64,000 nt of DNA from contig CAXXVO010000017.1 of assembly GCA_963422645.2 (NCBI GenBank), positions 160,001 to 224,000 on the forward strand, in the 5' to 3' direction. Position 1 is the first letter of the stretch. Every line of letters begins with the position of its first letter. The translations under genes and the position numbers were made by a program. Positions 1-64,000 of the stretch are shown here, piece by piece. Below the pieces are notes generated by a model. It did no database searches. It had not been told where the DNA came from and was given only the letters and a program-made list of their open reading frames with translations. The stretch comes from Alphaproteobacteria bacterium. Lineage in GTDB: Bacteria > Pseudomonadota > Alphaproteobacteria > UBA828.

Positions 1-167
1 TCGATATCGCCGTGCAGGGGCTTCACCACGCGCCCGTCGGGCGTCTCGCACTCGAAGGAGAAGCTCCGGATTTCCGCTTCCGCCGCCTCGGCCCCAGACC
101 AAAGCATCAGCGCGGCAAGCCCCGCTGCTAGCGCTGCGAAGATGCTTATGCGCATGCGGTGCTGCAT
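1..167 (-). CDS. 5' part of a probable exported protein (runs off window start)
   Basis: Reads MQHRMRISIFAALAAGLAALMLWSGAEAAEAEIRSF...; signal-peptide-like N-terminus; open to position 1. Confidence 0.5.
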   Translation of the reverse strand, partial: MQHRMRISIFAALAAGLAALMLWSGAEAAEAEIRSFSFECETPDGRVVKPLHGDI

Positions 168-306
168 GTCCTGCACCAGCCCCTGAGCCCAATCCTGTGA
201 CCGCCTGGCACGGGTACGTGCCACCGTGGCCTGAGTATAGTACAGGGAGCGGCGGCGCAGAATCCCTGAAGGCATAGCCGCCTCGTCCGGAGAAGGAAGG
301 CCGCCG

Positions 307-726
307 ATGGAGGCCGACGAGATTATCTCCCGCTACGGGCTGACGCCTCACCCGGAAGGCGGCCACTACCGGGAGATCTTTCGCGCGCACGCGGAAGAGG
401 GCGGGCGCGGCGCGGTGACCTCCATCTACTACCTCTTGCGGGCTGGCGAGGTCTCGGCCTGGCACCGGGTCGATGCGGTGGAGATCTGGCACTACCACGC
501 TGGCGATGACCTCTGGCTCGAGCTTTCGCTCGATGGCGTGAAGACCACGAGTCACCGGCTCGGCGTCGGCGACGGTGCCTGGCCGCAGGTCGTGGTTCCT
601 GTCGGCGCCTGGCAGAGCGCGAGTCCGGAGGGTGCGTGGACCCTGGTGGGCTGTACGGTAGCGCCTGCCTTCGATTTCGCCGGCTTCGAGCTTGCCCCGC
701 CCGGCTGGCAGCCGGGTGCCGCGTGA
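307..726 (+). CDS. Cupin domain protein (DUF985/Cupin_5 type)
   Basis: HPEGGHYRE, TSIYYLL, WHRVDAVEIWHYHAG, GCTVAPAFDF motifs; GGAAGG RBS. Confidence 0.9.
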   Translation: MEADEIISRYGLTPHPEGGHYREIFRAHAEEGGRGAVTSIYYLLRAGEVSAWHRVDAVEIWHYHAGDDLWLELSLDGVKTTSHRLGVGDGAWPQVVVPVGAWQSASPEGAWTLVGCTVAPAFDFAGFELAPPGWQPGAA

Positions 727-747
727 TTCTCGTGTAGGGACGCCGGG

Positions 748-2151
748 TTAGCCCCGCTCTGCGGCGAAGGCTGCGAGCCGCTCCACGACGAAACGGAGCG
801 ACTCTTCGGTCGTTCTGCGGCTGATGATGCCGAGGCGGACCGCCTCGGGCTCGTCCGACCGAAGCGCCTCGGCCCAGGCCAGTACGCCTTCGGCCCGCAG
901 ATGCCGGACGGCGTCAGCCGCGCTGAAGGCACCGGCCCGCATCGCCGGGTGAAGGGTGCAGACGACCGGCAACGGCGTCCGGTTCACGATCTCCCACCCC
1001 GCCTCGCGTAGCAGGCGCCGCAGCGTGTCGCCCAGCGCCGCCTCCCCCTCGATCCGCTGTGTTAGCGCCGCCGGCTGGAGCACCGACGTCAGCACCCTGA
1101 GCCCGCTGTTGGCGCGTGAGCCCTGGAGGGACATGGAGGAGAACTCGTGCCGCTCAACGGGCCCGCCGGAGGCGTTGAACGCGCGCTCGACCGCCGCGCG
1201 ATGACGGCAGAGAAACATGCCGCACCCGCCCGCGCCGAGCGGCACCAGAGTCTTGTGGGGGTCGAATATCAGCGAGTCCGCGGTGTCGAGGCCGGCGAGA
1301 CAGGCCTCGCGCAGACGCGGCGAAAAGGCCGCGATGGCGCCCCACGGCGCATCCACGTGGAACCACGCGCCGTGGCGGCGGCAAGCCTCGCCGATCTCGG
1401 CCAGCGGATCGACGATCCCGGACGGCGTCGCACCGACCGAGCCGATGACCATGAAGGGCAGGTACGCGCCCGAAGCGGCGTCCGCCGCCATCGTGTCCTC
1501 CAGCGCGGCCGTGTCCATGCGCAGGTCGCCGTCCACCGGCACGGTACGGACCGACGCGGCGCCGACTAGGTTGCGCGCGTTCTTCTCAATGGAGACGTGG
1601 GTCTGGGGCGTGACGTAGAGGACAGGCCGTACTTGCAGCGGCATCGAGCCGTGGCGCCAGTACTCGTAAGGCTCCTCGCGCCCGGACGCATCTCTGCAGA
1701 GCGCCGGGTCGTAGGCGGTGCAGCGCGGGTTGCGGTGGGAAAGCCGGTCGGTGAGCGCGACGATCATGGCGGTCTGGTTCGCCTCGGTGCCGCAGGCGGT
1801 GAAGTGCCCGGCCCCGCTTTCGGGATCGATGCCGAAGGTCTCCATGATCAGGTCGACGCCGTACTGCTCGAAGGCGGCGGAGGCCGGATGCTGGCCCCTG
1901 ACCGCGACATTCGCGCCGCGGCGGTTGGTCTCGTCCATGGCGGCGATCGAGGCCGCATCGGCATCGATGCAGAAGTAACCCATGTTCAGCGGGCTGCTCA
2001 CATCGGTATCGTAGAGGTCGGCGAGCCGGCGGAAGACCTGCATGAGCCGGTCCACCGGGATATCGCCGGCGCCCGGGTCGAGGTTCTCGCGCACGAGGGT
2101 ATAGAGCGCCTCGAAGGCCGGGGCGTCGCGGGTCGCAGGCGTTTGCATCAT
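748..2151 (-). CDS. PLP-dependent group II amino-acid decarboxylase family protein
   Basis: GTEAN, GATPSGIVDPL, WFHVDAPWG and DPHK (PLP lysine) motifs. Confidence 0.85.
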   Translation of the reverse strand: MMQTPATRDAPAFEALYTLVRENLDPGAGDIPVDRLMQVFRRLADLYDTDVSSPLNMGYFCIDADAASIAAMDETNRRGANVAVRGQHPASAAFEQYGVDLIMETFGIDPESGAGHFTACGTEANQTAMIVALTDRLSHRNPRCTAYDPALCRDASGREEPYEYWRHGSMPLQVRPVLYVTPQTHVSIEKNARNLVGAASVRTVPVDGDLRMDTAALEDTMAADAASGAYLPFMVIGSVGATPSGIVDPLAEIGEACRRHGAWFHVDAPWGAIAAFSPRLREACLAGLDTADSLIFDPHKTLVPLGAGGCGMFLCRHRAAVERAFNASGGPVERHEFSSMSLQGSRANSGLRVLTSVLQPAALTQRIEGEAALGDTLRRLLREAGWEIVNRTPLPVVCTLHPAMRAGAFSAADAVRHLRAEGVLAWAEALRSDEPEAVRLGIISRRTTEESLRFVVERLAAFAAERG

Positions 2152-2238
2152 GGCAGAGGCTCCGTAGCCGCGGGCCGCTGGTGCACGCGGAACGACCCTT
2201 CTTTTGTAGCAACCAAGAGTAGACGTGAAGATTCGCGT

Positions 2239-2269
2239 TTGACATTTTCAAGCATATCTTCAATATACT
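2239..2269 (+). promoter_or_regulatory. Possible sigma70 promoter in AT-rich region upstream of mucR
   Basis: TTGACA at 2239-2244; TATACT at 2264-2269 (19-bp spacer, suboptimal). Confidence 0.35.
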
Positions 2270-2308
2270 CGCGATGACTACCCAGTCACCTATGGTAAAG
2301 ATACTGAA

Positions 2309-2800
2309 ATGAGCGATCAGACAGAAAATGCCGGCGCGGACCATGATCTGTTACGCATGACTGCAGATGTGGTGACGGCATATGTCGGCAATAATACCGT
2401 GGCACCGACCGATCTTGGGGAGGTCATTCGTACGGTCCACGCCTCGCTACGGGAGGCGCATGCCGGCGCGACCGCCGTTGCGGCGCCGCCGAAGCCCGCC
2501 GTCCCCATCAAGAAATCGATCACGCCCGACTATCTGATCTGCCTCGAGGACGGACGCGAGTTGAAGATGCTCAAGCGGCATCTCCGCACGACCTACAACA
2601 TGACCCCCGACGAATACCGGGCAAAGTGGGGCCTCGAGGCCGACTATCCGATGGTCGCGCCCAACTATGCGCGGCGGCGGTCGGAGTTTGCGAAGCAGAT
2701 CGGCCTCGGCCAGAAGCGGCGGAAGACCGAGACTTCGGAGAGCGACGTGGCTTCGGCCGAAGGCGGCGCGTCGTCTGCGGGAGGCGGCGGCACCTATTAG
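2309..2800 (+). CDS. mucR: Ros/MucR family zinc-finger transcriptional regulator
   Basis: PAVPIKKSITPDYLICLEDG...LKRHL...YRAKWGL..DYPMVAPNYA signature. Confidence 0.92.
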   Translation: MSDQTENAGADHDLLRMTADVVTAYVGNNTVAPTDLGEVIRTVHASLREAHAGATAVAAPPKPAVPIKKSITPDYLICLEDGRELKMLKRHLRTTYNMTPDEYRAKWGLEADYPMVAPNYARRRSEFAKQIGLGQKRRKTETSESDVASAEGGASSAGGGGTY

Positions 2801-2818
2801 CCCCCTCAGGGCCTCGCG

Positions 2819-3727
2819 CTAGCCCGCCTTGCCTTCCTTGCGGCCCGTGGTGGTCACGAGGAAGAGCCCGGCGAACATCAGGACCACCGCGCCCCAGATA
2901 TAGACCGACGGCGCTTCGCCGAAGAACCACATGCCGAAGCCCATGCCGGAGAGTGTCGCGATATAGTTGACGGTGGAGAAGATCACCGGGCCGGCGCGGC
3001 GAATCACCTCGAACACCAGATAGAACGACACGCAGTTGTTGGCCATCGCGCCGATCGTCGCCCCGTGGCCGATGCCGAATGAGCCGCCAAAGGCCCACCA
3101 CTCACCCGTGGCGGCCATCACGATGAGCACGTAGCCCGCCGATGCAAGCATGAGGCCGCCTGCAAGCGGCAGCGAGCCCGTCTCCGGCGGGCGCCAGCGC
3201 GCGACCAGTACGGCGTTGACCGCGTAGGAGAGCGAGGGCAGGAGGCCGAGCGCCACCCAGCCGGCCATGCCGGGCGCCGGCAGGCTCGCCTGCGGCAGCA
3301 GCACCACGAGGATGCCGGCGAGCCCCAGCAGAATGCCGCCGAAACGGAGCACATGGAAGCGATCCTGCCTGAGCGTGAGCGCCAGTGCGTAGATCATCAC
3401 CGGGACCAGCGAAAGCCCGAGAGTGAGCAGACTCGCCGGCACCTTGGCGGCAAGGTAGGCGAGCAGCATGTAGGGGAAGGAGAGGTTCAGCGCGCCGGTC
3501 GTAAGGAATATCCGCAGATGGCGGAAGTCGATGGGCGGCAGGCGGCGCAGGGCGGCAGCCATCAGCATCAGCGCCACGCCCCCGCCGAGCGATTGCCAGA
3601 ACACATAGGCCTGGAAGGGGACGCCGTCGTCCACGGCGAAGCGGTTGAGCGAGATCGCCAGCGCGAAAGAAACGCCGAGGGCGAAGAGCATTCCGATCGT
3701 GACCGGGCTCGGGCGGGCGACGGGCAT
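2819..3727 (-). CDS. DMT/EamA family transporter
   Basis: 302 aa, about 10 hydrophobic helices in two repeats. Confidence 0.85.
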   Translation of the reverse strand: MPVARPSPVTIGMLFALGVSFALAISLNRFAVDDGVPFQAYVFWQSLGGGVALMLMAAALRRLPPIDFRHLRIFLTTGALNLSFPYMLLAYLAAKVPASLLTLGLSLVPVMIYALALTLRQDRFHVLRFGGILLGLAGILVVLLPQASLPAPGMAGWVALGLLPSLSYAVNAVLVARWRPPETGSLPLAGGLMLASAGYVLIVMAATGEWWAFGGSFGIGHGATIGAMANNCVSFYLVFEVIRRAGPVIFSTVNYIATLSGMGFGMWFFGEAPSVYIWGAVVLMFAGLFLVTTTGRKEGKAG

Positions 3728-3828
3728 GAGCGGAGCCTCCCACGGATCGCGGCGGTGCCGAAGGATCGGGGCGGTCTTGGTACGTCCCGGCCCGGATGCT
3801 AGAAAAACGCGTCGTTCAGGAGGGAATC

Positions 3829-5043
3829 ATGGGCCAAACCGCCGCGGCCGCCAAGGCCGCACCGTCCCGCACAAAAGCGATGTTCCAGTGGGACGATCCC
3901 TTCCTGCTCGACGACCAGCTCAGCGAGGACGAGCGGCTGGTGCGCGACACCACCCGCGCCTACGCCCAGGAAAAGCTGATGCCACGCATCCTCGAGGCGA
4001 ACCGGCACGAGCGCTTCGACCGCGAGATCATGAACGAAATGGGCGCTCTCGGCCTCCTGGGCTCGACCATCCAGGGCTACGGTTGCGCCGGTGTCAGCTA
4101 TGTCTGCTACGGCCTTGCCGCGCGTGAGGTGGAGGCGGTCGATTCCGGCTATCGCTCGGCGATGAGCGTGCAATCGAGCCTGGTGATGTATCCCATCGAC
4201 GCCTACGGCACCGAGGCGCAGAAGCAGGAGTGGCTGCCTCGGCTCGCAAGTGGCGAGGCCGTCGGCTGTTTCGGGCTCACCGAGCCCGATTTCGGCTCCG
4301 ACCCCGGCGGCATGACGACGCGCGCACGTTCGGTCGACGGCGGATTCCTGATTTCGGGTGCAAAGAACTGGATCTCCAACTCGCCCATCGCCGATGTCTT
4401 CCTGGTCTGGGCCAAGAACGACGAGGGCACGATCCGGGGCTACCTGCTCGAGAAGGGCATGAAGGGGCTGGCGGCACCCAAGATCGAGGGCAAGTTCTCG
4501 CTGCGCGCCTCGGTCACCGGCATGATCCAGATGGACGAGGTGTTCGTGCCGGCGGAAAACGAGCTCCCCGGCGCGAGCGGGCTCCCGGGGCCCTTCCGCT
4601 GCCTCAACCGGGCCCGCTACGGCATCGGCTGGGGCGCGCTGGGTGCCGCCGAGTTCTGTTGGCGTGCCGCCCGCGACTACACGCTGGACCGGCAACAGTT
4701 CGGCCGGCCGCTCGCGGCCAACCAGCTCATCCAGAAGAAGCTCGCCGACATGCAGACCGAGATCGCCATCGGCCTGCAGGCCTGCCTGCGCGTCGGCCGG
4801 CTCTTCGACGAGGGCAGGGCCACGCCCGAGATGATCTCGCTGATCAAGCGCAACTCCTGCGGCAAGGCGCTGGAGATGGCGCGCACCGCCCGCGACATGC
4901 ACGGCGGCAACGGCATCAGCGACGAGTTTCACGTGATCCGCCACGTCATGAATCTCGAGGCGGTCAACACCTACGAGGGCACCCACGATATCCACGCCCT
5001 GATCCTCGGCCGGTCGCAGACCGGCATCCAAGCCTTCGCCTGA
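3829..5043 (+). CDS. gcdH: Glutaryl-CoA dehydrogenase (acyl-CoA dehydrogenase family)
   Basis: [14 protein letters not shown]-terminus, [30 protein letters not shown]; AGGAGG RBS before ATG 3829. Confidence 0.9.
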
Positions 5044-5047
5044 CGCC

Positions 5048-6346
5048 ATGGCGCGGCACGGCGGGAAGGGGCAAGCAGCGAGGCTCCTGCTCGGCGCGAT
5101 TGCCGACGACCTCACCGGGGCCACCGACCTCTGCAACACGCTGGTAGCGGCGGGCATGCGCACGGTCCAGGTGATCGGCGTTCCCCGCCCTGAGACTGCC
5201 GCACCCGATGCCGACGCCGTCGTGGTGGCGCTCAAGTCCCGCACGGTGCCGGCCGCGAAGGCGGTGTGCGAGTCTCGCGCGGCGCTCGCCTGGCTGCAGA
5301 AGGGCGGCGCGCGTCAAATCTTCTTCAAGTACTGCTCGACCTTCGATTCCACGCCGCGCGGCAACATCGGGCCGGTGGCCGATGCGTTGCTGGACGATCT
5401 CGGCGCCGATCTCACCATCGCCTGCCCGGCCTTCCCCACCAACGGGCGCACCGTCTACAAGGGGCACCTCTTCGTCGGCGAGGTGCTGCTCGAGAACTCG
5501 GGCATGCGCAACCATCCGCTGACCCCGATGCGGGATTCCAATCTCGTGGCCGTGCTCGGCGCGCAGACGCCCCTCCCCGTGGGGCTGGTCGGGCATGAGA
5601 CCGTACGCAAGGGCACCGATGTGATCCGCCGCGCGCTCGAAGGGCTGCGCGAGACGGGCACGCGCCACGCCGTCGTCGATGCCACCGCCGATAATGACTT
5701 GATGGCGATCGGCGCGGCCTGCGCCGACTTGCCACTCGTCACCGGCGGCTCAGGTGTCGCCATGGGACTGCCGGCGAACTTCCGGGAGAGTGGCCTGCTC
5801 GGAGAGGCCGGGGAGGCGGCCACGCTGCCGGCCGCTTCCGGCTACGCGGTGGTAATCGCCGGCAGTTGCTCGCCCGCGACGCTCGGGCAGATCGAGCACA
5901 TGGCGGCTTCCTGCCCGGCGTTCTTCGTCGATGCCGAAGCGCTCGCCGCGCGCCGGCGGGTGGCGGCGGAGGCGCTGGCCTGGGCGCGTCCCCGGCTCGC
6001 CGACGGGCCGGTGCTGGTCTACGCCAGCGCCGCGCCGGCGCGAGTCAGGCGGATTCAGAAGCAGCTCGGCGCGGACAGGGCCGGCGCGATGATCGAGCGT
6101 TGCCTTGCGCGTATCGCAACCGGCCTGGTCGATGCCGGCGTCGGCCGGCTGGTGGTGGCCGGCGGCGAGACCGCAGGCGCGGTAGTGAGCGCGCTTGGGG
6201 TTCAGGCGCTCCGCATCGGGGCCGAAATCGACCCCGGCGTGCCGTGGACCATGAGTGTCGGCGAGCCCCGGCTCCATCTCGCGTTGAAATCCGGCAATTT
6301 TGGCGCACCCGATTTCTTCACCCGCGCATTCACGGTCCTGCCGTGA
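5048..6346 (+). CDS. otnK: 3-oxo-tetronate kinase (DUF1537 four-carbon acid sugar kinase)
   Basis: IADDLTGATD, KYCSTFDST..GNIG, GSCS, AGGET, LKSGNFG motifs. Confidence 0.88.
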   Translation: MARHGGKGQAARLLLGAIADDLTGATDLCNTLVAAGMRTVQVIGVPRPETAAPDADAVVVALKSRTVPAAKAVCESRAALAWLQKGGARQIFFKYCSTFDSTPRGNIGPVADALLDDLGADLTIACPAFPTNGRTVYKGHLFVGEVLLENSGMRNHPLTPMRDSNLVAVLGAQTPLPVGLVGHETVRKGTDVIRRALEGLRETGTRHAVVDATADNDLMAIGAACADLPLVTGGSGVAMGLPANFRESGLLGEAGEAATLPAASGYAVVIAGSCSPATLGQIEHMAASCPAFFVDAEALAARRRVAAEALAWARPRLADGPVLVYASAAPARVRRIQKQLGADRAGAMIERCLARIATGLVDAGVGRLVVAGGETAGAVVSALGVQALRIGAEIDPGVPWTMSVGEPRLHLALKSGNFGAPDFFTRAFTVLP

Positions 6347-6975
6347 GTGAGACCGCGCTCCGCAAACAGATTGCTTTACACGGCGAATCCCTTTTCACGC
6401 GCGGCTATGGCTGCGGCGCGTCGGGCAACATCAGCGCGCTGCTCGACGACGGCGTGCTGGTAACGCCGACCAACTCCTGCCTCGGCCGGCTCGACCCCGC
6501 GCGGATCGCGAAGCTCGGGCCTGACGGCACCCACCTCGCCGGCGATCCGCCGTCGAAGGAGGCGTTCCTGCACCAATCCATGTACCGGGCGAGGCCGGAT
6601 GCGCGCGCCATCGTGCACCTGCACAGCACGTGCTCGGTGGCGGTCTCCTGCCTCGCCGACGTCGACCCCGTCGACGTGCTGCCGCCGATCACCGCCTACT
6701 ACGTGATGCGCGTGGGCCGGCTGCCGCTCATCCCTTACTTTCGGCCAGGCGACCGCGCGCTCGCCGACGCCGTGCACGACGCAGCCCGCACGCATCATGC
6801 CGTGCTGCTGGCCAATCATGGGCCCGTGGTGGCGGGGAAAGCGCTGGATGCTGCGGTCTATGCTGCGGAAGAGCTTGAAGAGACGGCGAAGCTGCACCTG
6901 CTGCTGCGCGGCGCGCCGGTCAGGCTGCTCACCGACGAGCAGGTCGCCGAGTTGAGAGAGGTGTTCCCGACCTGA
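6343..6975 (+). CDS. otnC: 3-oxo-tetronate 4-phosphate decarboxylase (class II aldolase)
   Basis: GTG start in GTGA overlap with otnK stop; SGNIS, TPTNSCLG, PSKE..LH, HLHS, LANHGPVV. Confidence 0.85.
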   Translation: MSETALRKQIALHGESLFTRGYGCGASGNISALLDDGVLVTPTNSCLGRLDPARIAKLGPDGTHLAGDPPSKEAFLHQSMYRARPDARAIVHLHSTCSVAVSCLADVDPVDVLPPITAYYVMRVGRLPLIPYFRPGDRALADAVHDAARTHHAVLLANHGPVVAGKALDAAVYAAEELEETAKLHLLLRGAPVRLLTDEQVAELREVFPT

Positions 6976-7015
6976 GCCGGGGTGCGTGGAGGGGTGCGCG
7001 GCGCGGGCTGGCGGT

Positions 7016-7447
7016 TTACGCCGCCTCGCTCTCCTCTTCCTCCTCGTCGTCGCCCGGCACGGGGCCCGAATCCTTGCCCTTCTCGTCCTCGTCCCGGTCG
7101 ACCAGCTCGATGATCGCCATGGGCGCGGCGTCGCCGTAGCGGTGACCGGCCTTCAGCACGCGGGTGTAACCGCCCGGGCGCTCGGCATAGCAGGGCCCCA
7201 GCGTGTCGAAGAGCTTGCGCACGACCGCCTCGTCGACGAGGTAGCCCAGCGCCTGCCGACGGGCGTGGAGGTCGCCGCGCTTGCCGAGCGTGATCATGCG
7301 CTCGACGACACCGCGCAACTCCTTCGCCTTCGGCACCGTGGTCTCGATCTGCTCGTGCTTGAGCAGCGACGTCGCCATGTTGCGGAACATCGCGCGGCGG
7401 TGGCTCGACGTCCGGTTCAGCTTGCGTTGGCCATGTCGATGGCGCAT
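7016..7447 (-). CDS. rplQ: 50S ribosomal protein L17
   Basis: [23 protein letters not shown]...ERPGGYTR. Confidence 0.98.
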
Positions 7448-7482
7448 GGCGTATCCCCCTGCGGCGTGCCTTGGGTCGGCCC

Positions 7483-8496
7483 TTAGTAGGGCTCGTCCAG
7501 CCTCTTGGCCAGCTCCTCGATGTTCTCGGGCGGCCAGTCGGAGAGCTCCATGCCGAGATAGAGGCCCATGCCGGCGAGCACGTCCTTGATCTCGTTGAGC
7601 GACTTGCGTCCGAAGTTGGGCGTCCGCAGCATTTCGGCCTCCGAATACTGCACCAGGTCGCCGATATAGATGATGTTGTCGTTCTTGAGGCAGTTTGCGG
7701 AGCGGACAGAAAGCTCCAGCTCGTCCACCTTGCGCAGCAGGTTCGGGTTGAACTCGGGCTCGACCGCTTCCTCGGCGCGCGGCAGCTCGCGCGGCTCTTC
7801 GAAGTTGATGAACATCTGAAGCTGATCCTGGAGGATCCGGGCGGCGAGCGCGGCCGAGTCTTCCGGCGACACGGTGCCGTCGGTCTCGATCCGCATCGTC
7901 AGCTTGTCGTAGTCAGTCACCTGGCCGACGCGGGTGTTCTCCACCTTGTAGGCCACCTTGCGAACCGGGCTATAGAGCGCATCCACCGGGATCAGCCCGA
8001 TCGGCGCGTCCTCGGGCCGATTCTGCGCAGCGGGGACATAGCCCTTGCCGGTCTCGACCGTGAACTCCATTTCGATTTTGGCATTCTCGTCCAGAGTGCA
8101 GATCACCACGTCCGGATCGACGATCTGAATGCCGTGACCGGCCTGGATCTGCGCCGCCGTGACCTCGCCCGGCCCGGAGGCGGTCAGCGTCATCCGCCGG
8201 GGCCCCTCGCCGTACATGCGGAGCGCCAGAAGCTTCACGTTGAGCACGATGTCGGTGATGTCCTCGCGCACGCCCTGGAGCGAGGAGAACTCGTGCAGCA
8301 CGCCGTTGATCTGCATCGACGTGACCGCGGCACCCTGCAGCGACGACAGCAGGATGCGCCTGAGCGAGTTACCGAGAGTGAGCCCGAAGCCGCGTTCCAG
8401 CGGCTCGGCCACGACACGGGCGAAGCGGGAGCCGTCTCCCTCGGGCGTCACTTCGAGCTTGTGCGGCTTGATGAGTTCCTGCCAGTTCTTCTTCAT
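7483..8496 (-). CDS. rpoA: RNA polymerase alpha subunit
   Basis: [23 protein letters not shown]; [12 protein letters not shown]; [11 protein letters not shown]. Confidence 0.99.
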
Positions 8497-8577
8497 GACA
8501 CAAATTATCCCGTGTGATGGGTTGTACGCCCGTTGAATGAACGAGGTGGCGCGCCATGGCGCGCCGGAACGGTGCCG

Positions 8578-8964
8578 TCAGACGCGCCGCCGTTTCGGCG
8601 GCCGGCACCCATTGTGCGGGATCGGCGTGACGTCGCGGATTGCGGTGATCACGAAGCCCGCGCTCTGCAATGCGCGCAGTGCTGATTCACGCCCCGAGCC
8701 CGGCCCCTTGACCTCGACCTCGAGGGACTTGACGCCGTGCTCGGCGGCCTTGCGGCCGGCCTCCTCCGCCGCCATCTGAGCAGCGTAGGGGGTCGACTTG
8801 CGCGAGCCGCGAAAGCCCATGCTGCCGGCCGACGACCAGGCGATCGCGTTGCCCTGGACGTCGGTGATGGTAATCATCGTGCTGTTGAAGGTGGCGCTTA
8901 CATGGGCGATTCCGGAAGAGATGTTCTTTCGCTCGCGGCGCCGTGTGCGCGTGGGTTTCGCCAT
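8578..8964 (-). CDS. rpsK: 30S ribosomal protein S11
   Basis: [14 protein letters not shown]; [18 protein letters not shown]. Confidence 0.99.
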
Positions 8965-8976
8965 CCTCGCTACCCT

Positions 8977-9345
8977 CTACTTCTTCCTGCCTGCGATCGG
9001 GCGAGCCGGCCCCTTGCGCGTGCGTGCGTTGGTGTGGGTGCGCTGGCCGCGCACCGGGAGGCCACGCCTGTGCCGGAGCCCCCGGTAGGTGCCGAGGTCC
9101 ATCAGCCGCTTGATGTTCATCGCGACCTCGCGGCGGAGGTCGCCCTCGACCACATAGCTCTGGTCGATCACCTCGCGGATGCGGATGACTTCTGCATCGC
9201 TCAGCTGGCTTACCCGCTTCTCGGCCGGCAGGCCCACCGTCTCGCGAATTTGCCGGGCCTTAGTGCGCCCGATACCGTGGATATAGGTCAACGAGATCTC
9301 GACCCGCTTATTGGTCGGGATGTTGACGCCGGCGATACGCGCCAC
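8977..9345 (-). CDS. rpsM: 30S ribosomal protein S13
   Basis: ARIAGVNIP; [26 protein letters not shown]; GTG start with GAGGAGG RBS. Confidence 0.99.
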
Positions 9346-9411
9346 GCTGGAGCCTCCTCGCAGGGGGAAAGGTACGCGGCGATGCTGCGGCGCGCACCCT
9401 TAACGGCGCTT

Positions 9412-9440
9412 CGATTACACCGCGCGTGCGCTCGAGTCAA
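9412..9440 (-). promoter_or_regulatory. Putative promoter of rpsM-rpsK-rpoA-rplQ
   Basis: Minus strand TTGACT-N17-TAATCG, ~65 bp upstream of rpsM. Confidence 0.5.
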
Positions 9441-9497
9441 TGGCGCGTGGCTGCTCGCGGCACCTCGGCGCCGGCCGGCTGCCGTGAGCGACAAAAC

Positions 9498-9534
9498 GCT
9501 AGAGCGTTTCCGCGTAAGACGGAAACGCTCTAGC
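9498..9534. repeat. Perfect 15-bp inverted repeat with CTAG near both ends
   Basis: GCTAGAGCGTTTCCG-cgtaaga-CGGAAACGCTCTAGC. Confidence 0.85.
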
Positions 9535-9565
9535 ATGGCGCCGCCGGCGAGGGGAGGCTCTGTCC

Positions 9566-10621
9566 ATGGCGCACTATCGAATTGCGGTGATTCCAGGCGA
9601 TGGCATCGGCAACGAGGTCATGCCCGAGGCCATGCGGGTGCTGGAGGCCGCCGGCCGGCGCTTCGATATCGGCTTCGATTGGCAGCACTTCGGCTGGAAC
9701 TGCGAGACCTACGGCAAGACCGGCCGGATGATGCCGGAGGACGGGATCGAGGTGCTGCGCCCCTTCGACGCGATCCTGCTGGGCGCGGTGGGCTTCCCAG
9801 GCGTGCCGGACCACGTATCGCTCTGGGGCCTGCTGATCCCGCTGCGCCGGGCCTTCCGCCAGTACGTCAATCTGCGCCCGATCAAGCTGCTCCGGGGCGT
9901 GACCTCGCCGCTCGCAGGCCGCACCTCGGCGGACATCGATTTCGTTATCGTGCGTGAGAACAACGAGGGCGAGTATTCCGAGATGGGCGGGCGCATCTAC
10001 GCCGGCACCGAGCAGGAGGCGGTGGTGCAGGAGAGCGTCTTCACCCGACAGGGCGTCGACCGGGTGATGCGCTACGCCTTCGAGCTCGCGCGGATCCGAC
10101 GCGGCCGCGTGGCCTCGGCGACCAAATCCAACGGCATCATCCACACCATGCCCTACTGGGACGAGCGCTTCGCGGTTCATGCTGCAGAGTTCCCGGATGT
10201 GGAGACCGACAGCTTTCATATCGACATTCTGAGCGCCCACTTCGTGCAGCATCCAGACTGGTTCGACGTGGTGGTGGGCAGCAATCTCTTCGGCGACATC
10301 CTCTCGGACCTCGGCGCCGCCGTGGCGGGCGGCATGGGCCTGGCACCGGCCGCCAACCTCAACCCGGATCGCGACCATCCCTCCATGTTCGAGCCGGTGC
10401 ACGGCTCCGCGCCCGACATCGCCGGCCGCGCCATCGCCAATCCGGTCGCCATGATCTGGACCGGCGCGATGATGGTGGACCATCTCGGCCACGGCGACGC
10501 GGCCCGCGCCATCGAGGGCGCCATCGAGACGGTGCTCGGCGAAGGCGCGCCGCTGACCCCAGATCTCGGCGGCAGCGCCAGCACGGAAGACGTGGGCAAA
10601 GCGGTGGCTGCGGCGCTTTGA
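9566..10621 (+). CDS. Tartrate dehydrogenase / D-malate dehydrogenase (decarboxylating)
   Basis: IPGDGIGNEV, DHVSLWGLL, RENNEGEYS, ATKSNGI, NLFGDILSD, FEPVHGSAPDI. Confidence 0.9.
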   Translation: MAHYRIAVIPGDGIGNEVMPEAMRVLEAAGRRFDIGFDWQHFGWNCETYGKTGRMMPEDGIEVLRPFDAILLGAVGFPGVPDHVSLWGLLIPLRRAFRQYVNLRPIKLLRGVTSPLAGRTSADIDFVIVRENNEGEYSEMGGRIYAGTEQEAVVQESVFTRQGVDRVMRYAFELARIRRGRVASATKSNGIIHTMPYWDERFAVHAAEFPDVETDSFHIDILSAHFVQHPDWFDVVVGSNLFGDILSDLGAAVAGGMGLAPAANLNPDRDHPSMFEPVHGSAPDIAGRAIANPVAMIWTGAMMVDHLGHGDAARAIEGAIETVLGEGAPLTPDLGGSASTEDVGKAVAAAL

Positions 10622-10670
10622 ATGCTGCCCCGCCCCGCGTGTCGCGGCCGGGACCGAGGCCCAATCCCGC

Positions 10671-10708
10671 TTGCGCCATGGCGCGGCGACGCCTAAGTTA
10701 CATGTAAC
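10671..10708 (+). promoter_or_regulatory. TA promoter with palindromic operator
   Basis: TTGCGC-N17-TAAGTT overlapped by perfect palindrome GTTACATGTAAC (10697-10708). Confidence 0.65.
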
Positions 10709-10725
10709 CAACGGGATGACGATCC

Positions 10726-10953
10726 GTGGCAAGCCCGCCGAAGAGCTCGAAGGCAGCGAACGAGAAGGTTCGCCGGCATCGTGTGCGCCTGCGTGAGCAG
10801 GGGCTTCGCCCCTTGCAAGTCTGGGTGCCCGACACCCGAACACCGGGTTTTGCGGAGGAGGCGCGCAGACAGTCGCTGGCCGTGGCCGCGAGCGTTCATG
10901 CCAAGGCGGACCAGAGGTTTGTCGACGCCATCAGCGAGATCGATATCGCGTGA
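10726..10953 (+). CDS. MazE-like antitoxin (DUF3018 type)
   Basis: KVRRHRVRLREQGLRPLQVWVPDTR..F.EEARRQS; coupled to downstream toxin. Confidence 0.85.
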   Translation: MASPPKSSKAANEKVRRHRVRLREQGLRPLQVWVPDTRTPGFAEEARRQSLAVAASVHAKADQRFVDAISEIDIA

Positions 10954-11276
10954 GGCGGGGTGAGTTGTGGGTCGCTGCGGGCGGCGGCGACTATACGGGC
11001 AAGCCAAGACCCGTCGTGATCGTTCAGGACGACCGCTTCGAGCATTCCAACTCGGTGACGGTCTGTGCATTGACCAGCGACCCGACCGATGCGCCGCTCT
11101 TTCGCGTCGCGCTCTCCCCGAGTCCCGAGAACGGCCTGTTCGAGGCCTGCCGGGTCATGGTCGACAAGATCACCACCGTCCGACGGGAGCGTCTGAGTCG
11201 ACGGATCGGTGCCCTCTCCGACAGGGATATGCGAAGGATCGGTCAGGCAATTCTCGTCTTTCTAGGCATCGCCTGA
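10950..11276 (+). CDS. PemK/MazF family toxin
   Basis: RRGELW...GKPRPVVIVQDD...MVDKITTV; GTGA overlap with antitoxin stop. Confidence 0.9.
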   Translation: MRRGELWVAAGGGDYTGKPRPVVIVQDDRFEHSNSVTVCALTSDPTDAPLFRVALSPSPENGLFEACRVMVDKITTVRRERLSRRIGALSDRDMRRIGQAILVFLGIA

Positions 11277-11322
11277 TGGAATGTTTGCCCCACGGGCCGG
11301 TCGTACGCCCCGGCGCGTTCGC

Positions 11323-11350
11323 TTGACAGCCTTGCGGCGGGTGCTAGGGT
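11323..11350 (+). promoter_or_regulatory. Putative miaB operon promoter
   Basis: TTGACA-N16-TAGGGT with TG extension. Confidence 0.5.
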
Positions 11351-11432
11351 CGGAGGCCTGCGAAAGGGGCAGGGAGCGGCACGATTGGCGGGTCGCGCGA
11401 CCTCCAGTGAAGCCCCGACACACGGCGAGGCC

Positions 11433-12851
11433 GTGGCGAAAAAGCTCTACGTCAAGACCTTCGGCTGCCAGATGAACGTCTACGACTCCGCCCGCATGGC
11501 GGACGTCCTGGCGCCGCTCGGCTATCGCTCGACAACGGAGATCGAGGACGCCGATCTGGTCGTCCTCAACACCTGCCACATCCGTGAGAAGGCGGCGGAG
11601 AAAGTCTATTCCGAGCTCGGGCGGTTGCGCGCGCTGAAGCAGGCGCGCCAACGGCGCGGCGGGGAGATGCTGCTCGCCGTCGCAGGCTGCGTCGCCCAGG
11701 CCGAGGGTGAGGAGGTTGCTGCCCGCGCGCCCTTCGTCGATATCGTCGTCGGACCCCAAGCGTATCATCGCTTGCCGGACATGGTGACGCGCGCCCGACG
11801 CGAGCGACGCGCTGTCGTCGATACGTCCATGCCGGCGGACTCCCGCTTCGACCACTTGCCTGAGGAGCTTGCAGGCCGGCAGCCGGGACGAGGCGTCTCG
11901 TCCTTCCTCACGATTCAGGAAGGGTGTGATCGTTTCTGCACCTTCTGCGTCGTGCCCTATACCCGGGGAGCCGAGGAGTCACGCCCCGCCGCAGATGTCG
12001 AAGCCGAGGCGCGCCGCCTCGTCGCCGCCGGCGCCCGCGAGATCGTGCTGCTGGGCCAGAACGTCAACGCCTACCACGGTGCGGCCGACGCCAACGGGGG
12101 CGAGAGCGATTTGGCGGGGTTGATCGGCCGCCTGGCTGCCATCGGGGGGCTGGAGCGGCTGCGCTACACCACCTCGCATCCACGCGACATGACGCCTGCG
12201 CTGATCGAGGCACACGGGGCCGAGCCGAAGCTGATGCCCTTCCTGCACCTGCCTGTTCAGTCCGGGTCCGACCCTATCCTCGCCGCCATGAACCGAGGCC
12301 ATGGCGCCGATCGCTACCTGCGCCTTGTGGACGCACTCCGCGCCGCGCAGCCCGAGATCGCGCTCTCCAGCGACTTTATCGTGGGCTTCCCCGGCGAGAC
12401 AGAGGCGGATTTCGAGGAGACGATGGCGCTCGTACGAGAGGTCGAGTACGCGCAGGCCTTCTCCTTCAAGTACAGCCCACGTCCAGGCACCCCGGCGGCC
12501 GAGCGCGACGACCGCGTGGCCGAAGCGGTCGCGGCCGAGCGCCTCAGCAGGCTCCAGCGCCTGCTCGACGTTCAGAAGCGGCGCTTCAACGCGAGCCTGG
12601 TGGGGCGGACGCTCCCGGTGCTCTTCGAGAGGCACGGCCGCCACCCTGGTCAGGTCGCAGGCCGCACGCCATATATGCAGTGGCTCCATGTGGAGGGCGA
12701 TGAGGCGTTGATCGGCACCGTTGCAGAGGCAATCGTGACTGACGCCTCGCCTAACGGCCTCGCAGGCATGCTGGCGAGCGGCGCGGGCGCGAGCACCCAT
12801 GGCCGCGCGGGCGCGGCTGGCCTGGGCGTTGCAGGAGTCGTTCCCGCGTGA
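11433..12851 (+). CDS. miaB: tRNA-2-methylthio-N6-dimethylallyladenosine synthase
   Basis: [20 protein letters not shown], radical [12 protein letters not shown]-terminal TRAM domain; GTG 11433 likely start. Confidence 0.96.
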
Positions 12852-12865
12852 GCCGCCCTGCACCC
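12848..12865 (+). pseudogene. phoH: First six codons of phoH (VSRPAP), cut off by IS4 insertion
   Basis: GTGA overlap with miaB stop; joins in frame to 19763 after removing the element and one TSD copy. Confidence 0.85.
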
Positions 12866-13614
12866 CAATGGCATTCATTTGGCGCGAAGATTGTTCCGGG
12901 GTTTTTTTGGTGGTGTCGTAACGAGTTGGTAACTGCCCAGGTTCTTGCTGTGAAAATTCTCTGGGATTCGGCACAACGCTACCCACGCGACGCCCGTGTG
13001 CTCCTCTGGGGTCGCCGGGTTTCACAGCTCACGATGCCCCTCTTGCGGACTGCGACCGGTAAGCTACCCCGATGTGGCCCGAAGTCCGCCCGCGCGACGG
13101 GCACCGATTTTCATTCTATGGGGTGGTCCAGCACGGCGTCGACCATGATCGTTTATGAGAATGGCTCCGCTGTTGGAGAACCCGTGCCAGGTGAGCTTAC
13201 GCGCACTTGACGGTGGCGATGAGCCGATCCGATGGGCTGGTCAGGGCTTCGATGATATTCCAGCCCTGCTTTCTGGCGGTGGTGATGACGCTGCGCAGGA
13301 TGGCGAAGTTCTCGGCCCCCTGCGCGGACCGGAAGCCCCCGGAGATCTTCTGGCGCAGCTTCATCATCCGAAGGTCGCGCTCGGCCTCGTTGTTCGTGAA
13401 CCCGACCTCGAGGTCGATCAGGAACCGGAGCACCGCGCATTTGTGGTCGCGCAGCCTCAAGGCCAGATTGTGACCGATCCTTCGCTTCCGGCGCTTCTTC
13501 CTCTTGCCAGGCGAGAACGGTGGTTGGCTCTCGTGAAAGGCCAGCGCATCGGCGATGATCTCGTCGTATCGGCGCTCGATCAGCGCCACAAGCCTCGCCG
13601 GAACGGCGATATCC

Positions 13615-16128
13615 TCAGACTTCCTGACCTCGTGATGCTGGCTGTTCTGGGCAGCGTGCCGGGAACTCCTTGAATTCTGATACATTTCGGTTGTTTCAGG
13701 CGGTTTTTCGCTGGGTGTCGCGCCCGAGGTCTGATATTATAATTTGATACCAATTGCACGGTCTCAACCATGCCCAGTACCCTCCCAATGTGCCCTCCAG
13801 AGGCGGTCTCGATCGGCAACAGCTGCTTCGCCGTCCTGATCTCGGACGACACCTTCACCTACTTTTCCAACCTCATTCCCTTTGACAGCCACGCCGCCGA
13901 TGACCGCACGGCCATGCTCTTGCGGATCGGCCGCCTCGCGGCGATCAGCGCGGTCTCGCCGCAGGAACTGGCTGACGCTTTCGCTGTCTCGCGCGCGACG
14001 GTGCAGCGCGCACGACGGCGCTACCTGGCCGAGGGCGAAGCGGGGTTCATGAAGCCCCGGCGCGGTCGCGGGCCGTCGGTGTTCACTCCGGAGTTGGCGG
14101 AGAAGGCGACGGCGTTGCTGGCATCGGGCCTGAGCGGCTCTGCGGCGGCCCGGGTTCTCGGCGTGTCAGCGCCATCGGTCAACAAGTGGCGCCGTCAGGG
14201 ACTGATCGGCAACACGGAGGCGGATGGGGAGCCCGGACGCTCAGCGCTGGCTGCGCCGCCTGACGCGGGTGCGGCTCCTGAAGGCCGTGTCGATGAAGAG
14301 AGTACCGGTGCCCCGGGGCCGGAGACGGCGCCGGGGCTGGAAGCGCAGCCGCAAACGGATCGCAGCGCGCGCGATCGGCGGGACCGGCAGGCGCCGATGG
14401 GGCGTGCGACTTGCGATGTTCCGGCTCGGGTTCTGGCCAGTTGTGGACAGGCGGGGCCGGTCGAACCGCAGTTCGCCGCCGCCGCCCGCGGTGTCCGCTT
14501 CGGCGGCGTGCTCGCCGCCCTGCCGGCCCTGCTGAAGGAAGGTCTTCTCTCCGAGACCGGTCTCCTGCCATTGCTGCCGAAGGGCTATTACGGCTTGCCT
14601 ACGATCCTGCTCTTCCTGGCCTTCATGACCTTGGCGCGGGTGCGCAACCCCGAGAGCCTGCGCTACCAGGCGCCGGGCGAATGGGGCGCCATTCTCGGCC
14701 TCGATCGCTGCCCCGAGGTCAAGACGCTGCGCCGCAAGATCGCTCTCATCGCCGACGACGAGGCCGGCGTGCGGGCGTGGCAGCTCGCCCTTGCCAGGCG
14801 CTGGCAAGGCCGACGAGCCGGAGCTCTGGGCGACGCTGGCCATCGACGGGCACGTCAAGGTCTACTCCGGCCGCAAGGGGCGCTTGCCCAAGCACTTCGT
14901 CTCGCGCGAGAAGCTGTGCCTGCCGGCGAGCGCCAGCTACTGGATCAACGCTCTGGGCGGCAAGCCGCTGCTCTGTCTGCACAAGCCGCTGGACCCGAAG
15001 ATGGTCGCGGCCATCGAAGCCGACGTGGTGCCGGCGCTGCAGGAGCTTGGGATCGTTGGCGCCGGGGCGCCGGACCTGACCGCCGAGCATCCCGGCCAGC
15101 CGGCGCTCACCCTGGTCTTCGACCGCGAGGGCTGGAGCCCGGATCTGTTCCGCCGGCTGGCGAGGCGCGGCGTCGCCTGCCTGACCTGGCACAAGAACTT
15201 CAGGGGCGAGGACTGGCCGGCCGAGGACTTCGGCGCGATGACCGTTCCCATTCACGGACCGGCGGCGGACGGCAGCGCCACCATGCGGCTGGCTGAGAAG
15301 CCGGTGACGTTGCCGAACGGCTTCAGGGTGCGCCAGATCCGCCGCCTGCTCGACAACGGCCGTCAGGTGCCGCTGATCACCACCGATCCGCACAAGCCGA
15401 TGGCTGAGGTTGCGGGCGCCATGTTCTCGCGCTGGTCGCAGGAGAACTTCTTCAAGTACATGCGTGACGAGTTCAATCTCGACGCCCTGCCGACCCACGA
15501 GCTCGAGCCTCTCGATCCCGCCGCCATGGTCGTCAACCCGCTGCGGCGGGCCTATGACAAGGCAATCCATCGCCTCGACCGCCAGCTTGGCCGCCTGCGC
15601 AACCGCATCGCCGACACGGCCCGGAAGAAGCAGCCGACGGCGGAACTCAGGAGGGAAGTCAGGGACCTCCAGGATGTCCGCGACATCGTCAGGGCCAGCC
15701 GCAGGGAGACGCCCAAGCACTGCCGGGCCGGCGACCTCGACGAAGCCGAGCAGCTCGATGCCTTGCCCGCGCGCGAGCGCCTCCTCCTCGACGTCATCCG
15801 GATGATCGCCTACCGCGCCGAAACCCGCATGATGCTTCCCGTCATGCAGGCGCAGGGCCACAAGCCCCATCCCCGGAAACTGCTTCAAGCGCTGCTCACC
15901 GCCGATGCCGACATCCTGCCGGATCCTGGCAATGGCCTCCTGCGGGTCCACATTCTTGGCCTCGCAAACGACGCCTGCGACCGTTGGATCGATGCGGTTC
16001 TGAGCGACCTGAACGCCACCGAAACGGTCTTCCCCGGCACCCGTCTGCGCATAGTCTACGACATCGACGGGGCCTCGGAATCCGCGCGGCTCGTGTCACC
16101 TAAAATCAGCAGAGGTCAGGAAGTCTGA
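13615..16128 (+). mobile_element. Unclassified IS (~2.5 kb) inserted in IS66 tnpC
   Basis: 17-bp IR TCAGACTTCCTGACCTC / GAGGTCAGGAAGTCTGA; TSD TCC (or ATCCT if ends are one base shorter). Confidence 0.88.
13770..16128 (+). pseudogene. Large putative transposase with N-terminal HTH repeats, frameshifted near 14806
   Basis: Two overlapping frames; removing one A in TGGCAAGGCCGAC gives ...RRWQADEPELW...; DGH, FDREG and RWSQENFFK DDE-like motifs; stop codon inside right IR. Confidence 0.75.
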
Positions 16129-17448
16129 TCCTTGTCCAGCGCGATGCGGGCGGCGCGATTGGCTCGGCGCAGGAGCTGCTGCATCCGCCGGGCCCAAGCC
16201 TCCCCTTCGATGTCCACCAGCGCCTGCAACTCCCGCAGGTGATGGGCGTTGCACAGGCCGTGCTCCACCCCTTCCATCGCGAAGTACGGCTTCCAGTGAT
16301 CGTGCACGACGATGCCGGAGACACCCGAGAGCAGGGCGCCGCGCTTGCCGCTGACCCGGTACGCCGCCAGCAGCGGCGTGCAGATCACATGAAGCCACTG
16401 CGTCTGACCGCCGATCCGCAAGCCGGTCTCGTCCATGTGTTTCACCCGCGCCGTGCCCGCCGCCAGGTCCTGTATGTGCAAGGCCGCGTCCCGCAGCCGC
16501 TCGGCCGCCCTCTCGCTCATCGTCGCCAACGTCGCAGCCGTCACCGGCGCGCCGAAGAGCTCGGCCATCACCTGCGACAGCCGATCCTCCGGCAGGAAGT
16601 GAGCGTGCTGAAGGTAGACCGCCACCCCGGCAATGCGCGGGCCGTACTGCACCGGCGCCGACACCCCGTCGGGGAACGCCGCCCGGGTCACCGTCCCGCA
16701 ATGCCCGCAGCACTTGGCATGCGCCCGGTGCTCGGTCACCTCCAGGGGGCTCGGCTCGGGCAGATCGAACACCTGGCGGGCGACGGGCGTTCCCGCCCTG
16801 GCCGCGTCCGAAAGCGGCGAACCGCATCCCTTGCAGGAAGCCGGGACGTGATCCTTCACCCGATCCGGGTGATCGGCGCGGCGCAGCGTCTTGCCCTTGT
16901 GGCCGGGCTGGCCACCGGGCTTGCGGCCCGATTTGCCGCGCAGGCTTCGGGTTCGCCGCTTCGAATTCGGCTTCCTCAGCCCATCGCTCGAAGGCGGCTT
17001 GCCGCTGTTGCCGCTGTTGAGGCCGAGACGGCGCTCCAACTCCTCGATGCGCTCGACGAGACGCGCGACTTGCTCTTCCAGCCGCGCGTTCTGCTGCCGA
17101 AGCCAGGCATTTTCCTCCCGAAGCCGGGCGTTCTCCTCCTCCAGGCGGGCGATCTTCTGCGCGGGCGTTTCGGGCGCTGCTCCCGTCGAAGGGCCGCGCG
17201 GCGACTCGGGATTGCTCATGTCGTTGTTGAGTCATTTCCCGAAATTCCCGTCAAGCCCTTTCCACCAACTCCGAACGAGAAACGCCTCAATCCACTGGCC
17301 CAAAATGACAAATCAGACGACCTGGGCAGTTACACGAGTTGATTTCTTGTGTGGATTGTCGGTCTCGGCGTTTCCCGCACGAGGGGGATTGACCGGCGGC
17401 GTGTGCTTTGGCACACTGTGGCTGTCCCCCTGTCAGTGGAGCCGGCCC

Positions 17449-19662
17449 ATGGACCCCCGCATCACCGCGCTGAAGTCGACGACCTTTTTCGGCAGACGTC
17501 TGACCCGCCGGCAGATTGCCGACATCCAGGAGACGGTGGCGCTGTTTCCGGCGATCAGCCGCAACGAGCTCGGGCACACGATCTGCGAGCATTTGAACTG
17601 GCGCGCGCCGAGCGGGCGGAACCGTGTCGCGGTCTGCCTGCGGATGCTGGAGGAGTTGGAGCGGCTGGGCATCCTGACCCTGCCGGCGCGGGACGAGGCG
17701 CAGGTGCGGGGGCCGCAGGAGGCGATGGCCCGGAGCGAGCGGACGGCGCCGGCCGCGGCGATCGCGGAGGACCTGGCCGCGCTGATGCCGCTGCGCCTGT
17801 CGATTGCGGCGGGCAAGGAGGAGGGCGGGCTGTGGAACGAGTTCGTCGCGCGCCACCACTATCTCGGGCTGCATCGTCTGGTCGGCGCGCATCTGCGCTA
17901 TTTTCTCCTGGACCGCCACGGGCGGCCTCTGGGCTGCCTTCTGTTTGCCCGGGCGTCGCGCACGCTGCCCTGCCGCGACGAGTGGATCGGGTGGCCGGCG
18001 GAAGGCTTCCGCAAGCACCTCGATCTGGTCGTGGGTCACACGCGTTTCCTGATCTTTCCCTGGGTCCGGGTCGACAACCTGGCGTCGAAAGCGCTGTCGA
18101 TGGCGCTGCGCCAGCTGCCCGGCGACTGGGAGGCGCGCTTCGGAGCGCGCCCGGTTCTGGTGGAGACCTTCGTGGACCCCAGCCTCTTCGACGGCGCCTG
18201 CTACCGCGCGGCCAACTGGCGCTGTCTCGGCGAGACCGGGGGCGGCAAGGGCAAGACCCGCAAAAGCGTCTACGTCTACCCGCTGACGCCGGACTTCCGC
18301 TCGATCCTGCTCGAAGGCCCGCGGCCGGCGCGGCGCGGGAACAGGACACGGCCGGCAGCGCTGGCGCCGGACGATCCCTTCGTGGCGCTGTGGCAGGACC
18401 TGATCGGCGCACTGGCGGCGGTGGCCGCCGATCACGACCGGGTGTGGCAGAGCCGCCGGCGGGTCCTCGACACCCTTCTCGTCATGCTCTTCATCTTCCG
18501 GCTGGCGTTCTCGAACGGCCGCGCGGGCTACGCCACGACGCTGGCCGGGCTGTGGGAGCAGTGCCGGGTCCTGGGCGTCGCACTGCCGCAGCCGGCGCCG
18601 GTCTCGGCCTCGGCGATGTGCATGGCGCGGGCCAAGGTCGACGAGGCGGTGTTCAAGACGCTGCACGCCGAGATCCTCAAGCGCGCCGACGGCCCGGCCT
18701 GGAAGGGCCACCGCGTGTTCGCGGTCGACGGCTCCAAGCTCAACCTGCCGCGGCCGCTGCTCAAGGCCGGCTACCGCACGCCCTCCGAGGCGGCCCACTA
18801 CCCGCAGGGCCTGCTGAGTTGCCTCTACCGGCTGCACGCGAACATCCCGGTGGACTTCGACCTGGTCGCGCACGGCGACGAAAGAAGGGCCGCCCTCGCC
18901 CACCTCAAGGCGCTCTCGGCCAACGACATCGTGGTCTATGACCGCGGCTACTACTCTTGGGAGATGCTGCACGCCCATGTCGCCCGCGGCCTGCACCCCG
19001 TGTTCCGGATCAAGAAGAAGGCAGGCGCCGCCCTCGACGCCTTCATCGCCGACGGCCGCACGGACGCGCCGATCACCGTCGCTCCCGGAAAGGACACCCT
19101 GAGAAAGCTGCGCCGCAAGACGCCGCACGTCGACGCCACCCCGCTGCGCCTGCGACTGGTCCGCTACCGCATCGGCAGCACGGTCTTCATCCTCGCCACC
19201 ACCCTCCTCGACCCCAAGGCCTGGAGCGTCGCGGAACTGGCCGAGCTCTATCACGCGCGCTGGGGAATCGAGGAACTCTACAAGACCTCGAAACAGGCCA
19301 TGGCCGTCGAGGCCTTCCACAGCCAGACCGAGCGCGGCGTCCGCCAGGAGCTCTTCGCCCACTTCAACCTCATCGCCATGACCCGGCTCTTCACCAACCG
19401 CAGCAACGCAAGCCTCGACGCCGAGCGCCCTGCCGACGGCAAGCCGGCGATGAAAGCCAACTTCAGCAACGGCCTCGCCACCGTCGCGCGCAACCTCGAA
19501 GCGCTGCTGCTGCGCCATACGGCGATGGTCGCCGAAACCCTCAGCCATGTCCTCTCCTGCATCAACCAGGCGCGTCAGCGCCCGCGCCCCGGCCGGTCCT
19601 GCGAACGCAGGTCGCGCAAACCCCGCGGCAAGTGGGCACGCGCAAAGCGGGCCGTCGCCTGA
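17449..19662 (+). CDS. IS4-family DDE transposase with N-terminal DUF4338-like domain (737 aa)
   Basis: N-half HHYLG, RFLIFPWV, LVETFVDP, YRAANW; C-half AVDGSK, YDRGY, YHARWGIEELYK (YREK motif). Confidence 0.85.
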   Translation: MDPRITALKSTTFFGRRLTRRQIADIQETVALFPAISRNELGHTICEHLNWRAPSGRNRVAVCLRMLEELERLGILTLPARDEAQVRGPQEAMARSERTAPAAAIAEDLAALMPLRLSIAAGKEEGGLWNEFVARHHYLGLHRLVGAHLRYFLLDRHGRPLGCLLFARASRTLPCRDEWIGWPAEGFRKHLDLVVGHTRFLIFPWVRVDNLASKALSMALRQLPGDWEARFGARPVLVETFVDPSLFDGACYRAANWRCLGETGGGKGKTRKSVYVYPLTPDFRSILLEGPRPARRGNRTRPAALAPDDPFVALWQDLIGALAAVAADHDRVWQSRRRVLDTLLVMLFIFRLAFSNGRAGYATTLAGLWEQCRVLGVALPQPAPVSASAMCMARAKVDEAVFKTLHAEILKRADGPAWKGHRVFAVDGSKLNLPRPLLKAGYRTPSEAAHYPQGLLSCLYRLHANIPVDFDLVAHGDERRAALAHLKALSANDIVVYDRGYYSWEMLHAHVARGLHPVFRIKKKAGAALDAFIADGRTDAPITVAPGKDTLRKLRRKTPHVDATPLRLRLVRYRIGSTVFILATTLLDPKAWSVAELAELYHARWGIEELYKTSKQAMAVEAFHSQTERGVRQELFAHFNLIAMTRLFTNRSNASLDAERPADGKPAMKANFSNGLATVARNLEALLLRHTAMVAETLSHVLSCINQARQRPRPGRSCERRSRKPRGKWARAKRAVA

Positions 19663-19717
19663 ACACCTGAACGACAGAAACGCACGCAACCGACAGCGCA
19701 AGAACACGACTCCTTAA

Positions 19718-20800
19718 GTGAACAGTCGAAAACCGCTAAGTGAATGCCATTGCCCTGCACCCGGGGCGCCGGGCGAGGCCAGCGCGCAGATTAGCTTCGA
19801 CGACAACACGTTGCTGCCGCTCCTCTTCGGCGACCACGACCGTCATCTGGTGCGGATCGAGCACGCGTTGGGCGTGGTGCTGCGCTCGCGCGGCAACGAG
19901 GTCGCGATCAGCGGCCCGCCCTCTTCGGTCGCGGCGACGGAGGAGGTGCTGCGGACGCTCTACGACAAGCTGAAGCAGGGCCTGCCGATGGGCGGCGGCG
20001 AGGTCGAAGGCGCGATCCGCATGGCGATGGGGCCGGGGAGTGGGGGCGCGGTCGGCACAGCGGGCGGGCGGGCCGAGCCCGCGCTCACACTCCGCACCCG
20101 CAAGCGCCCGGTCAGCCCGCGCTCGCCGCGCCAGGCCGACTACGTGCGTGCGATGCAGAACAACGATCTGGTGTTGGGGCTCGGCCCCGCCGGCACCGGC
20201 AAGACCTATCTCGCGGTGGCGATGGCGGTCTCCCTCTACCTTGCGGGCCGGGTCGAGCGCATCGTGCTCTCGAGACCGGCGGTCGAGGCCGGTGAGCGTC
20301 TCGGCTTCCTGCCCGGCGATCTGAAGGACAAGGTCGACCCTTACCTCCGCCCGCTCTACGACGCGCTCTACGACATGCTGCCGGCGGACCTGGTGGCGCG
20401 CCGCATGGATTCGGCGGAGATCGAGATCGCCCCGCTCGCCTTCATGCGCGGGCGCACACTCTCCCAGTCGTTCATCATCCTGGACGAGGCGCAGAACACG
20501 ACGCCGCTGCAGATGAAGATGTTCCTCACCCGGCTTGGCGAGGGCTCGCGCATGGTCGTCACGGGCGACCTTACCCAGGTTGATCTCCCGGCCGGTGCGC
20601 AATCGGGCCTCCGCCATGCCGTCGCGACCCTGGAGGGGCTGCGCGAGGTCACCTTCGTCCGCTTCGGCACTGCCGATGTCATGCGCCATTCCCTGGTGAC
20701 ACGCATCCTCGAGGCCTATGACGCCGCAACCCCCGGCGATGACCGAGATCGAGATCGCGATCAGCCTCCGCGATTCGGCGTGGTCGACCGCTCTTCCTGA
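19718..20800 (+). CDS. phoH: PhoH-like ATPase (YbeZ); native start displaced, in-frame GTG now lies within IS end
   Basis: GPAGTGKTYLA, RPAVEAGERLGFLPGD, APLAFMRGRTL, DEAQN. Confidence 0.9.
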   Translation: MNSRKPLSECHCPAPGAPGEASAQISFDDNTLLPLLFGDHDRHLVRIEHALGVVLRSRGNEVAISGPPSSVAATEEVLRTLYDKLKQGLPMGGGEVEGAIRMAMGPGSGGAVGTAGGRAEPALTLRTRKRPVSPRSPRQADYVRAMQNNDLVLGLGPAGTGKTYLAVAMAVSLYLAGRVERIVLSRPAVEAGERLGFLPGDLKDKVDPYLRPLYDALYDMLPADLVARRMDSAEIEIAPLAFMRGRTLSQSFIILDEAQNTTPLQMKMFLTRLGEGSRMVVTGDLTQVDLPAGAQSGLRHAVATLEGLREVTFVRFGTADVMRHSLVTRILEAYDAATPGDDRDRDRDQPPRFGVVDRSS

Positions 20801-21233
20801 GGCCGCCGCCCTGGCTCGCCGCGCCGCCGCTGCGGCCCTGGAGGCCGCGCCCGAACTCTCCGGTCCGGTCGAGCTCGGCGTCGTGCTGGCGGACGATGCG
20901 TTCGTGCGCACCCTCAACAGGGACTACCGCGGGCAGGACCGCGCGACGGACGTGCTCTCCTTCCCCGTGGACGACCCGCCGCGCCTCGACCCGCCGCCGG
21001 GGCAAATGCCGCTCATGCTGGGCGACGTCGTGCTCGCCCGCGAGACCGTCCAGCGCGACAGCGCATCGGCCGGCGTTGGCCTCGCCGACCGGGTGAGCCA
21101 TCTGGTGGTCCACGGCGTGCTCCACCTGCTCGGCCACGACCATGACGAGCCGGATGCCGAGCGCCGCATGCGTGCGCTCGAATCCCAAACACTATTGGCA
21201 CTTGGCTTATGCGATCCCTACGTTAACCTGTGA
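20718..21233 (+). CDS. ybeY: rRNA maturation endoribonuclease YbeY
   Basis: LNRDYRGQDRATDVLSF; HGVLHLLGHDH zinc motif; start may be 20739. Confidence 0.95.
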   Translation: MTPQPPAMTEIEIAISLRDSAWSTALPEAAALARRAAAAALEAAPELSGPVELGVVLADDAFVRTLNRDYRGQDRATDVLSFPVDDPPRLDPPPGQMPLMLGDVVLARETVQRDSASAGVGLADRVSHLVVHGVLHLLGHDHDEPDAERRMRALESQTLLALGLCDPYVNL

Positions 21234-21276
21234 CAGTCCGAGTTGCCCCGCGGTCACGGACCGCGGAGGCGGAACG

Positions 21277-22203
21277 ATGAGCGAAGACGACAAACCTCCA
21301 TCTAGCAGCGACAGTGTCGGCGGCGACCGAAGCGGGCGGGTCCGCGCGTCGGTCGCGGGCCTGATCGGCAATTGGCTGCGCAAGGGGCTCGGCCGCGGCA
21401 ACGGCTTATCCTGGCGCGAGTCACTCGGCGAAGTCCTCGCTGAAGAGGAGATCGCCGAGCAGATCAGCCCGCATGAGCGCGACCTGCTGCTCAATCTTCT
21501 CCGCTTCGGCAGCCTGACCGCCGAAGACGCGATGGTGCCCCGCAACGACATCACGGCGGTCGAGATCACGGCTCCGCTGGACGAGGTCGTTGCCACCATC
21601 AAGGAGAAAGGCTATTCGCGCATGCCGCTCTACCGCGGCAATCTCGACGACATCGCCGGCATGATTCACATCCGCGACGTCATGCGCCATTGGGGCGGGG
21701 ACGGCCCCTTCGACCTGGAAGCGATCAGGCGCGAGATCCTGTTCGTGCCCGAGTCCATGCCGATCCCCGCCTTGCTGAAGGAAATGCGCGAGACGCGGCT
21801 GCACATGGCGGTGATCGTCGACGAGTACGGCGGCACTCACGGCCTGGTCACGATCGAGGACGTGGTGGAGGAGATCGTCGGCGAGATCGAGGACGAGCAC
21901 GACGAGATCGAGGCGCCGGCCCTGATCCGCCTTGCCGACGGCGCCATGGAGGCGGACGCGCGCGTGCGCGTCGACGAGCTGGAGCGCCATCTGGCGGTCC
22001 CGCTGCTCGACGGCGACGAGGAGGACGCGGTCGATACCCTCGGCGGGCTCGTGTTCACGCTCGCCGAGCGCGTGCCGCGTGTCGGCGAGCGAATATGCCA
22101 TCCGGCCGGCTTCGCCTTCGATGTGCTGGAGGCCGACCCGCGGCGGATCAAGAGGCTGCGCGTCAGCCGCACCGAATCACACCCGGCGCACGGTCGCCTG
22201 TGA
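21277..22203 (+). CDS. corC: CorC/HlyC CBS-domain protein
   Basis: MVPR, YSRMPLY, VDEYGGTHGLVTIED..EEIVGEIEDEHD, C-terminal CorC domain; GGAGG RBS. Confidence 0.88.
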   Translation: MSEDDKPPSSSDSVGGDRSGRVRASVAGLIGNWLRKGLGRGNGLSWRESLGEVLAEEEIAEQISPHERDLLLNLLRFGSLTAEDAMVPRNDITAVEITAPLDEVVATIKEKGYSRMPLYRGNLDDIAGMIHIRDVMRHWGGDGPFDLEAIRREILFVPESMPIPALLKEMRETRLHMAVIVDEYGGTHGLVTIEDVVEEIVGEIEDEHDEIEAPALIRLADGAMEADARVRVDELERHLAVPLLDGDEEDAVDTLGGLVFTLAERVPRVGERICHPAGFAFDVLEADPRRIKRLRVSRTESHPAHGRL

Positions 22204-23828
22204 GCGGCTTCGGCCGCTCCGCCGCCGCGCGGCTCACAGCGCTCGCGCATGCCCTCGGCGCCGCATCCGGCTGGCGCCGCTCGGGGATCGCCGCCGGCCT
22301 CGGTGCCCTCTCCGCGACCGCGCTGCCGCCGGGGCACGCACTCCCCCTGCTGGTGGTTTCGTTCACGGGCCTGGTCTGGTTGATCCACGCCAGCCGCTCG
22401 CCGTGGCGGGCCGCCGTCGCGGGCTGGTGGTTCGGCTTCGCTCACTTTCTCTTCAGCATTTACTGGATCGGTGCGGCCATGCTGACCGATCCCTCGCGCT
22501 TCGGCTGGATGGTGGCGCCGGCGGTGATCGGGCTCTCGGCGGGCTTTGCACTCTTCCCGGCGTTGGCTGCGTTCGCTACGCGGCTGCCCGCCCTGCCGAT
22601 CGCGGGCCGCGTGCTCGCCCTCGCCATCGCCTGGACCGCAGCCGAGTGGCTGCGCGGCAACATCCTGACCGGCTTTCCCATGAACCTGATGGGCACGGTC
22701 TGGATGCCATCCGTGGGCATGATCCAGTCCGTGGCCGTCGTCGGGGTCTATGGGCTGAGCTTCGTGACCATCCTCGGTGCGTCGGCACCGGCGGCCTTGG
22801 TGCCGCCGCTTGCGGACGAGCGCCGCGCCCGCTGGCCCTGGCTGCTGCCTGCCGTCGCGTTCGGGCTACTGGCAGCGGTCTGGGTCGGCGGGCAGGCGCG
22901 CCTTGCGCTGGCGCCCGATCATGCGCCGACCGAAGTCACGCTCCGCCTGGTTCAGGCCAATATCGATCAGACCCGGAAGTGGGAGGACGGCTCGCGCGAG
23001 GCGGGGCTCGCGCACCACGTCGTGCTCTCGCACGAGCCGGGGCTCGACGAGACGGACATCGTGATCTGGCCCGAGACGGCCGCGCCCTTTTTCCTGGACG
23101 AGAGCCCGACGCTCCAGGCCTTCGTGTCGCGGGCCGCGCCCTTCGGCGGTTACGTGATCACCGGTGCGCCCCGGCGCACGCGCTCGGCGGGGCGAACCAT
23201 TGCCGTCTGGAACAGCCTTCACACCCTGGGCCCGGAGGGCGTCATCACGGCCTCCTACGACAAGCATCACCTGGTGCCCTTCGGCGAGTACATGCCGCTG
23301 CGCGGGATCATCAATCTGCGCAGGTTGGCCTATGGGGCGGTCGACAGCTCCGCCGGGCCGGGGCCGCGCACGCTCAGGCTGCCCGGCGTGCCGCCCTTCA
23401 GCCCGCTGATCTGCTACGAGGCGATCTTCCCCGGCGAGGTGGTGGCCGACGGCACGGCGCGGGGCGATCGGCCGCAATGGCTGCTCAACGTCACCAACGA
23501 CGCATGGTTCGGGCACACGGCCGGGCCCTATCAGCACTTTCAGTCGGCTCGCCTCCGAGCCGTTGAAGAGGGCATGCCGCTGGTGCGGGTAGCGAACACC
23601 GGTATTTCCGCCGTCGTCGATTCCTACGGCCGCGTGGCTGGCCGGCTCGGGCTGGGAGAGATCGGCGTCCTCGACGCGCCGCTGCCGCCGGCGCTCGAGG
23701 CGCCGACGCCGATGGCCCGGCTCGGAGACTGGATCCTCGCGATTCTCCTGCTGATCGCATCAGCGGCCGCCCTCGCCATCGGCGTCCGGCACTGGTTGCG
23801 CGGCAGGCGGCCCGGTCAGGGCGAATAA
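22200..23828 (+). CDS. lnt: Apolipoprotein N-acyltransferase
   Basis: WPETA, YDKHHLVPFGEYMP, ICYEAIF, TNDAWFG, ANTGIS; GTGA overlap. Confidence 0.95.
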   Translation: MSGFGRSAAARLTALAHALGAASGWRRSGIAAGLGALSATALPPGHALPLLVVSFTGLVWLIHASRSPWRAAVAGWWFGFAHFLFSIYWIGAAMLTDPSRFGWMVAPAVIGLSAGFALFPALAAFATRLPALPIAGRVLALAIAWTAAEWLRGNILTGFPMNLMGTVWMPSVGMIQSVAVVGVYGLSFVTILGASAPAALVPPLADERRARWPWLLPAVAFGLLAAVWVGGQARLALAPDHAPTEVTLRLVQANIDQTRKWEDGSREAGLAHHVVLSHEPGLDETDIVIWPETAAPFFLDESPTLQAFVSRAAPFGGYVITGAPRRTRSAGRTIAVWNSLHTLGPEGVITASYDKHHLVPFGEYMPLRGIINLRRLAYGAVDSSAGPGPRTLRLPGVPPFSPLICYEAIFPGEVVADGTARGDRPQWLLNVTNDAWFGHTAGPYQHFQSARLRAVEEGMPLVRVANTGISAVVDSYGRVAGRLGLGEIGVLDAPLPPALEAPTPMARLGDWILAILLLIASAAALAIGVRHWLRGRRPGQGE

Positions 23829-24670
23829 GACCAGGGCGGCTCCCCGCCGCTGATTGTGGTTGCCAGCATCAGTGCGAAGGCTGCTGCGGCGTAAGCGTCG
23901 CCCCGGTCCAGAATGCCGCCGTGGCCGGGGATCAGCCGGCCCGAATCGTCCGCGCCGACCCGCCGCTTGAGGGCGGATTCGGCGAGGTCGCCCATCTGTC
24001 CCACGATCGAGCCGAGCACGCCGGCCACAGCCAGCAGGGCGAGCGAGGGGCGCTCCGCCACCCAGCCGGCGAGCGGCATTAGCCAGCCCAGCAGGATGCT
24101 CGCGCCCACCGCCGCGACCACACCGCCGGCCGCGCCGGCCCAGGTCTTGGCCGGGCTGATGCGGGGCGCGAGGCGGGGGCCACCGAAGGTTCTGCCGGCC
24201 GCGTAGGCTCCGCTGTCGCTCGCCCAAACCACGGCGAAGAGCCAGAAGACCGTGGCTCGGCCCGCCGGATCGTCTCCGCGCAGCGCGAGGGTGGCGACGA
24301 CGAGCAGGAGGATGATGCCAGCCCCCACCAGCCCCGTCGCGCGCTCCCGCAAGCGCCCACGCTCCGCCCCTGCGACGACGAGCGCGGCCGCCGCAGCGGC
24401 GGCTGCGGCTGCAAGGGCGCCAACCGTGGCGAAGAGCGCGCAGGCTGCAGCCAGGCCCGCGATGCCGGCCACGCTCGCGGCATCCACAGCCGGCCGGCCC
24501 AGAAGCCTGCGCAATTCGAACCAGGCAAGCACCCCCGCCGCTCCCGCAGCGGCGATGAAGACGGGGCCGCCCAAATATGCCGTGCCCAGGGCAACGGGTA
24601 CGAGAACCGCAGCCGACGCTGCGCGTAGACCGAGGCCGCTCCCGCCGCCCGTCGCCCGCTGGCCCGTCAT
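23816..24670 (-). CDS. cdsA: Phosphatidate cytidylyltransferase
   Basis: WASDSGAY..GR, ISPAKTW.G, GDLAESALKRR...DSGRLIPGHGGILDR.D. Confidence 0.9.
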   Translation of the reverse strand: MTGQRATGGGSGLGLRAASAAVLVPVALGTAYLGGPVFIAAAGAAGVLAWFELRRLLGRPAVDAASVAGIAGLAAACALFATVGALAAAAAAAAAALVVAGAERGRLRERATGLVGAGIILLLVVATLALRGDDPAGRATVFWLFAVVWASDSGAYAAGRTFGGPRLAPRISPAKTWAGAAGGVVAAVGASILLGWLMPLAGWVAERPSLALLAVAGVLGSIVGQMGDLAESALKRRVGADDSGRLIPGHGGILDRGDAYAAAAFALMLATTISGGEPPWSYSP

Positions 24671-24928
24671 GCCCGATTCTTCTGCCACATCAATGCCACA
24701 ATCGACCCTTAAATCAGGTTGCGGGTGACGGTGAAGCGCTTCGTCCCTCCCGCTGTCTCCCACACGACTGGTCGGTCCTCCGGCTGGGGCGGTCCTTGCG
24801 GCCGCCCCAGTTCTTTGTGGGTCTCGGCCGCGCGCGCGCCTGGCGCCGCCGGCCCCGTCGGGGCGCCATTCCGGCTATGCGGTCGATGGGATAGCATGGC
24901 GCCCCATCGCCGACCACAGGACTTCGCC

Positions 24929-25363
24929 ATGCCGATCACGCCGATCCATCATATCCCCCTCAAGCCGGAATACCGCAGCCCCTTCAGCGCCGCCTTCGCG
25001 GTGGAGAACGCGCGGTTGCTGCTGTTCTCGGGCTGCGGGCCGATCCCGATTTATCACGCGCACCCGCACGATCCGGTGGCCGAGGCGGAGTGGCTGGCAG
25101 GCGGCATCCGCCAGCAGACCGAGAAGACCTTCGGCAACATCGGCACCATCCTGGAGGCGGCGAGGGCCGACTTTTCCCAGATCGTCAAGCTCAACATCTA
25201 TCTCACGGACATGTCGGGGCAGAACGTCGTGAACGAGATCTCCGCTCGAATTTTCGACCCAGCGAACCCGCCGCCGCGCACCCTTGTCGGCGTGACAGAA
25301 CTCGCCCACCCCGGAATGCTGATCGAGATCGAGGGCATGGTGGCGACGCCGCTCGGCGCCTGA
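24929..25363 (+). CDS. RidA/YjgF family protein
   Basis: IVKLNIYLTDM, PPPRTLVGV..L...LIEIE. Confidence 0.85.
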   Translation: MPITPIHHIPLKPEYRSPFSAAFAVENARLLLFSGCGPIPIYHAHPHDPVAEAEWLAGGIRQQTEKTFGNIGTILEAARADFSQIVKLNIYLTDMSGQNVVNEISARIFDPANPPPRTLVGVTELAHPGMLIEIEGMVATPLGA

Positions 25364-25481
25364 GCGGCCTTCCGGCCGTTTGATCGGGCCCGCGGGCGGC
25401 GGCACAATGAGCCAGAACAAGAACGAGCAAGGGCGATAAACGCATACCGCCCGGCGCGCGGGCGGAGAAGGGGAGGCGGTC

Positions 25482-26558
25482 ATGCAGAACGGAGCAATCA
25501 GGGTGCTCGTGGTGGGCGTCGGCAACATGGGGCTTAGCCACGCACTCGCATACGACAAGATCGAGGGCTTCGAGATCGTCGGGCTGTGCAGCCGCAGCAT
25601 TCGCGGGCGCAACGACCTGCCCGCTGAGCTCGCGTCGCTGCCCCGCTACGAGAGCGTCGACGAGGCGCTTGCCGAAGTCCGGCCCGATGCGGTCTCGATC
25701 AACACCTACCCAAACACGCACGAGGAATTCTGCCTCAAGGCCTTCGACGCTGGCTGCCACGTCTTCGTCGAGAAGCCGCTGGCCACCACCGTGGAGGGTG
25801 CCCAGGCGGTGGTGGACAAGGCGCGCGAGACCGGCAAGAAGCTGGTGATCGGCTATATCCTCCGCGTGCATCCCGCCTGGCAGGAGTTCATCGAACGCGC
25901 GCGGACTCTCGGCAAACCGCTGGTCATGCGCATGAACCTCAACCAGCAGAGCCGGGGGCCGGCCTGGAACTGGCACCGCAACCTGATGGAGTCGCTGACG
26001 CCCATCGTCGATTGCGGGGTCCACTACGTGGACGTCATGTGCCAGATGACCGGCGCCCAGCCGGTGCGTGTGCACGGTATCGGCGCGCAGCTCTCCGACC
26101 AGACCAAGCGGCAGAACTACGGCCACCTTCACGTCGAGTTCGATGACGGCTCGGTGGGCTGGTACGAGGCCGGCTGGGGCCCGATGATGAGCGAGGTCGC
26201 GTTCTTCGTGAAGGATGTGGTCGGGCCCAAGGGCTGCGTCAGCATCGTCATGCCGCAGGAGGGGCAGGACCACGCGGCCTCCGACGACATCGACTCGCAC
26301 ACCAAGACCAATGCTTTGCTCTGCCATTCCAGCGAAATCGACGAGGCCAACAACTTCGTGCACGAGGACGAGTGGGTCGACATGGCCGACGAGCCGACCC
26401 ATCAGGAGCTGTGCGACCGCGAACAGGCGTTCCTGCTCCAGGCGATCCGCGAGGACCTCGACCTCTCGGAGCACATGGAGAGCGCGGTCAACAGCCTGCG
26501 CATCGTCATCGCCGCCGACGAGAGCATCAAGCGTCGGGAGGTCGTGCATCTCGCCTGA
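25482..26558 (+). CDS. Gfo/Idh/MocA family oxidoreductase
   Basis: VVGVGNMG Rossmann motif, HVFVEKPLA, DCGVHYVD. Confidence 0.9.
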   Translation: MQNGAIRVLVVGVGNMGLSHALAYDKIEGFEIVGLCSRSIRGRNDLPAELASLPRYESVDEALAEVRPDAVSINTYPNTHEEFCLKAFDAGCHVFVEKPLATTVEGAQAVVDKARETGKKLVIGYILRVHPAWQEFIERARTLGKPLVMRMNLNQQSRGPAWNWHRNLMESLTPIVDCGVHYVDVMCQMTGAQPVRVHGIGAQLSDQTKRQNYGHLHVEFDDGSVGWYEAGWGPMMSEVAFFVKDVVGPKGCVSIVMPQEGQDHAASDDIDSHTKTNALLCHSSEIDEANNFVHEDEWVDMADEPTHQELCDREQAFLLQAIREDLDLSEHMESAVNSLRIVIAADESIKRREVVHLA

Positions 26559-26621
26559 CCGGCGCATCTTCGCGACCGGGCACGCAATGGGAGGCCTGAA
26601 AGGGCCAAGGGGAGGCGTATC

Positions 26622-28049
26622 ATGGCATCGGCGGATCTCGAACTCTGTTATCTGACGGCGAGCGAGGCGCTGGAGCGCTTCAGGGCGCGCACGCTCTCGC
26701 CGGTCGAGCTGCTGGACGCGCAGATCGCGCGCGCGCAGGCGATCAACCCCAAGGTCAACGCCATCACCTACGACTTCTTCGACCGGGCGCGCGAGCAGGC
26801 GCAGAAGGCCGAGGCCAAGTACGGCAAGACCGACGGCCGCCTCCGTGCCCTCGAAGGGATACCGGTGGCGATCAAGGACTTCCACCCGGTCAAGGGCGAG
26901 ATCACCACCTTCGGCTCCAAGATCTTCGAGGATTTCAGGCCGGACTACACCGCGGCGACGGTGGACCGGCTGCTGCGCGCCGGCGCCATCATGCACATGC
27001 GCACCACGTCGCCGGAGTTCGCCTATTCCGGCGCGACCCACAGCCCGCTCTGGGGCATCACGCCCAATCCGTGGAACCTGGAATACACCTCGGGCGGCTC
27101 TTCCGGCGGCGCGGGCGCGGCGGTCGCCGGCGGCATGACCACTTTGGCCGACGGCACCGACGGCGGCGGCTCGATCCGCATTCCGGCCTCGGCGTGCGGC
27201 ATCTTCGGCTACAAGCCGCCCTTCGGCCGCAACCCGCTGGACCGCGACCATCCGCTTGAGACCATCCTGCACTATGGCCCCATGGTCCGGAGCGTCGGCG
27301 ACGCCGCGTTGATGCAGAACGTCATGTCGGGGCCCCATCTGGACGATCTCTGCAGCCTGCCGAACAAGGTGCGGCTGCCTGCGACCCACGACGATATCCG
27401 CGGCTGGAAGGTCGCCTTTTCAATGGACCTCGACTACCTCCAGATCGACCCGGAGGTGCAGGAGAACACGCGGCGTGCGGCCGACACCTTGCGCGAGCTC
27501 GGCTGCACCGTGGAGGAGGTCGATGTCGGCTGGAACTTCGGCGTCCTCGATTGCTGGATGACGTGGTGGGAGGGCCTCTTCGCCGGGATCGCCGGCCATT
27601 TTCTGCCCCGCTGGCGCTACGAGATGGACCCCTTCGTCGTCAGGCTTCTGGAGAGCGGGCTCGGCCACAGCGCGGCGCGGCTCTATCAATGCCAGGTGTT
27701 CCGCGGATGGATGTGGCAGCAGCTGCAGCCGATCCTCAAGTCCTACAACATCCTGATCTGCCCGACGCTCGCGGTGCCGGCGGTCAAGGCCGACCACGAC
27801 GACGCCGATCCCAACTTCGAAATCAACGGGGTTCCGCTGCCGGCCTACGTCGGCTGGGTCTGCACCAACCCCTTCAACCTGGTGAGCCAGTGCCCGGCGA
27901 TGAGCGTGCCGACCGGCTTCTCGTCATACGGTGTGCCCACCGGCATGCAGATCGTTGGCCGGCCCTACGACGATCTGAGCGTGTTCCGCGCTGCCGCCGC
28001 TTTCGAGGGTGCGACCCAGCCCTGGCGCGACAAGCGGCCCGCAATCTAG
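26622..28049 (+). CDS. Amidase (amidase signature family)
   Basis: GIPVAIKD, GGSSGGAGAA, GTDGGGSIRIPAS. Confidence 0.92.
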   Translation: MASADLELCYLTASEALERFRARTLSPVELLDAQIARAQAINPKVNAITYDFFDRAREQAQKAEAKYGKTDGRLRALEGIPVAIKDFHPVKGEITTFGSKIFEDFRPDYTAATVDRLLRAGAIMHMRTTSPEFAYSGATHSPLWGITPNPWNLEYTSGGSSGGAGAAVAGGMTTLADGTDGGGSIRIPASACGIFGYKPPFGRNPLDRDHPLETILHYGPMVRSVGDAALMQNVMSGPHLDDLCSLPNKVRLPATHDDIRGWKVAFSMDLDYLQIDPEVQENTRRAADTLRELGCTVEEVDVGWNFGVLDCWMTWWEGLFAGIAGHFLPRWRYEMDPFVVRLLESGLGHSAARLYQCQVFRGWMWQQLQPILKSYNILICPTLAVPAVKADHDDADPNFEINGVPLPAYVGWVCTNPFNLVSQCPAMSVPTGFSSYGVPTGMQIVGRPYDDLSVFRAAAAFEGATQPWRDKRPAI

Positions 28050-28080
28050 GAGCCAAGGGCCGGACCATAAGGAGGACGCA

Positions 28081-28710
28081 ATGAAGCTTTACAGTTGGGG
28101 TGCTGCGCCCAATCCGCGCCGGGTGCTGATCTACATGGCGGAGAAGGGCATCGAGATCCCGGTGGTGGAGGCCGGCGAAGGCGCGCATCTCACGGACGAC
28201 TTCCTCGCCCGCTACGACGGGCGCATGGTGCCGATGCTGGAGCTCGACGACGGCACGCAGATCGGCGAGGCGATGGCGATCTGCCGCTTCCTCGAAGAGG
28301 CGTATCCGGCCCCGCCGCTCTTCGGTGTGAACCGGCGGGACCGTGCTCTTGTCGACATGTGGGAGCGACGCGCAGAGACCGAATGCTTCGCCGGCGCGGC
28401 GGAGGTGTTCCGCAATTCCGCTCCCGCTTTCGCGGACCGGGGCCTGCCGGGGTTCGAAGAACCGATCGAGCAGATTCCGGCTTTGATCGAGCGCGGCAAG
28501 AAGCGTCTCGCCCGCTTCTATGGGCGTATCGAGCGCCAACTTGCGGACAACCGGTTCATCGCCGGTCCCCGTTTTAGCGTCGCCGACATCACCGCGCTCT
28601 GCATCATCGACTTCGCGACCAAGGGCGCCAAGGTCGGGCTGCCGGAGGATCACACCAACGCCTGGCGCTGGCACGCCGAGGTTTCCGCCCGCCCCAGCAT
28701 CGCCGGCTAG
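28081..28710 (+). CDS. Glutathione S-transferase family protein
   Basis: APNPRRV, VPMLELDDG..I.E..AI, FSVADI; AGGAGG RBS. Confidence 0.9.
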   Translation: MKLYSWGAAPNPRRVLIYMAEKGIEIPVVEAGEGAHLTDDFLARYDGRMVPMLELDDGTQIGEAMAICRFLEEAYPAPPLFGVNRRDRALVDMWERRAETECFAGAAEVFRNSAPAFADRGLPGFEEPIEQIPALIERGKKRLARFYGRIERQLADNRFIAGPRFSVADITALCIIDFATKGAKVGLPEDHTNAWRWHAEVSARPSIAG

Positions 28711-28749
28711 CCGGCGGCGGGACCGGTCAGAGAACCTTGGGTAAGGTCC

Positions 28750-28778
28750 TTGCGCTGGCCTTCAATTGTAGCTACATT
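28750..28778 (+). promoter_or_regulatory. TA promoter with palindromic operator
   Basis: TTGCGC-N17-TACATT overlapped by palindrome TGTAGCTACA (28767-28776). Confidence 0.65.
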
Positions 28779-28804
28779 AAAGCTACGCATTCGGAGTGAG
28801 ACAA

Positions 28805-29062
28805 ATGAGCTCTGATTCGGTGGTGAGGGCTCGCATCGACAGCGACACCAAGGCACGGGCCACGGAAGCACTGAGTGCCATGGGCCTGACGGTGTCCGAC
28901 GCGATCCGCCTCATGTTGCTGCGCGTGGCGGACGAGAAGCGGTTGCCGTTCGCAGTACAGGCGCCGAACGCCACCACCGTCAAAGCCATGAAGGAGCTGG
29001 AAGCGGGCAAGGGCAAGCGCTTCAACGACGCGGACGAGCTGTTCGAGGACATCGGCGCCTGA
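28805..29062 (+). CDS. dinJ: RelB/DinJ family antitoxin
   Basis: VVRARID...A...L..MGLTVSDAIRL.L......LPF...PNATT. Confidence 0.9.
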   Translation: MSSDSVVRARIDSDTKARATEALSAMGLTVSDAIRLMLLRVADEKRLPFAVQAPNATTVKAMKELEAGKGKRFNDADELFEDIGA

Positions 29063-29063
29063 C

Positions 29064-29336
29064 GTGCTCAATCCGGTCCGCTCCACGCAGTTCAGGCGTG
29101 ACGTGAAGCGGATGCAGAGGCGTGGCAAAGACCTGAGAAAGCTCCGCCCGCCGCTGGCGACATTGCTCCGACAAGCTCCACTTCCCACCCGCTATCGCGA
29201 TCACCCGCTACGAGGCAACTGGCGGGGTTATCGTGAATTCCACATTGAGGCGGATTGGTTGCTGATCTACCGCGTCGAGGGAGACGAATTGCAGCTGGTC
29301 CGCACGGGCTCCCACGCCGACCTCTTCAACGAGTGA
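29064..29336 (+). CDS. yafQ: YafQ family toxin
   Basis: FRRDVK, DHPLRGNWRGYREFHIEADWLLIY, RTGSHADLF. Confidence 0.92.
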   Translation: MLNPVRSTQFRRDVKRMQRRGKDLRKLRPPLATLLRQAPLPTRYRDHPLRGNWRGYREFHIEADWLLIYRVEGDELQLVRTGSHADLFNE

Positions 29337-29358
29337 CACTAAGGGCTTGGCCTGCGGC

Positions 29359-29387
29359 TTGCTGCGGATCGGGGCACACCCTAGACT
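29359..29387 (+). promoter_or_regulatory. Putative xseB promoter
   Basis: TTGCTG-N17-TAGACT 6 bp before the ATG (would give a leaderless transcript). Confidence 0.4.
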
Positions 29388-29393
29388 CTTTGC

Positions 29394-29642
29394 ATGGGCG
29401 AGGGCGGAGAGAAGGACGGCGAGGCGCAGACCTTCGAGGGCGCGATGCGCGAGCTCGAAGGGATCGTGCACGAGCTGGAGGCCGGCGAGACCGGCCTCGA
29501 AGCGGCGATCGCGGCGTATGAGCGCGGCGTCAAGTTGAAGACCTTCTGCGAAGAGAAGCTCAGGCAGGCCGAGCTCCGGGTCGAGAAGATCGATAGCGAT
29601 GCGGCCGGCAACGTCCGCACGGAGCCCTTCGAGACCGGCTGA
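29394..29642 (+). CDS. xseB: Exodeoxyribonuclease VII small subunit
   Basis: TFEGAMRELEGIV..LE.G...LE.AI..YERG..L...C. Confidence 0.92.
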   Translation: MGEGGEKDGEAQTFEGAMRELEGIVHELEAGETGLEAAIAAYERGVKLKTFCEEKLRQAELRVEKIDSDAAGNVRTEPFETG

Positions 29643-29651
29643 GGACGCCGG

Positions 29652-30539
29652 GTGAGTTCGCTTGAGGGTGCGCTCCGCGAGGCCGCAGAAGCCGTAGACG
29701 AAGCGCTCGAATCGCTGGTTCCCGCGCAGGGCGGCGCCGACGGGCGGCTCTTCGAGGCGATGCGCTACTCCCTCTTCGCCGGCGGCAAGCGGCTCAGACC
29801 CTTCCTCGTCCTCTCGGGCGCCGACCTCTTCGAGGTGCCGCGCGCTTGGTCCGTCTATACCGCCGCCGCCATCGAAATGGTGCATACCTACTCGCTGGTC
29901 CACGACGACCTGCCCGCGATGGACGACGACGACCTGCGCCGGGGCAAGCCGACCTGCCATATCACCTTCGACGAGGCGACCGCGATCCTCGTGGGCGATT
30001 CCCTGCTCACGCTCGCCTTCGAGGCGGTGACGACTCCGGCCGGACATCCGGACGCCGCCGTGCGTGCCGAACTCGCCTGCGCGCTGGCGCAGGCGGCCGG
30101 CGCAGACGGCATGGCCGGCGGTCAGGCGATCGACCTCGCGGCGGAAAGCCGGAATCTCACCCTCGACGAGGTGATCCGCCTGCAGCAGCTCAAGACCGGC
30201 GCGCTCTTCGGCTTCTCCTGCGAGGCCGGCGCCATCCTCGCGCGGGAGGACGGTGCGGCGCGCAAGGCGCTCCGCGACTATGCCGCGTGCATCGGTCTCG
30301 CGTTCCAGATCGCCGACGACCTGCTCGACCACGAGGGCTCGGAGGCCGACCTCGGCAAGGCGGTGGGCAAGGACGCCGCCGCCGGCAAGGCAACCTTCGT
30401 GGGCCTCCTGGGTGCCGAAGAGGCACGCTGGCGGGCCGAGGCGCTGGCGGATGACGCCATCGCGGCGCTCGACCCCTTCGACGAGAAGGCCGCGCCGCTT
30501 CGCGCCGTCGCCCGCTATATCGTGGAGCGGCGCCACTGA
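29652..30539 (+). CDS. ispA: Farnesyl diphosphate synthase
   Basis: GGKRLRP, SLVHDDLPAMDDDDLRRGKPT, KTGAL, FQIADDLLD. Confidence 0.95.
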   Translation: MSSLEGALREAAEAVDEALESLVPAQGGADGRLFEAMRYSLFAGGKRLRPFLVLSGADLFEVPRAWSVYTAAAIEMVHTYSLVHDDLPAMDDDDLRRGKPTCHITFDEATAILVGDSLLTLAFEAVTTPAGHPDAAVRAELACALAQAAGADGMAGGQAIDLAAESRNLTLDEVIRLQQLKTGALFGFSCEAGAILAREDGAARKALRDYAACIGLAFQIADDLLDHEGSEADLGKAVGKDAAAGKATFVGLLGAEEARWRAEALADDAIAALDPFDEKAAPLRAVARYIVERRH

Positions 30540-31288
30540 GCCGCGAGGCGCGGGGCAAGGAGCGGCTCGACACCCTGCTGGTTGCCCGCGGCCTCGCCGA
30601 GACCAGGGCCAGGGCGCAGGCGCTGCTGCTGGCGGGCCGGGTCTACTCAGGCGAGCGCCGGCTCGAGAAGCCGGGTATGCAGGTCGACCACGCGCTCCCG
30701 CTCACGGTGAGGGGCACCGACCACCCCTGGGTCTCGCGCGGCGGCATCAAGCTGGACCACGCGCTCACGCATTTCGAGATCGACCCGAGCGGGCTGATCG
30801 CGCTGGATATCGGCGCCTCCACTGGCGGCTTCACTGATGTGCTCTGCCAGCGGGGCGCACGGAGGGTCTACGCGGTCGATGTCGGCTATGGCCAGCTCGA
30901 CGTACGCCTGCGCGACGATGCCCGCATCGCGGTGCTGGAGCGGACCAACGCGCGCTACCTCTCGCGGGCCGAGGTGCCGGAGCCGATCGACCTGATCGTC
31001 TGCGACGCGAGCTTCATCGGCCTGCGCACGATCCTGCCGGCCCCGCTCGCGCTCGCCCGGCCCGGCGCGCGCCTCATCGCCCTGATCAAGCCGCAGTTCG
31101 AGGCCGGGCGTGGCCGCGTGGGCAAGGGCGGCATCGTCCGCGACCCCGCCGTTCACGCTGACGTCTGCGAAACGATCCGTGACTGGCTCGCCGGGGAGGG
31201 CTGGCCGGTGATCGGCCTCACGGAAAGCCCGATCAAGGGCCGCGACGGCAACACCGAGTTCCTGATCGCTGCGCGGAGTGCATCGTAA
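30536..31288 (+). CDS. tlyA: TlyA family rRNA methyltransferase; probable CTG start
   Basis: S4 domain RLDTLLVARGLAETRARAQ lies upstream of the first ATG; VSRGGIKL, DIGASTGGFTD, KPQFEAG. Confidence 0.9.
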   Translation: MSREARGKERLDTLLVARGLAETRARAQALLLAGRVYSGERRLEKPGMQVDHALPLTVRGTDHPWVSRGGIKLDHALTHFEIDPSGLIALDIGASTGGFTDVLCQRGARRVYAVDVGYGQLDVRLRDDARIAVLERTNARYLSRAEVPEPIDLIVCDASFIGLRTILPAPLALARPGARLIALIKPQFEAGRGRVGKGGIVRDPAVHADVCETIRDWLAGEGWPVIGLTESPIKGRDGNTEFLIAARSAS

Positions 31289-31297
31289 GGGGTTCAA

Positions 31298-33394
31298 TCA
31301 GGCGAGGGGCAGGAGTTCGGCGATCTCTCGGTTGAAGGGAACCTCGTCGCTGCTAACGGCGGGGCCGTCCAGCTCCTCCGCATAGCGCCGCCCCGCGTAG
31401 ACCGCGTGAGCGATGGTCGCCGGCGCGAGCGCGTCGCCGATGGTGGTGACCCTTTCGATGCCGGCGTCCTTCCAGTCCTCGCCGCGCGCCGCGAGCTCGC
31501 GGGAGAGGCGGTCTACCGGCTCCCGCGACGTGACCAGCACCACGGCGTCAGCTTCGATCTCCTCCGTGCGCCCGGTGAAGACGCAGGAGGCCGCGATGGA
31601 GCCTTCCGAGACGGCGTCGAGATTGGTGAAGCTCCGGATCGTCACGCCCTTCTCCAGGAGCCGTGCCTGGATGAAGTGCTGCTCCATCGTGTTCCGGGTC
31701 CAGGTCGAGGCTTCGGGTGCCGGTGTCAGGTAGGACGTCTGGCAACCCTCGTCGGCGAGCAGTTCCGCCAGCACGCCGCCCATGTAGTAGTGCTCGTCGT
31801 CCCAAACCACGACGCGCGCCCCATTCGCCGGCACAGTGCCTTCCATGATGTCGTCGGGAGTCAGCACCCGCGCGCTCGCCGCGATGGGCATGGGCCGCGC
31901 CCAGTGGTGGCCGACGCCGTCCGCCCGCCAGCGCGCGCCGGTGGCGACGACGACGCGAGGCACCCCGAATTCAAGCACGGAGTCCGCATCGAGGTCGGAA
32001 TCGAAGTAGACCTGTACGTTGGGCAGTTGGTGTAGCTGCTGCTCACGGTAGTCGCGAACCCGACCCCAGGCGGCGAGCCCCGGCAGCCGGCACTCTCGTG
32101 CGACGCGGCCGCCGAGTGCGGTGCCTTTCTCCGCGAGCGTCACCTCGTAGCCCCGCTTGCCGAGCGCCTGCGCTGCCTCGAGGCCCGCCGGCCCCGCGCC
32201 CACAACCAGGACGGGTTTCTCCGATTCCCGAGACCGGATGCGTTCAGGGTGCCAGCCCTTGCGCCACTCCTCGCTCATGGTGGGGTTCTGGGTGCAGCGG
32301 ATCGGCGACATGGTGAAGTCACCCGAGACGCAGATGTTGCAGCCGATGCACTCGCGAATGTCGTCGAGGCGGCCTTCCTCGATCTTCTTGGGCAGGAAGG
32401 GGTCGGCGATGGAGGGCCGCGCGCAGCCGATGAGATCGGCGATCCCCTTGTTGATGACCGACGCCATCCGGTCGGGCGAGGTGTAGCGCCCGACGACGAC
32501 CACCGGCTTGGTGGTGAGCGTCTTCACTCCCTGGACGAAGGGCTCCTGCCAGCCCTCGGCGCCGAAGCGCGAGGTCATGGAATCGTTGGGCCAGGCCGCC
32601 AGCGACAGGTCCCACAGGTCCGGCAGCTCGGCGACGAGGCCGATCAGCTCCTCCGCCTCCGCCTTCTCCAGGCCGTTCGCGCCGAGCAGCTCGTCGACGG
32701 CGATCCGGCAGGGCACGGCGCAGGTGTCGCCCACGGCATCCCTGGTGTCGCCGATGATCTCTTCGAGCAGGCGCACGCGGTTGCGCGCAGACCCGCCGTA
32801 CTCGTCGCTGCGCCGGTTGTGATGGCGGGAAAGGAAGTGGTGCAGGATGCTGAGCGCGTGCCCGGCGTAGACGTAGACGAGGTCGAACCCCGCCTGGCGC
32901 GCACGGAGCGCCGCCGCACGGTGCCAGCGGCGGAGGTCGCGGATGTCCTGCTTGTCCATCGCGCGGGCCTGTAGCGGCTCCCAGCCGGTGCCGGCGACCG
33001 GCATCGCCGAGGCCGCAAGCGGCACCTCCCGCGCGTAGTGGTTGGCGGCGTGCGGGCCGTTGTGGCAAAGCTCGATCCCCGCCAGCGCGCCGAACTCGTG
33101 AACCCGGTCCGCAATCCGTGCGAGCATCGGGATGTCGCGGTCGTCCCAGAGCCGGAGCTCGATGTAGGGGTTGACGTCCGACGTGGGGTGAATCTCCACC
33201 TCCTCGGTGCAGACCACGGCCCAGCCGCCCTCCGCCTTGACGCCGCGCATCCAGGCGAGCGCGGTGGGGTCGCGGTAGCCCATGCCGTTGCAGTGCGGCA
33301 CCTGGAAGAAGCGGTTCTTCGCGGTCACCGGGCCGATTGCGACCGGCTCGAAGAGCACGTCGAAGCGGGGGTCGCGCTGTGCGCCGCTGGTCAT
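31298..33394 (-). CDS. Trimethylamine/histamine dehydrogenase family flavo-iron-sulfur protein
   Basis: NRFFQVPHCNGMG (cysteinyl-FMN site), RSDEYGGS..NR, ECIGCNIC...C 4Fe-4S motif, GAGPAG. Confidence 0.88.
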   Translation of the reverse strand: MTSGAQRDPRFDVLFEPVAIGPVTAKNRFFQVPHCNGMGYRDPTALAWMRGVKAEGGWAVVCTEEVEIHPTSDVNPYIELRLWDDRDIPMLARIADRVHEFGALAGIELCHNGPHAANHYAREVPLAASAMPVAGTGWEPLQARAMDKQDIRDLRRWHRAAALRARQAGFDLVYVYAGHALSILHHFLSRHHNRRSDEYGGSARNRVRLLEEIIGDTRDAVGDTCAVPCRIAVDELLGANGLEKAEAEELIGLVAELPDLWDLSLAAWPNDSMTSRFGAEGWQEPFVQGVKTLTTKPVVVVGRYTSPDRMASVINKGIADLIGCARPSIADPFLPKKIEEGRLDDIRECIGCNICVSGDFTMSPIRCTQNPTMSEEWRKGWHPERIRSRESEKPVLVVGAGPAGLEAAQALGKRGYEVTLAEKGTALGGRVARECRLPGLAAWGRVRDYREQQLHQLPNVQVYFDSDLDADSVLEFGVPRVVVATGARWRADGVGHHWARPMPIAASARVLTPDDIMEGTVPANGARVVVWDDEHYYMGGVLAELLADEGCQTSYLTPAPEASTWTRNTMEQHFIQARLLEKGVTIRSFTNLDAVSEGSIAASCVFTGRTEEIEADAVVLVTSREPVDRLSRELAARGEDWKDAGIERVTTIGDALAPATIAHAVYAGRRYAEELDGPAVSSDEVPFNREIAELLPLA

Positions 33395-33479
33395 CCTCAA
33401 CCTCCGTCAGTCGCCGGGGCGCAGCTTACGCGATCGCGGCCCCTGCCGCTGAGCCCATCGGGCTCTTGAGAGACGCGGG

Positions 33480-34728
33480 CTACACCTCTGCCGCGGCGAG
33501 CAGAGACGCGTTGCCACCCGCCGCCGTGGTGTCAACGCAGAGGTGGCGCTCCAGCACATGGTGTTCGGGCGCGTCAGGCTCCGTGATCAGCGGCAGGATC
33601 GGACCGGGGCGACGAGCGAGCGCAACACGCATTGCCGCCAGCGCATCGCGATCCGCGACGCAGGCGACGGCGGCGATGCCGGGCAGGGTGAAGAGCGCGC
33701 CCGGCGCGACCTGACCGTCGAGCACGACCACGAGGGGATCGGTCGCGTGAGCGGTGAGCGCCGCGCTCGCACCGTCGGCGAGCGCCACCACGGCGTTTCC
33801 CGCTTCGCGGGCCGCCGCGACCTGCGCGCGCACCGCCTCGGCGCCGGGGCCGAGGCAGAGCACCACGCCACGGGGCACGAACGAGAGCCGGTTGGATTCG
33901 CCCGTCGGGCCGGGGAGGTCCAGCGGTGCGAAGCGGCCGTCGTCTCCACGGTGCGTCCCTGCCGGGAGGGCGCGTTCGGCGTCGGCGATGGCGGCATCGA
34001 GCAACGCCTCGTTGATCACCGCGCCCGAAGGCCGGCCTCCGGCCGGGGCGGTCCCGCCCGTGAGACGACCTACGTAGTGCGGGCCTCCCGCCTTCGGCCC
34101 GGTGCCGCTAAGGCCTTCGCCGCCGAAGGGCTGCGAGCCCACCACCGCGCCGATCTGGTTGCGATTGACGTAGATGTTGCCCGCGCGCACGCGATCCACG
34201 ATGTGCTGCACGCGGTCGTCGATGCGGGTGTGCAGGCCGAAGGTGAGCCCGTAGCCGGCCCCGTTGACGGCATCGACGACGGCGTCGATCTCGTCGGCGC
34301 CGAAGCTCGCGACGTGCAGCACCGGCCCGAAGATTTCCTCGTCGAGCGCCTCGATGCCGGTGACCCTGAGCAGTGTCGGCGGCACGAAGGTGCCGTCCCC
34401 CGGCGCCGCGAGCCGCTTGAGCAGGCGTCCTTCCCGCTCGGCCTCCACGCAGTGCGCCTCGATGCGGTCCCGCGCGTCCGTGTCGATGACTGGGCCTATG
34501 TCGGTGACGAGGTCCCAGGGGTCGCCGATGTGAAGCGCGTCCATGGCGCCGAACAGCATCTCCAGAATCCGCTCCTCGACCTCGCGCTGGATATAGAGGA
34601 CGCGCAGCGCCGAGCAGCGCTGGCCGGCACTCTGGAACGCGGAGGCGACGATATCGCGCACCGCCTGCTCGGGCAGCGCGGTGGAATCGACGATCATCGC
34701 GTTGAGCCCGCCGGTCTCCGCGATCAAC
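33480..34728 (-). pseudogene. putA: 3' part of bifunctional proline dehydrogenase/P5C dehydrogenase, truncated by IS21
   Basis: IAETGGLNAM, SAFQSAGQRCSALR, QPFGGEGLSGTGPKAGGP, DTTAAGGNASL; PRODH domain absent. Confidence 0.9.
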
Positions 34729-34930
34729 TGTCAATCGGCTTTCAATACTGACCCCCGATCGGCGTGCAAAATTGACCCCCCTGAGTGGCACGGCGGAGGT
34801 TGTCCCGGTAGCCAATAGGGGGGACCCGCGCGGCTTCGTGTGGCGCCCTGCGCTACGCGGAGCGAAGCCGCGTGGGGGGTCCCTGTTGGCCCACCGGGGC
34901 AACCGGGCCGCAAGGGAGGCCGGCGGCGGG

Positions 34931-35659
34931 TCAGGAGCGGTTCTTGAAGCGCCAGCTCTCGTTGCCGGTCTCGATGATCTCGCAATGATGGGTGAGGCGA
35001 TCGAGCAGCGCTGTGGTCATCTTGGGGTCGCCGAAGACGGATGGCCATTCGCCGAAGGCGAGGTTTGTGGTGATGACGATCGAGGTGCGCTCGTAGAGCC
35101 GGCTCATCAGATGGAAGAGCAGCTGCCCACCGGCCTGGGCGAAGGGCAGGTAGCCGAGCTCGTCGAGGATGACGAAGTCGCGGCGGACGAGCTGGTCTGC
35201 AGTGCGGCCCTGGCGTCCGGCGCGAAGCTCGGCCTCGAGGAGGTTGACCAGGTCGACGACGTTGTAGCACCGGCCGCGCGCGCCCTTGCGGATGCAGGAC
35301 CGCGCGATGGCGACGGCGAGATGGGTCTTGCCGGTACCGGTGCCGCCGACCAGCACGATGTTGCGTTTGCCCTCGAGGAAGCCGCCGCCGGCGAGCTCCT
35401 GGATCAGGGGCTCGTTGACCGGCGAGGCGGCGAAGTCGAAGTCGGCCAGCTCCTTGACCGTCGGCAGCTTGGCGGAGGCCATCTGGTACTTGATCGAGCG
35501 GGCCCTCTTGTCGGCGATCTCGACCTGCAGCAGCGTACCGATGATCTGTTGCACCGGATGGCGGCGCTTGAGCCCGTCGGCAAGGATGTCGTCGTAAGCG
35601 GCGCGCATACCTGCGAGCTTCAGCTGGGTCATCATCTCCAGCACATCATGACGCTCCAT
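34931..35659 (-). CDS. istB: IS21 helper ATPase
   Basis: [33 protein letters not shown]. Confidence 0.95.
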
Positions 35660-37160
35660 GACCGGCCTCCCTCAGGCTGTCGTAGCGCTGACAGTCGGCT
35701 ACCGGCTTGTGGCGAAGCTGCAGGCCCTCGGGCGTCGGGATGATTGCCGGCGGTGCCGGCTGGCGCTGCCGGGCGAGGATGTTGAGCACCACGTCGGCGC
35801 TGCAGGCACCGCAGTCGAGCGTCTCGGCACAGGCCGCCTCAACCGCCTCCAGTCCGTCCTCCAGCACCGCCGCGAGCACCTTGACGAACTGCCGGTCGCC
35901 GTCGTCGTGGCCCGCGAGCCGGGTTCGCAGGCGGCCGAGCGCGTTGGGCAACTGCCAGTCCTTGAAGGGCGCGCCATTGCGTAGCGCGCCGGGCTTCCGC
36001 GTCAGGATCGGCACGTAATGCCACGGATCGTAGACGAACCGGCCGCGCCCGAAGCTGCGGGGGTGCTCGGCAACGGTCTCGCCGTCCTGGCGGATGACGA
36101 TCCGATCGGCATAGGCCCGCACGTCCACCGGCCGGCCGACGGCGCGGGCCGCGACGCTGTACTGGTTGTTGTCGAAGCGCACCAGACAGGTCTTCGAGAC
36201 CGACACCTCGCTGGCATGGAAGCCGTCGAAGGGGCCGCGATACGCCATCAGGAAGGGCTGCTCCTCCTCGAACACCTGCCACACCGTCTTGCCCGGGATT
36301 GTCGGATGCGGATGCTTCTTGGCGTCCTCGATGCACCGATCCATCAGCCACTCGTTGATCTCGGCGTAGGAGCGGCCCCGCGGGATGGGCACGAACAGGC
36401 GGCCGCGAAGGTCACCCACCTGCTTCTCGACCTGCCCCTTCTCCCAGCCAGCCCCTGGCGTGCACGCCACAGGCTCCACCAGATGGTGCGAGCACAGCTC
36501 CTGGAAGCGGCGGTTGTAGTCCCGCTTCTTGCCCACGAAGATCGTGCTCACCGCCGTCTTCATGTTGTCGTAGATGCCCCGCCGGCAGACCCCGCCGAAG
36601 AAGCGGAAGGCACGCTCGTGCGCCTCGAAGACCATCTCCTGGCTCTCGCGGGGAAAGATCTGGACCAGATACATCCGGCTGTGGCACAGCCGCATGTGCG
36701 CCGCCTTCACCCTGGTCGTCGCGCCCGACAGACGCGCGTACTCGTGGCTCCAGTCGAACTGGTAGGCCTCGCCGGGATCGAAGATCAGCGGCACATAGGC
36801 CTGCGCCGGCGACAACAGCCGCCACCGGCGCCGCCAGGCCCTGGCATAGCGGCGAACCGCGTCATAGCCGCCCTTGTAGCCCAGCGACACAAGGTCTTCA
36901 TGAATCCGCAGAAGAGACAGCCGATCCTTGCGTGCCTTCTTCTCGTTGGCCTTCAGCTGGCGCTCAAGCTCCTCCACCCACAGCCCAAGCTTCGGCATCG
37001 GCTGGATCTTGCGCTCGTAGCTGTGCGAGGTCGCATCGCCCCGCACCACCTTGCGTATCGTGTTCTTGGAAACCCTCAAATCCCGGGCGAGCTTCTTGAT
37101 CGGAACGCCCTTCACCAGATGATCCCGACGGATCTTCGCGATCGTTTCCACAACCAGCAT
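35646..37160 (-). CDS. istA: IS21 transposase
   Basis: [26 protein letters not shown] motifs. Confidence 0.95.
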
Positions 37161-37279
37161 CTCCCCCACCACCCCGTCCGTCCAAACGACGAGGTGTGTT
37201 CATGGACACAAATCCAAGGGGGTCAATTTTGGACGCCGATCACCCCCAATAGGGGGTCACTTTTCCACGCTTAACAACA

Positions 37280-37358
37280 CATAGTCTACGACATCGACGG
37301 GGCCTCGGAATCCGCGCGGCTCGTGTCACCTAAAATCAGCAGAGGTCAGGAAGTCTGA
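37280..37358 (+). mobile_element. 79-bp right-end remnant of the unclassified IS seen at 13615-16128
   Basis: Same sequence as 16050-16128, ending GAGGTCAGGAAGTCTGA. Confidence 0.9.
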
Positions 37359-37818
37359 GTCTATGGCGCTGCACAAGTCGGGACACAGTCGCTCGGCCGC
37401 TAAGCCGTTCAAGCAAGCTGTCACCCTGGGCAGCGCCTGGGGATTCCACGGGTCCTTTACAGAAGAAGGCAAATCTCTGGCTGCAGCGATACAGGTGATC
37501 GTTCGAACCACCGGGATCGGCGATATGAGCGAGGCGGAGGTTGACTTCGTCGCCCGATTGTTGTCTGAACAGTGCGTCGGAGAACATGGAGAGCCACCGC
37601 ATATTCTCAGTTCACGCGAGCTGGAAGTCGTGGAACAACTCGCGCAAGGCCACTCGAACAAACGCATCGCCCGGCATCTCGGCCTTTCGGAGCCGACCGT
37701 GAAATTTCACTTGAAGAACATCTATACCAAGCTCGGCGTAAACAAGCGGGCCCTCGCCGTCTCCGTAGCCCGCCGGCACGGGCTGGGTAAACTGCCGGAA
37801 GTGCCGCACCTGTCGTAG
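37359..37818 (+). pseudogene. C-terminal fragment of a MalT-like LuxR regulator
   Basis: LSSRELEV..LAQGHSNKRIA..L.LSEPTVKFHLKNIYTKLGV; begins directly at an IS end. Confidence 0.75.
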
Positions 37819-37997
37819 AAACAATCAGACAAGGCCGATGGACGATGGCCCGGCCGGTCGGCGCGGGGACCCGGGTCGTTGTCCGGCGCGAAGACCTATC
37901 CGAACGAGTCGTGGACCTATCCATCTCGCCGACTGACACGCGACCGGCGCGCTGCCTAGAGTCGAGTATCGGCTTTCCTGGACCGGACGGCACACGG

Positions 37998-38141
37998 CCA
38001 ATCGGCGCTGATGACGGCGGAACGAATACGGATGCGACGGTCCTAGACGAATCGAACTGCCGGCCGGATGAAATCGCTAGTGTGATGATCGAGACGATGC
38101 ACTTTGTCGACGCGTTTGACGAAGGGCCTCTCACCCAGTAA
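37998..38141 (+). pseudogene. Degenerate relic of a hydantoinase/oxoprolinase N-terminus
   Basis: IGADDGGTNTDATVLD...PDEIASVMIETMHFVDA versus IGVDVGGTNTDAVVMD...PETISGVMIGTTQFTNA in the next gene. Confidence 0.6.
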
Positions 38142-38169
38142 GCGGCGGCACGAAGCGCAGGAGACGGGC

Positions 38170-39714
38170 ATGAGAATTGGCGTCGATGTCGGCGGCACGA
38201 ACACCGACGCGGTGGTGATGGACGGGGCCACGGTGCTCGCCTCGATCAAGGCGCCGACCACCGCCGACGTGGGTGCGGGTGTGGTGGCCGCAATCGAAGG
38301 TGTGCTCGCCCGATCGAAGGTCGCGCCGGAAACGATTAGCGGGGTGATGATCGGCACCACCCAGTTCACCAACGCCATCGTCGAGCGCCGGCGCCTGGTG
38401 CCGGTGGCCATCGTGCGCCTCGCGCTGCCGGCGACCGAGAGCCTCAACCCCCTGATCGACTGGCCCCGCGACCTGGTGGATACCATCGGCCGCAACGTCT
38501 ACATGGCTGAAGGCGGCTACGAAGTCGACGGGCGCGAGATCTCGCCGCTCGACGAGGTCGAAATCGCCCGCATCGCGCGCGACATCGCCGCCAAGGGCCT
38601 TGAGTCGATCGCGGTCTCCTCGGTCTTCGCGCCGCTGAACAGCGCGCAGGAGGATCGCGCCGCCGAGATCATTCGCGCCGAGCACCCGCAAGCGCAGATC
38701 ACACTTTCCAACGAGATCGGCCGGGTCGGGCTGATCGAGCGCGAGAACGCGGCGGTAATGAACGCAGCCCTGGTCCAGCTCTCCGCCAAGGTGGTGGGCT
38801 CCTTCCACGAGGCGCTGAAGGAACTCAAGATCGACGCGCCCTTCTTCATCAGCCAGAACGACGGCACGTTGATGAGCGCGGCCTACGTCGAGCGCTATCC
38901 GGTGCTGACCTTCGCCTCAGGCCCCACCAACAGCATGCGGGGCGCGGCCTTCCTCTCTGACCAGGAGAATGCCGTGGTGGTGGATATCGGCGGCACCACC
39001 ACCGATGTCGGCGTGCTGGCCCGGGGTTTCCCGCGGGAATCGGCAGTTGCCGTCGATGTCGGCGGGGTGCGTACGAACTTCCGCATGCCCGACGTGCTGG
39101 CAATCGGGCTCGGCGGAGGCAGCCTGGTGCGGGGCGACGACGCGGTGACCGTCGGCCCCGACTCGGTCGGCTTCGAGCTTACGGAGAAAGCGCTGGTTTT
39201 CGGCGGGGACACCCTGACGGCCACCGATATCGCCGTCGCCTCAGGTCTCGCCGAAATCGGAGACCGCGGGGCGGTCGCCGGGCTCGATGATGCGGCAGTG
39301 GCACGCGCGCTCGACAAGATCCATGCCATGGTGGAAGACGCGATCGACCGCATGAAGACCAGCGCAGACCCGGTGCCCGCAATCCTGGTCGGCGGCGGCA
39401 GCATCTTGATCGATCGCGACCTCGCCGGCGTCTCGACGCTGAGCGTGCCTGAGCACTCGGCGGTCGCGAACGCCATCGGCGGCGCCATCGCTCAGGTGGG
39501 CGGCGAGGTGGACCGTGTCTTCTCCTACGAGCAGGAGGGGCGCGAGAACGCCATCGCGCAGGCCAAGGACGAGGCGCAGGCGAAGGCGGTGGATGCCGGC
39601 GCCGATCCCGCCAGCATCGAGATCATCGAGGTCGAGGAGATCCCCCTCGCCTACCTGCCGGGCGCCGCCTGCCGGGTCCGGGTCAAGGCGGTGGGCGATC
39701 TCGCCGAAGGTTGA
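38170..39714 (+). CDS. Hydantoinase/oxoprolinase family protein
   Basis: IGVDVGGTNTD, SGPTNS.RGA, DIGGTTTD, IGLGGGS, ANAIG. Confidence 0.9.
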   Translation: MRIGVDVGGTNTDAVVMDGATVLASIKAPTTADVGAGVVAAIEGVLARSKVAPETISGVMIGTTQFTNAIVERRRLVPVAIVRLALPATESLNPLIDWPRDLVDTIGRNVYMAEGGYEVDGREISPLDEVEIARIARDIAAKGLESIAVSSVFAPLNSAQEDRAAEIIRAEHPQAQITLSNEIGRVGLIERENAAVMNAALVQLSAKVVGSFHEALKELKIDAPFFISQNDGTLMSAAYVERYPVLTFASGPTNSMRGAAFLSDQENAVVVDIGGTTTDVGVLARGFPRESAVAVDVGGVRTNFRMPDVLAIGLGGGSLVRGDDAVTVGPDSVGFELTEKALVFGGDTLTATDIAVASGLAEIGDRGAVAGLDDAAVARALDKIHAMVEDAIDRMKTSADPVPAILVGGGSILIDRDLAGVSTLSVPEHSAVANAIGGAIAQVGGEVDRVFSYEQEGRENAIAQAKDEAQAKAVDAGADPASIEIIEVEEIPLAYLPGAACRVRVKAVGDLAEG

Positions 39715-39739
39715 GCGGCAAGCAAGCAGGAGCGATAGC

Positions 39740-40849
39740 ATGAACATGCCAACGATGAAAATGCACCTCGACCTGCTGCCCGATTTCCTGCGCGGCACCG
39801 CCTTTCTCGGCACTGGCGGCGGCGGCGATCCCTATGTCGGCGGGCTGATCCTGCGCCAGAAGCTGGAGGAAGGCGCCGACATCACGATCAAGGACCCGAT
39901 GGAGCTCGACGACGACGACTTCGTCGTCTCGGTCGCCAACATGGGCGCGCCGACCGTGATGGTCGAGAAGATCCCGAGCGCGCACGCCATGGTGGAGTGC
40001 CTGCGCTCGATCGAGCACGAGCTGGGCCGCACGGCCACCGCCCTGATCGCCGCCGAGGCCGGCGGCATCAACGGCACGCTGCCCATGGTGATCGGCGCCA
40101 TGACCGGGCTCCCGGTGGTGGACGGCGACGGCATGGGGCGCGCCTTCCCCGAGCTACAGATGTGCACCTTCGGCGTCTACGGTGTGCCTGCGTCTCCCAT
40201 CGTGCTGCGCGACGAGCACGGCAACGAGGTCATCGTGCGCGCCCGCAGCAATCTCGAATCCGAGTGGTTCGCACGGGTGGTGTGCACCCGCATGGGCACA
40301 AAGTCGGAGATCGCGCTCTACGCCATGTCGGGCAAGGAGGCGAAGGAGACCGGCGTGCTCTACACCACGACGCTCGCCATGGAGATCGGCCGCTCCATCC
40401 GCGAGGCGCGCGAGACCCAGAGCGACCCCTTCGCCGGGCTCCAGCACTACTTCCAGACCTCCCGCGACAAGCGCTTCTGCGCGGTGCTCTTCGAGGGCAA
40501 GGTGGTGGACCTCCTGCGCGAGACAACCAGCGGCTGGGCCATCGGGCGGGTGATCTTCGAGGGCATCGGCACGAACACGGGGCAGCAATTAGAGGTACGC
40601 TTCCAGAACGAATTTCTGGTCGCTCAACAGGGCGAGCGCACGCTCGGCATGGTGCCGGACCTGATCTGCATCCTCGATCAGGAGAACGCGGAGCCGATCA
40701 CCACCGAGGGGCTCAAGTACGGCCAGCGGGTGCGCGTGGTGGGGGTCAGTGTGCCGCCGGTGATGCGCACGCCCGAGGCGCTCGAGGTGTTCGGCCCCAA
40801 GTATTTCGGGATCGCCGACGTCTACACGCCAATCGAAGAGCTGGTCTGA
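39740..40849 (+). CDS. DUF917 family protein
   Basis: LGTGGGGDP, MGAPTV..EK, E.GG.N, DGDGMGRAFPELQM, FQNE, PDLI. Confidence 0.88.
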   Translation: MNMPTMKMHLDLLPDFLRGTAFLGTGGGGDPYVGGLILRQKLEEGADITIKDPMELDDDDFVVSVANMGAPTVMVEKIPSAHAMVECLRSIEHELGRTATALIAAEAGGINGTLPMVIGAMTGLPVVDGDGMGRAFPELQMCTFGVYGVPASPIVLRDEHGNEVIVRARSNLESEWFARVVCTRMGTKSEIALYAMSGKEAKETGVLYTTTLAMEIGRSIREARETQSDPFAGLQHYFQTSRDKRFCAVLFEGKVVDLLRETTSGWAIGRVIFEGIGTNTGQQLEVRFQNEFLVAQQGERTLGMVPDLICILDQENAEPITTEGLKYGQRVRVVGVSVPPVMRTPEALEVFGPKYFGIADVYTPIEELV

Positions 40850-41174
40850 GCGCCGCGCGGCCGAACTTCGACCCGCACCTAAAACACCTCTCCCTGTCCC
40901 ATATGTCCGCTACGATCATAGCATACTGTAATTGCAGCCACTTTGAATTGTCAGGCGCTATCTCGCAAGCGTATCGTCAGCGGATTCATTGCAACGCTTG
41001 CGCTTTCCTGCGCGGCTTCGTCGCTGCCGGCCTGCGTATTCGTTCGGTATCCGTAAGCGTTCGTTCAGGCCGTGGAAGGGTACGCCGGCATTGTGTCCGC
41101 TCAAACGCATTCCCGACCGCGACCGCTGAGACTCTAGCGATTGAGGGGTAACCATCCGGCGTAGGCCGCCTGTA

Positions 41175-41184
41175 TGTTGTTAAG
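41175..41184 (+). repeat. Tip of an IS21-type terminal repeat, continued at 42893-42913
   Basis: TGTTGTTAAG + CGTGGAAGATTGACCCCTGAT resembles the IS21 tip TGTTGTTAAGCGTGGAAAAGTGACCCCCTAT (reverse complement ending at 37279). Confidence 0.75.
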
Positions 41185-41229
41185 CTTCCACCGGCGCGGC
41201 GCTCCGGCTCGGTCGCGGGAGTAACGGGG

Positions 41230-41445
41230 GCTTGTGTCTGCGACGCCTCGGTCGTGAACTGGCGGCGGGTGGGGTGAAGAGGCCGTTCGTGCACTGGCGT
41301 GCTGTAGCGGCACCCGCTGTTAAGCTTGGCCCGAACCATTTTGTCGGCTCCGGTCACTGATGGCGCGGGTTTCCCGCGACCTCGTTCAAGAGAATGGGAC
41401 TTCGACCATGGTTCCTCCCCGCTCGCGACGGAGATGAAAGGCGGG
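41230..41445 (+). ncRNA. Putative bridge/seek RNA of IS110 element A (boundaries approximate)
   Basis: Two parallel CACTG-hairpin-guide modules; TGTTAAGC (41318-41325) equals target, TCAAGAG (41386-41392) equals own right end. Confidence 0.65.
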
Positions 41446-41455
41446 AGGATGTTCC

Positions 41456-42874
41456 ATGGCGCGCAAGTCTCGAAGAACCCGTCGCCTCAGGGTGGTGAAC
41501 CCTGACTGCGCAGGGATCGACATCGGCAAGGACCGGCACTTCGTGGCGGTCGAGGCGGAACGCAGCGATGAGCCGGTGCGTTCGTTCGGCTCCTTTACCC
41601 GCGATCTGGCGGCGATGGCGGCGTGGCTGGCGTCGTGCGGGGTGACGAAGGTCGCAATGGAGTCGACCTCGGTCTACTGGATCCCGGTCTACGAGACGCT
41701 GGAGCGCGCGGGCTTCGAGGTGATGCTGGTGCCGCCGCGCATGACGAAGCAGATCGGCGGGCGCAAGAGCGACGTGCTGGACTGCCAGTGGATCTGGCAG
41801 CTGATGTCCTACGGTCTGCTGCGGGGAGCGTTCCGTCCGGGCGACGAGGTTTGCCCGCTGCGCTCCTACGCCCGCCAGATGAGGCGGCTGACCGAGGACC
41901 GCTCCCGCTGCGTCCTGCACATGCAAAAGGCGCTGACCGAGATGAACGTCAGGCTCGACTCGGTGATCGCCAACATCACGGGACTGACCGGCCAGCGCAT
42001 CCTGCGCGCGATCGTCGACGGCGAGCGTGACCCGGAGCGCCTGGCGACGCTCCGCCACCGGGGCATCAAGGCCGACGCCGATACGATCGCCGCGAGCCTT
42101 CAGGGGACGTGGCGCGAGGAGCATCTCTTCGCCCTCGAACAGGCCATGCAGCGCTACGACTTCCTGACCCGGCAGATCGACGACTGCGAGGCCCGGGTGA
42201 TGGCCGAGGTCGAGCGCCTGACACCGCCGGACGATCCCCCGGAGGGCGGTGCACCGGACCCTGCCCCCGGCACGACCTCGGACACCGCGTCGGGCCGCTC
42301 CGCGAACGCCGCAACCAACGACACCGGCAAGGAGGGCATCCAGCCCCTGGCGTTGCGCAAGATGATGGGCGTCGACCTCACCGCGATCCCCACCGTCGGT
42401 CCCGGTACCGCACTGGTGATCGCCTCGGAGATCGGCCCGGACTTCTCCGCCTTCCCCTCCGCTCAGCACTTCTGCTCCTGGCTTGCGCTCGCGCCGGGAA
42501 CCAGGATCAGCGGCGGCAAGAATCTCCCCGGCAAGTCGCCGAAGGCGGTCAACCCCGTCGGACAGGCCCTGCGCTTGGCGGCCATGGCCGCGCGCCGCAG
42601 CCAGACCTTCATCGGCGCCAAGCACCGCGCAAGGCTCGCCCGAATGGACACCCCCGTCGCGATCAAGGCGACCGCCCGCGAACTCGCCTGTCTGATCTAC
42701 CTCATGGTGACCGAGGGCCAGGAATACGTCGAGCAGGGCATCGGCGCCTACGAGAAGCGGCGCCTCAACAGAAAGTTCGCTCATCTCGACCGCCAAGCCC
42801 AAAAGCTCGGGTTCCAACTCATCCCGAAAACGCAAGGAGAGGAAAAACAGAACCCAATGCCGTCAATCGCTTAG
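41456..42874 (+). CDS. IS110-family recombinase/transposase (472 aa)
   Basis: GIDIGK, AMESTSVYW, KSDVLD (DEDD); C-terminal LAPGTRISGG serine motif; GGGAGG RBS. Confidence 0.93.
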   Translation: MARKSRRTRRLRVVNPDCAGIDIGKDRHFVAVEAERSDEPVRSFGSFTRDLAAMAAWLASCGVTKVAMESTSVYWIPVYETLERAGFEVMLVPPRMTKQIGGRKSDVLDCQWIWQLMSYGLLRGAFRPGDEVCPLRSYARQMRRLTEDRSRCVLHMQKALTEMNVRLDSVIANITGLTGQRILRAIVDGERDPERLATLRHRGIKADADTIAASLQGTWREEHLFALEQAMQRYDFLTRQIDDCEARVMAEVERLTPPDDPPEGGAPDPAPGTTSDTASGRSANAATNDTGKEGIQPLALRKMMGVDLTAIPTVGPGTALVIASEIGPDFSAFPSAQHFCSWLALAPGTRISGGKNLPGKSPKAVNPVGQALRLAAMAARRSQTFIGAKHRARLARMDTPVAIKATARELACLIYLMVTEGQEYVEQGIGAYEKRRLNRKFAHLDRQAQKLGFQLIPKTQGEEKQNPMPSIA

Positions 42875-43068
42875 GCATCTGTTACTCAAGAGCGTGGAAG
42901 ATTGACCCCTGATTGGAGATGCCGTAATGGGGCTTGGCGCCGGCGTGCAGCGTCTCGGCCTGTCGCGATGACGGCGAATCGGTTGTCGTTGCCCTTACAC
43001 GCGTAGCGTGTTCACGGGGTCTTGCCGCAAGGCGCGCCCCAATTCCTCTGGAGGAAAGGGCAACGACA

Positions 43069-44109
43069 ATGGACGTCTGTATCGGGCTGGATGTATCGCT
43101 GGCAAGCACGGCGGTTTGCGTTCTCGACGAGAAGGGCAAGATCGCGACCGAGGCGCAGGTCGCCAGCACGCCTGAAGCGCTGGTTGGGTTCCTGCACAAG
43201 CTGCCGCACGAGATCACCGCGATCGGTCTCGAGGCCGGTCCCTTGTCCCACTGGTTGCACAAGGGAATGACCGACGCCGGCTTCGAGGCCGTGTTGATGG
43301 AGACCCGGCAGGTAAAGGGTGCGCTGAAGGCCATGCCGATCAAGACCGATCGCCGGGACGCCGAGGGCATCGCACGGCTGTTGCTGATGGGGTGGTTTCG
43401 GCCGGTGCACTGCAAGTCGGTGTCATCGCAAGAGATGCGAGCCCTCCTGACCTCGCGCAAGTCCGTGCTGGACGCGATCATCCGCCTGGAGGTCTCGCTG
43501 CGCGGCGTCCTGCGTAACTTTGGCCTGAAGCTGGGCCTGATCTCGAAGGGCCGCTATGAGGCCCGAGTGCGGGAGTTGGTCGCCGGCAACGCGATGCTGG
43601 AAGCGGCAGCCGAACCGATCCTGGGCGCGCGGGCGGCCCTGCGCCGCGAGTTCGCCGAGCTGGAGAAGCTGGTCCGCACTCTGGCAAGGCAAGACAGGGC
43701 ATGCCGCCTGTTGATGACCATGCCGGGCGTGGGGCATGTCATAGCCCTGACCTTCAAGTCCGCGATCGACGACCCGGAGCGGTTCCGAAGATCGAAGGAT
43801 GTCGGCCCCTGGGTAGGGCTGACGCCGGCGCGGGAGCAGTCCGGGGAGAGGGATATTGTCGGCCGGATCACCAAGGCCGGCGATGCCGGTCTGCGCGCGG
43901 CTCTTTACCAAGCCGCAACGGTGATGCTGAACCGCACAGGGCCGAACTGGCTGAAGGCTTGGGCGCTACGTTTGGCGAAGCACAGGGGCAAGAAGCGCGC
44001 GACCGTTGCCTTGGCCCGGCGCATCGGTGTTGTGCTTCACCGAATGTGGCGGGATGGAACCGAGTTCCGCTTTACGCGCGAGGAAGCGATGGCGCTTCGG
44101 ACGGCATAG
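43069..44109 (+). CDS. IS110/IS1111-family recombinase/transposase (346 aa)
   Basis: IGLDVS, GLEAG, KTDRRDA (DEDD); GLTPAREQSGE serine motif; GGAGG RBS. Confidence 0.93.
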   Translation: MDVCIGLDVSLASTAVCVLDEKGKIATEAQVASTPEALVGFLHKLPHEITAIGLEAGPLSHWLHKGMTDAGFEAVLMETRQVKGALKAMPIKTDRRDAEGIARLLLMGWFRPVHCKSVSSQEMRALLTSRKSVLDAIIRLEVSLRGVLRNFGLKLGLISKGRYEARVRELVAGNAMLEAAAEPILGARAALRREFAELEKLVRTLARQDRACRLLMTMPGVGHVIALTFKSAIDDPERFRRSKDVGPWVGLTPAREQSGERDIVGRITKAGDAGLRAALYQAATVMLNRTGPNWLKAWALRLAKHRGKKRATVALARRIGVVLHRMWRDGTEFRFTREEAMALRTA

Positions 44110-44164
44110 GCGCGGCTGCATCCCATCGGCAGTCAGCGAGGAGAGGAGGAAAGAGCCGCGCCTG

Positions 44165-44360
44165 AAGGTGGGCGAGCCACCAACGTCCCCTCGCCGGGAC
44201 GCGGTCCCCGATGATGCACGTGGGCCCACTTGTTTGCCGAACCGGCCTGTCGTGTTCGAGCACGCTGTGGAGATAGGCACTCGGGAACCGATTTGGACTG
44301 GGCATGATGTTGGCAGCCGATGCGCTGACCACGGACAGAAGCGAGAACCCGGCGAAGGAC
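44165..44360 (+). ncRNA. Putative bridge/seek RNA of IS1111-type element B (boundaries approximate)
   Basis: Stem 44202-44211/44281-44290 encloses GGGCCCACT and TGGAG (target); next loop has GGCAT and ACAGAAG (donor junction). Confidence 0.75.
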
Positions 44361-44552
44361 ACAAGACGTTGAGCAAGCGCGAGATCGATACGGTCGGCCC
44401 CATTGCACCTGACACCGGCAACCTCCTCCGCGCCTCACCCGGCGCCTCATAGCCAGGCCGAAGGAGCCCCTACACCACGCCAGGAAAACAACTGATTGGC
44501 GCGACAATGATCTATTGAAAATCGAGCTTGACGGGAAACGCCCCATTACAGA

Positions 44553-44632
44553 AGTGGGCCCCTGGGGCCGGACAGTTTCAGGCGGCCGATTTGACCGGCT
44601 TGCGGGACTGCTCCTCCTCGAAACGGTCGGGG
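44553..44632 (-). mobile_element. IS3-family right-end remnant (its terminal 3 bp are at 42914-42916)
   Basis: Minus strand PDRFEEEQSRKPVKSAA* then CTGTCCGGCCCCAGGGGCCCACT|CCA, an IS3-like end; family assigned from recalled similarity. Confidence 0.6.
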
Positions 44633-44939
44633 TGTCAACGCCGGATGAAGATTCGGCCAGAGGGCGGCGCAAAAGACTGCCACTCTGGGTGATGCGTCGT
44701 TGTGACGGTTTTTCGGCGGGCGCGGTCCGTGGAGCCATCCAGAGCTCAAGCGGTCCGCGCGCGCCGGCCGACCGGAGGGCGGCCTACTGGTTTCGGTTTG
44801 TCGAGGTTCAACTTTGCGCCGTCAACGGACACGCCTGATGGCGGGATGACGGTGAGTGCCCGAGCACCGTCACGGCAGGTGGCGGGGGCTGGGGCTGGGC
44901 GCCTTGGCCGATCGGTGTCGGTCGTCGGCGTGCCGGGGT

Positions 44940-45704
44940 TCAGCTTGCGGTCTTGTTCCTGCGTGCACGGCTCTGGCTGAGGCGGTAGCTGTCGCCGTTC
45001 ATCTCGAGGATGTTGACGTGGTGGGTGAGACGATCGAGGAGCGCCCCGGTGAGGCGCTCGGAGCCAAAGGTCTCGGTCCATTCGTCGAAGGGGAGGTTGG
45101 AGGTGATCAGGGTGGCGCCCCGTTCGTAGCGCTGGGAGACCAGCTCGAACAGCAACTCGGCGCCGGTCTTGCTCAGCGGCACGAAGCCGACCTCGTCGAT
45201 GATCAGCAGCTTGAGACTTGCCAGCTGCTTCTGCAGCCGCAGCAGTCGTCATTCGTCACGCGCCTCCATGAGCTCATGCACCAGCGCCGCTGCGGTGATG
45301 AAGCGCACGCTCAGCCCCTTCTGGCAGGCGGCCAGTCCGAGCCCCAGGGCGACATGGCTCTTGCCGGTGCCCGATGGGCCGAGGGCGATGACGTTCTCGC
45401 GCCGCTCGATCCATTCGCAGCGCGCCAACTCCAGCACCCGCGGCTTGTTCAGCGCGGGCATGGCCTTGAAGTCGAAGCTGTCGAGGCTCTTGGCGAGCGG
45501 GAACTTCGCCGCCTTGATGCGCCGCTCGACCATGCGCCGTTCGCGCTCGATCAACTCCAGCTCCGCCAGCCGGGCCAGGAACTGGATATGATCCAGGCCC
45601 TCGGCCGCGCACTGGTGCGCCACTTTCTCGTATTGGCGCAGGAAGGTCGGCAGCTTCAGGGCCTTGAGGCGGTGCGCCAGCAGGATGTGGGGCGTGTCCG
45701 TCAT
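44940..45704 (-). pseudogene. istB: istB with internal stop codon
   Basis: GPSGTGKSH...EARDE*RLLRLQ...IDEVGFVP; TGA at 45249-45251. Confidence 0.88.
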
Positions 45705-47071
45705 GCCGCGTCCTCCGACAGCAGGCACATGTAGCTGGCCGCCGAGGTCCTGCCGACGGTAGCCTTCGGCAGATAGGGGTAGACATCGAGGTCGAGCTTC
45801 GGCGGGCGCTTCTCGAGGCGGCACAGCACCAGGTGCTTGACCGCGTCGAAGCCTATGGCGCCCAGGCGCAGGGCATCCTTCACTGCGGCGTGGAGATCCT
45901 CCAGCCCGAAGCTCTCCAGCAGCCGCAGGACCTGCACGTACTCCCGCCGCCCCGCCTTGAGCGCGCGTGCCTCCATCAGGCGGCGCAGGGTCTGGAAGGC
46001 GGGCGGCAGGTCCCATCCGGCGAGCGGCGCTGCCTGGTCCAGGGCGCCGATCTTCTGCTCGATCAGGGGCAGATAGTGGATCGGCTCGAAGATCATGTCC
46101 TCACGCTCATAGGACCGGGGATGGCGGGCGATGACGTCTCCGCCACAGCCGATCACCACTCGATCGACGTAACCGCGTACCCAGACGTCACGATGGCCAT
46201 AGGCCACCGGCACCGAGTAGTCGTTGGTCCGATAGCGAACCAGAGACTGCGAGCTGACCTGGCCGGGAGCCTGGTCACAGGCCTCGAAGGGCGTAGCCGG
46301 CGGCGCGGCCATGGCCGCCACATCCCGCGCCAGGCGCTCTCCGATGGTCTCGCGGTGTCCGCGCAGGATATCGCCCTGGCGGCTGTGGCATTGCTCCTCG
46401 AGCCGCAGGTTGAACTCTTCCCAGCTCGCAAACCGTGGCAGCGGCACCATGAAGTTGCGCCGGGCCAGGATGCGCGACACCAGGCAGCGGTCGTTGTCGT
46501 AGAGAACCGATCGGGGAACCCCGCCGAAGAAGGCGAAGGCATGCACATGCCCGTCCATCCACGCCTCGGCCGTCGCCGCAGGGTAGGCCCGCACGTAGCA
46601 GGCGTCGCTGTGCGGAAGATCGAACACGAAGAAGTGCGCCTTGCGCGCGATACCCCCGATCACCGCCCGCGCCTCGCCGAAGTCCGCCTGCCCATGCCCC
46701 GGCGGATGGATCAGCGGCACGAACATCTCTCGCCGCCGGCGCCGATGCTCGCGCACATGATCCTTCACAATCGTGTAGCCGCCGCTGAACCCGTGCTCGG
46801 CCCGAAGACGGTCGAAAATGCGCTTCGCCGTGTGCCGCTGCTTGGGCAGCTGCTCCAGATCGTCCCGCAGCCACCCGTCGATGATCTCGATGAACCCGTC
46901 CAGCTTCGGACGCCGAAGCGGCGCCGTCCGCCGATAGCCCGGCGGCGCCGAAAACTGCAGCATCTTCTTCACGCTCTCGCGTGAAATCCCGAAGTGACGC
47001 GCCGCAGCCCGCTCACTCATCCCGTCCCGGCAGGCGAGACGGACCTTCCGATAAAGTTCCACGGTATGCAT
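45701..47071 (-). pseudogene. istA: istA with apparent in-frame deletion in the catalytic core
   Basis: QADFGEA and YDND present, but the KGxVE motif is missing (VSRILA|RRNFMVP). Confidence 0.75.
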
Positions 47072-47181
47072 GCCCCCGCCCTCCCCGTCGCCGGGAAGGG
47101 CCTATCTGGCAGAGTCTTGCTCCGCCCGCTGCGAGACAATCCCGCCGCTACCGTGGACTAATTTCGCACCGCCGTTTCCAG

Positions 47182-47364
47182 ATCGAAGAGTTCCATTTCT
47201 GCATGGCGCATTTCGACTTCATCATGAAGGTGTCCGCTCCGGACGATGAGTCCGTGAGCGCGTTCGCCATGGCGGTCCGCCGATCCGGAAACGTAACCGC
47301 CAAAGTTACGCGCGCGTTCACGCCGGATGAGTGGGGAAACATCGTGGGCCGTCTTGAGGGTTAG
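47182..47364 (+). pseudogene. 3' fragment of a GYD-domain-like protein truncated by IS21
   Basis: IEEFHFCMAHFDFIMKVSAPDDESV...GNV...TRAFTPDEW. Confidence 0.55.
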
Positions 47365-47570
47365 CCCGAGCTGCGCTTCGGCGCGCCGCGAGCGACGTCC
47401 GTCCTCACCACCCGCAGGTGGCTCCGCGTGCCGGAAAAACGATGATCCGTCAGCGCTTCGGAGTCAGCCCCTCGTTTGACGCCGATCGGTGAGTCAAGTA
47501 GTGTTTTTCTTGGCACTCAAGCACGCGTCAATGGGGCGGTGCGCCTCCACGAGGATGGAGGTGTTTGATG

Positions 47571-49449
47571 GTAACTGCCCAGGTTCTTGCTGTGAAAATT
47601 CTCTGGGATTCGGCACAACGCTACCCACGCGACGCCCGTGTGCTCCTCTGGGGTCGCCGGGTTTCACAGCTCACGATGCCCCTCTTGCGGACTGCGACCG
47701 GTAAGCTACCCCGATGTGGCCCGAAGTCCGCCCGCGCGACGGGCACCGATTTTCATTCTATGGGGTGGTCCAGCACGGCGTCGACCATGATCGTTTATGA
47801 GAATGGCTCCGCTGTTGGAGAACCCGTGCCAGGTGAGCTTACGCGCACTTGACGGTGGCGATGAGCCGATCCGATGGGCTGGTCAGGGCTTCGATGATAT
47901 TCCAGCCCTGCTTTCTGGCGGTGGTGATGACGCTGCGCAGGATGGCGAAGTTCTCGGCCCCCTGCGCGGACCGGAAGCCCCCGGAGATCTTCTGGCGCAG
48001 CTTCATCATCCGAAGGTCGCGCTCGGCCTCGTTGTTCGTGAACCCGACCTCGAGGTCGATCAGGAACCGGAGCACCGCGCATTTGTGGTCGCGCAGCCTC
48101 AAGGCCAGATTGTGACCGATCCTTCGCTTCCGGCGCTTCTTCCTCTTGCCAGGCGAGAACGGTGGTTGGCTCTCGTGAAAGGCCAGCGCATCGGCGATGA
48201 TCTCGTCGTATCGGCGCTCGATCAGCGCCACAAGCCTCGCCGGAACGGCGATATCCTTGTCCAGCGCGATGCGGGCGGCGCGATTGGCTCGGCGCAGGAG
48301 CTGCTGCATCCGCCGGGCCCAAGCCTCCCCTTCGATGTCCACCAGCGCCTGCAACTCCCGCAGGTGATGGGCGTTGCACAGGCCGTGCTCCACCCCTTCC
48401 ATCGCGAAGTACGGCTTCCAGTGATCGTGCACGACGATGCCGGAGACACCCGAGAGCAGGGCGCCGCGCTTGCCGCTGACCCGGTACGCCGCCAGCAGCG
48501 GCGTGCAGATCACATGAAGCCACTGCGTCTGACCGCCGATCCGCAAGCCGGTCTCGTCCATGTGTTTCACCCGCGCCGTGCCCGCCGCCAGGTCCTGTAT
48601 GTGCAAGGCCGCGTCCCGCAGCCGCTCGGCCGCCCTCTCGCTCATCGTCGCCAACGTCGCAGCCGTCACCGGCGCGCCGAAGAGCTCGGCCATCACCTGC
48701 GACAGCCGATCCTCCGGCAGGAAGTGAGCGTGCTGAAGGTAGACCGCCACCCCGGCAATGCGCGGGCCGTACTGCACCGGCGCCGACACCCCGTCGGGGA
48801 ACGCCGCCCGGGTCACCGTCCCGCAATGCCCGCAGCACTTGGCATGCGCCCGGTGCTCGGTCACCTCCAGGGGGCTCGGCTCGGGCAGATCGAACACCTG
48901 GCGGGCGACGGGCGTTCCCGCCCTGGCCGCGTCCGAAAGCGGCGAACCGCATCCCTTGCAGGAAGCCGGGACGTGATCCTTCACCCGATCCGGGTGATCG
49001 GCGCGGCGCAGCGTCTTGCCCTTGTGGCCGGGCTGGCCACCGGGCTTGCGGCCCGATTTGCCGCGCAGGCTTCGGGTTCGCCGCTTCGAATTCGGCTTCC
49101 TCAGCCCATCGCTCGAAGGCGGCTTGCCGCTGTTGAGGCCGAGACGGCGCTCCAACTCCTCGATGCGCTCGACGAGACGCGCGACTTGCTCTTCCAGCCG
49201 CGCGTTCTGCTGCCGAAGCCAGGCATTTTCCTCCCGAAGCCGGGCGTTCTCCTCCTCCAGGCGGGCGATCTTCTGCGCGGGCGTTTCGGGCGCTGCTCCC
49301 GTCGAAGGGCCGCGCGGCGACTCGGGATTGCTCATGTCGTTGTTGAGTCATTTCCCGAAATTCCCGTCAAGCCCTTTCCACCAACTCCGAACGAGAAACG
49401 CCTCAATCCACTGGCCCAAAATGACAAATCAGACGACCTGGGCAGTTAC
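47571..49449 (-). mobile_element. IS66-family single-ORF element, copy 2 (1879 bp)
   Basis: GTAACTGCCCAGG / CCTGGGCAGTTAC ends; 8-bp TSD GTTTGATG at 47563-47570 and 49450-49457. Confidence 0.95.
47839..49335 (-). CDS. IS66 TnpC-type transposase
   Basis: Leucine zipper, PPSSD, GGQPGH.G, CxxC pairs, MDETG, HD, TNNEAERDLR. Confidence 0.93.
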   Translation of the reverse strand: MSNPESPRGPSTGAAPETPAQKIARLEEENARLREENAWLRQQNARLEEQVARLVERIEELERRLGLNSGKPPSSDGLRKPNSKRRTRSLRGKSGRKPGGQPGHKGKTLRRADHPDRVKDHVPASCKGCGSPLSDAARAGTPVARQVFDLPEPSPLEVTEHRAHAKCCGHCGTVTRAAFPDGVSAPVQYGPRIAGVAVYLQHAHFLPEDRLSQVMAELFGAPVTAATLATMSERAAERLRDAALHIQDLAAGTARVKHMDETGLRIGGQTQWLHVICTPLLAAYRVSGKRGALLSGVSGIVVHDHWKPYFAMEGVEHGLCNAHHLRELQALVDIEGEAWARRMQQLLRRANRAARIALDKDIAVPARLVALIERRYDEIIADALAFHESQPPFSPGKRKKRRKRRIGHNLALRLRDHKCAVLRFLIDLEVGFTNNEAERDLRMMKLRQKISGGFRSAQGAENFAILRSVITTARKQGWNIIEALTSPSDRLIATVKCA

Positions 49450-49454
49450 GTTTG

Positions 49455-50486
49455 ATGACCCAAGCGGCGGCTGAAGCGCGCTCCGACATTCGAGAACGAG
49501 TGAGCGAGCGGACGATTGCGCTGTACGAAGACGCGCTCGTCTGGGACATGACGCTGCCCTGGCTCCCCTCTTACGCGGACAAGGACGCCACCCTGCCGCG
49601 ATTCCGGGATGCAGGTGTGGATTTCGCGTCCCTTACCGTCAACGACTTTCCGGGTTCGCTCGGGGGCTCCGTGCGGCGGATCGCGGAGGTGACCCGGCAT
49701 ATCCAGGAACGCGCCGACACCCATGTGTTGGTGAAGTCAGTCGACGACATCCTCCAGGCTAAGCAGGATGGAAAATTCGCGCTCGCCTTCAACCTTCAGG
49801 AAACCAACCCGCTCGAAGGCGAGGTCAATTTCGTCCAGACCTATTACGATTTGGGCGTGCGCCACATGCTGCTCGCCTACAACCAGAAGAACCTGGTGGG
49901 CGACGGCTGCTCAGAGCGCACCGATGCCGGCCTGAGCCGCTTCGGAGTGCGCGTCGTGCAGGAAATGAACCGCGTCGGCATGATCGTCGACGGCAGCCAC
50001 ACCGGCTATCGCACGACCATGGAGGCGATGGAGGTGGCGACGGCACCGTTCATCTTCTCGCACAGCCTCGCGAACGCGGTCCACGAGCACTACCGCAACA
50101 TTTGCGACGATCAAATCAAGGCTTGCGCCAAGAGCGGCGGCGTCATCGGCTTCAACGGCGTCGCCTTCTTTCTCGGCGATGAGACGGCGTCGAGCGAGGC
50201 GGTCGTGCGCCATATCGCCCACATCTCGAACCTTGTCGGCCCGGAGCACGTTGGCATCGGCCTCGATTACTGCCGAGATAGCAAGAGTGTCGGGGTCTGG
50301 ACGCTGTCCAATACCGACATGTGGCCGCCCAACAAGGGCGTGCCGTTCGGTGAGACCGCGTTCGTGCAACCCGAGCAGTTGCTCGAGATCACCGACATTC
50401 TGCTTACACGAGGCTACGCGGAGGCGGATGTGCGCGGCATCCTCGGCGAAAACTTCGCCCGGGTCGCGCGACAGGTATGGAAGTGA
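49455..50486 (+). CDS. Membrane dipeptidase (M19) family protein; promoter and RBS separated by IS66
   Basis: GLSRFG..VV.EMNRVGMIVDGSH, FSHS, RNI.D.QI, HVGIGLDY. Confidence 0.88.
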   Translation: MTQAAAEARSDIRERVSERTIALYEDALVWDMTLPWLPSYADKDATLPRFRDAGVDFASLTVNDFPGSLGGSVRRIAEVTRHIQERADTHVLVKSVDDILQAKQDGKFALAFNLQETNPLEGEVNFVQTYYDLGVRHMLLAYNQKNLVGDGCSERTDAGLSRFGVRVVQEMNRVGMIVDGSHTGYRTTMEAMEVATAPFIFSHSLANAVHEHYRNICDDQIKACAKSGGVIGFNGVAFFLGDETASSEAVVRHIAHISNLVGPEHVGIGLDYCRDSKSVGVWTLSNTDMWPPNKGVPFGETAFVQPEQLLEITDILLTRGYAEADVRGILGENFARVARQVWK

Positions 50487-50537
50487 GGGACCTGCTCGCG
50501 GAACCGTGACAGGCGCACATGAGGGGAGAACCCAAGC

Positions 50538-51548
50538 GTGCCTACGCTCGATCATGATCGCATCCACAACGAAGCCATTGTGATCGACGCAGTCTGTCCG
50601 CTCATGCTGCGCCGCCAGTACATCGACTGGTGGATCGAGGGCGGCGCCACCGCGGCGGGCCCCACCGTCGGCGCCTTCGAGCGGGCCGGCCCCACGCTCA
50701 GGGCGCTGGGCGACTGGATCCGCGCCATCGATCAGGATCCGAGGCTCACCCTCATCAAGCGCGCTGCCGACTTCGCGGCGGCCAAGGCTCAGGGTCGGCT
50801 CGGCGTGCTGTTCCATTTCCAGGGGACCGAGCCGATCGAGGACGACGTCAACCTGATTGACGCGTACAAGGCGCTCGGCGTTGGGATGATCCAGCTCGCC
50901 TACAACATCAAGAACAGCGTGGGCGATGGCTGCGAGGAACGAACGGACGCCGGGCTCAGCAACTTTGGCCTCAAGGTGATCGAGCGCCTCAACGAGGCCC
51001 GCGTCGTCGTCGATTGCACACATACAGGCTACCGCACCACGATGGATGCGATCGAGGCGTCGTCGCGCCCCGTGGTCTTCTCGCACTCGAACGCAAAGGC
51101 GATCAAGGACTCGCCCCGCAACATCACCGACGATCAGATCAAGGCGGCTGCCGCAACCGGCGGCTTGATCGGCATGGTCGGCTTCCCGGCGTTCGTCAGC
51201 GCCTCGCCCAAGCCGACCCTCGATGAATTCATCGATCACATCGACTATGTCGTGAAGCTCGTCGGCGATGACCATGTCGGCCTCGGCATCGACTATTACT
51301 GGGGACAGGCGTCGATCGCCGACGACGAGGAGGCCACGCGGCTCTACGAGGAGCACGTCGCGGCCGGCACCTGGCGGCCCGAAGCCTATCCGCCGCCGCC
51401 CTATCACTACCCCGACGGCATCGACACGCCGCGCGGCCTGCGCAACCTGACCAGGCGTTTGTTGGAGCGCGGCTACGGCGAAGAGGCGACCAAGAAGATT
51501 CTCGGGGGTAACTGGGTCAGGGTCTTCAGGGAGGTGTGGGGCGAATAG
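50538..51548 (+). CDS. Membrane dipeptidase (M19) family protein, second paralog
   Basis: GLSNFG, VDCTH, FSHSN, RNITDDQI, HVGLGIDY; GTG start with GAGGGGAG RBS. Confidence 0.88.
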   Translation: MPTLDHDRIHNEAIVIDAVCPLMLRRQYIDWWIEGGATAAGPTVGAFERAGPTLRALGDWIRAIDQDPRLTLIKRAADFAAAKAQGRLGVLFHFQGTEPIEDDVNLIDAYKALGVGMIQLAYNIKNSVGDGCEERTDAGLSNFGLKVIERLNEARVVVDCTHTGYRTTMDAIEASSRPVVFSHSNAKAIKDSPRNITDDQIKAAAATGGLIGMVGFPAFVSASPKPTLDEFIDHIDYVVKLVGDDHVGLGIDYYWGQASIADDEEATRLYEEHVAAGTWRPEAYPPPPYHYPDGIDTPRGLRNLTRRLLERGYGEEATKKILGGNWVRVFREVWGE

Positions 51549-51592
51549 CGACACCCAGTCCAAGCGAACAACGAATAGGGGAGGCAGGACTC

Positions 51593-53194
51593 ATGGTGGA
51601 CAAGAAAACAGAGACTGGAAGAGCAGGAATCGACCGGCGCACGGTTCTCCAGACTGGCGCAGGCGCGCTGGTCGCAGGCGCCGGCGGAGGTCTGATCTCG
51701 TTGCGCGGCCCGCGACGGGCGCATGCATCGGAACCCAAGCGCGGGGGCGTGCTGCGCCTCTCTACTTCGGAGGAGCCGTTCGCACCCGCCTTCGACGTTC
51801 ATCGCATTATCTCGCTGCTGACGCTGCGAATCGGCTACCTGGCCTACAACGGCCTGGTGAACATCGACAGCAACCGCAATGTCGTGCCCGACCTGGCCGA
51901 GTCGTGGGAACAGCCCGACGCGCAGACTTACATCTTCAACCTGCGAACGGGCGTGAAGTTCCACGATGGCACCGACTTCACCGCCGATGACGTCAAGTTC
52001 ACGGTCGAGCGCATCCTCAATCCGGACACGGCGTCTCCCTACGTGGCGGACTTCCAGGAGATCGAGGCGGTGGATGTCCTGTCTTCGCATCAGGTGCGGA
52101 TGCGCATGAAGCGGCCGTTCTCACCTCAGCTCGCCAACTTCCGGCGTTCGATTTCCCCCATCATCTCGCCGACTGCGATCGAGAAGCACATGGCGACCGA
52201 CCCGCTCAAGGGCTCCATCGGCACGGGCCCGTTTAAGTTCGTTTCCTACACGCGCGGCGACAAGGTGGTGCTCGAGCGCAACGACGACTATTGGGGTGGG
52301 CCGGCTTACCTCGACGGGATCGAGGTTCATATCATCCCCGAGCAATCGACGGCGCTGGCGGCGCTGCAGACCGGCGGCCTCGACTACATGATGCAAACCA
52401 ATCCGGAATTCGCCGGCCAGATCAGATCGAACCCGGACCTCAAGCTGCTGACGACGCCCTCGCCGATCTGGGATTACGTCGCCTACAACGTCGAGCGCGA
52501 GCCCTTCACCGACAAGCGCGTGCGGCAGGCCTTCTCCATGGCCTTCGACCGCGAGGGCATCGCACACGGGATCTACAAGGGCCTCGCGGTGGCGGCCCAT
52601 CACGCGCTCTCGCCTGCCTTCGGGGCTTACCATCGCGAGAACGCCGACATCCCCTACCAGTACTACGATCCCGACCATGCCAGGACGCTGCTGGAGGAGG
52701 CCGGGTTCGACTTCGACCAGACCATCCGCTTCGACACCTTCACCGAACGCCCGTGGGGCCTTGTCGGCGAGGCCTGTGCCGCGCAGCTCACCGCCATCGG
52801 CATCAAGCTCGAGATCGTCAAGCCGGACTTCAACACCTTTGCCGCCTACTTCTACGGCACGAAGGACTACTGGATCGGCAATTCCTCCTGGACGGGAGGC
52901 GGGGTAGACCCCGACGCCTTGATGTACAAGCAGCTCGTGACCGACGAAATCTACAATGTCGGCAACTACTCGAACGCCGAGGTCGACGACCTCCTCCAGC
53001 GGGCCCGCAGCGAGATCGACATTCCGACGCGTGCCGATCTCTACAACCAGGCGAACCGCATCTGCATGGAGGAATGCCCGGTCGCGTTTCTCGTCTTCCC
53101 CAACCTTGTGGAGGGCATGCGCAAGGACGTGATCGGCTACCGGTTCCGCGACGAGTTTGCGGGACCGATGGACGAGTGCTGGCTGGATCGCTGA
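51593..53194 (+). CDS. Peptide/nickel ABC transporter substrate-binding protein (family 5), Tat signal
   Basis: DRRTVL twin-arginine; PDLAESW, LR.GVKFHDG..FTADDV, GTGPF. Confidence 0.92.
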   Translation: MVDKKTETGRAGIDRRTVLQTGAGALVAGAGGGLISLRGPRRAHASEPKRGGVLRLSTSEEPFAPAFDVHRIISLLTLRIGYLAYNGLVNIDSNRNVVPDLAESWEQPDAQTYIFNLRTGVKFHDGTDFTADDVKFTVERILNPDTASPYVADFQEIEAVDVLSSHQVRMRMKRPFSPQLANFRRSISPIISPTAIEKHMATDPLKGSIGTGPFKFVSYTRGDKVVLERNDDYWGGPAYLDGIEVHIIPEQSTALAALQTGGLDYMMQTNPEFAGQIRSNPDLKLLTTPSPIWDYVAYNVEREPFTDKRVRQAFSMAFDREGIAHGIYKGLAVAAHHALSPAFGAYHRENADIPYQYYDPDHARTLLEEAGFDFDQTIRFDTFTERPWGLVGEACAAQLTAIGIKLEIVKPDFNTFAAYFYGTKDYWIGNSSWTGGGVDPDALMYKQLVTDEIYNVGNYSNAEVDDLLQRARSEIDIPTRADLYNQANRICMEECPVAFLVFPNLVEGMRKDVIGYRFRDEFAGPMDECWLDR

Positions 53195-53243
53195 GCGCGC
53201 GGGGGAGGGGCGCTCGTTCTACCGTCGATGGCTGCCGGGTTTG

Positions 53244-54251
53244 ATGGTTCGTGTCCGACGCTCGGGAGCGCTTCGGAATCTGACCATTAGCCCGTTGCAC
53301 CTGCGGTTCCTGGTTACGAGGCTCGTCTGGACGATCTTCGTTCTCGTCGGGGCGAGCCTCGTCATCTTCTTCATCCTGCATGTGGTGCCGGGCGATCCGG
53401 CGCGGGCGATGCTTGGGCCTCTCGGCACGCCTGATGCGATCGAGACACTACGGCGCGATCTCGGCCTCGATCAGCCCCTGGTGCACCAGTACTACCTGTG
53501 GATCACACGGGCGCTGTCGGGCGACCTCGGCCGCTCGATCCTGCTCAGTCAGAGCGTCGCCAGCCTGATCGGCGAGCGCCTTCAGGTCACGCTCATCCTC
53601 AGCGGCTATGCCCTGGTCTTCGCCATCCTGATCGCGATCCCGGTGAGCATCATTTCGGCGACGCGGCGCAACACGCTCGCCGACTATGCCGGACGCTTCA
53701 TTGCGCTGGTCGGCCTGACGATGCCGGGCTTTTGGCTCGGCCTCATGCTGATATTGCTCTTCGGAGTCAATCTTCGCGTCCTGCCGGTCTTCGGCTACGT
53801 GGCGCCCGGCGAGGATTTCATCCAGCACCTGCGGCACATCGTGCTGCCGGCGATCGCGCTGGGCGCTGCCTACTCCGCGCTCATCATGGAGATGAACCGC
53901 TCGAGTCTGATCGAGATTCTTGAGCAGGACTACATCCGCACCGCACGGGCCGGCGGGCTGCGGGAACGTCGCGTGCTGATGAAATACGCGATGCGGAATG
54001 CGCTCATACCGACGATCACGGTGATCGGAATTCAGATCGGCTATCTCATGAGCGGCGCGCTGGTGGTCGAGGCGGTGTTCGCCATACCGGGTATGGGGCG
54101 GCTGCTAGTGAATGCGGTGCTCTCCCGCGACTACCCGTTGGTACAGGGCTGCATGCTGGTCACGGTGTTGATCTTCGTCGTCGCCAACCTCACCGTCGAT
54201 ATGCTTTACACCGTGATCGACCCACGCGTCCGGCTTGGCCGGCGTACCTGA
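53244..54251 (+). CDS. Peptide ABC transporter permease (DppB/OppB); start uncertain (53244 or 53295)
   Basis: PGDPA, GDLGRS, DYIRTARA.GL, RDYPLVQG. Confidence 0.9.
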   Translation: MVRVRRSGALRNLTISPLHLRFLVTRLVWTIFVLVGASLVIFFILHVVPGDPARAMLGPLGTPDAIETLRRDLGLDQPLVHQYYLWITRALSGDLGRSILLSQSVASLIGERLQVTLILSGYALVFAILIAIPVSIISATRRNTLADYAGRFIALVGLTMPGFWLGLMLILLFGVNLRVLPVFGYVAPGEDFIQHLRHIVLPAIALGAAYSALIMEMNRSSLIEILEQDYIRTARAGGLRERRVLMKYAMRNALIPTITVIGIQIGYLMSGALVVEAVFAIPGMGRLLVNAVLSRDYPLVQGCMLVTVLIFVVANLTVDMLYTVIDPRVRLGRRT

Positions 54252-55101
54252 AGAGATCGGGCGCATGCTTCACTCCCTCGCCCAGGAAATGCGCCAGAAT
54301 CCGCTTCTGGTGGCGTCGCTCATCGTGTTCGCCATCTACATCTTTGTCGGCGCCGCTGCGCCCGTCCTCGCGCCCTATGACCCGAACATCCAGAATTTGC
54401 GGGCTACGCTCGCGCCGCCCACCTCTCTTAATCTTCTGGGGGCCGACGAGTACGGGCGCGACCTGCTGAGCCGGCTCATCTACGGCACGCGCTCGTCGAT
54501 GATCGTCGGCGCCGCCGTGGTTGTGTGCTCGGCACTCATCGGCATGGTGCTTGGCATACTCTCGGGCTACCGGGGCGGCTTCCTCGACGACCTCATCATG
54601 CGCTCGTCCGACGTCATGATGGCGTTCCCCTTTCTGGTTCTCGCCCTCGGCCTCATCGCCGCGCTCGGTGCCGGGCTGGGCAGCACGATCATCGCGCTGA
54701 CGGCCGCCTTCGCCCCGATCTACGTGCGTATCGTGCGCGGCTGCGTTCTTCAGATCCGTCAGGAGGCCTATGTCGACGCCGCCCGGATTATGGGCGTAGG
54801 CGCGGCACGCATTGCGCTACGCCACGTCGTACCCAACGTGATGGGGCCGGTGCTGGTGCAGGGGGCGCTGACTTTTGCATTTGCGGTGCTGGCCGAGGCC
54901 AGTCTCAGCTTTGTCGGTCTCGGAATACCGCCGCCCGACGCTTCATTCGGCAACATCATCGCGGCGGGTCGCGACTACATCGCCCAGGCCTGGTGGATAT
55001 CCACCCTGGCTGGGGTTTCGATCGTCATTGTCGTGCTTGCGCTGCTCGTCATCGCCGACGGAATGCGCGACGCGATCGATCCCTACCAGCACAGGCTCTG
55101 A
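54235..55101 (+). CDS. Peptide ABC transporter permease (DppC/OppC)
   Basis: LGADEYGRD..SR, YVDAAR.MG, EASLSF.GLG.PPP. Confidence 0.9.
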   Translation: MAGVPEEIGRMLHSLAQEMRQNPLLVASLIVFAIYIFVGAAAPVLAPYDPNIQNLRATLAPPTSLNLLGADEYGRDLLSRLIYGTRSSMIVGAAVVVCSALIGMVLGILSGYRGGFLDDLIMRSSDVMMAFPFLVLALGLIAALGAGLGSTIIALTAAFAPIYVRIVRGCVLQIRQEAYVDAARIMGVGAARIALRHVVPNVMGPVLVQGALTFAFAVLAEASLSFVGLGIPPPDASFGNIIAAGRDYIAQAWWISTLAGVSIVIVVLALLVIADGMRDAIDPYQHRL

Positions 55102-55108
55102 GGCCGGT

Positions 55109-56001
55109 ATGACATTGCTGATGGTCCGCGGTCTTCGCACCCATATCCCGACGCGCCACGGGGTCTTGCGAGCGGTCGACGGAATCGACCTCAGCATCGA
55201 TGCGGGCGAGATCGTCGGCCTGGTCGGTGAGAGCGGCTGCGGCAAGACGATGGCCGCCTACTCCATTTTGGGGCTGGTGCCGCGCCCGGCGACTGTCGTG
55301 GACGGTCAGATCATGTTTCAGGGCGAAGACCTGCGCGGCAAGAGCCCGGAACAGCTGCGGCAATTGCGCGGTTCGGCCCTCTCGATGGTGTTCCAGGAGC
55401 CGCTGACGGCGCTCAATCCACTGTTCTCCGTTGGCACGCAGCTCCGCGATGTGCTGGTCCAGCATCAGCGGCTCTCGCCGCGTGCCGTGCGCGCGCGCAT
55501 CCACGAGCTGCTCGACCATGTCGGCATTCCCGAGCCCCGCCATGTGGCCAGGACCCATCCGTTCCAGCTCAGCGGCGGCATGCGGCAGCGCGTGCTGATC
55601 GCGATGGCTATCGCCTGCGGGCCGCGTCTCGTGATCGCCGACGAGCCAACGACAGCGCTCGACACGACGATCCAGGCGCAGATCCTCGATCTCCTGCGTC
55701 GGCTCGTGGAGGAAGATCACATCGCGCTGCTACTCATCACCCATGACCTCGGCGTCATCGCCGAGATGTGCCAGCGCGTCTACGTGATGTATGCCGGCGA
55801 GATCGTCGAGCACGCGCCGGTGCGCGACCTCTTCGCCTCCTCCCTTCACCCCTATTCCGACGCCCTCCTGCGCTGCACGCCGGCGCTGGCGGACCGGGAC
55901 CGGGAGCTCGAGAGCATCGAGGGAATCGTTCCCGACGCGATTGGGCCTGCAGACCATTGCGCGTTCGCCGATCGCTGCCCCCATGCCGCGTCGCGCCCGA
56001 G
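55109..56001 (+). pseudogene. Peptide ABC transporter ATPase (DppD), C-terminus cut by IS21
   Basis: [32 protein letters not shown] then IS21 end; no native stop, no dppF follows. Confidence 0.85.
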
Positions 56002-56203
56002 TGTCAATCGGCTTTCAATACTGACCCCCGATCGGCGTGCAAAATTGACCCCCCTGAGTGGCACGGCGGAGGTTGTCCCGGTAGCCAATAGGGGGGACCC
56101 GCGCGGCTTCGTGTGGCGCCCTGCGCTACGCGGAGCGAAGCCGCGTGGGGGGTCCCTGTTGGCCCACCGGGGCAACCGGGCCGCAAGGGAGGCCGGCGGC
56201 GGG

Positions 56204-56932
56204 TCAGGAGCGGTTCTTGAAGCGCCAGCTCTCGTTGCCGGTCTCGATGATCTCGCAATGATGGGTGAGGCGATCGAGCAGCGCTGTGGTCATCTTGGGG
56301 TCGCCGAAGACGGATGGCCATTCGCCGAAGGCGAGGTTTGTGGTGATGACGATCGAGGTGCGCTCGTAGAGCCGGCTCATCAGATGGAAGAGCAGCTGCC
56401 CACCGGCCTGGGCGAAGGGCAGGTAGCCGAGCTCGTCGAGGATGACGAAGTCGCGGCGGACGAGCTGGTCTGCAGTGCGGCCCTGGCGTCCGGCGCGAAG
56501 CTCGGCCTCGAGGAGGTTGACCAGGTCGACGACGTTGTAGCACCGGCCGCGCGCGCCCTTGCGGATGCAGGACCGCGCGATGGCGACGGCGAGATGGGTC
56601 TTGCCGGTACCGGTGCCGCCGACCAGCACGATGTTGCGTTTGCCCTCGAGGAAGCCGCCGCCGGCGAGCTCCTGGATCAGGGGCTCGTTGACCGGCGAGG
56701 CGGCGAAGTCGAAGTCGGCCAGCTCCTTGACCGTCGGCAGCTTGGCGGAGGCCATCTGGTACTTGATCGAGCGGGCCCTCTTGTCGGCGATCTCGACCTG
56801 CAGCAGCGTACCGATGATCTGTTGCACCGGATGGCGGCGCTTGAGCCCGTCGGCAAGGATGTCGTCGTAAGCGGCGCGCATACCTGCGAGCTTCAGCTGG
56901 GTCATCATCTCCAGCACATCATGACGCTCCAT
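56204..56932 (-). CDS. istB: IS21 helper ATPase
   Basis: Same translation as 34931-35659. Confidence 0.95.
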
Positions 56933-58433
56933 GACCGGCCTCCCTCAGGCTGTCGTAGCGCTGACAGTCGGCTACCGGCTTGTGGCGAAGCTGCAGGCCC
57001 TCGGGCGTCGGGATGATTGCCGGCGGTGCCGGCTGGCGCTGCCGGGCGAGGATGTTGAGCACCACGTCGGCGCTGCAGGCACCGCAGTCGAGCGTCTCGG
57101 CACAGGCCGCCTCAACCGCCTCCAGTCCGTCCTCCAGCACCGCCGCGAGCACCTTGACGAACTGCCGGTCGCCGTCGTCGTGGCCCGCGAGCCGGGTTCG
57201 CAGGCGGCCGAGCGCGTTGGGCAACTGCCAGTCCTTGAAGGGCGCGCCATTGCGTAGCGCGCCGGGCTTCCGCGTCAGGATCGGCACGTAATGCCACGGA
57301 TCGTAGACGAACCGGCCGCGCCCGAAGCTGCGGGGGTGCTCGGCAACGGTCTCGCCGTCCTGGCGGATGACGATCCGATCGGCATAGGCCCGCACGTCCA
57401 CCGGCCGGCCGACGGCGCGGGCCGCGACGCTGTACTGGTTGTTGTCGAAGCGCACCAGACAGGTCTTCGAGACCGACACCTCGCTGGCATGGAAGCCGTC
57501 GAAGGGGCCGCGATACGCCATCAGGAAGGGCTGCTCCTCCTCGAACACCTGCCACACCGTCTTGCCCGGGATTGTCGGATGCGGATGCTTCTTGGCGTCC
57601 TCGATGCACCGATCCATCAGCCACTCGTTGATCTCGGCGTAGGAGCGGCCCCGCGGGATGGGCACGAACAGGCGGCCGCGAAGGTCACCCACCTGCTTCT
57701 CGACCTGCCCCTTCTCCCAGCCAGCCCCTGGCGTGCACGCCACAGGCTCCACCAGATGGTGCGAGCACAGCTCCTGGAAGCGGCGGTTGTAGTCCCGCTT
57801 CTTGCCCACGAAGATCGTGCTCACCGCCGTCTTCATGTTGTCGTAGATGCCCCGCCGGCAGACCCCGCCGAAGAAGCGGAAGGCACGCTCGTGCGCCTCG
57901 AAGACCATCTCCTGGCTCTCGCGGGGAAAGATCTGGACCAGATACATCCGGCTGTGGCACAGCCGCATGTGCGCCGCCTTCACCCTGGTCGTCGCGCCCG
58001 ACAGACGCGCGTACTCGTGGCTCCAGTCGAACTGGTAGGCCTCGCCGGGATCGAAGATCAGCGGCACATAGGCCTGCGCCGGCGACAACAGCCGCCACCG
58101 GCGCCGCCAGGCCCTGGCATAGCGGCGAACCGCGTCATAGCCGCCCTTGTAGCCCAGCGACACAAGGTCTTCATGAATCCGCAGAAGAGACAGCCGATCC
58201 TTGCGTGCCTTCTTCTCGTTGGCCTTCAGCTGGCGCTCAAGCTCCTCCACCCACAGCCCAAGCTTCGGCATCGGCTGGATCTTGCGCTCGTAGCTGTGCG
58301 AGGTCGCATCGCCCCGCACCACCTTGCGTATCGTGTTCTTGGAAACCCTCAAATCCCGGGCGAGCTTCTTGATCGGAACGCCCTTCACCAGATGATCCCG
58401 ACGGATCTTCGCGATCGTTTCCACAACCAGCAT
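56919..58433 (-). CDS. istA: IS21 transposase
   Basis: Same translation as 35646-37160. Confidence 0.95.
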
Positions 58434-58552
58434 CTCCCCCACCACCCCGTCCGTCCAAACGACGAGGTGTGTTCATGGACACAAATCCAAGGGGGTCAAT
58501 TTTGGACGCCGATCACCCCCAATAGGGGGTCACTTTTCCACGCTTAACAACA

Positions 58553-58999
58553 ACCAAGCTGCAGGAGGGCGAATGGCACCTGCATGCGGTGCTGTTCCTG
58601 CTCTGCCTCGGCTTCGCTTACCTCAAGAACGCCCATGTGCGGATCAGCCTGGTGCACGAGCGCTTCAGCCCCACCACGCAGCGCTGGATCGAGTTCATCG
58701 GCTGCCTGGTCTTCGCCATTCCATACTGCGCCATCGTTTTCTATTTCGCGATCGACTTCGTGGAACGCTCCTGGGCCGTGGGCGAGGCCTCGGATTCCGC
58801 GACCGGCCTGCCCTATCGCTGGGCGATCAAGGCCTTCCTGCCGGCCGGAATGCTCCTCCTGGGCTTGGCTTCGATCGCTGTCCTGCTGCGCAAGTTCATC
58901 GAGTTGTTCGGCTCGCCCGAGCACCGTCGCGCCTTGAGCGACGAGGGCGCGGAAGAGCCGGAAGGGCCCGACCCGGTCGTCCCAGGTCGGGAACAGTAG
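58553..58999 (+). pseudogene. TRAP transporter small permease (DctQ), 5' truncated by IS21
   Basis: Frame open from IS end: TKLQEGEWHLHAVLFLL...AHVRI; first TM helix missing. Confidence 0.8.
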
Positions 59000-59002
59000 G
59001 GC

Positions 59003-60367
59003 ATGTTCTATATCGAGGACTACCTGCCGGCGTTCATGTTCGGAGCGCTGGCGATCCTGCTGTTCTCGGGCTTTCCCGTCGGCTTCGTCCTCGGCGGCGT
59101 GGCGCTGGCCTTCGGCTTTCTCGGTGCCGCACTCGACGTCTTCCATGTCATCCAATTTTTCAACCTGCCGCTCCGCATCTGGGGCATCGGCGACAATCTG
59201 GTGCTGGTGGCGATCCCCATGTTCATCTTCATGGGCACGATGCTGGAACGATCCGGCGTCGCCGCCGATCTGCTCTATTGCCTCCAGGTCCTGTTAAGGC
59301 GGACTCCGGGCGGGCTCGCGCTTGCGGTCACGGTGATGGGCACGATCCTCGCCGCGACCACCGGCATCATCGGTGCCTCGGTGGTGATGATCAGCCTGAT
59401 GGCGCTGCCGGTCATGCTGCAGCGCAAGTACAACATGGAGCTCGCCACCGGCACGATCGCCTCGTCGGGCACGCTCGGCATCCTGATTCCACCCAGCATC
59501 ATGCTGGTCATCATGGCCGACCTGCTGGGCCGCTCGGTCGGCACGCTCTTCGTCGCGGCGGTGTTCCCCGGCCTGATGCTGGCGGGCCTCTACTTCATCT
59601 ACATCTTCACGCTATGCCGCTTCAAACCGCACCTCGCGCCGCCGCTGCCCAAGGAGATTGGGCCGAAGAACAATCGCGAGCTCATCATCCTGATACTGCG
59701 GGGATTCATCCCGGCCGTCTTCCTCATCCTGCTGGTACTGGGCTCGATCGTGCTGGGCTGGGCGACCCCGACCGAAGCGGCGGGCGTCGGCGCCTTCGGT
59801 GCGGTGCTGCTGGCGCTCATCAACCGCAAGTTTTCGTGGAAGATGCTGCGCGACGTGGTCGAGCGCACGGCGCTCACCAACGGCATGCTCTTCTTCATCT
59901 TCGTTGGCGCGACGGCCTTCTCATACGTGTTCCGCTCGCTCGGCGGCGACCAGCTGATCGAGGATGTCGTCTATTCGGTCGGCGTTGGGCCCTGGGGAAT
60001 CCTGGTCGTCCTCATGTTGGTGACCTTCCTTCTCGGATTCTTCTTCGATTGGATCGAGATCACGCTGATCGTGCTGCCGGTGTTCGCGCCGATCTTGGCG
60101 GGCCTCGACTTCGGCGAGCACGTGCCCAAGCTCGAAGTGATTTACTGGTTCTCGATCCTAATGGCGGTGAATCTACAGACCTCGTTCCTGACACCGCCCT
60201 TCGGCTTCGCCCTCTTCTACATGAAGGGCGTCGCCCCGCCCGAAGTGCGCATTCAGCAGATCTACCGCGGCATCATCCCCTTTGTGATCCTGCAGCTGAT
60301 CGGGCTCGGGCTCGTGATCGCCTTCCCCGAGATCGCCATGTGGCTGCCCCGCACGGTGCTCGATTGA
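59003..60367 (+). CDS. TRAP transporter large permease (DctM)
   Basis: AIPMFIFMG, GTLGILIPPSI, TPTEAA, FLTPPFG. Confidence 0.93.
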   Translation: MFYIEDYLPAFMFGALAILLFSGFPVGFVLGGVALAFGFLGAALDVFHVIQFFNLPLRIWGIGDNLVLVAIPMFIFMGTMLERSGVAADLLYCLQVLLRRTPGGLALAVTVMGTILAATTGIIGASVVMISLMALPVMLQRKYNMELATGTIASSGTLGILIPPSIMLVIMADLLGRSVGTLFVAAVFPGLMLAGLYFIYIFTLCRFKPHLAPPLPKEIGPKNNRELIILILRGFIPAVFLILLVLGSIVLGWATPTEAAGVGAFGAVLLALINRKFSWKMLRDVVERTALTNGMLFFIFVGATAFSYVFRSLGGDQLIEDVVYSVGVGPWGILVVLMLVTFLLGFFFDWIEITLIVLPVFAPILAGLDFGEHVPKLEVIYWFSILMAVNLQTSFLTPPFGFALFYMKGVAPPEVRIQQIYRGIIPFVILQLIGLGLVIAFPEIAMWLPRTVLD

Positions 60368-60463
60368 GGCCAAGGCAAGCCCCGCCCAATACAGCGGACT
60401 GCGAATAACTCGCTGCATTCTTGAAGTACGTGAGGTTGACCGCGGCTCGACCGCCGCGCGCGA

Positions 60464-61858
60464 TTAGACGACGACCACCTTCCCCGGATTCATCAGGTTG
60501 TGGGGGTCGACCGTCCGCTTGATGGTGCGCATCAGGTCGACCGCGCCGGCGCCGTGCTCGATCTCAAGATAGTCCAGCTTGCCGCAGCCGATGCCGTGCT
60601 CGCCCGTGCTGGTGCCGCCCATCGCGAGCGCGCGGTCGATCATGCGCTCGTTGAGGCGCTTCGCCTCCGCCATCTCGGCCGGATCCTCCGGGTCGATCAG
60701 GAAGCAGACGTGGAAGTTGCCGTCCCCCACGTGGCCCACGATCGGCGCGAGCAGGGGCGACGTATCGAGTTCCTTCTTGGTCTCGATCAGGCATTCGGCG
60801 AGGCGGGAAATCGGCACGCAGACGTCGGTCGCCCAACCCTTCTTGCCTGGTTGCAGCGCGAGGCAGGCGTAATAGACATCGTGCCGCGCTTGCCAGAGCG
60901 CGTTCCGTTCCTCCGGCTTGGTCGCCCAGCGGAAGTCGGAACCGCCGAACTCCTCGACGATCTCGCGCACCTGCTCCACCTGCTCAGCGACGCCCTGTTC
61001 GGTGCCGTGGAACTCGAAGAAGAGCGTGTCCTTGGGCGCGTAGTCGAGCTTCGAGAACTTGTTGCAGGCGTCCATCTGAATGTCGTCGAGCAGCTCCACG
61101 CGGGCGATCGGGATGCCCGACTGGATGGTCAGGATCACCGTGTTGACCGCCGCTTCCAGCGAGGGGAAGGAGCACACCGCTGCCGAGATCGCCTCGGGGA
61201 TGCCGTAGAGCTTGAGCGTGATCTCGGTCATCACGCCGAGCGTCCCCTCGGAGCCGACGAAGAGCCTCGTCAGGTCGTAGCCTGCCGCCGACTTGCGGGC
61301 GCGCCCGCCGGTCGTGATGATCTGCCCGTCGGGCAGCACCACGGTGAGGCCCAGCACGTTCTCCTTCAGCGTGCCGTAGCGCACGGCGTTGGTGCCGGAG
61401 GCACGCGTCGCGGTCATGCCGCCGAGCGTCGCGTCCGCTCCAGGATCGATAGGGAAGAAGAGCCCGGTATCGCGCAGGTATGTGTTGAGCTGCTTGCGCG
61501 TGACGCCGGCCTGGACGGTGACATCGAGGTCCTCCTGGCTCACCCGGAGAACCTTGTTCATCCGCCCCATGTCGAGGGTGACCCCGCCCTCCAGCGCGCA
61601 GACATTGCCTTCGACCGAGGTGCCCACCCCGTAGGGGACCATGGGCACGCCGTGCGCGGCGCAGATGCGGACGATCTCGGCAACCTCCTCCGTCGTCTCG
61701 GGGAAGGCCACCGCATCCGGCGGGCGCGGCGCGTGATAAGTCTCGCCGGTCGCGTGATGCTCGCATACCGCGCGCGAGGTCGAGAGCCGGTCACCCAAGA
61801 GAGCGCCGAGCTCGTCGACCGCGCTTTGTGTGTCTGTGGTCTTCAGAACCGTAGCCAT
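60464..61858 (-). CDS. FAD-linked oxidase, D-lactate dehydrogenase (cytochrome)/GlcD family
   Basis: FPIDPGADAT.GGM, GSEGTLG, GHVGDGNFH, TGEHGIG, NPGK. Confidence 0.9.
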   Translation of the reverse strand: MATVLKTTDTQSAVDELGALLGDRLSTSRAVCEHHATGETYHAPRPPDAVAFPETTEEVAEIVRICAAHGVPMVPYGVGTSVEGNVCALEGGVTLDMGRMNKVLRVSQEDLDVTVQAGVTRKQLNTYLRDTGLFFPIDPGADATLGGMTATRASGTNAVRYGTLKENVLGLTVVLPDGQIITTGGRARKSAAGYDLTRLFVGSEGTLGVMTEITLKLYGIPEAISAAVCSFPSLEAAVNTVILTIQSGIPIARVELLDDIQMDACNKFSKLDYAPKDTLFFEFHGTEQGVAEQVEQVREIVEEFGGSDFRWATKPEERNALWQARHDVYYACLALQPGKKGWATDVCVPISRLAECLIETKKELDTSPLLAPIVGHVGDGNFHVCFLIDPEDPAEMAEAKRLNERMIDRALAMGGTSTGEHGIGCGKLDYLEIEHGAGAVDLMRTIKRTVDPHNLMNPGKVVVV

Positions 61859-61889
61859 GGCAGCACTATAACGTGCAGCGCCGACAACG

Positions 61890-62660
61890 CTACCGGCGGT
61901 ATGAGGGGTCCTCCCGGTCGAGCCGGCGCAGCAGGGCCTCGAATCCGATCCTGGCCCATTCCACGTTACCGGTCCCCTGGCCGACCGAGGCTGTGCGCTC
62001 GATGACCGACTTCGGCGGCAGAACCGGCTTTCCGCCCGCCTGGGCTGCGATCTGGATTTCGCAGGTACGCTCCAAGTAGTGCATCAGCGTAAACGCCTCG
62101 GCGATGGAGCGCCCCCAGGTCAACGTGCCGTGGTTGCGCAGGAACATCATCCGCTTGTCACCCAGGTCGCGGACCAGGGTCCTCTGCTCGGCGGGCCTGA
62201 GGCCGGGGCCGTCACAGTCGTGATAGGCGATCCGGCCAGCGTGGGTGATCGCGAACTGGTTGATCGGCAGCAGCCCGTCCTTCTGCGCCGAGACGGCGAC
62301 GCCCGGCACCGTGTGCAGGTGCATCACGCTCTCCGCCTCCGGCACTGCCTCGAAGACGGTCCGGTGCACCACCCAGCCCGCCGGGTTGACCTCGCCCGGT
62401 GTCTTGCCGACGTTTTGGCCCTCGATGTCCACGGTCATCAGGCTCGATGCGGTCACCTCGTCGAAGAGCTGGCCGAACCCGATGAAGAGGTAGCGGTCGC
62501 GCTTGTCGGGAATCCGCACCGAGAGGTGGGTGTAGATCAGATCGTCCATGCCGCGCCGGTAGAACATGCGATAGCAGGCGGCGAGTTCGCGCCTGGCGTG
62601 CGTCTCGGCGCGCGAGCGGCGCGTCTTCCGTGTTGCCCTTGCACCCCCGTTTTGCGCCAT
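61890..62660 (-). CDS. Class II aldolase/adducin family protein
   Basis: DDLIYTHLS, FDEVTASSL, NPAG..VH, MHLHT, LRNHG; GGGGAGG RBS. Confidence 0.88.
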   Translation of the reverse strand: MAQNGGARATRKTRRSRAETHARRELAACYRMFYRRGMDDLIYTHLSVRIPDKRDRYLFIGFGQLFDEVTASSLMTVDIEGQNVGKTPGEVNPAGWVVHRTVFEAVPEAESVMHLHTVPGVAVSAQKDGLLPINQFAITHAGRIAYHDCDGPGLRPAEQRTLVRDLGDKRMMFLRNHGTLTWGRSIAEAFTLMHYLERTCEIQIAAQAGGKPVLPPKSVIERTASVGQGTGNVEWARIGFEALLRRLDREDPSYRR

Positions 62661-62783
62661 GTCGTCGTTCCTCCCCGGCACAATCAGAATAGCACGACCG
62701 GCGTCGCGCCCGGCGTTGCTGCGACTCGAGAATAGCCAGTATGACGGGAGACGGATTCCAGTATGGCGCGGTGCGATGAGGTG

Positions 62784-64000
62784 ATGTGGCGGCGCCGGGT
62801 TGCGTTGCTGGCTCTCAGTAGCTTGCTCACGGCGGCTGCCGCCGCCGGGACGTTGGCCGCGCCGGCGGTCACGGACGTTCGGGTCGGCCAGTACGCCGAC
62901 ATGACCCGGCTGGTCGTGGACCTCACCGAGCCGGTGGAGTTCAGTGTTTTTTCCCTGGCGAATCCCGCCCGCGTGGTGATCGATCTGACGGCGGTGAGCT
63001 GGGGCGTGGGGGAGCGAGTCCAAGCCATCGATCGCGGCGGCGTGGCGCAGTTACGCTTCGGTCAGTTCCGGCCAGACGTTGCCCGCATCGTGCTCGATCT
63101 CGACCAACCGCTGGCCGTGCGGCGGGCAGAGCTGCTGAAGCAGGAGGCGGATGCCCCGGTTGCCCACCGGCTGATCCTGGATCTCGCTCCGGTACCGCAG
63201 TCGGCGTTTCGGGCCACCATCCCTTCGTCTCGCCTTTCGGAGCCGGCCACGCAGGCACGACGGACCGCCCCGACAGAGCCCGTGCCGCTGCCGCAGTTCA
63301 AGCCGGCGCCCAAGCGCGTGCACTATCTGATCGCGATCGACGCCGGTCACGGCGGCCGCGATCCCGGCGCAATCGCAAGCAGCGGTCTGCAGGAAAAGGT
63401 CCTCGCGCTGACCTTTGCGCGCGAGCTTCGGGCGGAGCTCGAGGCCTCCGGCCGATATCGAGCCGTGATGACCCGCGATGGCGACCATAAGGTCAGCCTG
63501 CATCGGCGGGTCGAAATCGCCCGCGACGCCGGCGCCGATCTCTTCCTCTCCATCCACCTCGACCGTTTGAGCAACCGCGAGGTGCGCGGTGCGTCGGTCT
63601 ACACGCTCTCGGACGAGGCGTCGGACGTCGAGACCGCCGAGCTCGCAGCGCGCGAGAACAAGGCGGACATCGTTGCCGACGTCGATCTCTCCGAGGGCTA
63701 CGACGAAGAGGTGGCCAAGGTGCTGATTTCGATGGTTCAACAGAACACGATGAACTGTTCGGCGGTGCTGGCGGCGACGCTGCTGCCGGAGCTCGGTCGC
63801 GTTGCGCCGCTGATCAGCCGCCCGCATCGCTTCGGCGACTTCCGCGTCCTCAAGGCGCCGGACATTCCCTCGGTGCTGGTCGAGCTCGGGTTCCTCTCCA
63901 ACGATCAGGACGCGGAACGGCTGCGGAGCGACGGTCACCGGTGCATCCTGGCAGGTGCAATCGTCGAGGCGCTCGACACCTATTTTCGCGAGCCCTGCTA
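62784..64000 (+). CDS. amiC: N-acetylmuramoyl-L-alanine amidase with signal peptide and AMIN domain (ends at or past window edge)
   Basis: IDAGHGGRDPGA, EK..L, FLSIH.D, GASVYTLS, PSVLVELGFLSN; last two bases TA may begin the stop codon. Confidence 0.9.
   Translation, partial: MWRRRVALLALSSLLTAAAAAGTLAAPAVTDVRVGQYADMTRLVVDLTEPVEFSVFSLANPARVVIDLTAVSWGVGERVQAIDRGGVAQLRFGQFRPDVARIVLDLDQPLAVRRAELLKQEADAPVAHRLILDLAPVPQSAFRATIPSSRLSEPATQARRTAPTEPVPLPQFKPAPKRVHYLIAIDAGHGGRDPGAIASSGLQEKVLALTFARELRAELEASGRYRAVMTRDGDHKVSLHRRVEIARDAGADLFLSIHLDRLSNREVRGASVYTLSDEASDVETAELAARENKADIVADVDLSEGYDEEVAKVLISMVQQNTMNCSAVLAATLLPELGRVAPLISRPHRFGDFRVLKAPDIPSVLVELGFLSNDQDAERLRSDGHRCILAGAIVEALDTYFREPC

Follow-up and report, generated by a model that had tools for sequence, protein, structure and literature searches.

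Bridge RNAs are a kind of RNA known since 2024, and bridge and seek RNAs are under development as programmable recombinases. To our knowledge, nearly everything understood about their mechanism comes from IS621 and a few relatives. IS4321 and IS5075, of the IS1111 group, are said in work by Partridge and Hall from 2003 to insert at a fixed place in the terminal inverted repeats of the Tn21 family. Guide orders have been published for IS110-group (PMC11208160, PMC11187229) and IS1111 (PMC11187229) elements, and in the elements tested by Siddiquee 2024 the position of the RNA gene together with the guide order told the IS110 from the IS1111 groups (PMC11187229). In ISPpu9, from Pseudomonas putida KT2440, an AG repeat occurs together with a REP as target and a 5' UTR of 244 nt (PMC8450116). 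Statements resting on these papers refer, here and below, to the available sections of their text. Within those sections we found no loop map for ISPpu9-like RNAs, and a predicted ISPpu9 RNA may be present in Supplementary Table 5 or the Extended Data of PMC11208160; nor did this literature, to the same extent, yield an IS110-family element aimed at IS21 ends.

The window that we analysed is the whole stretch of 64,000 nt at positions 160,001-224,000 of the forward strand of contig CAXXVO010000017.1 (GCA_963422645.2, Alphaproteobacteria bacterium, UBA828). Positions 41185-42892 of this window make up an intact insertion sequence of the IS110 family, belonging to the ISPpu9-like clade and lying inside an IS21 tip. 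The element, its target and its neighbours are as follows:

34729-37279, minus strand: intact IS21-family copy, 2551 bp, with its left-end tip (37270-37279) unoccupied; limits from a comparison of two copies
41175-41184, plus strand: left target half, TGTTGTTAAG, the 10 nt at the outer edge of the left-end inverted repeat of an IS21-family element
41183-41184, plus strand: crossover core AG, the last two bases of the left target half
41185-42892, plus strand: IS110-family element, 1708 bp; limits from its flanks, an empty site and the dimer junction of a relative
41185-41455, plus strand: left end of the element, predicted bridge-RNA gene and recombinase 5' UTR, 271 nt, alignable in 23 relatives of 48-94% protein identity
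41456-42874, plus strand: recombinase gene, 472 aa, PF01548 and PF02371
42886-42892, plus strand: right terminus TCAAGAG, donor half-site plus AG core
42893-42916, plus strand: right target half, IS21-like repeat interior CGTGGAAGATTGACCCCTGATTGG, of which 24 nt survive before a second IS110 element (compare TGTTGTTAAGCGTGGAAAAGTGACCCCCTATTGGGGG of an intact tip)
42917-44544, plus strand: second, unrelated IS110-family element (element B), recognised by Pfam, limits approximate
43069-44109, plus strand: recombinase of element B, 346 aa, with noncoding ends of 152 nt (5') and 435 nt (3')
56002-58552, minus strand: second intact copy of the same IS21-family element, 2551 bp, its tip also unoccupied

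The left boundary reads ...TGTTGTTAAG followed by CTTCCACC..., and the right boundary ...CTCAAGAG followed by CGTGGAAGATTGACCCCTGAT. The limits given in the original prediction were thus recovered, and the flanks TGTTGTTAAG and CGTGGAAGATTGACCCC are, as it had claimed, the two halves of an IS21-family left-end tip. Given an AG core of 2 nt, 41183-42890 would be just as valid a reading of the limits. When the boundaries are placed by alignment, each of the 18 distinct left flanks and each of the 23 right ends terminates in AG. There are no terminal inverted repeats, the termini not being inverted repeats of each other, and the noncoding right end is short, with 18 nt between the end of the stop codon at 42874 and that of the element at 42892. 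ISPpu9 is similar in having AG at both junctions, a long structured 5' UTR (244 nt) and a recombinase of ~440 aa, and in its strict site specificity, circles and tandem modules (PMC8450116, PMC12288879). However, its target is a REP and not an IS21 tip, and the recombinase described here is ~30 aa longer by way of a variable linker and a C-terminal tail. Judged by sequence, the AG repeat, the 5' leader of ~245-270 nt and the common RNA scaffold place the element in the ISPpu9-like clade. Pseudomonas relatives of 52-55% protein identity, which we do not equate with ISPpu9 itself, have the RNA scaffold in common with it and insert between GCGAGGGAG and CTTGCTCCCGC.

None of the 7871 protein relatives carries a specific IS name, and the best match in plasmid records, 49% identical, is labelled only 'IS110 family transposase'. 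IS4321 and IS5075 were absent among the 451 plasmid records matched by the 472-aa protein at E up to 1e-5 and are therefore presumably distant; they differ from the present element in subgroup and in target family. The recombinase matches PF01548, the N-terminal RuvC-like DEDD domain (1e-21, 77.8 bits against a cut-off of 29), and PF02371, Transposase_20 (5.5e-12, 46.3 bits against a cut-off of 21.3), and weakly also the solved IS621 transposase 8wt6 over both domains (E 5.3e-6). Candidate catalytic residues are D22, E69, D106, D109 and S352, in motifs conserved across the relatives and ISEc21; S352 lies in RISGGK, aligned with VSSGK of ISEc21, while the IS621 alignment is one residue off there. 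The low-complexity insertion previously described in this 472-aa protein is a stretch of 40 aa, residues ~255-294, in which P, T, G, A and D are abundant. The same description had called the element a long form, of which the length of 472 aa stands, but this length is the norm of the clade (relatives have 443-475 aa) and the stretch is a variable linker.

The element that serves as target shows the features of IS21 membership, namely IstA (rve) and IstB (AAA+) genes between inverted repeats starting with TGT; IstA carries rve and Mu-transpos_C_2, and IstB scores 253 bits on PF01695. Its tips read TGTTGTTAAG... at the left end and TGTCAATCGG... at the right end, and the target word is found only in the left-end tip. 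The 17-mer TGTTGTTAAGCGTGGAA, originally reported as equal to the istA-proximal tips of both IS21 copies, does occur exactly at 37263-37279 and 58536-58552 (both minus strand), where dinucleotide shuffles expect 0. Other copies of element B also sit in IS21 tips, after ...CCCCTATTGG and in either orientation; word scans of the noncoding ends of element B gave short single-sequence matches only and nothing clear.

Three full copies of the 1708-bp element were found in the genome at 100% identity, besides remnants at C18:55926, C5:449756 (only a 29-nt left-end piece) and C8:563486. In the C5 copy a deletion of 1 nt disrupts the reading frame, and the other two copies keep the full 472-aa frame. 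A 1769-bp genomic repeat was discarded as a further copy, being a different IS110-family element without the RNA motif. All four left junctions follow TGTTGTTAAG, as the original prediction of left flanks within IS21 repeats would have it, with identical flanks and unrelated DNA further out; the right flanks of the genomic copies are of two IS21-like kinds. Insertion cuts the left-end repeat of IS21 after its outermost 10 bp and, we infer, would disable that end.

Such constant left flanks might also be explained if TGTTGTTAAG were the element's own left terminus and its copy at 41318 an end repeat, e.g. a recombinase binding site, without RNA-guided targeting of IS21, and the same 10-mer does precede every left end both here and in a 94%-identical relative, a pattern that the original prediction had itself named as a possible refutation. 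However, 70 of the 85 occurrences of the 10-mer in the genome run on into CGTGGAAAAGTGACCCCCTATTGG and are intact IS21 tips, joining the 10-mer straight to CGTGGAAAAG, that is directly to CGTGGAA. At C21:52137, the exact empty site of the C3 copy, it is joined to CACGCTTTG, and it is missing where the right end meets the left end in tandem dimers of the 94%-identical relative. Furthermore, relatives with other guides carry other, matching flanks, as in a 77%-identical paralogue whose guide CCCATAG equals its flank and whose donor guide TCGAGAG equals its right end. Because of the uninterrupted tips, the empty site, the dimers and the paralogue with its different flank and guide, the 10-mer is part of the target and not the left end of the element, and we regard the end-repeat explanation as extremely improbable.

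The left end had been described as holding two parallel modules, each consisting of CACTG, a hairpin, a guide-like segment and TGG. Both modules are present and kept across the relatives, and a fold covaries over the 271-nt left end. Its predicted helices are:

41268-41274, plus strand: 5' strand of closing helix P1, pairing with 41418-41423 (helix 1: 93.5% of cells paired, with changes on both sides in 4 of 6 pairs)
41281-41284, plus strand: 5' strand (GGCC) of the target-loop outer stem, pairing with 41328-41331 (helix 2: 89.1% paired, 2 of 4 changed on both sides)
41295-41316, plus strand: inner hairpin P2 of the target module, TGGCGTGC...GCACCCG (helix 3: 96.3% paired, U.G closing pair in 23 of 23)
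41333-41339, plus strand: 5' strand (GAACCAT) of helix P3, pairing with 41408-41414 and enclosing the donor module (helix 4: 99.4% paired, 5 of 7 changed on both sides)
41358-41384, plus strand: inner hairpin P4 of the donor module, TGATGGCGCGG...CCGCGACCTCG (helix 6: 99.6% paired, 5 of 10 changed on both sides)

In the comparative fold of the left end 90.5% of cells are paired and 17 pairs are changed on both sides, a level reached by 0 of 500 shuffles; slid controls gave 36-47% paired. The single-sequence fold of 41185-41458 did not outperform shuffles (z = 0.62), 137 of 200 of which scored equally well or better, so only the comparative fold is informative. A donor-loop outer stem of 41343-41346 with 41403-41406 was dropped, with 38.5% of cells paired. 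An Rfam scan of 40900-44800 at E up to 1 returned no bridge-RNA family and only a chance match to H19_2 (E 0.074), and scans for consensus sigma-70 promoters and terminators found nothing in the left end or in a natural right-end/left-end junction (L018).

Within and beyond these helices lie the following candidate guides and repeat arms:

41219-41225, plus strand: GAGTAAC, the left-hand arm of an inverted repeat that covaries, and a candidate for a subterminal repeat or an additional donor guide
41287-41292, plus strand: right-target guide TCGTGC on the 5' strand of the target loop, complementary to the core G and the first right-flank bases of the top strand
41318-41324, plus strand: left-target guide TGTTAAG (5 nt and the AG core), forming the 3' strand of the target loop and reading the same as the left flank on its top strand
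41386-41392, plus strand: donor guide TCAAGAG (5 nt and the AG core), forming the 3' strand of the donor loop and equal to the element's own right end
42881-42887, plus strand: GTTACTC, right arm of the covarying inverted repeat, partner of 41219-41225

For the left-flank and donor tests the element boundaries were taken from the alignment, independently of the guides; ends located via guide words were used for the copy contexts and right flanks of relatives alone. The left-target guide, whose pairing partner would be the left flank's bottom strand, was compared with the element's own left flank in 18 distinct pairs. Thirteen of these match at 7/7 positions, two at 6/7 and two at 5/7, and one flank is cut by a contig end; the mean of 4.5 matches at the 5 non-core positions, against 1.87 +/- 0.26 in permuted pairs, was reached in 0 of 10000 permutations. 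The word TGTTAAGC (41318-41325) is present four times in the window, with 0.23 expected; its remaining three occurrences are the insertion junction and the two IS21 tips. It had been taken for an 8-nt guide, and 41318-41324 do covary with the flank, but C41325 is conserved in alphaproteobacterial relatives whatever the right flank and is therefore probably scaffold, leaving a guide of 5 nt plus the AG core.

TCAAGAG is present at both 41386-41392 and 42886-42892, as first noticed, and in 23 of 23 relatives the donor guide is the same as the element's final 7 nt, with seven guide/end types (1 of 10000 permutations as good). The significance of this word comes only from covariation, because the word alone is within chance, its 8-mer neighbourhood giving 44 one-mismatch matches against 45.6 expected. 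Convincing right-side guides had not been found in the original prediction. This holds for the donor, where a right-donor guide in the 5' strand of the donor loop was sought against the start of the left end and none was found (337 of 2000 permutations as good), but not for the target: the right-target guide at 41287-41292 is complementary in register at 3.57 of 6 positions against 2.51 +/- 0.23 in permuted pairs (0 of 5000 reach this; 26 families, 43 distinct pairs), with the signal at shift 0 only (0 of 2000) and shifts 1-4 not significant. This guide is loose, being mismatched at its third position in a 26-copy relative against every right flank seen. Neither the donor-loop 5' strand against the right flank nor the target-loop 5' strand against the start of the left end gave a clear signal; the lowest counts in those tests were 42 and 77 of 2000, each at one shift among 20 tests. 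A matrix of all columns against all sites was dominated by the alpha/gamma split of the relatives.

An inverted repeat of at least 5 nt is kept in 23 of 23 rows in four types (GTTAC/GTAAC, TTTAC/GTAAA, GTTCC/GGAAC and GTTTG/CAAAC), and its arms match in 18 of 18 distinct pairs against 8.8 in permuted ones (0 of 5000 permutations reach this). This asymmetric repeat of 5-8 bp could instead be an RNA-DNA guide. The bases with which GAGTAAC at 41219-41225 covaries lie just outside the donor half-site.

Taken over ~20 diverged relatives, the covariation bears out the bridge-RNA reading originally proposed, with one module matched to the IS21 tip and a second one to the right end of the element itself. 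By itself, covariation between guide and DNA cannot tell the strand, and in ISPpu9 a stable antisense RNA of ~180 nt, Asr9, covers the 5' UTR, whose structure limits translation (PMC8450116). The functional RNA of the present element might accordingly be antisense, its words antisense guides or regulatory, and the sense fold a translation-controlling mRNA leader. Two closing pairs are U.G in 23 of 23 relatives, however, and G.U occurs in 11 of 23 at 217-304; in an antisense RNA these pairs would be A.C mismatches, so they fit the sense strand only. Translation control also leaves the flank-matched words in conserved loops unexplained, and we consider a purely antisense function very unlikely, although an antisense regulator may exist alongside the guide RNA. 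Metatranscriptome contigs from four studies (runs X15, X17, X18 and X20) span 41175-42892 of a ~95% variant, such contigs being blind to strand, RNA ends and transcription. Summed word depth was somewhat higher in the left end in three of the four runs, though contigs cannot rank parts.

Going by published work on IS621, ISEc21 and ISPpu9, a sense transcript of the left end would bind the DEDD/Ser recombinase. Its first loop would pair with both strands of the IS21 tip and its second with the right-end/left-end junction of an excised circle or tandem copy, and strand exchange at AG would give flank-AG-element-AG-flank. All in all, the locus is very probably best explained as an ISPpu9-like IS110 element that is guided by a bridge RNA and aimed 10 bp inside the istA-proximal IS21 repeat.

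Of 24 first-copy insertions in the 94%-identical relative, 22 lie after TGTTAAG; among the right flanks of those 24, six are IS21-like interiors with TTGACCCC and three more end in GCCGAT. The same genome holds 11 head-to-tail dimer loci with the right-end-AG-left-end junction in the DNA and without the 10-mer, a natural DNA counterpart to the abutted ends of an IS110-family circle. Its 24 or more insertions, tandem dimers and nested copies point to recent activity of the type. For the element studied here, 70 tips in the genome match the guides perfectly and are unoccupied against three insertions, one of them frameshifted, so that present activity may be low. These figures, together with the three remnants, would also fit a decayed relic that no longer moves and whose guide matches record a past specificity. 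Against this stand the two 100% identical copies with a full 472-aa frame and the abundance of insertions, dimers and nested copies in the near-identical relative, and we think it unlikely that the element is such a relic.

Read as a bridge-RNA-guided element, the locus can be set beside the published layouts. IS621 (Durrant 2024, Hiraizumi 2024) is alike in its DEDD plus Ser recombinase, an RNA gene in the left end (predicted here), a short right end, a target loop and a donor loop, and a 2-nt core within each guide. Unlike in IS621, guides identical to the flank occupy the 3' strands here, with a short, loose target guide on the 5' strand; read along the gene the core is AG, and only the opposite strand gives CT, the core of IS621. 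The target loop carries both guides, as in IS621, whereas the donor loop is without a detected right-donor guide, and the recombinase has 472 aa against 326-328 aa. The IS1111 seekRNAs (ISEc11, ISPa11, ISKpn4; Siddiquee 2024) likewise have the top-strand complement 5' of the bottom-strand complement (PMC11187229), corresponding here to 41287-41292 before 41318-41324, and a covarying inverted repeat near the ends. However, their noncoding region is downstream of the gene, whereas here the predicted RNA gene is upstream and only 18 nt follow the stop codon, and IS1111 subterminal inverted repeats have 7-17 bp, compared with 5-8 bp in an asymmetric arrangement here, at distances of 7 nt to the right end and 35 nt to the left end. 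ISEc21, of the IS110 group, also has its noncoding region upstream and another IS as target, a conserved stretch of IS3-family transposase genes (PMC11187229; locus L091), but has the bottom-strand match first (PMC11187229), a 358-aa recombinase and a target in a coding region, not a terminal repeat. Our word scan of ISEc21 placed flank-identical words (noncoding positions 105-115) 5' of a flank-complementary word (128), short single-sequence matches that agree with the published order.

Going by the text of these papers and the short single-sequence matches in ISEc21, the predicted guide order is reversed relative to IS621 and ISEc21. Since the usual CT core has AG as its reverse complement, the reversed order is equivalent to genes inverted relative to the crossover site. 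We tentatively propose, while holding it somewhat more apt to fail than to stand, that the ISPpu9-like clade, for which the 7871 protein relatives suggest thousands of members, represents a third guide-RNA layout of the IS110 family, in which the RNA gene is upstream, the crossover site is mirrored with an AG core, strict 7-nt guides lie on the 3' loop strands, and the donor is read by one loop strand plus the remote GAGTAAC at 41219-41225. If so, the position of the RNA gene and the guide order would be separable, and specificity would be set almost entirely by the first target half, which would explain insertions into the guide-coding DNA of the element itself.

A large natural clade with predicted RNA genes upstream and opposite guide order, one target half strict and the other loose, and a possible extra donor contact offers a comparison for the RNA features that fix the direction of recombination, for the pairing needed by each half, and for intermediates linking the IS110 and IS1111 layouts. 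A puzzle is posed by the perfect landing sites that are still empty in the same genome. For the biology of these elements, the locus presents one IS using the end of another, highly amplified IS as a harmless landing pad.

Our analysis did bear out the essentials of the original prediction, which had read the unit at 41185-42892 as an IS110 element with a 5' guide-like RNA apparently directed against the tip of an IS21 element, and the reading was strengthened by covariation among relatives. The element and its recombinase are as follows.

41185-42892, plus strand: IS110-family unit, 1708 bp, with one long frame
41456-42874, plus strand: recombinase frame, 472 aa (PF01548 at 1e-21, PF02371 at 5.5e-12)

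The two Pfam domains of IS110-family recombinases are both present in the 472-aa protein, whose frame leaves non-coding ends of 271 nt 5' of the start codon and 18 nt 3' of the stop. The solved IS621 transposase (8wt6) gave a weak match covering both domains (E 5.3e-6), and the motifs with D22, E69, D106, D109 and S352 were retained in an alignment with relatives and ISEc21. The large protein and its low-complexity insertion, which had been singled out before, are both present but not special, since close relatives measure 458-475 aa. Pseudomonas relatives have 443 aa and ISEc21 358 aa; with a cut-off of E 0.001, 7871 of 8000 scored candidate proteins were related to the recombinase. At residues ~255-294, in the inter-domain linker, lies the 40-aa P/T/G/A/D-rich stretch; clade members differ in both its length and its sequence, and it is a trait of the clade, not an oddity of this copy.

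The genome contains three complete copies (100% identity; the one on contig C5 lacks one G and is frameshifted) as well as a complete paralogue (77% identity). Partial copies comprise a right-hand part, a left-hand fragment of 200 nt and, at C5:449756, a left-end remnant of 29 nt. The four left junctions all read TGTTGTTAAG followed by C as the first base of the element, with unrelated DNA further left, and the right ends read CTCAAGAG, followed outside the element by CGTGGAAGATTGACCCC (twice) or CACGCTTTGTTGACCCCCC (twice). The 200-nt fragment (contig C18:55926-56125; positions 1247-1416, minus strand, of fetched locus L006) ends precisely where the donor guide would start, severed there by a group II intron (140 bits to Rfam RF02001), and the letters of this junction recur as loose ends at 41386 in contigs of the RNA-library runs X17 and X20, from two studies. 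In total the genome holds 68 PF01548 matches. Another IS110-family element (421-aa recombinase, unit of 1768-1769 bp) is present in ~48 copies, several of them in tandem arrays of 3-5 units, e.g. C11:48052-56900, C10:45253-48882 and C16:27571-31550.

The alternative that the element's left end includes the 10-mer TGTTGTTAAG was tested directly and contradicted. Of 85 occurrences of the 10-mer across the genome, 70 run on uninterrupted as CGTGGAAAAGTGACCCCCTATTGG, with an IstA match starting 107 nt further in for 67 of these 70 tips. Because of these tips, an exact empty site of the C3 copy at C21:52137, and head-to-tail dimers in a relative, where right end joins left end and the 10-mer between them is absent, the 10-mer is assigned to the target. 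Two uninterrupted tips lie in the window.

34729-37279, minus strand: IS21-family element, 2551 bp, tip ending at 37279
56002-58552, minus strand: IS21-family element, 2551 bp, tip ending at 58552

Both were confirmed as IS21 copies, with an IstA carrying rve and Mu-transpos_C_2 domains and an IstB at 253 bits. Only the istA-proximal end begins with TGTTGTTAAG, while the opposite end begins with TGTCAATCGG. At the studied insertion only 34 nt of an IS21-like tip remain, split by the element into a left part of 10 nt and a right part of 24 nt. The 2551-bp element has been amplified to ~70 copies in the 5.9-Mb genome, and one copy in the window is flanked by duplicated DNA (37280-37358, repeated at 16050-16128). 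A diverged IS21-like element lies at 44950-47071 on the minus strand, with an IstA of 456 aa, shorter than that of the amplified element, and an IstB frame seemingly interrupted near 45250; no recognisable TGTTGTTAAG tip was found within 300 nt upstream of its istA.

For the comparative analysis 439 relatives were confirmed among 510 matched stretches, 80 were kept, and 78 loci, with protein identities of 48-94%, were fetched. From 23 distinct relatives whose 5' ends align over their whole length we derived a comparative fold, supplemented with hand-proposed helices that were counted on the same 23-row alignment.

41268-41274 with 41418-41423: closing helix
41281-41284 with 41328-41331: outer stem of the target module
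41295-41316: inner hairpin of the target module
41333-41339 with 41408-41414: helix enclosing the donor module
41358-41384: inner hairpin of the donor module

Overall 90.5% of cells were paired, 17 pairs had changed on both sides, and the score was reached by none of 500 shuffles (slid controls, 36-47% paired), so that the two-module hairpin architecture proposed for the left end held up. One further proposed helix was dropped at 38.5% of cells paired. The studied sequence alone folded no better than its shuffles, and Rfam contained no family matching the left end. Both inner hairpins are closed by U.G in 23 of 23 sequences, and at column pair 217-304 some rows have G.U and others G-C; the conserved fold is therefore that of the sense strand. 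Consensus promoter scans gave no promoter in the left end or at a natural right-end/left-end junction. RNA-library contigs from four studies span 41175-42892 of a ~95% variant, and are uninformative on transcription, strand and ends. By analogy with relatives, we infer that the element would bind its RNA, form circles and insert.

Four segments of the left end were compared with the flanks or ends of the element; for the left-target and donor guides the boundaries came from alignments made without the guide words, to avoid circularity.

41219-41225: GAGTAAC, close to where the RNA gene begins, forming an inverted repeat with GTTACTC (42881-42887)
41287-41292: right-target guide TCGTGC, six bases 5' of a spacer and the inner hairpin
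41318-41324: left-target guide, a 7-mer set against the 7 nt at the end of every left flank
41386-41392: donor guide, a 7-mer set against the 7 nt at the right end of every element

Both identities noted in the single sequence recurred among homologues. Across 18 distinct pairs, one with its flank cut by a contig end, the left-target guide matched its flank at 7/7 positions in 13, 6/7 in two and 5/7 in two; over the five non-core positions the mean was 4.5, against 1.87 +/- 0.26 after permutation (reached by 0 of 10000). The donor guide, TCAAGAG in the studied element, equalled the element's own right end at 7/7 in 23 of 23 rows representing seven distinct types, of which one in 10000 permutations was equally good. 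In the 77% paralogue, the guide CCCATAG equals its flank and the donor guide TCGAGAG its right end. AG is the core, because it terminates both guides, every flank and every right end. C41325, previously counted in the guide, is C in alphaproteobacterial relatives regardless of the following target base and A in Pseudomonas relatives, and is read here as probable scaffold.

The earlier failure to find right-side guides was borne out for the donor, where the 5' strand of the loop (TCCGGTC) was almost invariant and unrelated to the left-end start in a permutation test on relatives, but not for the target. The segment at 41287-41292 varies among relatives as much as the left guide and is complementary, in register, to the core G and the first bases of the right flank (3.57 of 6 positions against a permuted 2.51 +/- 0.23; 0 of 5000 permutations; 26 families, 43 distinct pairs). 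The signal occurred at shift 0 only (0 of 2000 permutations), shifts 1-4 not being significant. The studied guide forms five Watson-Crick pairs with the CACGC-type target, and three Watson-Crick and three wobble pairs with the CGTGG-type. The right-target guide is loose: in the relative carrying a 94%-identical element it has a third-position mismatch to every right flank seen, yet this is the most amplified type. The GAGTAAC segment does covary with the donor: GTTACTC adjoins the donor half-site on its outside, and a repeat of 5 nt or more is kept in 23 of 23 rows with four repeat types (0 of 5000 permutations reached the observed value). It may be a DNA repeat lying near the termini or an additional pairing of the RNA with DNA.

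In the complete MAG genome with the 94%-identical element we examined 24 first-copy insertions. Left flanks were exactly TGTTAAG in 22 and TGTCAAG in one; the remaining copy stands second in a tandem. On the right, the flanks were IS21-like interiors with TTGACCCC (6 of 24), related interiors ending in GCCGAT (3), an unrelated site (1), the element's own left end in head-to-tail dimers (11; loci L018, L019, L021, L023, L025, L026, L028, L029, L030, L035 and L017), a variant left end (2) or a left-end-like sequence (1). L030 contains at least three tandem units. In L020 and for the second copy in L017, one copy is nested in the guide-coding DNA of another, directly after ...CACCCGATGTTAAG (preceding letters also given as ...GCACCCGATGTTAAG). 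Since it is identical to the target sequence, guide DNA is itself a target, and the element can hit itself. By contrast, 70 tips in the element's own genome are empty even though they fit the two target guides no worse than the occupied sites do; either the element is nearly silent there now, or the IS21 burst is younger, or intact tips are protected. IS4321 and IS5075 reportedly insert in Tn21-family repeats. Another precedent for a mobile-element target is ISEc21, described as inserting in IS3-family genes (PMC11187229), and tandem duplication of whole IS110 modules has been described (bioRxiv 2026.08.14.744561). Loci L033 and L034 each show a full copy with a variant left end behind it, an arrangement that recalls tnp-ssr9 of ISPpu9 as presented in PMC8450116.

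The same IS21-like tip holds a second insertion, element B.

42917-44544 (limits approximate): element B, IS110-family, unrelated to the studied element, recombinase of 346 aa at 43069-44109

Element B has non-coding ends of 152 nt (5') and 435 nt (3') and starts 24 nt inside the same tip. IS21 tips contain the palindrome CCCCCTATTGGGGG, and within it other copies of element B follow ...CCCCTATTGG in both orientations, so that two different RNA-guided elements would seem to use one 34-nt IS21 end. The adjoining stretch 44545-44960 (ATTACAGAAGTGGGCCCCTGGGG...) is common to the right flanks of three other element B copies, with 44633-44960 repeated at C8:579175, and seems to be one end of a further repeated element.

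Durrant et al. (PMC11208160) give CT as the core of IS621 and place the guide that matches the bottom strand first, and Siddiquee et al. (PMC11187229) report the same guide order for ISEc21. In the ISEc21 non-coding region we found flank-identical words at positions 105-115 and a flank-complementary word at 128, in agreement with that order, although these are short matches in one sequence. For IS1111-type elements the same source reports the opposite order, with the top-strand complement first, and a downstream non-coding region. The studied element has an AG core, and its bottom-strand complement (41318) comes 3' of its top-strand complement (41287); its RNA gene is placed as in the IS110 group, and its guides follow the order reported for IS1111. 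Reading the site on the opposite strand would give a CT core and the IS621 geometry, with genes that point the other way with respect to the site. Among studied elements ISPpu9 is the nearest, described with an AG repeat, a 244-nt 5' UTR and a REP target (PMC8450116, PMC12288879); in the available portions of these papers a bridge RNA is assumed for its leader and the loops are unmapped, and the supplement of PMC11208160 may list a predicted RNA. Fetched Pseudomonas relatives share the RNA scaffold and are inserted between GCGAGGGAG and CTTGCTCCCGC; they are treated here as ISPpu9-like.

The studied element is thus very probably a bridge-RNA-guided IS110-family element of an ISPpu9-like clade, that is, of a known kind. 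That its guide layout is both as described here and not yet in print is possible, with the balance tilting slightly against it. As judged from these comparisons, the layout would depart from each of the two published ones in at least one defining respect, namely a guide order that appears reversed relative to the position of the RNA gene, with an AG core, and a seemingly one-sided donor recognition combined with a remote covarying segment.

Follow-up and report, generated by a model that had tools for sequence, protein, structure and literature searches.

IS110- and IS1111-group elements within the tips of IS21- and IS3-family elements at a nested insertion sequence locus

How did five pieces of insertion sequence (IS) come to lie one inside another, with both IS110-family elements placed in the very tips of other IS? 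This question is raised by positions 41175-47181 of the window, the 64,000-nucleotide stretch of an alphaproteobacterial contig that was analysed. Our preferred answer, to which we give a probability of about 85%, is that the locus arose by successive site-specific insertions among mobile elements, in which element A (IS110 group) and element B (IS1111 group) would each have been guided by its own bridge RNA or seekRNA. All of the evidence is DNA comparison, which demonstrates the anatomy, the site specificity and the covariation of guides with flanks, and from which we infer the order of insertion events.

Anatomy of the locus

A sequence-only reading had described a stack of five IS pieces, and all five were present, at near-identical coordinates, when the sequence was read directly. 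The features are as follows.

34729-37279, minus strand: intact IS21 copy, 2551 bp; its tip (37269-37279) is a free exact left target for A
41175-41185, plus strand: outermost 11 nt of the left, istA-proximal terminal repeat of an IS21-type element, TGTTGTTAAGC, severed from the remainder by A
41186-42893, plus strand: element A, IS110-group insertion sequence (from the copies at C3 and C5 and junction comparison)
41186-41455, plus strand: 5' non-coding region of A, 270 nt, predicted from guide-flank covariation to encode a bridge RNA
41456-42874, plus strand: A transposase, 472 aa, DEDD_Tnp_IS110 and Transposase_20 (Pfam, NF033542)
42894-42913, plus strand: IS21-type terminal repeat resumes, GTGGAAGATTGACCCCTGAT, 20 nt, up to the IS3 insertion point (sequence)
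42914-42918, plus strand: TGGAG, first 5 nt of an IS3-family right-end tip (intact tips read TGGAGTGGGCCCC)
42919-44554, plus strand: element B, IS1111-group insertion sequence (five other copies at >99% identity)
43069-44109, plus strand: B transposase, 346 aa (Pfam, NF033542)
44203-44291, plus strand: predicted seekRNA/bridge RNA core of B (consensus structure from eight relatives, covariation with flanks)
44555-44632, minus strand: IS3-family right-end remnant, 78 nt, including the final orfB codons (match to C7)
44633-47181, minus strand: second IS21-family element (Pfam, NCBIfam, translation, other copies)
56002-58552, minus strand: second intact IS21 copy, a direct repeat of the first; its tip (58542-58552) is free

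Family assignments all exceed curated cut-offs, the transposases of A and B scoring 260.2 and 241.2 bits against NF033542 (cut-off 140). When joined, TGTTGTTAAGC and GTGGAAGATTGACCCCTGAT reproduce the terminal 27 nt of a decayed, full-length IS21 relative (C5:23494-26078), the first 16 nt of GTGGAAGATTGACCCCTGAT being identical to the repeat of that relative, and the joined tip closely resembles the istA-proximal end of the intact IS21 within the window. The IS21-type tip recognised earlier is present, and its side can now be specified as the left, istA-proximal end.

The IS3-family element, IS3-X, is 1260 bp long and encodes an HTH protein in orfA and an rve protein in orfB (NF033516, 294.8 bits, cut-off 160); where its tips are intact in other parts of the genome, they read TGGAGTGGGCCCCTGGGGYCGGACAG. 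Over 91 nt, the remnant in the window (TGGGCC..., 44555-44632) shares 94.5% identity with C7:230775-230865, where the sequence runs on into an ORF with an rve domain; the right-end piece is an IS3-family end, as had been proposed, and the alternative that it is not one fails. IS3-X sat inside an IS21 repeat, and B interrupts the IS3-X tip (TGGAG / TGGGCCCC). The IS21 repeat in which it is nested is the same one that A splits.

It had also been claimed that a decayed IS21 removed the rest of the IS3. The IS3 sequence does end at the second IS21-family element, but the decay amounts to one nonsense codon: istA (45701-47071, 456 aa) is intact and istB (44940-45704) has a single in-frame TGA at 45249-45251, where the istB of the C7 copy has no stop and reads through, and contigs of other runs have G at 45251. 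The second element has no flanking direct repeats, and either its arrival or a later deletion may have removed the rest of the IS3.

Insertion sites and guides of A and B

Two further full copies of A (C3 and C5, 99.5-99.8% identity) and fragments were found in the genome by blastn. Left ends of A follow TGTTGTTAAGC in 5/5 cases and right ends are followed by N9-TGACCCC in 4/4, and reversed-pattern controls for this junction census gave 0 matches; with all A ends of the genome falling on one and the same nucleotide of a single 11-nt tip sequence, chance is excluded. The insertions all have different outside flanks and fall in host repeats of two kinds, each of which also exists uninterrupted (70 intact IS21 tips for the first kind, C21:52137 for the second). 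The 11-mer begins those 70 IS21 ends and also five miniature elements; 92-bp non-autonomous IS21-like miniatures host two of the four A right junctions, so that many A targets are miniature elements rather than autonomous IS. The claim that A splits the IS21 tip 10 nt in holds within an ambiguity of 8-11 nt, since AGC is common to the target and to A at the junction (AG at 41183-41184 and 42891-42892). The tips at 37279 and 58552, predicted to be free, are both unoccupied and both carry the exact left target.

The same junctions are found in two sister genomes, where A occupies 28 recognisable tips against 22 free (28/50, G004) and 7 against 1 (7/8, G005). Ten different N9 sequences occur among 13 right junctions in G004, and one A orthologue there, L008, sits at CCTGTCAAGC with a right side lacking an IS21-like repeat. 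Since natural right flanks vary freely (N9), the specificity of A seems to rest on some 8-11 nt on the left only.

Candidate guides of A lie in its 5' non-coding region: a left-target guide TGTTAAGC (41318-41325) and a left-donor guide TCAAGAG (41386-41392). At the same aligned position, guide and flank are identical in A (TGTTAAGC / TGTTAAGC) and change together in a paralogue on C8 (CCCATAGC / CCCATAGC) and in relatives from other genomes, L017 (TGCTAAGC / TGCTAAGC), L032 (TTACCAGT / TTACCAGT) and L012 (TCATGAGC / TCATGAGC); the C8 paralogue pairs a right end CTCGAGAG with a donor guide TCGAGAG. No convincing right-target guide was identified in A. Single-sequence folds of the A and B non-coding regions were no stabler than shuffles (z = +0.99 and +0.68), an Rfam search gave no family match, and an A-family consensus fold had compensatory support for just 1 of 36 pairs.

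B has subterminal inverted repeats GTAATGGGGC (42924-42933) and GCCCCATTAC (44540-44549). Since AG is duplicated at both junctions (42917-42918 and 44553-44554), the description of an IS3 end split 3 nt in by B is correct under the convention of 7- and 3-nt terminal extensions. All six copies are preceded by TGGAG, beyond which the outside flanks vary, and four of the six are followed by TGGGCCCCTGGGG; the other two (C3 and C8:417705) lack IS3 sequence on the right and need an extra deletion as explanation. By the genome census, the remaining copies of A and of B lie in IS21-type tips and IS3 tips, not mostly in non-IS sites.

The consensus fold of eight B relatives has a conserved outer stem and an inner hairpin around an internal loop that holds both variable strands. 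The 5' strand, TGGGCCCAC (44221-44229), is complementary to the core and right target, and the 3' strand, GTGGAGAT (44267-44274), equals the left target, the core and the first 2 nt of the IS; together the two cover the initial 12 nt of the IS3-X repeat. With this guide and the variable outside flanks, the left match TGGAG halts at the IS3 terminal TG, as previously noted. Across the family, left flank and second guide read TGGAG / GTGGAG, CCTGAG / CCTGAG, GCAAAG / GCAAAG, ACCAAG / ACCAAG, TACCAG / TACCAG and AACAG / AACAG, and right flanks are the reverse complement of the first guide (for example AGCCGCTCGC in L040 and AAGACGCAG in L057). A relative of B (L038 in G004, L047 in G013) aims at another site of the same IS3 type, the start of orfA (ATGGCAAAG^CACCG), which suggests repeated retargeting to this element. 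Profile scores, guide segments and covariation together bear out the view of A and B as IS110-family RNA-guided elements whose guides spell the ends of other IS.

Proposed history and precedents

We propose that an IS21-family element first landed at the locus, and that IS3-X then entered its left terminal repeat 3 nt beyond the TGACCCC motif, the same site that IS3-X uses throughout the genome. B would next have entered the IS3-X tip at TGG-AG^TGGGCCC, and A the IS21 tip 10 nt in, at TGTTGTTA-AG^C (left target through core: TGTTGTTAAG^C). Finally, a second IS21-family element, or an adjacent deletion, would have eliminated the rest of IS3-X and of the first IS21. A and B would have selected their sites via their own bridge RNAs or seekRNAs. 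In A, a 5' loop segment identical to TGTTAAGC would read the bottom strand of the IS21 tip and a second segment, TCAAGAG, its own right end; in B, an internal loop of the 3' non-coding region would present two strands, the complement of AG+TGGGCCC and a copy of TGGAG+AT. IS termini are present in many copies, conserved in sequence and not needed by the host, and so constitute self-replenishing landing sites.

IS110-family targeting of the terminal repeats of other elements is already published, and the locus clearly adds another case of a familiar behaviour, the use of mobile elements as landing pads by other mobile elements. IS4321, an IS1111-group element, reportedly inserts in the terminal repeat of another transposable element, Tn21. 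B likewise is an IS1111-group element with subterminal inverted repeats that takes one fixed position inside a host terminal repeat, here that of an IS3-family element. Its target, however, is the first 12 nt of the IS3-family repeat, used at both ends, and not the Tn3-family terminal repeat, which is 38 bp long, and its guide RNA segments can be located and covary. A direct precedent is IS1383, an IS110/IS1111 family member said to use the inverted repeats of another IS, IS1384, as its specific integration site in Pseudomonas putida H (work attributed to Muller, Lauf & Herrmann, 2001); the hosts here differ, being IS21-type (with miniature derivatives) and IS3-type, and two elements of two subgroups are stacked in one locus.

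The bridge RNA mechanism was described for IS621 (Durrant et al. 2024, PMC11208160; Hiraizumi et al. 2024, PMC11208158). A resembles IS621 in its long 5' non-coding and short 3' ends, in a left-target guide equal to the target top strand followed by a left-donor guide matching its own right end, and in a core dinucleotide duplicated at both junctions. It differs in its core (AG or AGC rather than CT), in its natural target (a transposon tip rather than a REP sequence), in lacking a convincing right-target guide and in its transposase of 472 aa. B resembles the seekRNA elements ISEc11 / ISXne4, ISKpn4 and ISPa11, as portrayed by Siddiquee et al. 2024 (PMC11187229), in its non-coding region downstream of the transposase gene, in terminal extensions 7 and 3 nt past the subterminal repeats, and in conserved stems with a loop swapped in relatives aimed elsewhere ('natural reprogramming'). 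As targets that study describes a short linear site, attC sites and REPs, whereas that of B is an IS3 tip; the target logos for >300 IS in its supplement may already include IS ends.

Consequences for the host elements and competing readings

It had been proposed that A and B use IS ends as safe harbours and inactivate them, which could restrain IS expansion. The guides do aim at IS ends, and an end whose terminal nucleotides are cut off from the segment bound by transposase would presumably be disabled. That A and B are RNA-guided hyperparasites that hold back the spread of IS21 and IS3 to a measurable degree, possibly to the benefit of the host, we nevertheless consider unlikely. In its favour, B holds six of the nine exact IS3-X tips (three with the exact 12-nt target are free), its six copies outnumber those of IS3-X, and one of the two complete copies (C8:525510-526763, inside an IS21 repeat with ATA duplicated each side) is blocked at both ends, the other having free ends. 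The occupancy by A in the sister genomes, the B relatives aimed at the orfA start and the fragmented istA of the A-hosting IS21 relative on C5 point the same way. Against it, the 2551-bp IS21 has expanded to about 70-80 copies, nearly all 100% identical, and A occupies none of its 70 tips (0/70), so that restraint of IS21 is unsupported in this genome; since these empty tips carry the exact left target, either A is seldom active or IS21 has multiplied only very recently. In G004, 92-bp miniatures make up 11 of the 13 occupied targets examined and 18 of the 22 free ones, and since these are non-autonomous, insertion in them restrains nothing autonomous; both full-length IS21 occupied by A there (2/2) have uninterrupted istA and istB, as do three free copies. 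Restraint on IS3-X, and by A in the sister genomes, is more plausible than on IS21 here.

Targeting would be superfluous if the stack had accumulated by chance where IS are dense, or if A and B had been carried passively by copies of IS21 and IS3. IS are extremely abundant in the genome (~80 copies of IS21 being roughly 3.5% of it), and an IS21 repeat lies to the left of all six B copies. An IS66-family element likewise lies in an IS21 tip with GTTAAGCG duplicated, an 8-bp target duplication of the kind typical of IS66. This reading is very improbable, however, and is already contradicted by the junction census: the junction nucleotide is constant in every copy, across host repeat types and outside flanks, the guides match the flanks and change along with them, and B occurs at both ends of one IS3-X. 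All nine exact IS3-X tips abut IS21-type repeats, three of them free of B, and the IS21 repeat beside B is therefore due to the site preference of IS3-X itself. Still less credible is that boundaries were mis-set and that TGTTGTTAAGC and TGGAG, which accompany every copy, are the left ends of A and B themselves, since excision restores uninterrupted sequences (the 70 IS21 tips, C21:52137 and three free IS3-X tips) and relatives of A (77% identical) and B (85%) differ there, with bases matching their own guides.

Anatomy of the two inserted elements

Read from left to right, the stack consists of an IS21-type left (istA-proximal) tip beginning at 41175, the IS110-group element A, the rest of the IS21 repeat, an IS3 tip, the IS1111-group element B, an IS3 remnant and a second element of the IS21 family. 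Contigs of this genome are designated by C, genomes of relatives by G, extracted loci by L and sequencing runs by X; the window corresponds to C18:160001-224000.

Features of the stack and intact IS21 copies in the window
34729-37279 and 56002-58552: intact IS21 copies, identical, 2551 bp each
41186-42893, plus strand: element A
41456-42874, plus strand: transposase gene of A, 472 aa
42919-44554, plus strand: element B
43069-44109, plus strand: transposase gene of B, 346 aa
44555-44632: IS3 remnant
44633-47181, minus strand: second IS21-family element
45249-45251, minus strand: in-frame TGA, the single interruption in istB of the second IS21-family element
45701-47071, minus strand: istA of the second IS21-family element, 456 aa, 212.8 bits against NF033546

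The A transposase has a DEDD RuvC-like N-terminal domain (PF01548, E = 1e-21) and a Transposase_20 C-terminal domain (PF02371, E = 5.5e-12), and scored 260.2 bits against the model NF033542 (“IS110 family RNA-guided transposase”, cut-off 140), aligning with positions 1-343 of its 343. The element has 270 nt of non-coding DNA upstream of this gene (41186-41455) versus 19 nt downstream (42875-42893), resembling the IS110 group, for which the published descriptions give a longer upstream non-coding region and a short right end (PMC11187229; PMC11208160/PMC11208158). Elsewhere in the genome, blastn found two more full copies of A (on C3 and C5), part of a copy at C8:563486-564491, two short fragments of the left end and, at C8:237548-239169, a paralogue of 76% identity. 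When the ends of this paralogue were sought in loci L006-L035 with up to 7 mismatches, the C8 copy alone was matched. In the C5 copy (L004, C5:21500-26400) a 1-nt length difference splits the transposase frame into ORFs of 236 and 295 aa. A search of a plasmid collection with A returned only relatives of 60-80% identity labelled “IS110 family transposase”, with less than 80% of the query covered in every case. A scan of genome contigs, its matches taken by title, gave 36 stretches: 28 on one alphaproteobacterial MAG chromosome, four on Rhodospirillales MAG contigs and four on MAGs of other phyla.

The B transposase, at 346 aa close to the roughly 340 aa of IS1111-group DEDD transposases, also contains PF01548 and PF02371 and scored 241.2 bits against NF033542 (cut-off 140). 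Its longer non-coding region is downstream of the gene (445 nt versus 150 nt upstream). A perfect 10-bp pair of subterminal inverted repeats, GTAATGGGGC (42924-42933) and GCCCCATTAC (44540-44549), leaves extensions of 7 nt on the left and 3 nt on the right when the IS is counted as AGATGCC...AGA; such repeats and extensions are the IS1111-group signature given in PMC11187229. The genome contains five other copies, each more than 99% identical. There is also an 85% identical relative in three copies (C8:627089-630117 and C16:189489-190935), two of them in tandem, with guides GATCAG and GGTTCAAAA and flanks that are not IS-like, for example GATCAG^GTTCAAATG.

Contigs assembled from four sequencing runs (X1, X18, X21 and X22) over 40900-47400 are fragmented and none spans the whole stretch. 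Where they can be compared they agree with the structure given here: loose ends begin at 44221, the start of the variable guide of B, one X21 contig joins an IS21-like repeat to position 42914, and a G is read at 45251, giving CGA in place of the TGA stop.

Targets in the tips of IS21-type and IS3 elements

The sequence-only reading had described this stack and proposed that IS tips are the targets of both elements, and this holds: within the genome A is found at one fixed position of another element's terminal repeat at 5/5 left and 4/4 right junctions, and B at a fixed tip position at 6/6 left and 4/6 right junctions. Every left end of A is preceded by TGTTGTTAAGC, outside of which the DNA differs between copies, and every right end is followed by N9-TGACCCC. 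Joined together, TGTTGTTAAGC and GTGGAAAAGTGACCCCC form the istA-proximal end of the intact IS21, which occurs uninterrupted 70 times in the genome. The sequence following A is GTGGAAGATTGACCCC in the window and on C5, where it continues as an IS21 relative (86.6% identical) with a fragmented istA; the 31-nt IS21 piece of the stack is assigned to its family by identity to the end of this C5 copy alone. The copies on C3 and C8 have ACGCTTTGTTGACCCCCC on their right, a sequence that is found without interruption at C21:52137. Since the junctions are constant, the outside flanks differ and uninterrupted host repeats exist, A represents a clean insertion after nucleotide 10-11 of an IS21-type tip, with AGC common to target and element. 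The predicted insertion point in the IS21 left end is TGTTGTTAAG^C. Counted by pattern, this genome has 75 free tips and 5 with an A left end, against none for reversed-pattern controls, and in the assembly no A is found in the main type of IS21 tip, GTGGAAAAGTGACC.

The IS21 elements encode istA (rve and Mu-transposase C-terminal domains) and istB (an AAA+ helper, PF01695 IstB) between TG...CA ends, here TGT...ACA, and scored 285.2 and 212.8 bits against NF033546 (cut-off 160). Roughly 80 copies of the 2551-bp IS21 make up about 3.5% of the 5.9-Mb, 23-contig genome, and since nearly all are 100% identical they point to a very recent burst. The two copies in the window are direct repeats 21,273 bp apart that bracket about 18.7 kb including the stack, like a composite transposon.

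In the relative G004, junctions of A are at the same fixed tip position (28 left, 13 right). Of 35 tips examined there (22 free, 13 occupied by A), istA and istB follow in only 5; 18 of the 22 free tips belong to units of roughly 92-104 bp and 11 of the 13 occupied tips to 92-bp units, so that these small units are the site of most A insertions in G004. Their start resembles the IS21 left end and they finish in ...GCCGAnCAACA or ...GCTTAACAACA, and both tips are present in one 103-bp copy (C7:25350-25441). From this similarity of their ends we infer that they are IS21-like miniature, non-autonomous elements. Since most tips in G004 are miniature units, the niche of A is a tip that one IS21 subgroup has in common with the miniature elements derived from it. 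We rejected the idea that every TGTTGTTAAGC-N9-TGACCCC marks an autonomous IS21, given the 92-bp units of G004 and the ordinary genes (for example zwf, pgl and edd, and genes for a nitroreductase and an integrase) that adjoin such units in this genome. The miniature family is intergenic and comprises several subfamilies of roughly 92-104 bp with the TGTTGTTAAGC-N9-TGACCCC start, a GCCGATCGGC box and a ...CAACA end. At C3:148385-154826, zwf-pgl-edd lies between two inward-facing miniature elements, one of which holds A.

Sites of the miniature family
C7:25350-25441
C3:148385
C6:68964
C10:313132
C21:52137
L102-L136 (loci of G004)

The host of B could be identified from TGGAGTGGGCCCCTGGGGYCGGACAG. 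Without interruption, this sequence is present at the two ends of a 1260-bp element (C5:89524-90783) that we named IS3-X. This element has the features of the IS3 family, namely an orfA with HTH_Tnp_1 and an orfB with rve/rve_3/HTH_21, inverted repeats with TG...CA termini (TGGAG...CTCCA) and 3-bp duplications (GAT on C5, ATA on C8), and it scored 294.8 bits against the IS3-family model NF033516 (cut-off 160). The remnant at 44555-44632 is its orfB-distal (right) end. All nine exact IS3-X tips that were found abut IS21-type terminal repeats 3 nt past TGACCCC(C), with both ends of IS21 and both orientations represented.

IS3-X in IS21-type repeats
C5:89524-90783
C8:525510-526763
C7:230783
42910-42918 of the window

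IS3-X thus appears to be a DDE transposon with a preference of its own for IS21 ends, and it is because of this preference that an IS21 repeat is found to the left of every B copy. The nesting is three levels deep, with IS21 holding IS3-X and IS3-X holding B. The palindromic C-run/G-run of the IS21 end resembles the IS3-X repeat.

TGGAG precedes all six copies of B and in four of the six TGGGCCCCTGGGGYCGG then follows. The complete IS3-X at C8:525510-526763 carries B in both of its tips. The copies of B on C3 and at C8:417705 are without IS3 sequence on the right; the right junction on C3 fits the loss of IS3-X by deletion at a short CCA repeat. At L002 (C7:230600-234900) a copy of the second IS21-family element is inserted near the left end of an IS3-X and is itself truncated, its istB frame running into amidohydrolase-like sequence (a 499-aa ORF).

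Guide segments of A and B

When A is aligned with its C8 paralogue, the 5' non-coding region is conserved around two short blocks in which the elements differ. The first, TGTTAAGC in A (41318-41325) and CCCATAGC in the paralogue, is identical to the 8 nt immediately left of each element, and the second, TCAAGAG in A (41386-41392) and TCGAGAG in the paralogue, matches the right end of its own element. The match between first block and left flank is repeated in the genomes of relatives (L017, L032 and L012) with TGCTAAGC, TTACCAGT and TCATGAGC. The putative left-target and left-donor guides of the A bridge RNA match the target and the element's own end, and both covary in the paralogue, a layout like the left-target/left-donor arrangement of IS621 (PMC11208160). 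A right-target guide, sought by eye in two alignments, was not found, with only a conserved ..CU able to pair with the AG core; the natural right flanks of A vary freely.

An Rfam scan of 40500-47500 (E <= 1) gave no relevant family, only a spurious lncRNA match, and in the A-family consensus fold 1 of 36 pairs was compensatory. Single-sequence folding is uninformative at this G+C content, and neither the 5' non-coding region of A (z = +0.99) nor the 3' non-coding region of B folded better than shuffled sequences. The lack of an Rfam match and of an unusually stable fold lowers the structural support for an A RNA and leave the guide evidence intact.

In B the 3' non-coding region contains two variable blocks within an otherwise conserved stretch, and in a consensus fold of eight relatives these lie opposite each other as the strands of a single internal loop, with a long outer stem on one side of it and an inner hairpin on the other. 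Guide 1 (44221-44229), complementary to AG+TGGGCCC, precedes guide 2 (44267-44274), which equals TGGAG+AT, and this order of top-strand complement followed by bottom-strand match is that of IS1111-type seekRNAs in PMC11187229. Across the B family, the sequence of the 3' strand is that of the left flank followed by AG and AT (six lineages), and the 5' strand reads as the reverse complement of AG followed by the right flank. Jointly the two strands of B spell TGGAGTGGGCCC, the first 12 nt of IS3-X, and the left match ends at the terminal TG of the IS3, as the sequence-only reading had noted.

A further relative of B, likewise 85% identical, is found in L038 (G004:C1:4870252-4874696) and L047 (G013) at ATGGCAAAG^CACCG, three codons into an IS3-X-like orfA and corresponding to the orfA start of IS3-X in this genome, and its guides GCAAAG and CACCGAAAC match this site. 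It represents a second, independent aim at the same type of IS3. At L011 (G008:C7:2157192-2161892) one copy of an A relative (77% identical) has landed within another, in the segment that encodes the guide; the flank to its left, ...GCACCCGATTACCAGT, is the left-target guide region of the interrupted element, a case of self-targeting of guide-encoding DNA.

Occupancy, restraint and precedent

Among the 61 genomes surveyed (this genome and 60 relatives), A-like DNA was present in 22 including this one, mostly of the same genus. Orthologues 95-96% identical are again at TGTTGTTAAGC, some in head-to-tail arrays. Occupied versus free tips numbered 28 versus 22 in G004, 7 versus 1 in G005 and 0 versus 3 in G011, and in G013 there were no A left junctions versus 6 free tips, together with one A right junction. 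In the arrays, of two to three copies (G004:C1:267106-272225, 599188-602600 and 1272330-1275742; G005:C4:1371730-1375292; L007, L029 and L030), the right end of one copy meets the left end of the next at ...CTCAAGAGC|CTCCACC, as would be expected for a circle junction. TGGAG is also found left of B-type left ends in G009 and G010, and a B-type right end abuts an IS3-like tip in G011.

The proposal that IS ends serve A and B as safe harbours fits these data well: such sites are conserved, occur in many copies, can be dispensed with and are often non-coding. The further suggestion that such insertions restrain IS expansion finds no support for IS21 in this genome, where 0 of 70 tips are occupied; it is more plausible for IS3-X, with 6 of 9 tips occupied. 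In G004 two A-occupied and three free full-length IS21 copies all have intact genes, with no difference between them. Since 1.6-1.7 kb parts the terminal nucleotides from the rest of the repeat, it is plausible that an IS21 or IS3 end occupied by A or B would be dead. IS21 elements form a junction promoter from their abutted ends, and it is plausible that A in the tip would also break this promoter.

Targeting of terminal repeats by the IS110 family has already been published for IS1383 in IS1384 and for IS4321/IS5075 in Tn21-family transposons, and A and B resemble this type in that all or nearly all copies are at one fixed terminal-repeat position. Our literature search found no report of an IS110-family insertion in IS21-type, miniature-element or IS3 tips, and the target tables of PMC11187229 and PMC11208160 may list such cases. 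The locus extends this known habit to two families that are new as hosts, IS3 and IS21, the latter together with the miniature elements derived from it.

A bolder reading is that guide evolution towards transposon termini has been recurrent and selected in this genus, with the IS110 family a working layer of RNA-guided hyperparasites. Such a reading would include the tracking by A of the 11-nt tip of an IS21 subgroup and its 92-bp derivatives, filling more than half of them in some genomes, and the independent aim of the B lineage at two IS3 sites, the tips and the orfA start. We consider it unlikely, at about one chance in five. If it is true and occupied ends are dead, these elements would cap the proliferation of IS3 and of IS21 and its miniature elements, and would constitute a natural programmable anti-transposon system borne by the transposons themselves.

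The locus is a clean example from nature: for each of the two IS110 subgroups the guide segments can be compared directly with their targets, close relatives aimed elsewhere act as built-in controls, and guide reprogramming and layered parasitism of transposon on transposon are well illustrated. In the annotation of these genomes, such insertions explain the IS21 and IS3 ends that look broken a few bases from the tip. The locus also offers a tractable system for asking whether a transposon that targets others gains no more than a safe place to land or, in addition, holds the targeted elements in check. The contrast to be explained here is that the IS21 burst of roughly 70-80 copies is untouched in this genome, whereas most tips are occupied in sister genomes.

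This tip region is also used by a third kind of IS. At L143 (C3:190100-192800) an IS21 left tip contains an IS66-family element (L143:79-2586; NF033517, 289 bits) that has terminal repeats of 19 bp, is flanked on each side by a duplicate of GTTAAGCG and adjoins the C3 copy of B.

What the first reader, a model, noticed from the sequence alone, without database searches (positions are those of the whole stretch)
42917..44552. IS1111-type recombinase whose 3' non-coding end carries guide-like matches to both its target and its own circle junction
Seen: about 440 bp of structured non-coding DNA follows the recombinase. With an AG core, the empty target reads TGG-AG-TGGGCCC and the excised-circle junction reads ACAGA-AG-ATGCC. 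That places the two sub-terminal IRs 10 bp apart (7+3), the geometry known for IS1111 elements. A loop closed by stem 44202-44211/44281-44290 holds GGGCCCACT (44222-44230, reverse complement of core plus right target) and TGGAG (44268-44272, left target plus core). The next loop holds GGCAT (44301-44305, reverse complement of the donor right side) and ACAGAAG (44335-44341, donor left side plus core). All four expected segments are present in parallel order. Established: IS110/IS1111 bridge or seek RNAs program recombination this way (Durrant et al. 2024; Siddiquee et al. 2024). Inference: this is an intact RNA-programmed recombinase, and its specificity may be new.
Basis: partly seen in the sequence, partly recalled or inferred. 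Interest (0 to 1): 0.9.

Follow-up and report, generated by a model that had tools for sequence, protein, structure and literature searches.

The report
IS1111-type insertion sequence with bridge RNA
This is a complete, recently active mobile element of the IS1111 group whose 3' end encodes a guide RNA that matches both its landing site (the end of another mobile element) and its own joined ends; the mechanism is already known, so this is a clear new example and not a new kind of system.

Summary
Window 42917-44552 is a 1,636-bp IS1111-group element. It has a 346-aa DEDD recombinase, a 10-bp sub-terminal inverted repeat, a 7-bp left and a 3-bp right extension, an AG core and a 443-bp 3' non-coding region. 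The genome holds six 100%-identical copies and three copies of an 85%-identical variant.

Empty sites in the same genome show the target is TGG-AG-TGGGCCC, 5 bp inside the terminal inverted repeat of a 1.26-kb IS3-family element.

The four guide-like segments lie in the loops of a four-helix RNA (about 44192-44354). Covariation supports the helices: 94.9% of cells pair, against 31-42% in slid controls. In the variant and in related elements (37 distinct guide pairs compared), the segments change together with the flanks and the element ends (0 of 10,000 permutations reach the observed match). The layout matches published IS1111 seekRNAs and bridge RNAs.

RNA expression, the circular form and activity were not shown here. 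Verdict: a real, probably active RNA-guided insertion sequence and a new member of a known kind. Interest is modest.

The parts
42917..44552 (+). Complete IS1111-group insertion sequence (1,636 bp)
   Evidence: Six copies at 100% identity in the own genome: four full length and two cut at the right end. The boundaries are fixed by empty sites.
42914..42916 (+). Left target (TGG). These are the outermost bases of the IS3-family terminal repeat that the element split.
   Evidence: All six copies have TGG here. The empty sites read TGGAGTGGGCCC.
42917..42923 (+). Left terminal extension AGATGCC (7 bp). Its first two bases are one copy of the AG core, and ATGCC is the donor right side.
   Evidence: The 7-bp rule comes from Siddiquee 2024. 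AGATGCC or a one-base variant is found in all 63 elements with both ends.
42924..42933 (+). Left sub-terminal inverted repeat GTAATGGGGC
   Evidence: It is a perfect reverse complement of 44540-44549 and is conserved in relatives.
43069..44109 (+). Recombinase gene (346 aa plus stop). It has a DEDD/RuvC-like domain, a Transposase_20 domain and the motif GLTPAREQSG.
   Evidence: Relatives align from residue 1. The nearest solved structures are ISCro4 9t56 (E 4.8e-13) and IS621 8wt6 (E 5.4e-12).
44110..44552 (+). 3' non-coding region (443 bp)
   Evidence: The left non-coding end is only 152 bp.
44192..44354 (+). Predicted bridge RNA (long seekRNA) core, about 163 nt. It is bounded by outer helix H1 (44192-44198 with 44348-44354).
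   Evidence: In H1, 4 of 7 pairs show changes on both sides.
44201..44291 (+). Target-binding arm. It comprises helix H2 (44201-44219/44276-44291), an internal loop and helix H3 (44231-44241/44255-64). It matches the short seekRNA in size (about 91 nt).
   Evidence: 96.9% of H2 cells and 93.1% of H3 cells pair, and 6 of 8 H3 pairs show changes on both sides. The size comparison uses.
44222..44230 (+). Right target guide GGGCCCACT (complement of AG+TGGGCCC, top strand)
   Evidence: In the variant it is replaced by TTTGAACC, which matches that variant's flank.
44268..44274 (+). Left target guide TGG+AG, followed by the conserved AT
   Evidence: Positions -1 to -5 before the core match the element's own left flank in 37, 33, 27, 21 and 26 of 37 elements. 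AGAT is present in 35 of 37.
44301..44305 (+). Right donor guide GGCAT (complement of ATGCC at the left end)
   Evidence: Elements whose left end reads ATACC carry GTAT here, and one of the three representatives with ATGCT carries AGCAT.
44311..44331 (+). Helix H4 hairpin between the two donor guides
   Evidence: 99.6% of cells pair, and pair 150/164 changes on both sides in 11 sequences.
44335..44341 (+). Left donor guide ACAGA+AG (same sense as the right end plus core)
   Evidence: the guide agrees with the element's own right end in 36 of 37 elements, across four different states.
44528..44533 (+). TTGACG, a candidate -35 box of a promoter that is completed only when the ends are joined
   Evidence: TTGACN lies 17 nt before the hexamer formed by the last two and first four bases of the element in 37 of 43 distinct end pairs. 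This is an inference; no RNA data support it.
44540..44549 (+). Right sub-terminal inverted repeat GCCCCATTAC
44550..44552 (+). Right terminal extension AGA (3 bp)
   Evidence: the 3-bp rule is.
44553..44632 (+). Core AG plus the right target TGGGCCC..., the 80-bp remnant of the IS3-family terminal repeat
   Evidence: 98.75% identical to C7:230786-230865. The IS3-family nature of the intact copy is shown.

Best explanation
Window 42917-44552 is a complete IS1111-group member of the IS110 family and was probably active recently.

Shown here by comparison:
- Its 3' non-coding region folds into a conserved four-helix structure with a multi-loop junction.
- The target-binding arm carries an internal loop. 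The 5' side of that loop (GGGCCCACT) is complementary to the top strand of core + right target. The 3' side (TGGAG) has the sense of left target + core, so it would pair with the bottom strand.
- The junction strands on either side of hairpin H4 carry GGCAT (complement of the element's first bases after the core) and ACAGAAG (the sense of its last bases plus core). Together they specify the 10-bp spacer between the sub-terminal repeats of the joined ends.

Inferred from the published mechanism (Durrant 2024, Hiraizumi 2024, Siddiquee 2024):
- The element excises as a circle with abutted ends, which creates a promoter (-35 TTGACG in the right end, -10 across the junction).
- That promoter drives the recombinase gene and the downstream RNA.
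- The RNA binds the DEDD/serine recombinase and bridges the circle junction to the target.
- Recombination at the AG core then inserts the element in one orientation, without a duplication.

The target is TGG-AG-TGGGCCC, 5 bp inside the terminal inverted repeat of an IS3-family element. Either repeat of such an element can therefore be hit, and each hit splits that repeat.
For: 1. Family features. Pfam and NCBIfam hits. A 346-aa protein with the GL-P----SG motif, a 10-bp sub-terminal repeat, 7/3-bp extensions, and a 443-bp 3' against a 152-bp 5' non-coding end.

2. Recent activity. Six copies are 100% identical. All six have TGG on the left. The four with intact right ends have AGTGGGCCCCTGGGG on the right.

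3. Exact boundaries. Three uninterrupted TGGAGTGGGCCCCTGGGG sites are in the same genome. Two of them are the two ends of a 1,260-bp IS3-family element. One IS3 copy on C8 carries the element in both terminal repeats.

4. Natural reprogramming. The 85% variant (L007, L008/L009) has its target segments replaced: GTTTTGAACCC for GTGGGCCCACT and TAGATCAG for CTGTGGAG. Its flanks read GATC-AG-GTTCAAA and GTTC-AG-GTTCC. Its right end has G where this element has A, and so does its donor guide.

5. Family-wide match of guides to flanks. Of 83 loci examined, 63 had both ends, 51 had full flanks, 48 were unique sites, and these gave 37 distinct guide pairs. The right guide shares 6 or more contiguous bases with its own flank in 26 of 37, against 3.3% of 1,332 cross pairs. 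The left guide shares 5 or more in 25 of 37, against 6.7%. In 10,000 permutations none reached the observed sum, for either side.

6. Donor guides. The left donor guide agrees with the element's own right end in 36 of 37, across four states.

7. Structure. 94.9% of 1,287 cells pair, against 31-42% when partners are slid. 16 of 35 pairs change on both sides. None of 500 shuffles reached any measure.

8. The segment order matches IS1111 seekRNAs. Donor bases in a multi-loop match Durrant's description of IS1111 bridge RNAs.

9. Further copies not used in the test agree. A 91%-identical copy in a same-genus genome has the same right guide and the same right flank. Six copies in another genome sit at six sites that match their own guides in 6-9 of 9 right positions, by my count from the printed strings.
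Against: - No RNA evidence. No RNA run of this organism was available, and the two metatranscriptome runs held only short contigs of relatives.
- No sigma-70-like promoter or intrinsic terminator lies inside the linear element, so transcription is inferred.
- No circle-junction read was seen: the one raw-read run laid 0 reads, with about 1% of the run read.
- The left guide of this element matches only 3 bases plus the core, and TGGAG and GGCAT alone are no better than chance.
- 11 of 37 representatives have a right-guide match under 6, and 12 of 37 a left-guide match under 5. L012, L017, L019, L023, L030 and L037 are examples of right-guide misses.
- The per-position right-guide counts used a best-fit anchor and so lean upward.
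- MFE folding of 44110-44400 alone is no more stable than shuffles (z = +1.03). The structure rests on covariation, not on energy.
- Rfam has no matching family.
Confidence: 0.88

Rival explanations
1. The element is a genuine IS1111-type insertion sequence with a bridge-RNA gene, but it is now inactive in this genome. The copies would have spread by recombination or duplication of larger blocks and not by RNA-guided insertion.
For: The copies sit in a dense nest of other insertion sequences whose flanks are themselves repeated. Two of the six copies are cut at the right end. No circle or RNA was observed.
Against: The six copies are 100% identical and the reading frame is intact. The left flanks beyond TGG fall into several different sequence types, so at least several of the insertions are separate events. 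Unoccupied identical targets remain alongside the occupied ones. A same-genus genome holds a copy at the same kind of target.
Confidence: 0.06
2. The conserved 3' region acts as DNA, for example as recombinase-binding sites or a single-stranded DNA fold. The matches to target and ends would then work through DNA-DNA pairing and not through an RNA.
For: Nothing here shows a transcript. Compensatory changes would also preserve a DNA hairpin.
Against: G-U type pairs are frequent in the helices, and they suit RNA better than DNA. Examples are pair 21/188 with 13 G-U, 26/123 with 12 and 29/120 with 13. In related IS1111 elements, RNAs from this region co-purify with the transposase and are needed and sufficient in trans.
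Confidence: 0.04
3. The four matches are coincidences in a GC-rich non-coding tail.
For: The two 5-mers occur by chance in 47% and 36% of simulated sequences.
Against: The 9-mer occurs in 0.33% and all four together in 0.01% of simulations. Guides and flanks covary across 37 guide pairs, with 0 of 10,000 permutations reaching the observed match. The variable blocks of the family alignment fall exactly on the proposed guides.
Confidence: 0.01

Closest known systems
ISEc11 and ISXne4 (IS1111 family) and their seekRNAs (Siddiquee et al. 2024, PMC11187229; sections 4, 6, 8, 9, 10 and 13 read, plus passages from other sections through a term search)
   Same: The non-coding region is 3' of the transposase gene. 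The extensions are 7 and 3 bp and there is no target duplication. The top-strand complement lies 5' of the bottom-strand match. A close relative has exchanged target segments (natural reprogramming). The short and long RNA sizes (82 and 154 nt) compare with the 91-nt target arm and the 163-nt whole structure here.
   Different: The target here is the end of an IS3-family element. The reprogrammed pair is much closer (85% nucleotide identity, same genome) than ISEc11/ISXne4 (72% protein identity). The donor-matching segments are explicit here. No experiment was done here.
IS621 bridge RNA (Durrant et al. 2024, PMC11208160, section 12 and passages read; Hiraizumi et al. 2024, PMC11208158, passages read)
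   Same: Two programmable sites, one for the target and one for the joined ends, each read on both strands around a 2-bp core. The recombinase is a DEDD enzyme with a conserved serine motif. The PDB sequence match to IS621 is E 5.4e-12.
   Different: IS621 belongs to the IS110 group: its RNA is in the 5' end, the guide order is reversed and the core is CT. Here the RNA is 3' and the core is AG. The donor bases lie in a multi-loop, which Durrant notes for many IS1111 members. The right donor guide is never followed by a core complement (0 of 37).
IS4321/IS5075 (Partridge and Hall 2003; seen only as a title in reference lists, the paper is not held)
   Same: IS1111-family elements that insert at a fixed position and orientation inside the terminal inverted repeats of another transposon.
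   Different: Their host is the Tn21 family. Here the host is an IS3-family insertion sequence, and the insertion point is 5 bp from its tip.
ISEc21 (IS110 group; Siddiquee et al. 2024, passage)
   Same: It uses an IS3-family element as its landing site.
   Different: ISEc21 targets codons inside the IS3 transposase gene and has a 5' RNA. This element targets the terminal repeat and has a 3' RNA.
ISPpu9 and Ssr9 of Pseudomonas putida (PMC12288879; abstract only)
   Same: A small RNA gene lies downstream of an IS110-family transposase, and the landing site is a repeated sequence.
   Different: ISPpu9 has extra stand-alone RNA copies. Here all 9 hits to the RNA region lie inside the 6+3 element copies.

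Membership tests
IS1111 group of the IS110 family | DEDD (RuvC-like) N-terminal domain plus the PF02371 C-terminal domain | tested here: met
   PF01548 E 1.5e-16 and PF02371 E 7.4e-24. NF033542 scores 241 bits against a cut-off of 140.
IS1111 group of the IS110 family | Transposase of about 330-350 aa with a GL-P----S(t)G motif | tested here: met
   346 aa with GLTPAREQSG (translation). The motif aligns with the ISCro4 serine motif.
IS1111 group of the IS110 family | Sub-terminal inverted repeats (usually 11-13 bp; a range of 7-17 bp is quoted) | tested here: met
   10-bp perfect repeat, 42924-42933 with 44540-44549.
IS1111 group of the IS110 family | Asymmetric terminal extensions, 7 bp on the left and 3 bp on the right, with no target duplication | tested here: met
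   AGATGCC and AGA. The empty sites hold a single AG.
IS1111 group of the IS110 family | The long non-coding region lies downstream of the transposase gene | tested here: met
   443 bp downstream against 152 bp upstream.
IS1111 group of the IS110 family | One specific target, used in one orientation | tested here: met
   All 6 copies have TGG on the left, and all 4 intact right ends are followed by AGTGGGCCCCTGGGG. The right end always faces the interior of the IS3 element.
IS1111 group of the IS110 family | A circular intermediate with abutted ends that creates a promoter | tested here: inconclusive
   TTGACN lies 17 nt before the junction hexamer in 37 of 43 distinct end pairs. No junction read was seen (0 reads laid from the only raw-read run).
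Bridge RNA / seekRNA | A conserved structured RNA in the non-coding end | tested here: met
   Four helices; 94.9% of cells pair against 31-42% in slid controls; 16 of 35 pairs change on both sides. This shows structure conservation only, not expression.
Bridge RNA / seekRNA | Two target segments, one per strand, overlapping at the core; in IS1111 the top-strand complement comes first | tested here: met
   the order criterion is.
Bridge RNA / seekRNA | Two donor segments that match the element's joined ends | tested here: met
   GGCAT with ATGCC and ACAGAAG with ACAGA+AG. They covary with the ends: 36 of 37 agree for the left donor guide.
Bridge RNA / seekRNA | The RNA is made, binds the recombinase and is required for movement | not testable with these tools
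   No usable RNA data and no internal promoter or terminator consensus.
Bridge RNA / seekRNA | Changing the guides changes the site used | tested here: met
   Natural cases only: the 85% variant, 37 guide pairs, and six sites of a third variant. No experiment was done.

The most novel reading that the evidence does not exclude
This clade may be a natural reprogramming series with a compact rule: the left target guide reads 5 bases plus the core, the right target guide 7 plus the core, the left donor guide 5 plus the core, and the right donor guide 5 with no core pairing in any member.

The constant lack of core pairing on one donor strand could be a clade-specific device that sets the direction of the reaction (insertion versus excision). 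IS621 uses handshake bases next to its guides to promote strand exchange.

By splitting the terminal repeats of IS3-family elements, the element may also act as a parasite of another insertion sequence and disable its hosts.
Probability: 0.2. Interest if true: 0.5.

Novelty: new member of a known kind. Interest (0 to 1): 0.3.

Why it matters
The finding adds no new mechanism, but the case is useful for three reasons.

1. One genome holds two elements that are 85% identical. They differ by replacement of both target guides and by one matched base in the donor guide. This is a ready-made natural pair for swap experiments.

2. The family alignment, with 37 distinct guide pairs and known flanks, gives a per-position rule for how many bases each guide reads in this IS1111 clade. 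Less is known about this clade than about IS621.

3. The target is the tip of an IS3-family terminal repeat. This shows one mobile element homing into, and splitting, the ends of another.

Tried and rejected
- Rfam, E-value mode, window 41000-46000: no bridge-RNA family, only one chance-level lncRNA hit.
- MFE folding of the single sequence: no more stable than shuffles (z +1.03), so energy alone gives no signal.
- A naive search for any 10-bp inverted repeat around the relatives' genes picked spurious pairs in many loci. It was replaced by end-motif searches.
- Fuzzy regex anchors for the guide positions mis-hit in many loci. They were replaced by alignment columns.
- Promoter and terminator consensus scan of 42800-44700: none found.
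- Sequencing runs. The raw Hi-C run from the sample that holds the element laid 0 reads (about 1% of the run read), so it is no test for the circle junction. Two metatranscriptome runs held only 31-272-nt contigs, mostly of relatives; several match the scaffold up to 44221 and diverge where the right target guide begins. This is no evidence of transcription of this element.
- Plasmid collection, near mode: only three distant hits (70-73% identity), annotated 'IS110 family transposase', with no named insertion sequence.
- Search for stand-alone copies of the RNA gene in the own genome: none. All 9 hits lie inside element copies.
- Literature on an IS3 terminal repeat as an IS1111 target: one search listed 6 papers, and by title and abstract none describes it. 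ISfinder could not be consulted.
- Supplementary tables of Durrant 2024 and Siddiquee 2024 are closed. They list predicted RNAs and targets for ISfinder entries, so they may already include this element or a close relative under a name.
- The local hairpin GTCCC...GGGAC that RNAalifold proposed competes with outer helix H1. I tested H1 but did not test the hairpin separately.
Full report
WHAT IS THERE

Window 42917-44552 (+) is a 1,636-bp element. Its parts are:
- a 152-bp left non-coding end;
- a 346-aa open reading frame, 43069-44109;
- a 443-bp right non-coding end.

The protein has the two domains of IS110-family recombinases, PF01548 (E 1.5e-16) and PF02371 (E 7.4e-24). It scores 241 bits on NCBIfam NF033542, 'IS110 family RNA-guided transposase', against a cut-off of 140. 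Its nearest solved relatives by sequence are the bridge recombinases ISCro4 (9t56, E 4.8e-13) and IS621 (8wt6, E 5.4e-12). In that alignment the IGLDVS, GLEAG, KTDRRDA and GLTPAREQSG stretches line up with the corresponding stretches of ISCro4.

The ends read AGATGCC-GTAATGGGGC ... GCCCCATTAC-AGA. That is a perfect 10-bp sub-terminal inverted repeat with a 7-bp left and a 3-bp right extension. Siddiquee et al. 2024 give this geometry for IS1111-family elements, together with a 330-350-aa transposase, a GL-P----S(t)G motif and a long non-coding region downstream of the gene.

COPIES AND TARGET

The window's own genome holds six copies at 100% identity. Four are full length; two are cut at the right end, matching 1-1632 and 1-1626. 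It also holds three copies of a variant about 85% identical over positions 1-1447.

All six identical copies are preceded by TGG. The four intact right ends are followed by AGTGGGCCCCTGGGG(C/T)CGG.

The same genome has uninterrupted sites reading TGGAGTGGGCCCCTGGGG at C5:89524(+), C5:90783(-) and C7:230783(+).

The two C5 sites are the two ends of a 1,260-bp element:
- it has an HTH_Tnp_1 first frame and an HTH_21/rve/rve_3 second frame;
- it has TG...CA tips and a 3-bp direct repeat;
- it is therefore an IS3-family insertion sequence.

So the target lies 5 bp inside the IS3 terminal inverted repeat. On contig C8, two copies of the element sit in opposite orientation 1,254 bp apart, one in each terminal repeat of a single IS3 copy.

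In the window itself only 80 bp of the IS3 end remain to the right (44553-44632). Beyond that lies an IS21-like element.

THE GUIDE-LIKE SEGMENTS

In 20,000 first-order Markov simulations:
- the 9-mer appears in 0.33%;
- the 7-mer appears in 3.6%;
- the two 5-mers appear in 47% and 36%;
- all four appear together in 0.01%.

The single-sequence case is therefore suggestive only. The comparative evidence settles it.

NATURAL REPROGRAMMING IN THE SAME GENOME

The 85% variant has the same ends, except that its right end reads ...TTACGGA where this element has ...TTACAGA. Its insertion sites are unrelated to the IS3 repeat: GATCAGATC-AG-GTTCAAATG (L007) and GGAGTTC-AG-GTTCCTCG (the L008/L009 pair).

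In the pairwise alignment of the two non-coding regions, the differences cluster on the two target segments:
- GTGGGCCCACT becomes GTTTTGAACCC;
- CTGTGGAG becomes TAGATCAG.

The new segments match the variant's own flanks. TTTGAACC is the complement of GGTTCAAA, and AGATCAG has the sense of the L007 left flank plus core. The donor segment changes from ACAGAAG to ACGGAAG, which mirrors the one-base change in the right end.

FAMILY-WIDE TEST

A scan of species-representative genomes returned 80 loci encoding relatives at 65-87% protein identity. Together with the window copy, L007 and L008, that made 83 loci. L009 was dropped because it is the second half of the tandem pair. The numbers narrowed as follows:
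- end motifs located both ends in 63 of 83;
- 51 of these had full flanks;
- 48 were unique sites;
- these gave 37 distinct guide pairs, and I took the first-listed member of each.

All 63 share the AG core and near-identical ends, but their flanks are very diverse. A MAFFT alignment of the non-coding regions shows a strongly conserved scaffold with variable blocks exactly at the proposed target guides.

The test measured the longest common substring between guide region and flank:
- The right guide shares 6 or more bases with its own flank in 26 of 37, and 8 or more in 19 of 37. The figures for 1,332 cross pairs are 3.3% and 0.7%.
- The left guide shares 5 or more in 25 of 37, and 7 or more in 13 of 37. 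The cross-pair figures are 6.7% and 0.8%.
- None of 10,000 permutations of flanks among elements reached the observed sum, for either side.
- The misses are real: 11 of 37 score below 6 on the right, and 12 of 37 below 5 on the left.

Per-position results:
- The five bases before the core in the left guide match the element's own left flank in 37, 33, 27, 21 and 26 of 37. The cross level is about 25%. The match falls to background from the sixth base.
- The right guide matches over the core and seven further bases (26-34 of 37). This count used a best-fit anchor and is biased upward.
- The left donor guide agrees with the element's own right end in 36 of 37, across four different states. L043 is the exception.
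- The right donor guide follows left-end changes. ATACC ends go with GTAT. Of the three representatives with ATGCT ends, one has AGCAT and the other two keep a G that could wobble-pair.
- The right donor guide is never followed by a complement of the core (0 of 37).

Loci not used in the test agree. A copy in a same-genus genome, 91% identical over the non-coding region, has the same right guide and the same right flank. Six copies of a third variant in another genome sit at six different sites. Those sites match the variant's own guides in 6-9 of 9 right positions, and five of the six left flanks end in GACCA (my count from the printed strings).

STRUCTURE

RNAalifold on the 37 sequences, plus an outer helix that I added from inspection, gives four helices:
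- H1: 44192-44198 with 44348-44354
- H2: 44201-44219 with 44276-44291
- H3: 44231-44241 with 44255-44264
- H4: 44311-44317 with 44324-44331

On the alignment, 94.9% of 1,287 cells form standard pairs, against 31-42% when partners are slid by 1-3 columns. 16 of 35 pairs show changes on both sides. No measure was reached by any of 500 shuffles.

The two target guides are the two strands of the internal loop between H2 and H3. The two donor guides are the junction strands on either side of H4. This is the multi-loop placement that Durrant et al. note for many IS1111 members. The order, with the top-strand complement first, is the one Siddiquee et al. report for IS1111 seekRNAs and is the reverse of the IS110 group. 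The target arm (about 91 nt) and the whole structure (about 163 nt) compare with their short (82-96 nt) and long (154 nt) RNAs.

EXPRESSION (INFERRED ONLY)

There is no sigma-70-like promoter or intrinsic terminator inside the linear element. In 37 of 43 distinct end pairs, a TTGACN hexamer lies exactly 17 nt before the hexamer formed by the last two and first four bases of the element. That promoter would exist only in the circle or in a tandem copy. It fits the published view that the junction promoter drives both the gene and the RNA.

No RNA data for this organism could be had, and the one raw-read DNA run laid nothing.

VERDICT

This is an intact IS1111-type RNA-guided insertion sequence. 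The mechanism, the layout and even natural reprogramming are already published, so this is a new member of a known kind. The target (an IS3 terminal repeat), the very close reprogrammed pair and the per-position guide rule are useful details but not surprises.

Supplementary files of the key papers could not be read and may already list this element.

Noticed in passing
window 41167-42909 (gene 41456-42874, +): A second, unrelated IS110-family element lies directly upstream. It has a 472-aa recombinase (PF01548 + PF02371; NF033542 at 260 bits) and about 290 bp of non-coding sequence 5' of the gene, which is the IS110-group layout and suggests a 5' bridge RNA. The genome holds near-identical copies on C3 and C5 and a partial one on C8.
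   Followed up: partly
window 44633-46016 (minus strand): The IS3 terminal-repeat remnant is cut after 80 bp by another repeated element that carries IstB-like frames (44940-45182 and 45249-46016). The region is a nest of at least four different insertion sequences.
   Followed up: partly
L008 3127-3145 (G000:C8, about 628715-628733): The two variant copies form a head-to-tail pair. The right end of copy 1 plus AG joins directly to position 58 of copy 2, so copy 2 lacks its first 57 bp, which include the left inverted repeat. The join follows a GGTAG in the left end, so it may be a recombination at a pseudo-core inside the element.
   Followed up: no
L005 (G000:C3:192710-194341) and L006 (G000:C8:417731-419356): Two of the six identical copies lose their last 4-10 bases inside the right inverted repeat. 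In L005 the break abuts an inverted copy of the GTGACCCCCTAT-type sequence that elsewhere flanks the IS3 element. This suggests that a further insertion or rearrangement disrupted the right end.
   Followed up: no
G000:C6:185901 (minus strand): An exact 12-base match to the target (TGGAGTGGGCCC) lies outside any IS3 repeat and is unoccupied. Near-matches with one mismatch at IS3-like ends on C3, C5 and C9 are also unoccupied.
   Followed up: no
left flanks in L002-L006 and G000:C5:89480-89523, C7:230740-230782: The sequences just outside the IS3 ends are themselves repeated. They fall into two or three types, all with a (G/C)ACCCC motif 4-10 bp from the IS3 tip. The IS3-family element therefore seems to have its own preferred landing sequence, possibly the end of yet another element.
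   Followed up: no
window 44188-44221, runs X19 and X20: Metatranscriptome contigs match the conserved scaffold up to 44221 and diverge exactly where the right target guide begins. They seem to come from relatives with other guides. DNA carry-over in these libraries cannot be excluded.
   Followed up: partly
G000 as a whole: The assembly is reported as 99.58% complete with 8.48% contamination, in 23 contigs. Copy counts of repeated elements may therefore be imprecise.
   Followed up: no
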